The notes beneath the pieces were generated by a model, which was given only the letters and a program-made list of their open reading frames with translations, had not been told where the DNA came from and did no database searches. This document shows, one piece after another, positions 1 through 30,682 of a stretch of DNA of 30,682 bases; the first letter of the stretch is position 1; each line of letters starts with the position of its first letter. The DNA comes from Candidatus Thorarchaeota archaeon (GTDB lineage Archaea > Asgardarchaeota > Thorarchaeia > Thorarchaeales > Thorarchaeaceae): assembly GCA_048884785.1 (NCBI GenBank), contig JBHLQM010000040.1:1-30682 (forward strand), given 5' to 3'. The position numbers and the translations under genes are program-made.

Positions 1-573
1 TATGTTGATGATGCTCATGGAGAGGCGGTTCTCGGAAAGGGCGGTCGAGGTATTGTCTCTCACTTCAATCTCACACATCACGATGTCCACTTTGAGATGG
101 GGACTTTCAGTAAGGCGTTTGGTGTAATGGGAGGACATGTGTCTGGCAGTCGTGACATGGTCAACTATGCCTTGAACAAGAGTCGGTCATGGCTCCTGAG
201 CGCCTCACATCCACCTGCAACAGCAGCCGCATGTATTGCAGCTATTGATGTTCTAGAAACAGAAGAAGAACATGTGAAGACACTCTGGAGGAACAGAGAG
301 TATTTCGTTAAGGGCTTACAGAATCTTGGTTTTGATACTGGGCATAGCCAAACTCCCATCATTCCTGCCATGTGTGGCGAGAGTTCCAAGGCTGTTGCCT
401 TAAGTGAAGGTCTCTTCAAAGAGGGGATCCTTGCACTACCAATCGTATTTCCAATGGTTGCACGTGACAAAGCTAGAATAAGAAATATGATGAATAGTGG
501 TCTTACAAAGGAACAGCTGGATACCGCACTTAGTGCATATGAAAAGGTGGGTAAGAAACTCAGTATCATTTAG
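1..573 (+). CDS. PLP-dependent alpha-oxoamine synthase (2-amino-3-ketobutyrate CoA ligase / BioF family), 5'-truncated by the window edge
   Basis: The frame is open from base 1 (YVDDAHGEAVLGKGGRG...). It contains DDAH, the PLP-lysine motif GTFSKAFG, SQTPIIP and IVFPMVARDKARIR. kbl versus bioF cannot be resolved from the fragment. Confidence 0.9.
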   Translation, partial: YVDDAHGEAVLGKGGRGIVSHFNLTHHDVHFEMGTFSKAFGVMGGHVSGSRDMVNYALNKSRSWLLSASHPPATAAACIAAIDVLETEEEHVKTLWRNREYFVKGLQNLGFDTGHSQTPIIPAMCGESSKAVALSEGLFKEGILALPIVFPMVARDKARIRNMMNSGLTKEQLDTALSAYEKVGKKLSII

Positions 574-754
574 AACTAGATGGCCCATCAGTATGGGACC
601 CGAGGTTGTAGGCAACTATAGATTGATCCAGCGATTTTCTATGCAAGATAATTGGCAGGAAGATACGTTCATTTCTAGGAAATTTTACACACTAAATGAC
701 AGCAACTAAAGATAAATACCGCCACTACAAACCTCTCTCCGAAGGCATGTTACT

Positions 755-3106
755 ATGAAGTTAGTGAATTTGAGATTCCCTCAACTAGTTGCAGTTCTTA
801 TAACTCTCACGCTGGTTGCTCAACCAGCTCAGCTCACTCCGGTGAGTGAAATTGGAATGATAGCCAATAAAGCAATTGTGGCAACCGACACAGCTGAAGC
901 TAATATGCAGGCTGGTCCATATGTTGACCTGCTTGATTATTCCATCATCAATCAAGATGATCAAAGAATCCTGAAACTTCTAGCTGACGAGATTGATGTG
1001 ATTGGAGATACAGTTGATCCGTCTTACCTTGATACTCTCAGCCAGAATGAGAATATCACGGTTGTAGAGGCTCTCCGGAATGGATATGGCTATTTCACGA
1101 TTAATTGCGAAAAATATCCGTATAACATAACAGCATTCCGTCGAGCGTTCTCATTTGCAATTAACAAGACACATGTCGTTAAAGAGGTCTGGGATGGGCT
1201 CGCAGTCGAGTTGGATTCGCCAGTTCCTAAGACAAGCCCATATTCAATAGAAGGAACCCTTGATTACAATTATTATGATGCCCAGGTTGACGAGGCAAAT
1301 GGTCTACTCGACTCCGCAGGATTTCTCGATTGGGATGATGATGGCTATAGAGAAGCGCCAGATGGGAGTGATTTCGATGTTCTGATTGAAGTCGCATCGA
1401 CATCAAATATAGCGATTGAATGTGGACAGATTGCGGCAGTTGCTTTTGAAATGATTAATATAGACGCGACATCGCAACCTATTGATTTCTATGACACCCT
1501 AAACAGGATATATTTCCACAACGATTACGATATTGCATTTATGGGAAAGTCATTTCTTGATTTGGATGTTGATTGGCTCGCTTATGAATATTGGTCAGAA
1601 TATGCAGACGAGCCCTATCGTAACTACCCCAACTTCAGAAACGATACCTACGACTCTTGGAGAAATCAGCTTCTTGAATCAATATCAGTTGAGGAAGTTC
1701 AAGAGGCATCTTCTGCAATGCAGGAAATCTTGGTATTTGAAGCTCCAATCGTAGTTCTGTATGAGAACATCCTTCTTTATGCTCACCGAAACGACAGATA
1801 CGAAGGATGGGAAATGGATGCCCTTGACGGAATAAGCTCATCGTGGACAAACTCGAAAGTTAGATTGAAGGAAGAATACAACGGTCCGGTAGGAGGAACG
1901 TTGAGAGTCGGAATTCCCAACGGTATCGATACGATGAATATACTATCATCGAGTTCTCAGTATTCAAAATCCATCCTTAGGAATCTCTATGACTCTCTTT
2001 TCAGACGACTACCAAGCGGAGAAGAGCTTCCTTGGTTGGTAAGCTCATACGAAATTTCAACAAATGATGATGATCCCACAGTGCCTGCAGGACAAATGAA
2101 ATTAACATTCTCCATGCCAACCAACCATTCATGGAGTGATGGCACCGCCCTAACCGCGTATGATGTAGCTTTTACTCTGAATTATTTGCATTCTGAATCA
2201 GGTAATCCCTATGGACCTGCTCTCAGTGGATTGACGGCTTGCTTTGCACCAAATAATGCAACTGCTATTTTGCAGCTGGATTCAACTTCATTTTGGGATA
2301 TTCTAAAAATCGTTCGCATACCAATCTTGCCCAAGCACATTTTCCAGTATATTGATTGGAATGCATACTCACCCAACGCTGCGACGATTGTTACGTCTGG
2401 AGGATTCTACTATAATGGAACAGACCCATATCTCTTGGAGGCGAATCCGCGGTATTTCCATTTCACTGCAACGAGCCCACCTGACATCAGTTCTCCAGAA
2501 GATGCAGTTTGGTTCTTGGGTCAGCACAAAATGGAAATAAAATGGTACACTCATGATCTTGACCCACGAAACTACAGTCTTGTCATAGATGGCAATCCAG
2601 GAAGTCATGGCTCATGGACTGAGAGTAGTAAGACAATTGACTTCAGTTCGCTTGACATTGGAGTACATAATGTTACTGTAATCCTAGCAGACCGACTCAA
2701 CCAAACCACTTCAGATGAAGTTCAGGTCACAGTAATTGATGATGATGATCCACCCGTCATTATGGCTTCAGGTAATCTCACGTATGTTCAGGGAAGCACA
2801 GGCAATTTCCTCAATTGGACAATAGAAGATCCGAATCCTTCTGAATATGTAATATTCAAAGATGGCTTGGAGGTTTTCCAAGAACCTTGGCTGGAAACCG
2901 AACTACTGGTTCAGTATTTAGTCGACGGACTACCCCCAGGAGTGTATAACTATACTCTGGTCGCAATAGATGGTGCCGGCAACTCTGCCAGCAATTCAGT
3001 CACGCTTACTGTCAATCCTGGCGTTGATATCTTATTGATTGTCACCATCGGTGGTTTTGCAGTGATTGTTGTTGGACTGTTGGCTATTGCAAAATCAAGG
3101 CGTTGA
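755..3106 (+). CDS. Family-5 (peptide/nickel) ABC solute-binding protein, circularly permuted, with two Ig-like repeats and a C-terminal membrane anchor
   Basis: N-terminal signal-like hydrophobic stretch; SBP5 motifs FRRAFSFAINK, EAPIVVLY, GGTLRVG, LYDSLF, WSDGTALTAYDVAFT, PILPKHIF and LEANPRYF; two ~90-aa beta-rich repeats starting PPDISS and PPVIMA; terminal TM helix followed by KSRR. Confidence 0.88.
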   Translation: MKLVNLRFPQLVAVLITLTLVAQPAQLTPVSEIGMIANKAIVATDTAEANMQAGPYVDLLDYSIINQDDQRILKLLADEIDVIGDTVDPSYLDTLSQNENITVVEALRNGYGYFTINCEKYPYNITAFRRAFSFAINKTHVVKEVWDGLAVELDSPVPKTSPYSIEGTLDYNYYDAQVDEANGLLDSAGFLDWDDDGYREAPDGSDFDVLIEVASTSNIAIECGQIAAVAFEMINIDATSQPIDFYDTLNRIYFHNDYDIAFMGKSFLDLDVDWLAYEYWSEYADEPYRNYPNFRNDTYDSWRNQLLESISVEEVQEASSAMQEILVFEAPIVVLYENILLYAHRNDRYEGWEMDALDGISSSWTNSKVRLKEEYNGPVGGTLRVGIPNGIDTMNILSSSSQYSKSILRNLYDSLFRRLPSGEELPWLVSSYEISTNDDDPTVPAGQMKLTFSMPTNHSWSDGTALTAYDVAFTLNYLHSESGNPYGPALSGLTACFAPNNATAILQLDSTSFWDILKIVRIPILPKHIFQYIDWNAYSPNAATIVTSGGFYYNGTDPYLLEANPRYFHFTATSPPDISSPEDAVWFLGQHKMEIKWYTHDLDPRNYSLVIDGNPGSHGSWTESSKTIDFSSLDIGVHNVTVILADRLNQTTSDEVQVTVIDDDDPPVIMASGNLTYVQGSTGNFLNWTIEDPNPSEYVIFKDGLEVFQEPWLETELLVQYLVDGLPPGVYNYTLVAIDGAGNSASNSVTLTVNPGVDILLIVTIGGFAVIVVGLLAIAKSRR

Positions 3107-3188
3107 AATGACAATATATTGGACTCGGGTGAAATTCTAGCTCGGATTCAAAACACAGAAGAGGCGAAATAGGAGCATTGGAGCCAAT

Positions 3189-4181
3189 TTAGAGCGGCAA
3201 CCATGTGCCTATTCTTTTGTCAATTGCGTTACGAAAGACCAACGGAGCCACAGCAATATCATCCATAGCCAGACCTAGATTACAGGATATTGTACGTTCT
3301 TGAGATTTTTCTCTACCCATCTTCAATCCCGCAACCAGCTCACCTAAGTCTGCATAGATAGGAGGTATGTTTTGAAAATAGCCAACCTGTTGGTAGTGGC
3401 GGAGTTGCGGAATGTCATCCGTGCAGAACTTATCAGACTCTCTCAATGCGGCTGGATGCCAGTATGAATCAAAGTCCACGAGAGATGCAAATGCTCCCTC
3501 ATCCATCCAGCCGGGCTGTATTGTTGCGTGCGGTTTCTTTAGGATTGGTCCAGCAGTCACTATAATGTCACATCCAGAAACAGCATCCTTTGGGTTATCG
3601 ACAATGGTAACCTCCAGTCCAAACCTTTCTTCAACTTCGGCCGCATACTTCGCTGACTGCTGGGGATCGATGTCATATGCCATAACATGCTTGAGGGGAT
3701 GAACAATACTGAGGGCTTCAATATTGCTTCGACCTTGTACTCCACATCCAAGAATTCCCACAACTGATGAGTCCGATCTCGCGAGATGTTTGGCAGCAAT
3801 TGCAGTCGCGGCACCTGTTCTCTTGGCAGTAATCCACACACAATCCATTACAGAGATTGGCAAACCTGTTTCCGCATCGTTCAGAATCAGCAATCCGGAT
3901 ATGTAGGGCAATCCCTTCTGTCTATTCAAGGGAAACCCAGATACCCATTTCATACCTGCTGACTTCAAAGCTGGAATATATGCGGGCATCGCGTGAATGA
4001 AATTATCAGAGTTGCCAGGATGTATCCCGGGTTTTGGTGGCATCTCAACTCTCCCCTCAGCCTTTTCTCTGAATGCGGTCTCAAGCTGATGGATAATCTC
4101 CTCCATGCCGATATTGATTCGAGCTACATCTGCCTCTGAGAGATAGAGAAGACGGTTTTCGGGATCTGACAAATGGAACAC
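3189..4181 (-). CDS. Ornithine cyclodeaminase / mu-crystallin / alanine dehydrogenase family protein
   Basis: EMPPK, HAMPAY, GMKWVSGFP, WITAKRTGAATA, Rossmann motif GILGCGVQG, and NLGLAMDDIA. The start codon is uncertain (GTG 4181 or TTG 4172). Confidence 0.92.
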   Translation of the reverse strand: MFHLSDPENRLLYLSEADVARINIGMEEIIHQLETAFREKAEGRVEMPPKPGIHPGNSDNFIHAMPAYIPALKSAGMKWVSGFPLNRQKGLPYISGLLILNDAETGLPISVMDCVWITAKRTGAATAIAAKHLARSDSSVVGILGCGVQGRSNIEALSIVHPLKHVMAYDIDPQQSAKYAAEVEERFGLEVTIVDNPKDAVSGCDIIVTAGPILKKPHATIQPGWMDEGAFASLVDFDSYWHPAALRESDKFCTDDIPQLRHYQQVGYFQNIPPIYADLGELVAGLKMGREKSQERTISCNLGLAMDDIAVAPLVFRNAIDKRIGTWLPL

Positions 4182-4231
4182 CAGTTCGCCAGTTGGTGTT
4201 CACACTGTTATAGATTGTGTCACAATATATC

Positions 4232-4267
4232 GGAGCACCTCTGGCTTCTAGTCAACCAGAGGTCTCC
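4232..4267. repeat. Intergenic inverted repeat (hairpin) just after the 4273-4551 stop; possible terminator or processing site
   Basis: ACCTCTGG (4237-4244) pairs with CCAGAGGT (4256-4263), extendable by GGAG/CTCC with a one-base bulge. Confidence 0.45.
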
Positions 4268-4272
4268 TGCGT

Positions 4273-4551
4273 TCATTTAATCTTCTGATCAACTTTTTCT
4301 AGCTCTACGATAGGCGCAAATCTGAAGCTGACTTCAGGCAGATAGAATCGAGTTATCTTGACGAGGTGCTCAGGGTCTTCAGTTTCAAGCAATTGGAAGC
4401 CTTCAGGCCCATCAAGCATCGTATAGTTCTTTGAAATGAACTTTGCATGTTGTTCAGGATTCTTCTTCACTAGCGCACGAAATTCCTTTAGCTTGTCCAT
4501 TACGGCATTATGGTCAGCTGAATCGTATTCCCAAAACATGATGTACTTCAT
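4273..4551 (-). CDS. Small DUF3303/GYD-like ferredoxin-fold protein
   Basis: 92 aa with the pattern MKYIMFWE...GFQLLETEDPEHL...FRFAPIVE; SD-like GAGGTTGA upstream. Confidence 0.7.
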   Translation of the reverse strand: MKYIMFWEYDSADHNAVMDKLKEFRALVKKNPEQHAKFISKNYTMLDGPEGFQLLETEDPEHLVKITRFYLPEVSFRFAPIVELEKVDQKIK

Positions 4552-4679
4552 TTTCTCAACCTCTTAAAAGTGGAATACAATTCGCCCCAATGCGTTAAGA
4601 GAGTTGCGATAGGAATGTTAATGCGGATGCATTGAATACAATCGTCAAACCTTAATGCTTGTGATGTGATAGCTATATC

Positions 4680-4919
4680 ATGACAGAAATTGAGCGGAAT
4701 ACTACACTCCGGAATGTTCTGTTGAAGGCAGCCCAGGAAAAGACACGAGTCCGATTAATTGGACCTCCAAATACAATTCTATCGGAGGGTTTTGTTGATT
4801 TCATAGGAAATGGGATAGTTGGTATGAAACATCGGATCAGCGAAGAACCAGATGAGTTCATCGTCATTAGTAGTATTATCAAGATCCAAATGATAGGAGA
4901 ATCGCATCAGGCATTCTAG
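4680..4919 (+). CDS. Small hypothetical protein, possibly an Sm/SH3-like beta barrel
   Basis: 79 aa: N-terminal helix followed by short strands (RVRLI, EGFVDFIG, IVGMK, EFIVISSIIKI); TATA-like CTTAAT about 30 nt upstream. Confidence 0.6.
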   Translation: MTEIERNTTLRNVLLKAAQEKTRVRLIGPPNTILSEGFVDFIGNGIVGMKHRISEEPDEFIVISSIIKIQMIGESHQAF

Positions 4920-4932
4920 GGATTGTGTAGCA

Positions 4933-5398
4933 TCATGCTGCATTCATGGCAAGAATGTCCACCGAATAGCCAAGATAGGGTGTTTCTACCATTGGCTTGT
5001 GCATTTCAGAAAATAGTCTTACATAACTGACATGGTCACGGCTGGTTAGAGTGTCCCCATATTTCTCAAGTCTACTTCTTTTTTGAACATATGCCCGTAT
5101 ACCCTCGACAATCTTTCTCAAAAAGAAGGTATTCCGGAGTTTGATTTGTCGCCAAAGATAGATTCTCTTCAACTAATTTGGAACTAGTCCCAAAAGCAGA
5201 CGATCCAATTAGAGTTATGAATCGAAGTAGGCTTGATGCCATGAGGCATGAAAGCGTTCCTGCTTTCTTCTTTCCTACTATGACATCAAGAGCATCTTCT
5301 ATCTGCTGCTCATTAAAGAAACGGCGAAGCGGTTTTCGAGTCGCTTGGAATCCTGTAATCCATTCAAGAAGGCGACTCGATAATGAATCACTCAACAA
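4933..5398 (-). pseudogene. Hypothetical gene apparently split over two overlapping frames (5072-5398 and 4933-5172)
   Basis: SD-like GGGAGGTTGA precedes TTG 5398. The two ORFs overlap by ~100 nt, and the first ends just after an A6 run. No recognisable motifs. Confidence 0.3.
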
Positions 5399-5629
5399 TC
5401 AACCTCCCTAGATTCAGTTCTAACTTAATGTAAACAGATTCAGATACAGAAAATAGAGGGTCGCTTGCATTGAGTGGGACCTGATATACACATGCAGAGT
5501 TACCTATCATCGACACCTTTCAATGATATACAAGATGGCGAACTGTGTCCGTTCACCCATCTCTAATAATAGGGATTTGCGGATGTGAGATAAAAGGATT
5601 GGCTCCTCAGCAAAGAAGCCAGCTTCCCT

Positions 5630-6802
5630 TCATGGTTGAGCAATTGTCTGAGTTCCGAATACAAGTAGAAGATACAGCATCATGATGAAGACAGCAATCA
5701 TTGCTATGGCCTCGAGGTTGTTGATTTTCGCATCATCAGTGATTTTTGCTCTAAGTATGAATAGAGTTGGAAATGCAAAAAGCACCAAAACCACCGAATA
5801 TAGATCAACTGGGATTCCATGATGTACATCAGTAAGACCTGAGAAGAAGAGGTGCAGTCCAGATGCAACTAGAGTGAAACCAAATATGACAAAGAAAACC
5901 TGAACAATCCCTCCGAATGCGTTTGAAAGAGCGATTTCAATCTCAGCTTTTCGATGGCTGGAGGCAACAATAATGTACTCAGGAAGTCCAGCAAAGATCA
6001 CAAGCAGCAGTGCGGCCTGAATGAAGTTCAATCCCATTGTATCTCTTGTGAATGTGGCGAAGTTAGCAAGGGCTTCACCTCCCATCAGTGCTCCAAAGGA
6101 TGCAACTAAAAGAAATACAGCAACGGTTCTTTTCGATAAATGCGTGATGTGCCTGTTTGACGGATTGGGTTCCTCCACAAAGGGATCGCGATGACCATAG
6201 TATTTGGTAATTGTATATAGATATGCAATAAAGACGGCAATCAGACAACCGCCAAATACCAGGAGTTCGTCGAATGTGAAGTACATTATTTGTCCAGGCA
6301 AGGTAGGAGCCACGAATATTTGAAGGAGAATCATGGAAAATCCAACTGCAAGGCTGATGACGGCTCCAACCGTGAGAAGCTCTGAACCAACCCACATTAT
6401 GGCGTCAGGAAGTCGGTAGTTTCCATCCTTGTCTTTTGGCAGAAAAAGGGAATATGTAGCAAACACCATTGTATTTACAAAGATGGTTGAAAGAGCCAGC
6501 ACCCATGCCATTTCATATTGCCCACCAAGAATGAGGAATGAAAGCACTGCAAGCTCAGGAATTGTGGCAGCCAGGCTTGCGTATATACCAGAAACATAAT
6601 CCGTCATGTTCAGGTTATGGGATATACCTTCGACAGAAAGAACGAAGGCTTCGCATGAGCCTGCAATAAGCAGAACTCCACCAATCAGGTCTGCGTAGGA
6701 TGCTATATCATGTGGAATATGAATGATAGCTTCAAGTGCCATCACTCCAAGTATTATTGCCAGACCGATGATGTATGATATTTGCCAAATGTGGAGTTTC
6801 AT
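5630..6802 (-). CDS. Ca2+:cation antiporter (CaCA, Na+/Ca2+ or H+/Ca2+ exchanger family)
   Basis: About 10-11 TM helices; alpha-1 repeat SLAATIPELAV and alpha-2 repeat FAGLPEYII...ALSNAFGGIVQV. Confidence 0.85.
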   Translation of the reverse strand: MKLHIWQISYIIGLAIILGVMALEAIIHIPHDIASYADLIGGVLLIAGSCEAFVLSVEGISHNLNMTDYVSGIYASLAATIPELAVLSFLILGGQYEMAWVLALSTIFVNTMVFATYSLFLPKDKDGNYRLPDAIMWVGSELLTVGAVISLAVGFSMILLQIFVAPTLPGQIMYFTFDELLVFGGCLIAVFIAYLYTITKYYGHRDPFVEEPNPSNRHITHLSKRTVAVFLLVASFGALMGGEALANFATFTRDTMGLNFIQAALLLVIFAGLPEYIIVASSHRKAEIEIALSNAFGGIVQVFFVIFGFTLVASGLHLFFSGLTDVHHGIPVDLYSVVLVLFAFPTLFILRAKITDDAKINNLEAIAMIAVFIMMLYLLLVFGTQTIAQP

Positions 6803-6872
6803 TAATCTGCCTCTGAGGGCGTTTCAGCATTCTATCTGCATTTTAAGTATGACTCTTATAGCTAAAAATGCA

Positions 6873-7424
6873 CTAATCCTTCAGCACAGCCTCGACTACA
6901 CTAGTAGCAGTTCTACCAAGAGCGACGAGCACTAATTGGATTAGAAAAGCTAGGACGAATACTCCTAGTGAAACCGATAGCATGAAGAAGCTCAGAGAAG
7001 TCGCTGCGAGGGGGGACAGGTAGTAGCGCCAGACTAGCCAAAACCCGTACATTCCCATTATGAGAATGATTCCAATAGCTAGCCCATATATTGCAACCAC
7101 AGTTTTCACACGAGCTCCACTCAAATCTACAGACCCCACGCCCTTCCCAATAACTGCAGCTTGGACTCTGCGATTAAACCTAACGAAGAAGCCGATGGCC
7201 CCAAGAAAAATGAAGAGTGTGATTATTGAGCCTATCATCAGAAGAAAGACCGCTACATCGATGGTAAGCTCTTCAAGGAATGTTCCTCTACTCAGCACAT
7301 AGGCAACAGTTGACGCGAGAATCATCATTGCTGCAATGATTTCTGCTACGAATGTTATAGTCGCGCTCCCTCTGAAGAGCCCTCCAATATCAATTGTATC
7401 TGGAATGTCCGGGGTGTCACTCAT
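6873..7424 (-). CDS. Hypothetical four-TM membrane protein
   Basis: Four long hydrophobic segments. The likely start is ATG 7424 (MSDTPD), preceded by GAGAGGA; the ORF track extends it to 7475. Confidence 0.75.
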   Translation of the reverse strand: MSDTPDIPDTIDIGGLFRGSATITFVAEIIAAMMILASTVAYVLSRGTFLEELTIDVAVFLLMIGSIITLFIFLGAIGFFVRFNRRVQAAVIGKGVGSVDLSGARVKTVVAIYGLAIGIILIMGMYGFWLVWRYYLSPLAATSLSFFMLSVSLGVFVLAFLIQLVLVALGRTATSVVEAVLKD

Positions 7425-7561
7425 TGTCAATCCTCTCATATTATCAATCTGAACACTTTGTTGAATGCTATACATCCAAAAAAGCCTTGTCGAAGGACTT
7501 TTCCGTTCTGAGGATTTTACAATGACTGCAATTAGAGAGAAGAAATAGGTGTTGAAAAGAT

Positions 7562-8119
7562 ATGGTGAACTATTTCCATGATGTACCAGTAGGACCTGAT
7601 CCTCCAGGGGAGATCTATGTCGTTATTGAAATGACGAGAGCAAGCAAGAATAAGTACGAATATGATGTGACTCATAATATATTCAGACTTGATAGAGTTC
7701 TTTACACCTTTGCGCCATTCGATTATGGTTTCATCCCACGGACGCTCGATCAAGATGGAGACCCACTTGATGTAGTTCTGATGATTACCGAGCCAACATT
7801 TACAGGATGTCTGGTTCGAGCAAGGCCCATTGGCATAATGGAAATGGACGATGCAGGAAAAATAGATGACAAGATTATTGCAGTCCCGATAAAGGACCCT
7901 TACTTTCGTGATGTAAAAGGAATGATTGACCTCCCAAGAAGCAGAATGGAAGAGCTAACACACTTTTATGCAACTTACAAAATCCAAGAAGGTGGCCATG
8001 TTGAGGTGCGAAAGTTTCAGGATATTGGTGAGGCTCTCAAGACAATAAATCGCTGTATCAATGATTATGATGATGCTTTGAAGAAGGGTAAATATATGGG
8101 CTATAAGAAATCAAAATGA
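7562..8119 (+). CDS. ppa: Soluble inorganic pyrophosphatase (family I)
   Basis: NKYEYD, LDRVLY, DYGFIPRT, signature DGDPLDV, DDKIIAV and FYATYK. Confidence 0.96.
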   Translation: MVNYFHDVPVGPDPPGEIYVVIEMTRASKNKYEYDVTHNIFRLDRVLYTFAPFDYGFIPRTLDQDGDPLDVVLMITEPTFTGCLVRARPIGIMEMDDAGKIDDKIIAVPIKDPYFRDVKGMIDLPRSRMEELTHFYATYKIQEGGHVEVRKFQDIGEALKTINRCINDYDDALKKGKYMGYKKSK

Positions 8120-8186
8120 GCTCTCTTACCAAAAGCATCTAAAGGAGAATCATGTGGATTCGAGTAGCTAGAGGGATATTTCTCCA

Positions 8187-8840
8187 ATGACAGAACAATT
8201 GAGATGCAAGGCGGTAATCTTTGACTTCGATGGAACCCTAGCAGATAGTATGCCTTTCCTCGAGAAAATCGGAGTTCAAATCATGATGAAATACTATGGT
8301 ATTGAGAAGGATGATGCTACTTTTCGTTACAGATCTACAACCGGCCTTCCGTATGAACATCAGATTGAACTGAATTTTCCCAATGATGATAGAAACATCT
8401 GTGCGGTCGAGGAATTTGAGCATCTCAAAATCGAACGCATCTTTGAACAAGAACTCTTTCCATCAACAGAATCTATGCTTGAATCAGTACATGCCAAAGG
8501 AATCAAGATATTCGTTTCATCCTCCACCTTCCAACCTACGATAGCCAAATACTTTGAGCTCAGAAGTCTGAGTCACATGTTTCAAGAGATTGTGGGCTAT
8601 CGTGCGGGCTTTGAGAAGGGACCTCACCACTTTAGGCATATTCAATACGAACATAAAATATCACTAGCAGATGTAGTGTTCATTGGAGATTCCTTGAAGG
8701 ACTTTGAGAGGTCAATTGGATTCTGTCGATTTATTGGGATTGAAGGAATATTCAAAGCTAAAGACTTTATCGAGAAAGGTCACAATGGTTTAGTTTTATC
8801 ATCAATTGGTGAAGTTCCGAATCATGTTATCTTTGGATAA
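8187..8840 (+). CDS. HAD-superfamily hydrolase (phosphatase)
   Basis: Motif I IFDFDGTLADS, motif II VSS, motif III K (FEKG), motif IV FIGDSLKD. Confidence 0.9.
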   Translation: MTEQLRCKAVIFDFDGTLADSMPFLEKIGVQIMMKYYGIEKDDATFRYRSTTGLPYEHQIELNFPNDDRNICAVEEFEHLKIERIFEQELFPSTESMLESVHAKGIKIFVSSSTFQPTIAKYFELRSLSHMFQEIVGYRAGFEKGPHHFRHIQYEHKISLADVVFIGDSLKDFERSIGFCRFIGIEGIFKAKDFIEKGHNGLVLSSIGEVPNHVIFG

Positions 8841-8842
8841 CA

Positions 8843-9826
8843 TCAAACGCTTTCTTGCTGTACTTGGGTTGCAGGTCCCTGCCCACGAACTCGATTCATC
8901 TGTTCAAGAACCGATCTGATTTGCGGCTTTTTCTCTTCTGGAACAGTTACAATATTTTCCTCCGGGAGCTTTTCCAAGACGTTCAATATCTTCTCAAGAG
9001 TATGCTTTTTCATCTGTCTGCAGATTGCCCCTTCCCAAGCAGGAATGATCTTCTTGTCAGGATGCGCAGCCTGCAGTTGGTGGATTAGTCCCATTTCTGT
9101 TGCTATGATGAATGTTTTATGAGGTGATTCTGCAACAGTACGTACCATCATTCCTGTGGACCCCACCATATCTGCGGCCTCCTGTACTTCCTTTGGACAT
9201 TCAGGATGTACTATTGAAATTGCATCAGGATACTGCTCCTTAGCAAGCAGCAGCTGTGCGACATCGAACTGATTGTGAACATAACATGCTCCACGCGGCT
9301 CAATATCAATTATCTTGACATTTGTATGCATCCTAACATGCTCAGCAAGATTTGCATCTGGACCAAAGAGCACTGATTCCACTCCTAATGATTCAACAAC
9401 TTCAACGGCACTCCCAGAGGTGCAGATAACATCGGTTTCCGTTTTTGTATCAGCCGTCGTATTTACATAAACAACCACTGGAACACCAGGATACTCCTCT
9501 TTCTTTTTCCTTATTTTTTCAGCATCGACATAGGCGGCTAATGGACATAATGCTCCTGGATCCGGGATATATACTGGCACTCCGTTTGACAAGACTGCAG
9601 CCATCTCGGCCATGAATCTAACACCAGAGAAAATAATGATATCATACCCGCTAACTTCAGAACATTTCCTAGCCAATTGAAGAGAGTCTCCAGTGAAATC
9701 AGCAATCTGCTGGATATCTAATGTTTGATAGTTATGGGCGAGTATCAAGGCATTGCGTTCTTTCTTTAGTTCCAAGATTCGCGCCTGTAGTTCACTGCAA
9801 CTCTTTTGCATATCATTTACCTGCAT
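8843..9826 (-). CDS. nadA: Quinolinate synthase A
   Basis: LILAHNYQ, GDSLQLA, GVRFMAE, three Fe-S cysteines (ALCPLA, ACYVH, AICRQMK), VYVNT, VHPEC and GSTG. Confidence 0.96.
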   Translation of the reverse strand: MQVNDMQKSCSELQARILELKKERNALILAHNYQTLDIQQIADFTGDSLQLARKCSEVSGYDIIIFSGVRFMAEMAAVLSNGVPVYIPDPGALCPLAAYVDAEKIRKKKEEYPGVPVVVYVNTTADTKTETDVICTSGSAVEVVESLGVESVLFGPDANLAEHVRMHTNVKIIDIEPRGACYVHNQFDVAQLLLAKEQYPDAISIVHPECPKEVQEAADMVGSTGMMVRTVAESPHKTFIIATEMGLIHQLQAAHPDKKIIPAWEGAICRQMKKHTLEKILNVLEKLPEENIVTVPEEKKPQIRSVLEQMNRVRGQGPATQVQQESV

Positions 9827-9844
9827 GTAGCTATTGTTAATCTC

Positions 9845-9927
9845 CTTTTAATAAAATTCCAATCGGCAAATGTTGTCAGTCTGTTGGGTCACGGGCAATA
9901 ATTGCCATGCCTTGCTGAAATATTTCA
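9845..9927. promoter_or_regulatory. Divergent nadA / NAD-kinase-wHTH promoter region with a TATA-like box and palindromic candidate operators
   Basis: Minus-strand TTTTATTAAAA lies ~20-30 nt upstream of the nadA ATG. Palindromes: GGCAA-atg-TTGTC (9865-9877), GGCAAT-a-ATTGCC (9894-9906) and perfect TGAAATATTTCA (9916-9927). Confidence 0.5.
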
Positions 9928-10016
9928 AAACGGTATTTCAGGTTGATTTAAGTGGCATATATCACTGATGGAGTAATCCTGATAGAAAGGAAGGATGGAA
10001 TACGAAAATCGGGATA

Positions 10017-11069
10017 GTGTCTGGAACCTCTTCAACAATGACTGAAGATGCAGATGCAATTGTTAAACTTCTAGGCAACAATAGCTTCGAAATTGTTTTC
10101 CAAGACACTCTTAATGCCATTTCCAGACCGAAGGGACGGGACTATAAAAAAGAAGAGCCAGATGTGCTTGTTGTGGTGGGATCTGACCGAACCCTACTTA
10201 ATACTCTTCTATCGATGGCAGATGTATCTATCCCGATTTTTCCAGTTGCATCGAGAGGCCACCCTGGATTCCTCTTTGATGTGACAGTGACCGGTTTTGA
10301 GCAAATCGTTGACGACTTGGTTGCAAAGAGGTGGACAGTTGAACGAAGGACAAGATTGGTAGCAATAATATCCGGGCGAAAGACGCCTCCAACTCTCAAT
10401 GAAGTAGCAATATTTCCAAGAAGAAGTGCTACGCTGCTGCGATATGCATTGCACATTGGAGATGAAGAGTTTTGGCAGGATGGGAGTGATGGGATAATTG
10501 TATCGACTCCTACTGGAAGTACTGCATATTCAATGAGTGGAGGAGGACCAATTGTTATACATCCCGCGAATGTCTTTAGTATTGTCCCTGTTAATAGCGC
10601 AAACCCTTCGAGGAGGGCGATCGTGGTCCCTGATGATATCAAGATAGAAATCCGAGATCTAACGAGTTCAGTCAGGATTGAAGCAGTTCTTGATGGCCAG
10701 TCCCGAATCCCAGTCAAGGATGGGAATATTATAATTGAAAAGTCAGTGCACGATGCCATCTTTGTTAAATTAACTGATGAAAGAATAGCTGCTCTTAGGG
10801 GGAAATTGCTAATAAAAGCTGAAGTTGCAACTGAGAAGACTCAAGAACTACCACCAAGTGCCAAGCTTGTGTTGAAGGTACTTGAATATCATAGAAGTTT
10901 ATCACAAAAGCAAATCATTGAAGAAACAGGACTGCCTTCAAGAACTGTCAGATATGCACTCAGTTTGCTTGTTTCCGAGGCGCTTGTAAGGAAACAGATA
11001 TCACTTCGGGATAGCCGACAAGCAATGTATTCCATAATTCAGGCAACTACAGAAAAACCAGAGAGCTAG
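10017..11069 (+). CDS. NAD kinase-like protein fused to a C-terminal winged helix-turn-helix
   Basis: NADK motifs VVGSDRT (for GGDGT), GHPGFL, LNEVAI and DGIIVSTPTGSTAYSMSGGGP. C-terminal wHTH: LPPSAKLVLKVL...SQKQIIEETGLPSRTVRYALSLLVSEALV...RDSRQAMY. Start uncertain (GTG 10017 or ATG 10038). Confidence 0.9.
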   Translation: MSGTSSTMTEDADAIVKLLGNNSFEIVFQDTLNAISRPKGRDYKKEEPDVLVVVGSDRTLLNTLLSMADVSIPIFPVASRGHPGFLFDVTVTGFEQIVDDLVAKRWTVERRTRLVAIISGRKTPPTLNEVAIFPRRSATLLRYALHIGDEEFWQDGSDGIIVSTPTGSTAYSMSGGGPIVIHPANVFSIVPVNSANPSRRAIVVPDDIKIEIRDLTSSVRIEAVLDGQSRIPVKDGNIIIEKSVHDAIFVKLTDERIAALRGKLLIKAEVATEKTQELPPSAKLVLKVLEYHRSLSQKQIIEETGLPSRTVRYALSLLVSEALVRKQISLRDSRQAMYSIIQATTEKPES

Positions 11070-11079
11070 AGTGATCTAA

Positions 11080-13221
11080 ATGAAAATCCCAAATAGCATC
11101 ATCCCAAAAACCAGAAACAAAATAATTCGGGATTTCTTTCAGCGGGGCTCAGATATAGCTGAAGACATTCTGGAAGGCAAAGAACCTAGATACAAAGAAG
11201 GACTCTTTGGCGAGCATTACAGTCTCTTTGCCTATGAACTTGCGAGGAATGCCAAATACGATTGCACACCTTTTCAAGAGGCAAAAACAGTTGACTCTAG
11301 CCTAACACAGGTTTTTCGTGATGTCATTGAGGAACCTAAATACAATGATGTTAGGGATTGCATTATTCTTGGTATGTATGGCATGGTTGTGGGCAACTAC
11401 ACGGACGAAGATTTCAGATATCTCTACAGATACATCCTTCGTGATATCAGAAACCTGAAAGAGATTCATGATTTTCTCTGGGAAATTCTTTCATTCTTGG
11501 CTAGTATTGATAATGACAAACCAGAGGATGTATTATCAGGAGTCCGTGAATGGATTCGCTTTTTGGGGGCTCCACTCCCAAAACCAATTGATTTCATTGA
11601 ACCCTGCATGAAGTTCGGTGTGAATCTGGAGCCTCTTATGAACACTGAAGGGATGAGATTTCTTACATCCCTGCTTGCTCATCCAGAATACTTGGAAGAA
11701 GCTATTCAGGGTAGGGCATTCGAAGATGTGTATCGACACATCAAAGACTGGGGCTCAGATGTACTTCAATCAAAGATACTTGCTTCCTTTCAGGAAGCAT
11801 CATACAAGCAGGCTCAGAAGTCAATATCAAAAGACATGACAATCCCTGAAACGATAAATCAGGTTTCAGTACTTTTTCAACGGATTGGATTTCAAGTGTC
11901 CCATGAAGTTCCAATCCCCGTCAAGCTTCAGAAGCTTCCAGAGCCTCCACCAATAGAAGCAATCAATCCAGTCGTCTTCGAGATGATTCCCCAAAAACTT
12001 AGAATGCCACTAATGACCTCAGTTGCGTATTCTACACGAACCAAAAAGGTTGAGATTATATTTCTTGGAGGACCGAGAATAGGAAGAAGTGGGATTCTTA
12101 TCAAGACAGCAACTGGAGGAATACTGCTTGATTATGGATTATCAGTGGCAAACCATACAATACCTGAATGGATACCTGAACTAGAAGCAATCGATACTGT
12201 GCTGATATCCCACAGTCATTTGGATCATGTTGGTGGATTGCCTATCCTGTATGAGAATTTCTCAGGAAAATGGTGTTCGACTGGAGTCACTGGCATTGTA
12301 ACTATGGCGCTGCTGGATGACGCCATCAAAGTCGGTACGCCAATGCCGCCCAGAAAAAGCGATGAATGGGATCGTATATCATTATTCACAGAAACCAATA
12401 TTCAACGTGTAGCAAAGAATCATGTTAGGCTAGAACTTCAAGAAGCAAGTGAAGTTGCACCAGGAATCCTTGCAACACCAATCGATGCATGCCATATCCC
12501 TGGAAGTGTGGCATATTTAATTGATATAGAGGGCTTGAATATTCTGTACACAGGGGACTTCAATTTGGACCAGTCCGTTCTCTTCCCTGGCGCAAATCTA
12601 CCAATAAATGCTGATTTTACCATCTTTGATGGTACATATTGGGGAAGAGAGGATTTCAATAGGAGCCAGGTGACTGAGATACTAGCGAACATCATCCAAA
12701 GAAAGGGACCGGTTATCATTCCGAGCTTTGCTGTTGGCAGAACTCAAGAGATGCTGAAGATACTTGACACATTAGGAATAACAAATAGCAGAAATGTGAT
12801 TGTAGCAGGAATGGCTGAAAAAGTCACGCGGCTAGTGGGCATGTCTGGTGGGTGGCAGAGTCTGAAGAAGAATAAAACTGAGCTCGAGCCAGAAGATATA
12901 CTCGTTGCAGGAGGAGGAATGATGGGAGGAGGACTAACAAGATATCATTTCGAGCAGCACAGAAACAACAAGAACGCCGCAGTCATTCCTTGTGGATATC
13001 TCGCTCCTAGGACTCCTGGTTGGAACCTTGTGAATGGATATGAGCCGCATGAGTGTCAGGTCCAGTATGCCAGACTGAGCGCTCATTCATCAGCGTCAAA
13101 TCTAGATGGATTCGTCAAATCGTGCAAAGGTAAGAAAATTATGGTTCATACGCCGGCTGAAAAACCACCTAAGGGGTTAACCATGCCATTGCTAAATCAA
13201 CGGATCACGCTTGCTACCTAG
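11080..13221 (+). CDS. Metallo-beta-lactamase / beta-CASP ribonuclease (CPSF-like) with ~320-aa N-terminal extension
   Basis: FLGG..IGRS, LLDYG, SHSHLDHVGG (HxHxDH), CHIPGS, YTGDF, DGTY, PSFAVGRTQE, LSAHS and MVH. Confidence 0.9.
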   Translation: MKIPNSIIPKTRNKIIRDFFQRGSDIAEDILEGKEPRYKEGLFGEHYSLFAYELARNAKYDCTPFQEAKTVDSSLTQVFRDVIEEPKYNDVRDCIILGMYGMVVGNYTDEDFRYLYRYILRDIRNLKEIHDFLWEILSFLASIDNDKPEDVLSGVREWIRFLGAPLPKPIDFIEPCMKFGVNLEPLMNTEGMRFLTSLLAHPEYLEEAIQGRAFEDVYRHIKDWGSDVLQSKILASFQEASYKQAQKSISKDMTIPETINQVSVLFQRIGFQVSHEVPIPVKLQKLPEPPPIEAINPVVFEMIPQKLRMPLMTSVAYSTRTKKVEIIFLGGPRIGRSGILIKTATGGILLDYGLSVANHTIPEWIPELEAIDTVLISHSHLDHVGGLPILYENFSGKWCSTGVTGIVTMALLDDAIKVGTPMPPRKSDEWDRISLFTETNIQRVAKNHVRLELQEASEVAPGILATPIDACHIPGSVAYLIDIEGLNILYTGDFNLDQSVLFPGANLPINADFTIFDGTYWGREDFNRSQVTEILANIIQRKGPVIIPSFAVGRTQEMLKILDTLGITNSRNVIVAGMAEKVTRLVGMSGGWQSLKKNKTELEPEDILVAGGGMMGGGLTRYHFEQHRNNKNAAVIPCGYLAPRTPGWNLVNGYEPHECQVQYARLSAHSSASNLDGFVKSCKGKKIMVHTPAEKPPKGLTMPLLNQRITLAT

Positions 13222-15183
13222 CTATGCAACGACTTCAAGAACGCCATCTAGGACAAGCTTTGTGGCAACAAATTTCATCGCAGGTAGGCTGACGCTTAAT
13301 TTCCGAACAACATCTTGAAGAGGCGTTGACCCATCACACAAATCAACGAACCTAACTACAACATTTCCATAGGCCTTCTGAGTATCTATGTCAACCTCGC
13401 CTTTCTTTCTGAGATGCGAATCCGGCCCAATCTCAACTTGGAAATCAACCCAGCCATACTTTTGCATGATTTGAAGGCATCCAAGTACATACTCCCGAGG
13501 GAGGTCTGTTGCGCGAACAAGACCTCCAACAGTTGAGGAGCTATTAATCGAACTCTTTACCTCAACTATTGCCTTGCCCACATTGCGGTTGGCAAATGGA
13601 AGTCCTTTACCCGCTTCTCGGGCTCGAACAATATAATCTAGGCTTATTGGCCTCAAAGGTAATTCTGCCAACACATTAAAGATTGAAGTTTCAAAGACTG
13701 TTTTGTCGCCATCCCAGTTATCCCAAATACCTGTGTACATCTCCTCAGCTTCGAGAAGGAGTCCTTTCATCTTCTTTCTGTATATTTCCTCTTCACTATC
13801 ATTGTTTACAATTAAAGCCATGACAAAGTTTTGAGATTTCTCAACCATCACAAGGTTTCCTTCGTGTTCTATCGTTTCAAGTGCATCTACTTTTTCCCCT
13901 GTTCCATCGGAAGCGGCATTCATACCTCCAAATGAATCAAGCGCAGAAATGAGGGAGGCGATTGAAGTTGTATCGGCCACCTCATCAGTATAGTCGATAT
14001 GATAGGCGACATCATAGACACCATCTTTTTGGAGAATCATCATCATGGTCAGTATCTTGGTTGATTGAGGAATGTAACTTTCAACTGCAGGTTCCTTTTC
14101 AGGAGTTTCTGTGGTTTCACTGCTTTCAGTTGAGGCCTCTCCAAAACTCCGGGCAAGTGCCCCAACTTCGTCGAACTCGTCGTCCTCCTCCGTGGCTTCA
14201 GCTTCGTGATAGGGTACCGATTCAAATCCACTATCGCCCTGTTGTTTCGTCTGGTCTTTAATATCCAGTCGATCTAAATCGTCTGTCTTGCGGCGAACTG
14301 TAATCATTTCGCTTATAGGTCGATCAGGAAGAGTGACACCTACAGTTTTTGCGGCCACCTCAAGCATGAATCTGATAAATTCATCACGTCTCGCTTTATC
14401 AGTGGCGATCATAGTAAATGTTGGAGCGCCAAGCAACCGCTTTATCTTGTCACCTTTCATTGATTCAGGCAAATCCTGTTTGTTAGCGACAATGAAGAGT
14501 GGTACTGCTGGAGCTTCTTTTCGAATGTTTCGTAGAAGGGTTTTGGTTTGCATGACATTTCTAAACGAGCTGTCTGTAATCAGAAAGATGACATCAGTAC
14601 CCTGGAAATAGAAGCTCCAGAGGTCTTGAAAAACAGCCTGTCCCGCAAAGTCCCATATAGTGACCAAGAAAGTACCAAACTGTATCGTTTCAGATGAGTC
14701 TACAGCGACATTGATTGTAGGCACATATCCTCCTGGTGCAGGTTCACGACCAAAGAGCAGTCGCATAAGTGTGCTTTTACCCACACCACCTGAGCCTACA
14801 AATGAAATTTTGAATCGTGTGAAAATAAGCTCACCCAGAATATCTTCGAGATTGTCTTTAATATAGCCCATCGAGTTCCCTCTGAGGGCCGTCGCAATGC
14901 GTGCTGCGCCTTCGCGTACTTTATGCTGAATTACGCGGTCCTCATCACGACCATCTGTGATGAAGAGAAGAAGCACATTCTCATTTACCTCTGAGTGAAA
15001 GACCTTATGGGCCTCTCCAATGAAGACGGGAGTATCTTTGGCCAAACCCTCCGTAGTATGAAGATCAGAATAGCCCCTCAGAAACTCCTGAATATTTTCG
15101 GCTTCAAAATCAATCTTCCAGAATCGAGCCCTCACCACAATTTCCCCTTCTCTTTTGTTGATGAGTAGCACGTTATGAATCAT
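13222..15183 (-). CDS. Longin - Arf-like small GTPase - longin - tandem winged-helix protein (Asgard eukaryotic-signature type)
   Basis: G1 GSGGVGKST, G2 YVPTI, G3 WDFAGQ, G4 NKQD, G5-like IAT. N-terminal longin-like MIHNVLLINKREG; acidic linker aa ~300-370; second longin (SLISALDSF, IEHEGNLVMVE, WDGDKTVF); two wH-like repeats. Confidence 0.88.
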   Translation of the reverse strand: MIHNVLLINKREGEIVVRARFWKIDFEAENIQEFLRGYSDLHTTEGLAKDTPVFIGEAHKVFHSEVNENVLLLFITDGRDEDRVIQHKVREGAARIATALRGNSMGYIKDNLEDILGELIFTRFKISFVGSGGVGKSTLMRLLFGREPAPGGYVPTINVAVDSSETIQFGTFLVTIWDFAGQAVFQDLWSFYFQGTDVIFLITDSSFRNVMQTKTLLRNIRKEAPAVPLFIVANKQDLPESMKGDKIKRLLGAPTFTMIATDKARRDEFIRFMLEVAAKTVGVTLPDRPISEMITVRRKTDDLDRLDIKDQTKQQGDSGFESVPYHEAEATEEDDEFDEVGALARSFGEASTESSETTETPEKEPAVESYIPQSTKILTMMMILQKDGVYDVAYHIDYTDEVADTTSIASLISALDSFGGMNAASDGTGEKVDALETIEHEGNLVMVEKSQNFVMALIVNNDSEEEIYRKKMKGLLLEAEEMYTGIWDNWDGDKTVFETSIFNVLAELPLRPISLDYIVRAREAGKGLPFANRNVGKAIVEVKSSINSSSTVGGLVRATDLPREYVLGCLQIMQKYGWVDFQVEIGPDSHLRKKGEVDIDTQKAYGNVVVRFVDLCDGSTPLQDVVRKLSVSLPAMKFVATKLVLDGVLEVVA

Positions 15184-15311
15184 TGACCATCACATTCCTT
15201 ATTCTGGAATTTTGGACTGTATTCGCAGTGAGCTTTTGTTATACAAGGCTTTGTGTACAACCATTCCAGTATTCCACCATTTCTGACTATGAAGCTTTGC
15301 TTGATGTATCA

Positions 15312-17012
15312 TTATTTATCTAGCTTTATTTTTCCTCTTGAATAGAGACCTGTCATGACTGTGATAAGAACATTGGTATCTATTCCGGTAGATTGACCAA
15401 TCTCTTTGATAGTTCGAGTTCCATCCGCCAATAAGGTAATTTTCTCAATATGAGAATATGTCGATTTAAGCTCGTCATCAAGAATTCCTACAAAAGTTGG
15501 AATATCTGATGCATCTATTCTTGCACGCAAGTTTATGCAACCCATGGATTTAAGGAAATGTATGGCGCCCAAAGTCATTTGAGGACCGCTCCCAGTTACC
15601 AGGTGACCCATCTCTCTTGTGCCATCAATGCTATCCCAAACTGCATGAAGAAAATCTCTGACCTGTGATGATTTGAATGAATCCCATTTTGGTTCCTTTA
15701 TCCGGTGTGGAACCATTCTTTTCTGTAACATCTCTGGAGGGAGTGTTGCTAGAAGTTTTATGGTAAATGGATGTGATGTATATGGGTCTTCAGTGCTCTC
15801 AAGCTCTTCAAGTGCCTCATCCTTCCACAAATCAGGCAAGAATGAGAACTGTGACCGAATCTCATCAACATTGTTTGTTTGACCTGTGATAAGAGTGAAG
15901 ATGAGATTCTCATACTCTATCAATGCATAGACAAATCGACCTACTTGGATAACAGACGTTTTTGCATCCTCCGATTGACCTAGTTTGAATGTGGTGATGG
16001 CAGCCACGATATTTGGAACACGTTCATGCACTTTTGCCATTTCTTCAAAATAGTAAGAATACACAGCTATTCCTGTTGATTTGTCGACTACAAAAAAGGC
16101 TTGATGTCCAAGTGATTCTGCCTCTTCCTTTACCTCGGCTTTTCTAGGGGTCTCGTCAATTTTATTATCAATGAACCAAATTTCACTTGCCAATTCCGGA
16201 TGAACATCTGACATTCCTATCATGGCGAGCACAGACAAGAGAAGGTATGACGGGTTTGGGGTCACAGAGTCACACAGATCGCCTTTGGTTTCAGCTTCAT
16301 AAATTCGCACAAGCTCCAGTTCATCGTCGGAACCAGGAGCAAGCAGCAAATGAGCATCTGTCTGGGCTTGTATCAGTCCAATAATCTTTGAAATATTCTC
16401 CTTTTCATGAAGCGGTCTTCCAATAATCACAACAACTGCATCAGTATCACTCAAGGGAGCCTTGAGATTACCTTTAACTGCTTCATCCAGCGGAATTCTA
16501 GACACCCGTACATTGAATGGACCCAAACGCACAGGACTGCTGAAAACTCTATCATCCGTCTTTGTATAAGCAAGCAGTTTTGCAACAGCACGAGCAGATG
16601 CGTTCTCTATACTTGGTTGGGCTGGAGATATGAAGCAGATCTTTACACTTGGAGGTAATATGCTGGCAGCAATTTCCGGAAATGACTTGCTAGCCTCCCT
16701 GGGGCCTTCTTCTTTAATGATAGGATTCAATCTTTCAATTAATGATTGAATAGCCTGCCTCTCCTTTGATGATATCTCGCTGGCATGATATACTCCGATG
16801 AAAAGGACACCATCGGTAACCTGGTATACACATACCCTAAACGATTCTAGAAGTATCGTCATTCCGTCTTTGAATGAACCATCTTGCAGGGCGGTGAAGT
16901 ATTTCTCTACAACTTGCTGAATCACCATATTGGAGATTTGCATGTTGATGAAAGAAGTCGATGACCAGACCTTTGCTCCTACAAGATCATAGAGAATCGA
17001 CTTCACAATCAC
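15312..17012 (-). CDS. Paralogue of 13222-15183: longin - degenerate GTPase - longin - tandem winged helix
   Basis: SD-like AGGTGA before the GTG start; collinear motif matches to the neighbour (VKICFIS/FKISFVG, SDTDAVVVI/QGTDVIFLI); longin FFVVDKSTGIAVYSYYF...IVAAITTF; wH repeats IDGTREM and ADGTRTIKEI. Confidence 0.8.
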   Translation of the reverse strand: MIVKSILYDLVGAKVWSSTSFINMQISNMVIQQVVEKYFTALQDGSFKDGMTILLESFRVCVYQVTDGVLFIGVYHASEISSKERQAIQSLIERLNPIIKEEGPREASKSFPEIAASILPPSVKICFISPAQPSIENASARAVAKLLAYTKTDDRVFSSPVRLGPFNVRVSRIPLDEAVKGNLKAPLSDTDAVVVIIGRPLHEKENISKIIGLIQAQTDAHLLLAPGSDDELELVRIYEAETKGDLCDSVTPNPSYLLLSVLAMIGMSDVHPELASEIWFIDNKIDETPRKAEVKEEAESLGHQAFFVVDKSTGIAVYSYYFEEMAKVHERVPNIVAAITTFKLGQSEDAKTSVIQVGRFVYALIEYENLIFTLITGQTNNVDEIRSQFSFLPDLWKDEALEELESTEDPYTSHPFTIKLLATLPPEMLQKRMVPHRIKEPKWDSFKSSQVRDFLHAVWDSIDGTREMGHLVTGSGPQMTLGAIHFLKSMGCINLRARIDASDIPTFVGILDDELKSTYSHIEKITLLADGTRTIKEIGQSTGIDTNVLITVMTGLYSRGKIKLDK

Positions 17013-17064
17013 AAGCAGTCACCTAGCTACCAACAGTAGAAGAAGCCTTACGCCTAAATCAAGG

Positions 17065-18291
17065 TTATCCGGATTGATGCTTCACCAGCTTTTCGAAGGA
17101 TTTCACCCCTCGCATATAGTTTTGGTATAAAGTAAACATCTGAGAGATATCATACTTCAGCTCATGAGAACCTCCACCTGATGGTATTATGGGAAGATCA
17201 GAAATTGCATCTTGGACAGTGAAAGCTTTGGTCAATGTTGCCGATTCATCTAAAGAATGCTCAACCCTCTTCTCTTTGCCCACTTTCTGAAATAGAGGCA
17301 ATGGAGCAGCTGGAACTTCGCCTGAACGATTTGCAGCAATAAAAACACGTCTTCTTAGCTGTGGAACTCCATATTGCTCAGCATTAAGCTGGAACCATGT
17401 ACATGAGTAGCCGGAGGTCCGAAGTCTTTCTTGAACCTCACTCAGGACCGACTGGTTTCTTTTTGTTTTCAAACCTACAACATTCTCAATTATTACATTC
17501 TCAGGTTGAAGATGCTCTACAATTCGTAGGAGTGAAAACATCAGCATGTTTCGAGGATCACCCAGCTCCCATTTTCCTGCCATGGAAAACCCTTGACAGG
17601 GCGGCCCTCCCGCAAGAATTCCAAGTGTCCGGCCTTTGAGTTGTGTCTCTGCAAGTTCTACAAATTCCTGAATTCCGTCGGATTTAGAAAGATCCAGACC
17701 AAGTGCCCTTGTCTTTGGATGATTCTCTTTGTAAGTGGCTATCATATGCTGGTTGTTATCTACTGCCAAGAGTACATTATGATTTGAGTCATGAAGACCT
17801 TGAGATAGACCACCAGCACCAGAAAACACATCAATGGCTCGGGTATGTCTGATGGTTTTGCCGATTGCTCGAGCCAGCAATGGAGGCACAGCATTTCCAA
17901 TCTGCTTGTAGATAGATGTGTTGCTGCCAAGGAATCTATAATCATCCTGGAATGATTGAAGACGTGCTGCCTCCCTGAAGGAAATGAGTCGATTCTGAAC
18001 CGGATGAATAAATGTGCCATTTCCTGGGCGATTGAAATATGTGTTAATTGTATAGCTCGGCATATCTTGTCTTAACCGCCCATAATATGTTGTCCGACCT
18101 CCTTTCTTTCTAATGTTCATGACGCGGTCCGATTGATTTGCTACATGTAATGGTATATTCTTCCAATTACCTCCAGGTGGAACAGACTGAATCATTAGCA
18201 TATCCAGTTCGCTTAATCTTGCAGAAACGTGGTTGTAGACTAGTGAAGAGCTGCAAGAAAGTGCAGACTGGATTTCCTCGGTTTGTTTCAT
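17065..18291 (-). CDS. DNA (cytosine-5) methyltransferase with circularly permuted motif order
   Basis: The target-recognition region, motif IX (REAARLQSF) and motif X (YKQIGNAVPP) precede motif I (DVFSGAGG), IV (GGPPCQGFS), VI (ENV) and VIII (YGVPQLRRRVF). Confidence 0.93.
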   Translation of the reverse strand: MKQTEEIQSALSCSSSLVYNHVSARLSELDMLMIQSVPPGGNWKNIPLHVANQSDRVMNIRKKGGRTTYYGRLRQDMPSYTINTYFNRPGNGTFIHPVQNRLISFREAARLQSFQDDYRFLGSNTSIYKQIGNAVPPLLARAIGKTIRHTRAIDVFSGAGGLSQGLHDSNHNVLLAVDNNQHMIATYKENHPKTRALGLDLSKSDGIQEFVELAETQLKGRTLGILAGGPPCQGFSMAGKWELGDPRNMLMFSLLRIVEHLQPENVIIENVVGLKTKRNQSVLSEVQERLRTSGYSCTWFQLNAEQYGVPQLRRRVFIAANRSGEVPAAPLPLFQKVGKEKRVEHSLDESATLTKAFTVQDAISDLPIIPSGGGSHELKYDISQMFTLYQNYMRGVKSFEKLVKHQSG

Positions 18292-18336
18292 GGCTGCTTT
18301 TGAAATGCTAATGACCGCATGAAAATGTTACCATGT

Positions 18337-20520
18337 TCATTTAATATAGCCCAGAATACTCGAGATGAGCTCTTGAGATGCGTTCCGTAAGTTCAATATG
18401 CGTTTGGCATCAGCTCTGGATAGATCATAAAGCTCGAAGATACTGGCTTCCAACTCAGGATGGTTAGAATGCCCCTCCAAGAATGCATCTCTCGCAAGTT
18501 TCACAATGCCCTGCATATTTACATTATGTCCATTGCAAAAGGTATCAACGATAGGTAGCATACCTAACTCTCGATTTGAAACATGGTTGTTTGTGTTTGA
18601 AATAGAAAATCGCCAATTTAGCAACTCTGAATTTAGCACTCCAGCCAGATAATCAAGCATATCTTCAGGTTTACCGCTAGAAATGCAAATGTAGTTGCAT
18701 GAATTTGCCAAAACAGATCCCTTTTCAGCCTTGGCAAACTTGAGCCTCCAGCGCTGGCTCCTATTTGATACCTGCTGGCATATGATGCGCCTTTGTGAAA
18801 TGTGTTTCATTCTGTTTGAATCCGGACGGGATTCCATGAAAGCTCCTAAATCTACGAATTGCTGTTTCTTTCCGCCTTTCCCGAAGTCAAGGGAGTATCT
18901 GCGAATGTTCAGCCCCCGTATTAGCGGATGTGCAGAAGGAGAACCACTTAGGAATTTCTTATCCAAAGTCAAATCCAACTCTCCACGATGGTTGTGGATG
19001 AGATCATATGACGACAGTGGAGGGTGCTTGTGCAGTTTTCCCAGTATCCGCCAATCCTGTGATGCAATCTCTGGTATAACATACGTATCCCCAAAAATGC
19101 TTCTTATTTGCTGGGAAGTCATTCTGTAGCTGCTCTTCGTTGCCGCAGTCTGCAATGAAGGCATATTGGGACGAAAGAGAATCTCCTCGGTCGATCCGTG
19201 TTTGACAACAATGGCGATGCATACGGACTGAGTTACGCCGGGAAAGAGCTGAGCTGCTTCGGAGAAACTATCAATGCTTTCGAGGGAGTTTTGGCTAATC
19301 AAATGACGTCTAAGGCTTTTCGATGAGAAATCGCCGAGAAGTGTCGATGGAACAATGAATCCGATACGCCCGCCTTCTTTTGCCAATTGAAGAGAGCGTT
19401 CAATGAACAATTGATATGTATTGATGGAATTCGAGGCACTATATTCAAACTCACCTGAATGCTTGAAGTAATCGATTTCTTCAGACATCAGAGTTCTATA
19501 CGATTCATATTCCTTCATATCAATATTCGATAGTCCTGTCCTAAGCATAGATCGCACGAATTCAGCGAGATTTGGCTTTAGACGCTCATAGGGAGGATTG
19601 AAGAGTATGAAATCAAATCCTCCGTTATTCAGTATATCATTGAATGCATCACTCCACTCGAAAACTGCTCTTGTATGGTGGGATGTGAAGAATCCGGAAT
19701 GGTCCTTATCTCCTGTAAGCCCCTTCAGACTGATTATGGAATTACCGCTTTGGAAATTATTGAAATTGGCTGTCGGCTTTCTTTTTCTCATTAATGAAAA
19801 ACATACTCTCGCAATCTCCAAAGCAGCGATGTCTAGATCCACTCCATGCATATTGCGAGACATGAGATTCAGTATACTCTCATGTGTGCTTTCATTCTTT
19901 GATGATAGTCCCGGTAATACATTTGCAAGAAATGAGTATACAACATCCAAAGCTGATAGAAGAAAGATACCAGGACCACAGCAGGGGTCTAAGAATTGCA
20001 GTTCACCTAGTTTTTTCAAGAGAGTTTCTACATCATCCTGAGAAGAAGACACAATCTCTGTAAGGCGTGGAATCAGAGTCTTCTTTGAAATAAAGCGCGC
20101 AATATTTGATGGTGTGTAGAATGCGCCAGTCATTTTTTTCGTAGAATTGCCTTTAGGTGAAAAAACATGGGACCCAATACTATGCACCGAACCTAGTAAG
20201 TCGGCAAGCTCCAGAATGGTTTTGTTTCGTATTACTCTACTATCATATTTGAATCTGAGTCGCGGGATAAGCCCCATCGCGATGTTTCTGACGGTCTCCT
20301 CTTCCACAGAATTTCTGAAACCAGTCGGAGATAATTGTCTGAAAGTCAGATCTTCGGTTGCATTTTGGGAAGTCCCTGTCCATTCCCTTATTATACGCTC
20401 TAGAGATAAAATTCGAATTACTTCAGACCGAACTGAGCGGGACCAATCTGCAGAAGAATGCTCAACTTGGCTTTCGACGTCTTTTAGAATAGCTAAAGCC
20501 TGGTTAGCAAACATCTGCAA
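18337..20520 (-). CDS. N6-adenine DNA methyltransferase (gamma class, Alw26I/Eco31I/Esp3I-like)
   Basis: GAFYTP (X), LDPCCGPGIFL (I), GVDLD (II), FDFILFNPPYERLKP (IV), YQLFIERS, GFIVP, and C-terminal LNSELLNWRF...TNNHVS. Confidence 0.9.
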   Translation of the reverse strand: MQMFANQALAILKDVESQVEHSSADWSRSVRSEVIRILSLERIIREWTGTSQNATEDLTFRQLSPTGFRNSVEEETVRNIAMGLIPRLRFKYDSRVIRNKTILELADLLGSVHSIGSHVFSPKGNSTKKMTGAFYTPSNIARFISKKTLIPRLTEIVSSSQDDVETLLKKLGELQFLDPCCGPGIFLLSALDVVYSFLANVLPGLSSKNESTHESILNLMSRNMHGVDLDIAALEIARVCFSLMRKRKPTANFNNFQSGNSIISLKGLTGDKDHSGFFTSHHTRAVFEWSDAFNDILNNGGFDFILFNPPYERLKPNLAEFVRSMLRTGLSNIDMKEYESYRTLMSEEIDYFKHSGEFEYSASNSINTYQLFIERSLQLAKEGGRIGFIVPSTLLGDFSSKSLRRHLISQNSLESIDSFSEAAQLFPGVTQSVCIAIVVKHGSTEEILFRPNMPSLQTAATKSSYRMTSQQIRSIFGDTYVIPEIASQDWRILGKLHKHPPLSSYDLIHNHRGELDLTLDKKFLSGSPSAHPLIRGLNIRRYSLDFGKGGKKQQFVDLGAFMESRPDSNRMKHISQRRIICQQVSNRSQRWRLKFAKAEKGSVLANSCNYICISSGKPEDMLDYLAGVLNSELLNWRFSISNTNNHVSNRELGMLPIVDTFCNGHNVNMQGIVKLARDAFLEGHSNHPELEASIFELYDLSRADAKRILNLRNASQELISSILGYIK

Positions 20521-20757
20521 GAATATACCTCATTTCCTAATGGGAAGACACAGGGAAAAGCATTACTGATGAGATTGGTTCTGATATGAGTATCACATAT
20601 GATATCCAACCACCTACAACTGCAGACACAGCGGTCGGATGGCTCCTACTAATTCGAGGTAGGACTCCCAGTGATGTAGCAAAAGCATTTAACTATATTT
20701 AAGTTGAGTGGTGCTTCTCTTGCCTCGGATAGCGCCAAAACAAAGGGCGCCTGACAA

Positions 20758-21408
20758 TCAACCTTGATGCATTCTGTACCTTCTAACTTGTGGTTCGGCT
20801 AGTCGCAAACTCAGCATTAGCAATTCCGGCCCACGGGATCTAATGAGCTTTCCAAGACACTCCAATGCAAGAGGCAATTCCCGTCTTACATATTCAAAAA
20901 GACTTCTTTCCGATTCACTGAGAGCTGCAACCATATTTTCTATATGCTGATGGACAATTGCCCGCCGCTGCACTCCTGATTCCGCAAGAATGCATCTTTC
21001 CAACTCCTGCAGAATCTCCTCACTGACAACCTTCGATTCTGAAATGACCTTTGATGTTACTCTTGTTGCCCCATGTTTTAGATCTTCTTGCTGCGCTCTA
21101 AGGCTGCCTACAACAAGTCGCATCTCGTCAAGTGGAACTCTAGGCTGTACCTCCATTTCATCAACGTCACTAACTAGCTGTCTTCTATAGGCTCTCTTGC
21201 CATGAAGGTTTGTTGCCAGGAGAAAACCTTTGCTTTCCATATCGTAGAGATGCTTACGAAATTCCTCACGTGTTGTGAGCGAATGTCTGGCCGATATATG
21301 AAGAAATCTCTGAAACATTGTTTCCTCTAGCGCAATAACGCCCCAACCAAATGTTCGCATGATATCTAGCTCAATAGGATTAGGACGCCCGTCGCGTTCA
21401 GGCATCAT
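20758..21408 (-). CDS. Hypothetical protein with N-terminal winged-helix-like domain (paralogue A)
   Basis: 216 aa; EEFRKHLYDMESKGFL...LHGKRAY helix-wing pattern; clearly similar to 21544-22194. Confidence 0.8.
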   Translation of the reverse strand: MMPERDGRPNPIELDIMRTFGWGVIALEETMFQRFLHISARHSLTTREEFRKHLYDMESKGFLLATNLHGKRAYRRQLVSDVDEMEVQPRVPLDEMRLVVGSLRAQQEDLKHGATRVTSKVISESKVVSEEILQELERCILAESGVQRRAIVHQHIENMVAALSESERSLFEYVRRELPLALECLGKLIRSRGPELLMLSLRLAEPQVRRYRMHQG

Positions 21409-21477
21409 GATACCCCTCTACTATATTATTTAGTTATATGTATAGAAACTTAATAAAATTAGTTAGGAAACGATTTT

Positions 21478-21519
21478 TTGGTAGAATTGCCTGAATACAT
21501 CACTCAGATATTCTACCAA
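21478..21519. repeat. Intergenic hairpin between the two wH paralogues
   Basis: TTGGTAGAAT (21478-21487) pairs with ATTCTACCAA (21510-21519), with an inner CTGA/TCAG pair. Confidence 0.55.
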
Positions 21520-21543
21520 TGCAGATTCTAAAACAGGGGAAAA

Positions 21544-22194
21544 TCATTTGTATTTTCGAACTTGTGCTTCGGCCATTCGGAGGCTCAGCAGAAGATAATC
21601 AGGGCCTTTGTAATGTAGAATGCTCTGGACACGATGAAGAATCTGTGGAGTTTCTTTTCGTATATATCGAATTAGATCCTCCTCCGATTTGTTCAAAGCT
21701 ATTCGCATATTTTCGATATGCCTAGCGGCAGCTATTTTGTCAATCTTGCCAGCCTTTGTCTGTCTTGCCAATAATTCCTCAATTCCCTTAATGATTTCCT
21801 CACCTGTTGCTTCGGACTGGGTAATGAGCTCTGATGTGACCTTTGTCGGAAAATCAGGTTCTTCCTTCTGCTTGACTCTGCGGCTCGCAAGCGCTAGTTT
21901 CATCTCCTCGTTGGGATTTCTAGGAGCTGTGATCTCTTGTACTCGTTTATCAATAAGCAGTTTCTTGAAAGCCCTTTTTCCATGAAGGTCTACTGATGCC
22001 AAAAAGCCCTTTGACTCCATTCTACGAAGAATTTTCCTGAAATCATCAATTGTGGTGAGAGAATGTGACATTGAGAGATGAGTATATCTTTCGAAGAGAA
22101 TAGATTCCAATTCAACAATCGCCCAAGCAAATGACCTAATTACATCTAGCTCTGTCGGATTTGGTATTTCGACTCTCGTGTCACGGACCTGCAT
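21544..22194 (-). CDS. Hypothetical protein with N-terminal winged-helix-like domain (paralogue B)
   Basis: 216 aa; shares NPxELD, HSLTT, MESKGFL, LHGKRA, HIENM and LSLRxAExQVR with 20758-21408. Confidence 0.8.
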   Translation of the reverse strand: MQVRDTRVEIPNPTELDVIRSFAWAIVELESILFERYTHLSMSHSLTTIDDFRKILRRMESKGFLASVDLHGKRAFKKLLIDKRVQEITAPRNPNEEMKLALASRRVKQKEEPDFPTKVTSELITQSEATGEEIIKGIEELLARQTKAGKIDKIAAARHIENMRIALNKSEEDLIRYIRKETPQILHRVQSILHYKGPDYLLLSLRMAEAQVRKYK

Positions 22195-22313
22195 AGAACC
22201 ACCAGCAAAATCAATTTGGTTAAGTGATTAGCGAGAAATCTAATAAAGTAAGAGATGTGTTCCTAGTGCGCCGACACCCTTCGAAAGAGGGAAAAACACT
22301 TTTTCCACAATTC

Positions 22314-22733
22314 TCATTCTTTATCCAAAACAAGTATCTTCGGTAGTTTCAACAACATCCCCATGTTTCGACCTGTCGTTCCTCCCTTGTAGCGAAGTTT
22401 CCTCTTACCGAACCTGTTCTTCCCAGTCATCATTTTCACAGTGGAATATTCGCCATTTGTGAAGTACAGCAAATCCTCAGGGTCAGAGATGAGTTCTAGA
22501 TCAAATTCGCTCAGCTTCCCTTTGCCCAGAGAAAAACTGCCGCCTTCAGCTACAAGGTTCACCCATAGGATGAAGTCTTCTTCAACATGTAAACCCAAAT
22601 TAATCTTGGCTTCAAATTCATCGAGAATCTTTGCATTCTCGGGATTCTTCCGCTTGTCAGCGATTACATCCATAATTACAGCTTTGAATGTATTGAATAG
22701 GATTTCTTGTGCTGCATCATCCAACATAATCAC
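22314..22733 (-). CDS. Divergent SCP2-like lipid-binding domain protein
   Basis: 139 aa with an SCP2-like pattern (WVNLVAEGGSFSLGKG, DLELISDPEDLLYFTNGE, KLRYKG); 10 nt downstream of a clearer SCP2 gene. Confidence 0.6.
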   Translation of the reverse strand: MIMLDDAAQEILFNTFKAVIMDVIADKRKNPENAKILDEFEAKINLGLHVEEDFILWVNLVAEGGSFSLGKGKLSEFDLELISDPEDLLYFTNGEYSTVKMMTGKNRFGKRKLRYKGGTTGRNMGMLLKLPKILVLDKE

Positions 22734-22743
22734 CTTAATGGAC

Positions 22744-23193
22744 TCAGTAGAATTCAGTTTCTATCAGGGTAGCAGTTCTAACAAGTTCCTTGGCCGCGTC
22801 CGTTGCTTTGAGGACTTTTGCCATGTCACCTTGTATTTTTGCCTGACCACTAAGAAGCCCTCTTATAGGATCTAGCTCACCTTTCAGGATTTTCACCCAT
22901 GAGTCATAGCTAGCCTCGTAAGTATATTCAACGGGAATCTTGTCGGGACTGCTCGCATTTTTTCCAGGTGCCACAACTTCGTATTCATTCGGACCCTGGA
23001 GGGCTTTCACACCAGTACATTTGCCGTGTTTCAATCCTATATACGCCATAACATCGTTGTTCAAGTTGCCGCTTGCTTTGACAATGAAGATGAAATCCCC
23101 AGTCCACCAAGATGCCGCCTTGGCGTAGGCTTCATTCTTGTTCAACTCATCCATATAGATGTCTAACCATTCTTGAGACATGAATTCTGGCAT
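22744..23193 (-). CDS. SCP2 sterol/fatty-acyl carrier domain protein
   Basis: FMSQEWL...LNKNEAY and ASYDSWVKILKGELDPIRGLLSGQAKIQGD; SD-like GAGGT upstream. Confidence 0.85.
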   Translation of the reverse strand: MPEFMSQEWLDIYMDELNKNEAYAKAASWWTGDFIFIVKASGNLNNDVMAYIGLKHGKCTGVKALQGPNEYEVVAPGKNASSPDKIPVEYTYEASYDSWVKILKGELDPIRGLLSGQAKIQGDMAKVLKATDAAKELVRTATLIETEFY

Positions 23194-23222
23194 TGCAATT
23201 TACCTCATATTGCACACCGACT

Positions 23223-23516
23223 TTAAACGGTTTGGTTTCCTCCTGATACAAGTGGGAATATTGCTATTTCATCCCCATCCTTTAGAATTGTCTCCATGCC
23301 GTCCAAGAATTTTATCTCTCTGCCATTCTTCAAGATAGTGATATCAGACTTGATCTCGTGCTTTTCATCGAGTAGGGCGTTTCTTATGGCCAAATCTTGG
23401 CACAGTTCCTTCAGGAGATTGGCAATTTTCGCAGTATCACCTAGGTTCAGCTCCACCAGCATTCTTCCTCCAATCTGGTCACGGAGGTTTGCGTAGAATT
23501 TAACAAGTATTTTCAT
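23223..23516 (-). CDS. MoaD/ThiS/SAMP ubiquitin-like sulfur carrier with a 4-aa extension after GG
   Basis: MKILVKFYANLRD...ILKNGREI...LKDGDEIAIFPLVSGG followed by NQTV-stop. Confidence 0.92.
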   Translation of the reverse strand: MKILVKFYANLRDQIGGRMLVELNLGDTAKIANLLKELCQDLAIRNALLDEKHEIKSDITILKNGREIKFLDGMETILKDGDEIAIFPLVSGGNQTV

Positions 23517-23535
23517 CGGAGCTCATCGCAAAGCC

Positions 23536-23582
23536 AATCAGACATCAGCCTTATAAAACCGTACAGATACTGAGTCCTGATT
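23536..23582. promoter_or_regulatory. Compact divergent promoter with a central TATA-like box and a flanking imperfect inverted repeat
   Basis: TTATAAAA at 23551-23558 in an 81-bp gap; AATCAGacaTCAG (23536-23548) and CTGAgtcCTGATT (23570-23582). Confidence 0.45.
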
Positions 23583-23597
23583 AGAGGCGTTCACCAA

Positions 23598-26500
23598 ATG
23601 TATGGTTACATGGGAAGAATCCTGAGAATAAATCTAACGACAGGTACTATCACTGAAGAATTCCCGGATGAAGAAACGCTTAGAAAGTACCTTGGAGGCT
23701 CAGGGCTCGCAACCAAAATTCTATTTGAAGAAACCCAGGCAGGAATCGATCCCCTAGGGCCGGAGAATAAGCTCATCTTCATGACAGGTCCATTGACAGG
23801 AACACATTCACCCAGTACAGGACGATATAGCGTGGTAACGAAGTCACCACTTACAAATGGCTGGGGTCACGCAAACTCTGCAGGTTTCTGGGGAAGGGAT
23901 TTCAAACGGTCAGGGTTCGATGGTGTAATTTTCGAGGGTATATCACCTAAACCTGTTTACCTACTTACTGAAGATGGGAATGCGGAGCTAATTGATGCCA
24001 GCGAGATTTGGGGCAAGAACACATCTGAAACAACAAGAATTCTGAAAGAGAAACATGGTGCCAAATTCAATGTTGCATGTATTGGAATTGCAGGCGAAAA
24101 CCTAGTCAAGTATGCCGCAATAATGAATGACTGCGACGAAGAAAATTGGGGACGTGCGGCAGGACGTTGCGGTGTGGGAGCTGTCATGGGATCAAAGAAC
24201 CTCAAGGCGATTGCATCAAAGGGGACCATGACAATCCCGATTGCTAATCCAGATGTGTACAGAACAGAGGCTAAACAGCGATTCGACTGGGTGAATCAGA
24301 GTATTTTGAAAATGACACTTGAGGTCTATGGAACTGCCACTATGGTGGACCTAGTCAATGTCAAGGGAGGTATTCCAACTCGAAATTGGCAGACAGGTGT
24401 ATTTGAGAATGCAGAGAAGATAAACGGCACTGCGATCAACGAAAACATACTTGTTGAACGAAAACCTTGTTTTGCCTGTCCCATCCATTGTGGGAGGATT
24501 GCGGAAATAAAGGCGGGTCCATTCAAGAGTAAAGGAGAGGGACCAGAGTATGAAACAATTAGCTCCTTTGGAACCATGTGTGGCGTGGACAACCTCGAGG
24601 CAATAACGCGCGCCCACTTTCTTTGCAATGAATATGGGATAGATACTATCTCTGCAGGAAGTACAGTAGCCTTTGCAATGGAATGCTATCAGAGAGGAAT
24701 CTTGAAAGCCGAAGATGTAGATGGATTAGATTTCACATTTGGAAACGCGCAGCTAATAGTTGACATTGTTGAGAAGATTGCCAGGCGCGAAGGTCTAGGC
24801 GACTTACTGGCTGAAGGCACAAAAAGGATGTCAGAGAAGATTGGACAGGGTTCCGAGAGGTTTGCCATGCACGTAAAAGGACTCGAGCTTCCGGGATATG
24901 ATAGCCGTGCAGCGAAAGTGACTGGGCTGGCATATGCAGTTGCTAATCGCGGTGGAGATCATATCACAGCATTTATCGAGGGACCTGCATTTCTTGCCAT
25001 GCCTTTCATGATTGTGGAGGATGCTGATGTTGGAGATCCTCTGAAGGAGATTCCTGAAACTGCATTGGTTGTGAAGAATTTTGAAGATTCTCTAGGTAAT
25101 TTTGATGCCATCGGCGGTTGCAAGTTCATGGGGATGGTTTTGACCGCAGATGATTGGGCTGGACTAATGTCTAGCCTAATGGGAATAGAGATGACCGCAG
25201 ATGAGTTCCGCAAGACAGGGGAACGAATTTTCAATCTTGAACGTGCGTATATATTGAGGGAGGGATTCACACATGCCGATGATACTTTGCCGCCTCGATT
25301 GCTGGAAGACCCACTTCCAGAGGGTCCCGCAGAGGGTCAGGTAGTGAATCTCGACATTCTCCTCGAAGCATATTACAAGTATCGCGGATGGGATGAATAC
25401 GGAAGACCAACTATTGAGAAACTAAAGGAGCTCGGCCTAGAGTGGCTGATTGATACAGTCCATGGAAGACCAAGCCCAATACAGGAAATTGTCAAACTGA
25501 AGACTCAACAGATATCTGATTCAATCAGCAAGACAATGACCATTGCAGAGACGAAAGAACCTCTTGGTGACAGACCATGGCTAAACAGCTACCAGATTGG
25601 TCCGTTTAAGCTCAAGCACTCTATGGCTCCTTACCCAGAAGTGAACATCTACAAATTCCTCGAGGATACTGCGAAGGAATTTCCTGACGTTGTCGCATGT
25701 GTGTATGCAGATGAAGAAATGACGTATCCAGAATTGAAAGACAAAGTGGATCGATTGGCTTCAGCTTTTGTTGCTTTAGGGGTCAAGAAATGTGATGCAA
25801 TTGCATCTGTGCTTCCATCCTGTCCAGAATTTATCATCACAGATTATGCTGCGATGAAAATAGGAGCAGTCCATGTGCCTCTTAGCATTTTACACAAAGC
25901 CGGCGACCTACAATATGAGCTCAATGAGAGCAAAGCCGAGCTCGTAGTTTGCTCATATAGGCGCCTGGAAAGAGTGAACGAGGTCAAATCCAACACACGG
26001 GTGAAGACAGTAATTTATGTCCCCACCAAACTGTATCCAGATTATGATTATCCCGAGATGGAAAGTATAGAGGATGAAAACTATCACCTTATGAGCGACC
26101 TGATTGGGAAATATGAACCTCATAAAGAGAGAATTGAAATCAATCCAAAGGAAGATATCGCTCTACTCCCCTTCACTGGAGGAACGACAGGGCTTCCAAA
26201 GGGAACAATGCTTACCCATCACAATGTGACATCAAACGTGCGGCAATCTATCCATTGGATGATGGAACCGCTAAAGGAAGGTATCATTGGAAAAAGTGCA
26301 GCCGTGATATGCGTTCCAATATTCCATGCATATGGTCACTGGGCGGTTCACGCATGTATCTCATGGGGTATCAAGATGCACCTTATGGATTCACGTGACA
26401 TCACTAAAATCGTTGATGTCATAAACAAGCATCGCCCATTCATTGTGTTTGCCGTTCCAACACACTACACCTTCTTTTCGCAAATGGACCTTATTAAATC

Positions 26501-27242
26501 TCAGATATTCTATTTCTCAGGAGCTGCGGCATTGCCAGCAGATCTTGCCGAAGAATTTGAAAAGAAGTCAGGAGTGCCCATGGGAGAGGGCTATGGAGCA
26601 ACAGAAACATCCGGTGTTGCGACAATAAACATCTCAGCGCTTTCGAAAGTAACAGGATTCATGGCAGAGATAAAGAGAGGCGTAGGGATTCCAATCCCTG
26701 ACACTGAGGTCAAGATTGTTGACCCAGATACAGGTGAAGAACTGCCTATTAGCGAACGCGGGGAAATCTGGCTTCGCGGAAGACAGATCATGAAAGGCTA
26801 TTGGCCAGACCCTGGAAGTGGATTGAAGGATGGCGGTTGGTTGCCTATGGGAGATATTGTTGAAATGGATATTGATGGCTACTTCAAAGTCGTTGACAGA
26901 ATTAAGGATATGATCAATGTCTCCGGAAACAAGGTGTACAGCAGGGTCATAGATGATATTCTACATGAGCACAAGGCCGTTGAGATTGCGGGAGTCATAG
27001 GTATTCCTGACCCGGAGAGACCGGGCAGTGAGAGGGTGAAGGCATTTGTCCAACTGAAGCCTGAGTTCAGAGGAAAGGTCTCAGAACAGGATATTATAGA
27101 CTTCCTGAAAGGAAAAGTCAAACCGTATGCAGTTCCAAAGTGGGTAGAATTTAGAGATGAATTGCCCCTGACAATTGTAATGAAGTTATTCAAGAAAAAG
27201 CTCAGAGAAGAGGAACTTGCGAAAGTGCAGCAGAATTCCTGA
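23598..27242 (+). CDS. Fusion of tungsten aldehyde:ferredoxin oxidoreductase (aa ~1-617) and long-chain acyl-CoA synthetase (aa ~659-1214)
   Basis: AOR motifs: GYMGRILRINLT, TKSPLT, RAAGRCGVGAVMGSKNLKAI, CFACPIHC, GPEYET, RGGDH, GGCKF. ACS motifs: RPWLNSY, LPFTGGTTGLPKG, GEGYGATE, MGD, DRIKDMI. One uninterrupted frame. Confidence 0.93.
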   Translation: MYGYMGRILRINLTTGTITEEFPDEETLRKYLGGSGLATKILFEETQAGIDPLGPENKLIFMTGPLTGTHSPSTGRYSVVTKSPLTNGWGHANSAGFWGRDFKRSGFDGVIFEGISPKPVYLLTEDGNAELIDASEIWGKNTSETTRILKEKHGAKFNVACIGIAGENLVKYAAIMNDCDEENWGRAAGRCGVGAVMGSKNLKAIASKGTMTIPIANPDVYRTEAKQRFDWVNQSILKMTLEVYGTATMVDLVNVKGGIPTRNWQTGVFENAEKINGTAINENILVERKPCFACPIHCGRIAEIKAGPFKSKGEGPEYETISSFGTMCGVDNLEAITRAHFLCNEYGIDTISAGSTVAFAMECYQRGILKAEDVDGLDFTFGNAQLIVDIVEKIARREGLGDLLAEGTKRMSEKIGQGSERFAMHVKGLELPGYDSRAAKVTGLAYAVANRGGDHITAFIEGPAFLAMPFMIVEDADVGDPLKEIPETALVVKNFEDSLGNFDAIGGCKFMGMVLTADDWAGLMSSLMGIEMTADEFRKTGERIFNLERAYILREGFTHADDTLPPRLLEDPLPEGPAEGQVVNLDILLEAYYKYRGWDEYGRPTIEKLKELGLEWLIDTVHGRPSPIQEIVKLKTQQISDSISKTMTIAETKEPLGDRPWLNSYQIGPFKLKHSMAPYPEVNIYKFLEDTAKEFPDVVACVYADEEMTYPELKDKVDRLASAFVALGVKKCDAIASVLPSCPEFIITDYAAMKIGAVHVPLSILHKAGDLQYELNESKAELVVCSYRRLERVNEVKSNTRVKTVIYVPTKLYPDYDYPEMESIEDENYHLMSDLIGKYEPHKERIEINPKEDIALLPFTGGTTGLPKGTMLTHHNVTSNVRQSIHWMMEPLKEGIIGKSAAVICVPIFHAYGHWAVHACISWGIKMHLMDSRDITKIVDVINKHRPFIVFAVPTHYTFFSQMDLIKSQIFYFSGAAALPADLAEEFEKKSGVPMGEGYGATETSGVATINISALSKVTGFMAEIKRGVGIPIPDTEVKIVDPDTGEELPISERGEIWLRGRQIMKGYWPDPGSGLKDGGWLPMGDIVEMDIDGYFKVVDRIKDMINVSGNKVYSRVIDDILHEHKAVEIAGVIGIPDPERPGSERVKAFVQLKPEFRGKVSEQDIIDFLKGKVKPYAVPKWVEFRDELPLTIVMKLFKKKLREEELAKVQQNS

Positions 27243-27270
27243 AATTGAATTGCGGCTTAATTCAATTCAT

Positions 27271-27993
27271 TCACCGGAAAATACCGGTTAAGATTGGTTT
27301 TACTACTGAGACCCAAATACGGTAGCCTACATCATTCAGATGAATTCCGTCCCACTTGAAAAATTCTGGTCGTGCATTTCCCTCTGAATCTAGCAGAGGC
27401 GGAACTATGTCGATGTAATGGAGTAGTGATGAGTTGTTGCAATACTCATTGATTAGTTGATTGGCCTTCTGCATCACCGGCCAGAATTTCCTCCTCCTTT
27501 TCGGAGGTTTTATCGAGATGAAGAAAATCGGGATTGAAGGAAGTACTCCATGGACTTTCTCACAAAAACGTTGGAAGTTTTCTTTTACTTCTTCAGCTGA
27601 TTGCTTAGAAGAGAATAGTAGGCCAGTGATATCATTCTCTCCAGCATAGAAGACCACTCCCTTTGGTTTGTAGGATATGACAATTTCATCAGCATAATGG
27701 ATAACATCAGGAATTCGAGAACCTCCGAAACCTCTGTTTAAGACATGTAGAGGAGCCATGTCGTCATTCAGGGTCTTCCAATATTTTATACTCGAACTTC
27801 CTGTAAAGATTATCATGTCCGAGCTTGGCGGGTCTCTTGCATCTTGCTCTCTGAATCTGCGAATCTCTCGCTCCCATACAGTTGAATCACCTCTAGCCAA
27901 TCTTCTGATATATCTTGCAGCTACTATCAATCCGAAAATGATTGCAATCGCAAATCCAATGATTAAGAGCTCAAACATCGTGTGTGTTTCCAA
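27271..27993 (-). CDS. SGNH/GDSL-type esterase/lipase with N-terminal membrane anchor
   Basis: Block I FTGSSSI, block II NRGFGGS, block III YAGENDI, block V DGIHLN. Start is TTG 27993 or ATG 27978. Confidence 0.9.
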   Translation of the reverse strand: METHTMFELLIIGFAIAIIFGLIVAARYIRRLARGDSTVWEREIRRFREQDARDPPSSDMIIFTGSSSIKYWKTLNDDMAPLHVLNRGFGGSRIPDVIHYADEIVISYKPKGVVFYAGENDITGLLFSSKQSAEEVKENFQRFCEKVHGVLPSIPIFFISIKPPKRRRKFWPVMQKANQLINEYCNNSSLLHYIDIVPPLLDSEGNARPEFFKWDGIHLNDVGYRIWVSVVKPILTGIFR

Positions 27994-28043
27994 TTTGAAT
28001 ACCTGATTCTTAAGATTAGCGGAACTTATTTTGAAAAATTGCG

Positions 28044-29339
28044 CTAGACCTGCAAACCATTCCTCTTCGAGTATTGAAACGACCTAACCATGATTATAAC
28101 TCCAATAAGTATCAGAACGATGGCGGCAAGGAAACTTCCCCGATATGCGTCAGCGTTGGAAAAGCCCTGTCCAATTAGAATGTCTGCTACAGGTCCTGAA
28201 ATGAATGTAGCTGCGATTCCCCAACTCAAGAAGAACGTGGCATTGTAATAGGCAAAGAGCCTACCCCGATAATCCTCAGGCGCCATTTTTGCTACAATAG
28301 AATAGCTTGAGGATTCAATCACTACGTGAGATGCCCCAATGAGAAATGATGAGATTAGAACAAGAATGAAGGCGGGAGCAAAAATGAGCCATGCAATTGC
28401 AGTGATAGATAGCGAAACTCCAAACAACAGGACCCTATTATCATTTGCCTTGGAAATTACGGAACCAACAAGAACACCTGCCAGCATAGAGGCGATACTA
28501 CCTATATTGCTGTAGAGGGCAATTTGCTGTCCGGTAGCACCAAAAGCGGATGGTTCAGCTAAGAAGAGACTTGTTATAATTGCGATTGAGTTCCTGCCAA
28601 AATTAAGGAAAACCAGGGCGGCAATAAAAATCAGGTAACCTTTTCGTAGCGTTGCAGGCAAATCACTAAGAGGTCTGTTCTTTTTGGGCTCATCCTCTTG
28701 ACCAGTTGATTTGAGTCCCTTTCGCATCCGTATTGAGAAGTAGACAATAAAGCTGGAGAATATCATTACAGATGCCGCTATGAAGAAAATACTTCCATTG
28801 CTAAAACCGAGGCCATTGTCGAATAAAAAGCCTCCAAGATAGGCGCCGCCAATACCACCAAATCCTCCAATAATTGAGAGTTGACCCATTATCTTCTTTC
28901 GTTCATAGGATTCAGTCAACTCAGATACTAGTGCGGACCATCCTACATTTGACATACTCCAAAAGACTTCAATCACTCCGAGACTGAGAATTATTACATA
29001 CCCTGCAGCAATTGGCTGAGTCAATCCTAGGAAGTACTGATATCCAAAGACCATGAATATGTGCCCAAACCCAGCAAGCATCTCACCCACTGCAACGAAT
29101 TCAATGGGCTTGCGGTACTTATCTAGAATGCCACCCCAGAGGAATGATTGAGTCCCCGCATTTGCTATCATACCTACGGTTGCCATCAACGTTACTTCTG
29201 TGGTTGAGAGACCCAATGATCTAAGATAGATTGACAAGAACGCATATACTATCGCTCTTCTGAAATAGGCTAGAAACTGGAATGTGCTTAGTCCAGTGAA
29301 TTCTCTTGCCTTGAGTTTGGTATATTGTAGGAAGCTCAA
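28044..29339 (-). CDS. MFS transporter
   Basis: About 12 TM helices in two halves; WGGILDKYRK, SELTESYERKKIMG and MAPEDYRGRLFA. Confidence 0.92.
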   Translation of the reverse strand: MSFLQYTKLKAREFTGLSTFQFLAYFRRAIVYAFLSIYLRSLGLSTTEVTLMATVGMIANAGTQSFLWGGILDKYRKPIEFVAVGEMLAGFGHIFMVFGYQYFLGLTQPIAAGYVIILSLGVIEVFWSMSNVGWSALVSELTESYERKKIMGQLSIIGGFGGIGGAYLGGFLFDNGLGFSNGSIFFIAASVMIFSSFIVYFSIRMRKGLKSTGQEDEPKKNRPLSDLPATLRKGYLIFIAALVFLNFGRNSIAIITSLFLAEPSAFGATGQQIALYSNIGSIASMLAGVLVGSVISKANDNRVLLFGVSLSITAIAWLIFAPAFILVLISSFLIGASHVVIESSSYSIVAKMAPEDYRGRLFAYYNATFFLSWGIAATFISGPVADILIGQGFSNADAYRGSFLAAIVLILIGVIIMVRSFQYSKRNGLQV

Positions 29340-29614
29340 AGTATTACAGTGGCGTTCCTTTCTATCTTAAATACCATTTCTTGTGATTATCTCCAGGAAA
29401 ACTGCAGCCGCAAAAAAGGTCTTTGGGAATTAGGATTTTGGGATTTAAAGGATCATGATATGTCTGGACCAACTTGGAGCATGAATTCATGTGCGCAGTT
29501 CTGACAACTGACACTACCATCCTCTTGTCGAGAGGAGAGATGATATGAATATCTTGCCCCGCATCTTGGGCATTTTGCAGACCGGTACTCATCTGATGGC
29601 TTTCTGATTATATC
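29326..29614. repeat. Direct repeat copy 1 (offset 1044 bp from copy 2)
   Basis: Shared blocks TGTAGGAAnCTCAAAGTA, TTAAATACCATTTCTTGTG, TCATGATATGTCTGGACCAACTTG and CATCTTGGGCATTTTGCAGACCGGTACTCATC all occur at a constant offset. Confidence 0.92.
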
Positions 29615-30211
29615 GCTCTGACCCAACTCGAATTGCAGCGCGACAGTCCTGAAAATGAAGCCATACACAAACGGATGCACTAGAATTCCGACAAGTAGTG
29701 TTGCTACGATTCCATAAATGGATACCAGAATATTCAGAAGTCCTAGTGGAAGCATTATCGCAAGCAAAATTCCTCCATGTGCAAGAACACTTGGTAAACG
29801 GACCCTGGTCTTTATGTTCCAGATTGCATCGGATAATCCAATATTCACTCCGCCAATCATTGCAATTAGTACCAAGATAGAGAGCACTAATCCCAATATG
29901 CTTCCAATCCAGACGAGAGTCGCTGCTATGGGCACAAAAGCAAAATAGATGAACGGTGAAAGCATTGAGAACACAATTCCATGAACATAGATTCTTGCCA
30001 GCTCTGATTCAATTGCTCTGACACTGTTTTGAGTCCTACTCCTGAATGGTAGATATGGTTCATTTGAGGGTTCTCGAATTGTGATACTATCTTCAGCGTG
30101 TGCATTACGGACCCATTTCCCGCAGTTTTGACATTGAACCTCGCTCATCGAGTCATAGACATATCTAGCATTACAATATGGACACTGAATTGCCAATCTT
30201 CCATCTGACAT
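29453..30211 (-). CDS. Membrane protein with N- and C-terminal C4 zinc ribbons flanking ~4 TM helices
   Basis: CPYC..CQNC at the N-terminus, CPRC..CQNC at the C-terminus, and a hydrophobic core. Confidence 0.85.
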   Translation of the reverse strand: MSDGRLAIQCPYCNARYVYDSMSEVQCQNCGKWVRNAHAEDSITIREPSNEPYLPFRSRTQNSVRAIESELARIYVHGIVFSMLSPFIYFAFVPIAATLVWIGSILGLVLSILVLIAMIGGVNIGLSDAIWNIKTRVRLPSVLAHGGILLAIMLPLGLLNILVSIYGIVATLLVGILVHPFVYGFIFRTVALQFELGQSDIIRKPSDEYRSAKCPRCGARYSYHLSSRQEDGSVSCQNCAHEFMLQVGPDIS

Positions 30212-30369
30212 CTATTCGAAATGCACCCCCAATTATATAGGAACAATCTTGTCGCACAATATCTACAGTTGCCAGTTTATAAACTATAGGCGCCCCATAT
30301 CCTGAATTAGATTAGATAGACCTCTAACTGTTATGTCGCATTGATGTGTTAGAAGAAAAAAAGATGAAA

Positions 30370-30658
30370 TGTAGGAACCTCAAAGTAGCACCGTGACGTT
30401 TCTCTCCCGATTAAATACCATTTCTTGTGGTTTTTTCCAAGAAAACTGCACCTGCAAAAATGGTCTATGGTAATTCAGATTCCGTGCTCGAAATATTCAT
30501 GATATGTCTGGACCAACTTGAAGCATGAATTCATGTTCGCAGTTCTGACAACTGACATTGCCACCCTCTCTTCGAGAGGAGAGGCGATATGCATATCTTG
30601 AACCACATCTTGGGCATTTTGCAGACCGGTACTCATCGGATGGTGTTCTAATTATGTC
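30370..30658. repeat. Direct repeat copy 2
   Basis: Ungapped, diverged match to 29326-29614. Confidence 0.92.
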
Positions 30659-30682
30659 AGAAAGCCATCCATCGCATGATTC
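30497..30682 (-). CDS. 3' end of a paralogue of the zinc-ribbon membrane protein (5' part outside the window)
   Basis: Manual translation ESCDGWLSDIIRTPSDEYRSAKCPRCGSRYAYRLSSRREGGNVSCQNCEHEFMLQVGPDIS* matches the C-terminus of 29453-30211. Confidence 0.85.
   Translation of the reverse strand, partial: ESCDGWLSDIIRTPSDEYRSAKCPRCGSRYAYRLSSRREGGNVSCQNCEHEFMLQVGPDIS

Follow-up and report, generated by a model that had tools for sequence, protein, structure and literature searches.

An in-frame fusion of aldehyde:ferredoxin oxidoreductase and a FadD-like acyl-CoA ligase in Thorarchaeota and its split gene-pair relatives

A gene of a Candidatus Thorarchaeota archaeon was confirmed to be one genuine gene for an aldehyde:ferredoxin oxidoreductase (AOR) and an acyl-CoA ligase (ACS), with the catalytic residues of both enzymes complete as judged from the sequence. 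The product is probably a bifunctional enzyme that oxidizes hydrophobic aldehydes to acids, with formation of reduced ferredoxin, and then converts the acids to acyl-CoA. The gene lies in a window of 30,682 nt (the whole stretch of DNA that was analysed), in which tRNA and Rfam searches gave no matches (features in Table 1). The original prediction of an in-frame fusion between an AOR and a FadD-type ligase was borne out: a single ORF of 1214 aa with zero internal stops was matched by four Pfam domains over their full profiles, namely AFOR_N (aa 6-210; 3e-78, 262 bits, cutoff ~30), AFOR_C (aa 238-614; 3e-139, 465 bits, cutoff 27), AMP-binding (aa 688-1069; 3e-85, 287 bits) and AMP-binding_C (aa 1118-1193; 8e-13, 50 bits).

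Table 1. Features of the fusion gene and its upstream neighbourhood (positions in the window; strand; basis of the assignment)
Feature	Position	Strand	Basis
Fused AOR::acyl-CoA ligase gene (P0001)	23598..27242	+	single ORF, four Pfam domains, fused orthologues
AOR module, aa 1-622, AFOR_N + AFOR_C, AOR sensu stricto type	23598..25463	+	phmmer, Foldseek
[4Fe-4S] ligand motif C291-x2-C294-x3-C298	24468..24491	+	alignment to 1AOR
Clade-specific hydrophobic segment after catalytic His455, GGDHITAF-IEGPAFLAMPFMIVEDADVGDPLKEIPE	24951..25067	+	AOR alignment
Fourth [4Fe-4S] ligand C508	25119-25121	+	alignment to 1AOR
Inter-module linker, aa 624-656	25467..25565	+	pLDDT, orthologue alignment
FadD-like AMP-forming ligase module, aa 657-1214	25566..27239	+	Pfam, NCBIfam, 3g7s alignment
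A10 motif LPLTIVMK (M1195 for usual Gly; catalytic K1196 retained)	27162..27185	+	alignment to TASGK of 3g7s
Divergent intergenic region, 81 bp, between fusion gene and moaD-like/SCP2/139-aa genes	23517..23597	.	ORF coordinates
MoaD/SAMP1-type small beta-grasp protein, 97 aa, ending SGG + 4-aa tail	23223..23516	-	Pfam, NCBIfam
SCP2-fold lipid-carrier-like protein, 149 aa	22744..23193	-	Pfam SCP2, profile search
Conserved 139-aa protein	22314..22733	-	orthologue synteny, weak Pfam SCP2

The source genome is a metagenome-assembled genome of 158 contigs with 5.4% contamination, which would be compatible with two genes merged by a missed stop, a frameshift or chimeric assembly. However, the same open frame was found in ~35 independent metagenome proteins from NCBI, JGI, ENA and Logan. 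The fused frame was also present in at least 15 other species-representative genomes of the same family as the source archaeon. Dozens of assemblies, all independent and drawn from four data sources, thus contain the uninterrupted frame, by which a chimera or a missed stop is excluded for practical purposes and the artefact explanation is effectively refuted. The architecture AFOR_N + AFOR_C + AMP-binding in one ORF, which had been suggested as a check, thus recurs as orthologous fused ORFs in many genomes. A search of the literature found no description of an AOR::ligase fusion or of an AOR->ACS gene pair, in agreement with the earlier statement that no characterised example was known.

The AOR module was matched to the Pyrococcus furiosus AOR (1AOR) by phmmer over aa 1-614 (E=1e-161), and its model, with pLDDT mostly >90 in AlphaFold, was superimposed by Foldseek on 1aor_A with a TM of 0.97 and an rmsd of 1.7 A. 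The fold is shared over 600+ residues, at 40-45% identity, with the P. furiosus enzyme and with the further matches 9G7J (C. autoethanogenum), 8C0Z (A. aromaticum AorB) and the electron-bifurcating 9MQX. The CxxCxxxC motif and distal Cys noticed earlier correspond to C291, C294, C298 and C508, which align to Cys288/291/295/494 of P. furiosus AOR, and the module ends, as had been read from KLKELGLEW, at aa ~616. E319 and H455 correspond to Glu313 and His448 of the P. furiosus enzyme, so that the sequence features that define the AOR family (full-length AFOR_N and AFOR_C, four Cys, catalytic Glu and His) are all present.

In contrast to 1AOR-type AORs, the module is covalently joined to a ligase and has, behind the catalytic His, a clade-specific hydrophobic loop, as well as a 5-aa Asgard insert at aa 179-185. 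The hydrophobic segment after His455 is common to 33 ligase-partnered AORs from Asgard archaea and bacteria, with 89% identity among the fused orthologues, whereas ~40 stand-alone AORs vary in the corresponding region and have other gaps there; within this conserved segment, aa 459-476 were modelled with pLDDT <50. Glu332 and His383, the dimer-bridge ligands of the P. furiosus enzyme, are replaced by Arg338 and Val388. No ferredoxin gene was found among the cluster neighbours of the fusion gene, and electron-transfer subunits of the AorA/AorC type are absent beside it. The metal of this module may be tungsten or molybdenum, and ferredoxin is its presumed partner.

The ligase module was aligned end to end with A. 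fulgidus FadD-1 (3g7s), and its top NCBIfam match was PRK06187, long-chain-fatty-acid--CoA ligase, at 361.6 bits, which is below the cutoff of 476. The A3 P-loop (TGGTTGLPKG), A5 (GYGATE), A8 (DRIKD) and the A10 Lys are shared with FadD-type ligases (3G7S, PRK06187). An AMP-binding N-domain with a mobile C-domain and motifs A3, A5, A7 and A8, by which ANL enzymes are recognized, were all found. Also retained are a FACS-like signature, the A4 His gate and the A8 hinge, and Gly/Tyr is found where acetyl-CoA synthetase has the acetate-restricting Trp. The prediction of an atypical A10 motif with the Lys kept was upheld by the alignment, in which LPLTIVMK, with M1195 and K1196, stands against SGK of FadD-1. 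Met-Lys occurs at this position in all Asgard AOR-partnered ligases and Glu-Lys in 22 of the 25 bacterial ones, compared to Gly-Lys in every one of ~38 unlinked relatives with a recovered tail. The AOR-partnered ligases are thus marked by the loss of the near-universal Gly, which is replaced by Met in Asgard archaea and by Glu in bacteria. With its PRK06187 score below the cutoff, the ligase module belongs to a distinct clade inside the FadD-like ligases, always partnered with AOR. Conservation of Met or Glu throughout the partnered clade argues for a selected trait and not for decay.

The linker had been described as free of stops, and aa ~624-656 are indeed open. Among the fused orthologues it is T/E/K/S-rich and 34-40 aa long; all of these linkers are stop-free and every length is a multiple of three. 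Its mean pairwise identity in this set is 20%, compared to 88% and 81% for the two domains, and its pLDDT in the AlphaFold model is ~25; the linker evolves fast and is predicted to be disordered. The fusion protein, a two-body molecule of 620 + 550 aa, was modelled with a pTM of 0.83. As ~0.5 is reachable with freely floating bodies, AlphaFold would predict a defined arrangement of the modules, a point of our own reasoning and not a measurement.

The view that AOR and ACS are normally separate proteins was refined for this AOR/ligase family, in which their genes form a conserved adjacent pair. The pair has stayed unfused in further genomes of the Thor, Loki (Promethearchaeota) and Heimdall types and in many anaerobic bacteria. 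In the Asgard families f1, f11 and f22, the AOR and ACS genes are collinear and always direct neighbours, as they are in ~25 bacterial loci of Chloroflexota, Desulfobacterota, Syntrophomonadaceae/Bacillota and Actinomycetota. The AORs of the bacterial pairs are 53-62% identical, compared to 45-48% for the closest stand-alone AORs. The tree requires two independent fusions of the pair, with unrelated linkers, and the linker occupies the position of the old AOR stop, intergenic spacer and ligase start of the split orthologues. The fusion derives from this conserved pair, in which the genes became joined on at least two occasions. A stop in the linker of relatives, which had been named as evidence against a fusion, was seen only among more distant orthologues (<=75% identity); these point to functional coupling and do not refute the fusion. 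Selenocysteine or recoding at the in-frame TGA of f1/g11 orthologues was considered and rejected, the TGA lying exactly at the AOR C-terminus and being followed by the ligase start codon. A third fusion suspected from an "open frame 1276 aa" (G173) was likewise rejected, as the junction contains many stops and the genes are split.

The fusion gene is divergent from three smaller genes, and the fused f1 loci have an identical divergent layout. The SCP2-like protein was matched to Pfam SCP2 (25.6 bits; cutoff 21.3), and its profile to Thermus thermophilus SCP2 (2cx7/1wfr; E=5e-31, positions 2-126 of 131), i.e., significantly and at full length to both the profile and solved proteins, as expected for the SCP2 fold. 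Its gene adjoins the pair in 20 of 20 Asgard loci and in roughly half of the bacterial ones. The MoaD-like protein was matched by ThiS (Pfam, 1e-11) and, in NCBIfam, by SAMP1 (69 bits, cutoff 60) and moaD_arch (65.8 bits, cutoff 49.5). Its gene is present in 13 of 20 Asgard loci, with the C-terminal GG kept in 24 orthologues adjoining the pair, and ThiS matches were obtained for eight bacterial neighbour ORFs. The 139-aa gene adjoins the SCP2 gene in all 11 f1 loci. Weak Pfam SCP2 matches in 7 of 15 orthologues (best E 8e-4), together with an Atlas lead, suggest that its product might be another SCP2-like protein, though a very divergent one; hhalign gave 0.2% for the two families, i.e., no relationship, a search of the PDB with the family profile found no match, and the single-sequence AlphaFold model had a pLDDT of 37.

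Neighbours besides SCP2 and MoaD are lineage-specific. Within 3-4 kb of the pair in 24 bacterial loci, four Fe-ADH and four to five GMC oxidoreductase ORFs were found; Fe-ADH is present in 4 of 20 Asgard loci, and beta-oxidation genes (ACAD, ECH, MaoC) recur near the pair. The GDSL esterase and MFS transporter genes downstream were rejected as members of the module, as they are not conserved beside the pair.

In the proposed mechanism, the N-terminal tungsto/molybdopterin [4Fe-4S] AOR would oxidize a poorly soluble aldehyde to the free acid, with transfer of two electrons to ferredoxin. Adenylation of the acid (ATP -> AMP + PPi) and its thioesterification would follow in the C-terminal FadD-like ANL module, and the resulting acyl-CoA would enter beta-oxidation. 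The lipophilic substrate or product would probably be kept in solution and passed on by the SCP2-fold neighbour(s), and the MoaD-like protein may support supply of the pterin cofactor. The flexible ~33-aa tether would hold the modules close at a 1:1 stoichiometry; such a protein could have arisen by loss of the AOR stop codon in an existing AOR->ACS operon. Evidence for this reading comprises the intact modules, adjacency across Asgard archaea and bacteria, the double fusion, the clade signatures, the pTM and the SCP2, alcohol-oxidising and beta-oxidation neighbours; the SCP2, Fe-ADH/GMC and beta-oxidation genes are what suggests the direction of the reaction and the hydrophobic-aldehyde substrate class. 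Genuine channelling between the modules may occur, although a built-in tunnel would not be required, given the disordered, sequence-unconstrained linker and split forms that are at least as common. Further points weigh against the reading, among them the lineage-specificity of the neighbours other than SCP2 and MoaD. AOR is reversible, and Fe-ADH neighbours are compatible with either direction. The AOR + ligase route costs two ATP equivalents, compared to none for a CoA-acylating aldehyde dehydrogenase. Finally, the unusual A10 residue could reflect an altered ligase chemistry.

A reductive role is regarded as unlikely. Here, an acid activated by the ANL module (as acyl-AMP or acyl-CoA) would be reduced to the aldehyde by AOR with reduced ferredoxin, in analogy to CAR, or a reversed ligase (acyl-CoA + AMP + PPi -> acid + ATP) would feed AOR; ADH would then form fatty alcohols, which could serve lipid synthesis or take up surplus electrons. 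In its favour, AOR enzymes are reversible, and reduction of an unactivated acid is thermodynamically hard; the A10 replacement confined to AOR-partnered ligases could reflect non-standard chemistry, the Fe-ADH neighbours fit, and AlphaFold places the ligase in the adenylate-forming conformation. The likeness to CAR consists of an ANL adenylation module covalently tied to an acid/aldehyde redox enzyme. However, CAR has a phosphopantetheinyl carrier and an NADPH-dependent reductase, whereas Pfam detected neither a carrier (PCP/ACP) nor a reductase domain in the fusion protein, whose redox module is, unlike that of CAR, a pterin/[4Fe-4S] AOR located N-terminal to the ligase. The ligase retains CoA-thioester-forming features, a catabolic role is indicated by the ACAD, ECH and MaoC neighbours, and the hosts are typical beta-oxidising anaerobes. 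No AOR is known to accept acyl-adenylates or thioesters. It is distinctly improbable that the Glu/Met ligases, instead of simply forming acyl-CoA, deliver an adenylate or thioester to the pterin site as the activated acyl group, in an ATP-driven, ferredoxin-dependent carboxylate reductase; if true, this would be a tungsten-based, carrier-free CAR counterpart by which anaerobes make fatty aldehydes or alcohols.

The modules might also work independently, in general aldehyde detoxification and general fatty-acid activation, and be joined for co-expression only, with neither an interface nor hand-over of an intermediate. This is in line with a disordered linker evolving near-neutrally and with the frequency of split forms, and, as weak evidence, with the finding of no longer protein in which the SCP2 neighbour is fused to another enzyme. 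Nevertheless, we give it rather little credence, as adjacency is conserved over two domains of life, two independent fusions occurred, and the AOR and ligase carry matched clade-specific signatures and were modelled with a high pTM.

The two-step logic of the favoured oxidative reading, aldehyde to free acid by AOR and then to acyl-CoA by an ANL ligase, is shared with anaerobic phenylalanine catabolism of A. aromaticum. In that organism phenylacetaldehyde is oxidized to phenylacetate by a tungsten AOR, and phenylacetate-CoA ligase follows. The route uses separate proteins and an aromatic substrate, and is not known to have an obligate gene pair or an SCP2 partner.

The fusion acts as a natural "Rosetta stone" that ties one AOR clade to an SCP2 carrier and to one clade of acyl-CoA ligases. 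The AOR/ligase/SCP2 set is an unstudied module that is widespread among Asgard archaea and among bacteria of sediments and syntrophic communities. Biocatalysis could also profit from a self-contained enzyme for aldehyde to acyl-CoA (or, on the reductive reading, for acid to aldehyde). If the oxidative reading holds, the module would be a ferredoxin-reducing route from lipid-derived aldehydes or alcohols to beta-oxidation, and would give a physiological context to most "unclassified AORs" of the ligase-partnered clade. It would also bear on how low-potential electrons are gained from lipids by energy-limited anaerobes and by the archaea related to eukaryotes.

The fusion gene (23598-27242, + strand) is one ORF of 1214 codons without internal stops and with four full-profile Pfam domains (see table), and proved to be the single in-frame gene of the original prediction, every described element of which was recovered at the coordinates given there. 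Its residues 1 to 614 align with the AOR of P. furiosus (1AOR, E=1e-161). The cluster cysteines of 1AOR are retained as C291, C294, C298 and C508, and the counterparts of its Glu313 and His448 are E319 and H455. The ligase half, which aligns over its full length with A. fulgidus FadD-1 (3G7S), contains the P-loop TGGTTGLPKG, GYGATE, the DRIKD hinge and the A10 lysine, while Met1195 occupies the position held by Gly in nearly all ANL enzymes.

Domains of the fusion protein and other features of the window
Feature	Position	Strand	Remark
AFOR_N	aa 6-210 of fusion		full profile covered (Pfam)
AFOR_C	aa 238-614 of fusion		full profile covered (Pfam)
AMP-binding	aa 688-1069 of fusion		full profile covered (Pfam)
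AMP-binding_C	aa 1118-1193 of fusion		full profile covered (Pfam)
NAD kinase with C-terminal MarR-type winged-helix domain	10017-11069	+	winged helix at residues 278-335
653-aa protein with Arf/Roc/Ras-type small GTPase domain	13222-15183	-	GTPase domain at residues ~122-255
C-5 cytosine methylase	17065-18291	-	
Eco57I/MmeI/TaqI_C-type N6 methylase-specificity fusion	18337-20520	-	
Two tandem 216-aa ORFs	20758-21408 and 21544-22194	-	no Pfam family

In a word-indexed search, 5.8 billion proteins yielded ~32 full-length four-domain relatives (1204-1226 aa, 78-86% identity), labelled Candidatus Thorarchaeota and originating from NCBI, JGI, ENA and Logan, and a further four at 61-63% identity, one of them labelled Hodarchaeota. 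Among 400 genomes of the phylum, the window's family (f1) has at least 15 further species-representative genomes in which the full-length frame is stop-free, and several contig-truncated copies are likewise stop-free across the AOR-ligase junction. All 19 fused junctions extracted (96-132 nt long) are in frame and lack a stop. Recurrence of the same frame in relatives from four data sources and in the f1 species genomes, together with these junctions, makes an artefact extremely improbable. Public annotation describes the fused protein only as 'AOR C-terminal domain-containing protein'. A second fused copy (locus L002, 80% identity) is present in the window's own genome on a 3.8-kb contig (C142:39-3680); it groups with a sister clade known from other genera in the tree of concatenated halves, and is a paralogue or else co-binned DNA, the genome having 5.4% contamination.

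Split orthologues, with adjacent, collinear but separate coding regions and both halves 57-75% identical to the fusion, are present in f1 (genus g11), Promethearchaeota records (f22) and the Heimdallarchaeota-type family f11. The split AOR gene ends '...ELGLEW.I..IY*', the ligase begins 'M..SY.DKPWLK...', and the spacer measures 38-250 nt (1.1 kb in one case). From this layout of AOR stop, spacer and ligase start, it follows that the window's linker corresponds to an AOR stop that was lost, the spacer that followed it and the N-terminus of the ligase. The stop that the original prediction considered a sign of two genes is found only in the more distant, split orthologues (≤75% identity), which speak for a functional coupling of the two enzymes and not against the fusion. 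In a maximum-likelihood tree built from the concatenated halves (50 rows), the fused state has to be gained twice, in a clade of 17 (f1) and a clade of 2 (f11). Both clades have 100% SH-aLRT and are nested among split forms, and their linkers have no sequence relationship to each other.

One genome per prokaryote species was scanned with the ligase-half alignment, which returned 80 loci. Where the ligase was at least 42% identical, an AOR of 53-62% identity was located directly upstream on the same strand in almost all cases. The hosts include Ardenticatenales, Dehalococcoidales, Anaerolineae, Actinomycetota, Desulfobacteraceae, Desulfatiglandales, Desulfomonilaceae, a Desulfovibrio sp., Syntrophomonadaceae/Bacillota and one 'Parcubacteria' MAG. 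When 1.84 billion cluster representatives were searched exhaustively with HMMER, the nearest stand-alone AORs were only 45-48% identical and the nearest stand-alone ligases 43-45%, and no other long protein among the best 150 matches matched both halves. No bacterial fusion was seen in these 150 matches or in the 80 loci. The view that the two enzymes are normally separate needs refining for this family, whose genes make up a conserved pair of neighbours in Asgard archaea and anaerobic bacteria that has fused at least twice.

The A10 consensus of AOR-linked ligases is LP[LFM]T..[ME]K. Met-Lys was found in 11/11 Asgard loci of the species scan, and the bacterial linked ligases carry Glu-Lys (22/25), Leu-Lys (1/25) or Gly-Lys (2/25), against a canonical [VI]GK in all ~38 unlinked relatives (≤39% identity) with the tail recovered. 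The motif described as atypical in the window is therefore typical of partnered ligases and, being conserved in these and canonical in unlinked ones, represents a trait under selection in the partnered clade. With linkage and clade confounded, the change serves as a clade signature rather than as a statistical association. The partnered AORs (n=33) share a conserved hydrophobic segment right after the catalytic His (window residues 452-490), which is variable and gapped differently in ~40 stand-alone AORs; those of Asgard archaea have an extra 5-residue insert at 179-185. The segment is 89% conserved in the fused proteins, with pLDDT <50 at 459-476 in the AlphaFold model, as might be expected of an element that depends on a partner or ligand.

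The AlphaFold2 model of the fusion (101-sequence alignment) has a mean pLDDT of 88.5 and a pTM of 0.83, with pLDDT ~25 for linker residues 624-656. In 31 fused Thorarchaeota proteins, mean identity is 20% in the linker versus 88% in the AOR half and 81% in the ligase half; linker length is held at 34-40 residues, enriched in Thr, Glu, Lys and Ser. The linker is thus predicted to be a flexible tether rather than a structured channel. Given how pTM is computed, two modules of 620 and 550 residues that floated freely would be limited to ~0.5, and the higher value obtained suggests a defined arrangement of the two modules in the model. The model shows the ligase in its adenylate-forming state, with a TM of 0.82-0.88 to structures in that state versus TM ~0.7 and rmsd 10-11 Å to thioester-state structures.

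The window's neighbouring genes were compared by tblastn with 20 Asgard loci of ~20 kb from f1, f11 and f22. An SCP2 gene (149 aa) adjoins the pair in 20/20 loci, a small ThiS-like gene occurs in 13/20, and the 139-aa ORF lies beside SCP2 in 11/11 f1 loci. An Fe-ADH gene was found in 4/20 (immediately next to SCP2 in three loci of f11 and in G277), and a MaoC hydratase gene follows the ligase in one split Thorarchaeota locus; all other neighbours are lineage-specific. The downstream GDSL esterase and MFS genes of the window were ruled out as module members, as they are not conserved partners in the 20 loci. The SCP2 assignment is solid at the profile level (E=5e-31 to T. thermophilus SCP2, 2CX7/1WFR). 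The ThiS-like protein scores above the cutoff for both archaeal MoaD and SAMP1 in NCBIfam and keeps its C-terminal Gly-Gly in 24/24 orthologues examined; pterin cofactor supply would be its ordinary explanation. An SCP2-like nature of the 139-aa protein is uncertain: weak SCP2 matches in 7/15 orthologues (best E 8e-4) and a weak ESM Atlas lead were obtained, and profile-profile comparison with its SCP2 partner revealed no relationship. In 24 bacterial loci, the 127 ORFs lying no more than 3 kb from the pair were searched with Pfam, which gave ThiS 8, SCP2 7, GMC oxidoreductase 4-5, Fe-ADH 4, acyl-CoA dehydrogenase 3, enoyl-CoA hydratase 2 and 2-hydroxyacyl-CoA dehydratase D-component (HGD-D) 4, the last in loci L086-L112.

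Elsewhere in the window, the GTPase-domain protein belongs to the Asgard-style eukaryotic signature proteins and has large flanks without assignment, and the NAD kinase-MarR protein is an unusual enzyme-regulator fusion. The two adjacent methyltransferase genes (17065-20520, - strand), just upstream of the module, are probably a restriction-modification island. Both 216-aa ORFs match a single ORF of locus L046 (tblastn, 45-47% identity), and from this common match appear to be paralogues. Region 4182-5629 (~1.4 kb) contains no ORF of at least 100 aa on the expected strands save a 108-aa TTG ORF, and no tRNA or Rfam matches were found across the whole window. Outside it, many archaeal proteins of ~810-840 aa (P0053-P0103, P0120) join an AOR to a 3-hexulose-6-phosphate synthase/OMP-decarboxylase-type domain. 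Their AOR part is 38-48% identical to that of the window (5.8-billion-protein search), their hosts are Nezhaarchaeota, Methanomethylicaceae and Hodarchaeales, and they may couple formaldehyde oxidation and fixation. P0107 and P0114 are AOR-family proteins (707-760 aa) with N-terminal poly-ferredoxin (multiple 4Fe-4S dicluster) domains.

The AOR and ANL ligase families are both well known. The original prediction knew of no characterised example of the architecture; full-text literature searches turned up neither an AOR-ANL fusion nor the gene pair, and Asgard papers name AORs and acyl-CoA synthetases only apart from each other (PMC8163825, PMC11291895).

We rather favour an SCP2-assisted route in which hydrophobic aldehydes would be oxidized to acids, with reduction of ferredoxin, and converted to acyl-CoA for beta-oxidation. 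A reductive, CAR-like role or an ATP-conserving reverse role would agree with the reversibility of AOR and with the A10 change in partnered ligases; it is nevertheless unlikely, as Pfam detected no carrier or reductase domain in the fusion. It is also improbable that the two enzymes are merely co-expressed, with no hand-over of an intermediate.

In the oxidative route, the aldehyde would be supplied by an alcohol dehydrogenase, an oxidase or another source; fatty alcohols, wax esters and plasmalogen breakdown are speculative origins. The AOR module would oxidize it to the acid and reduce ferredoxin, the tethered ligase would form acyl-CoA at the price of ATP to AMP + PPi, SCP2 proteins would handle the insoluble species, and the acyl-CoA would then enter beta-oxidation. 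The activation cost of a long-chain acid is that for any free fatty acid, and, given the thermodynamics of the acid/aldehyde couple, the low-potential electrons of the aldehyde would be placed on ferredoxin rather than spent on NAD+.
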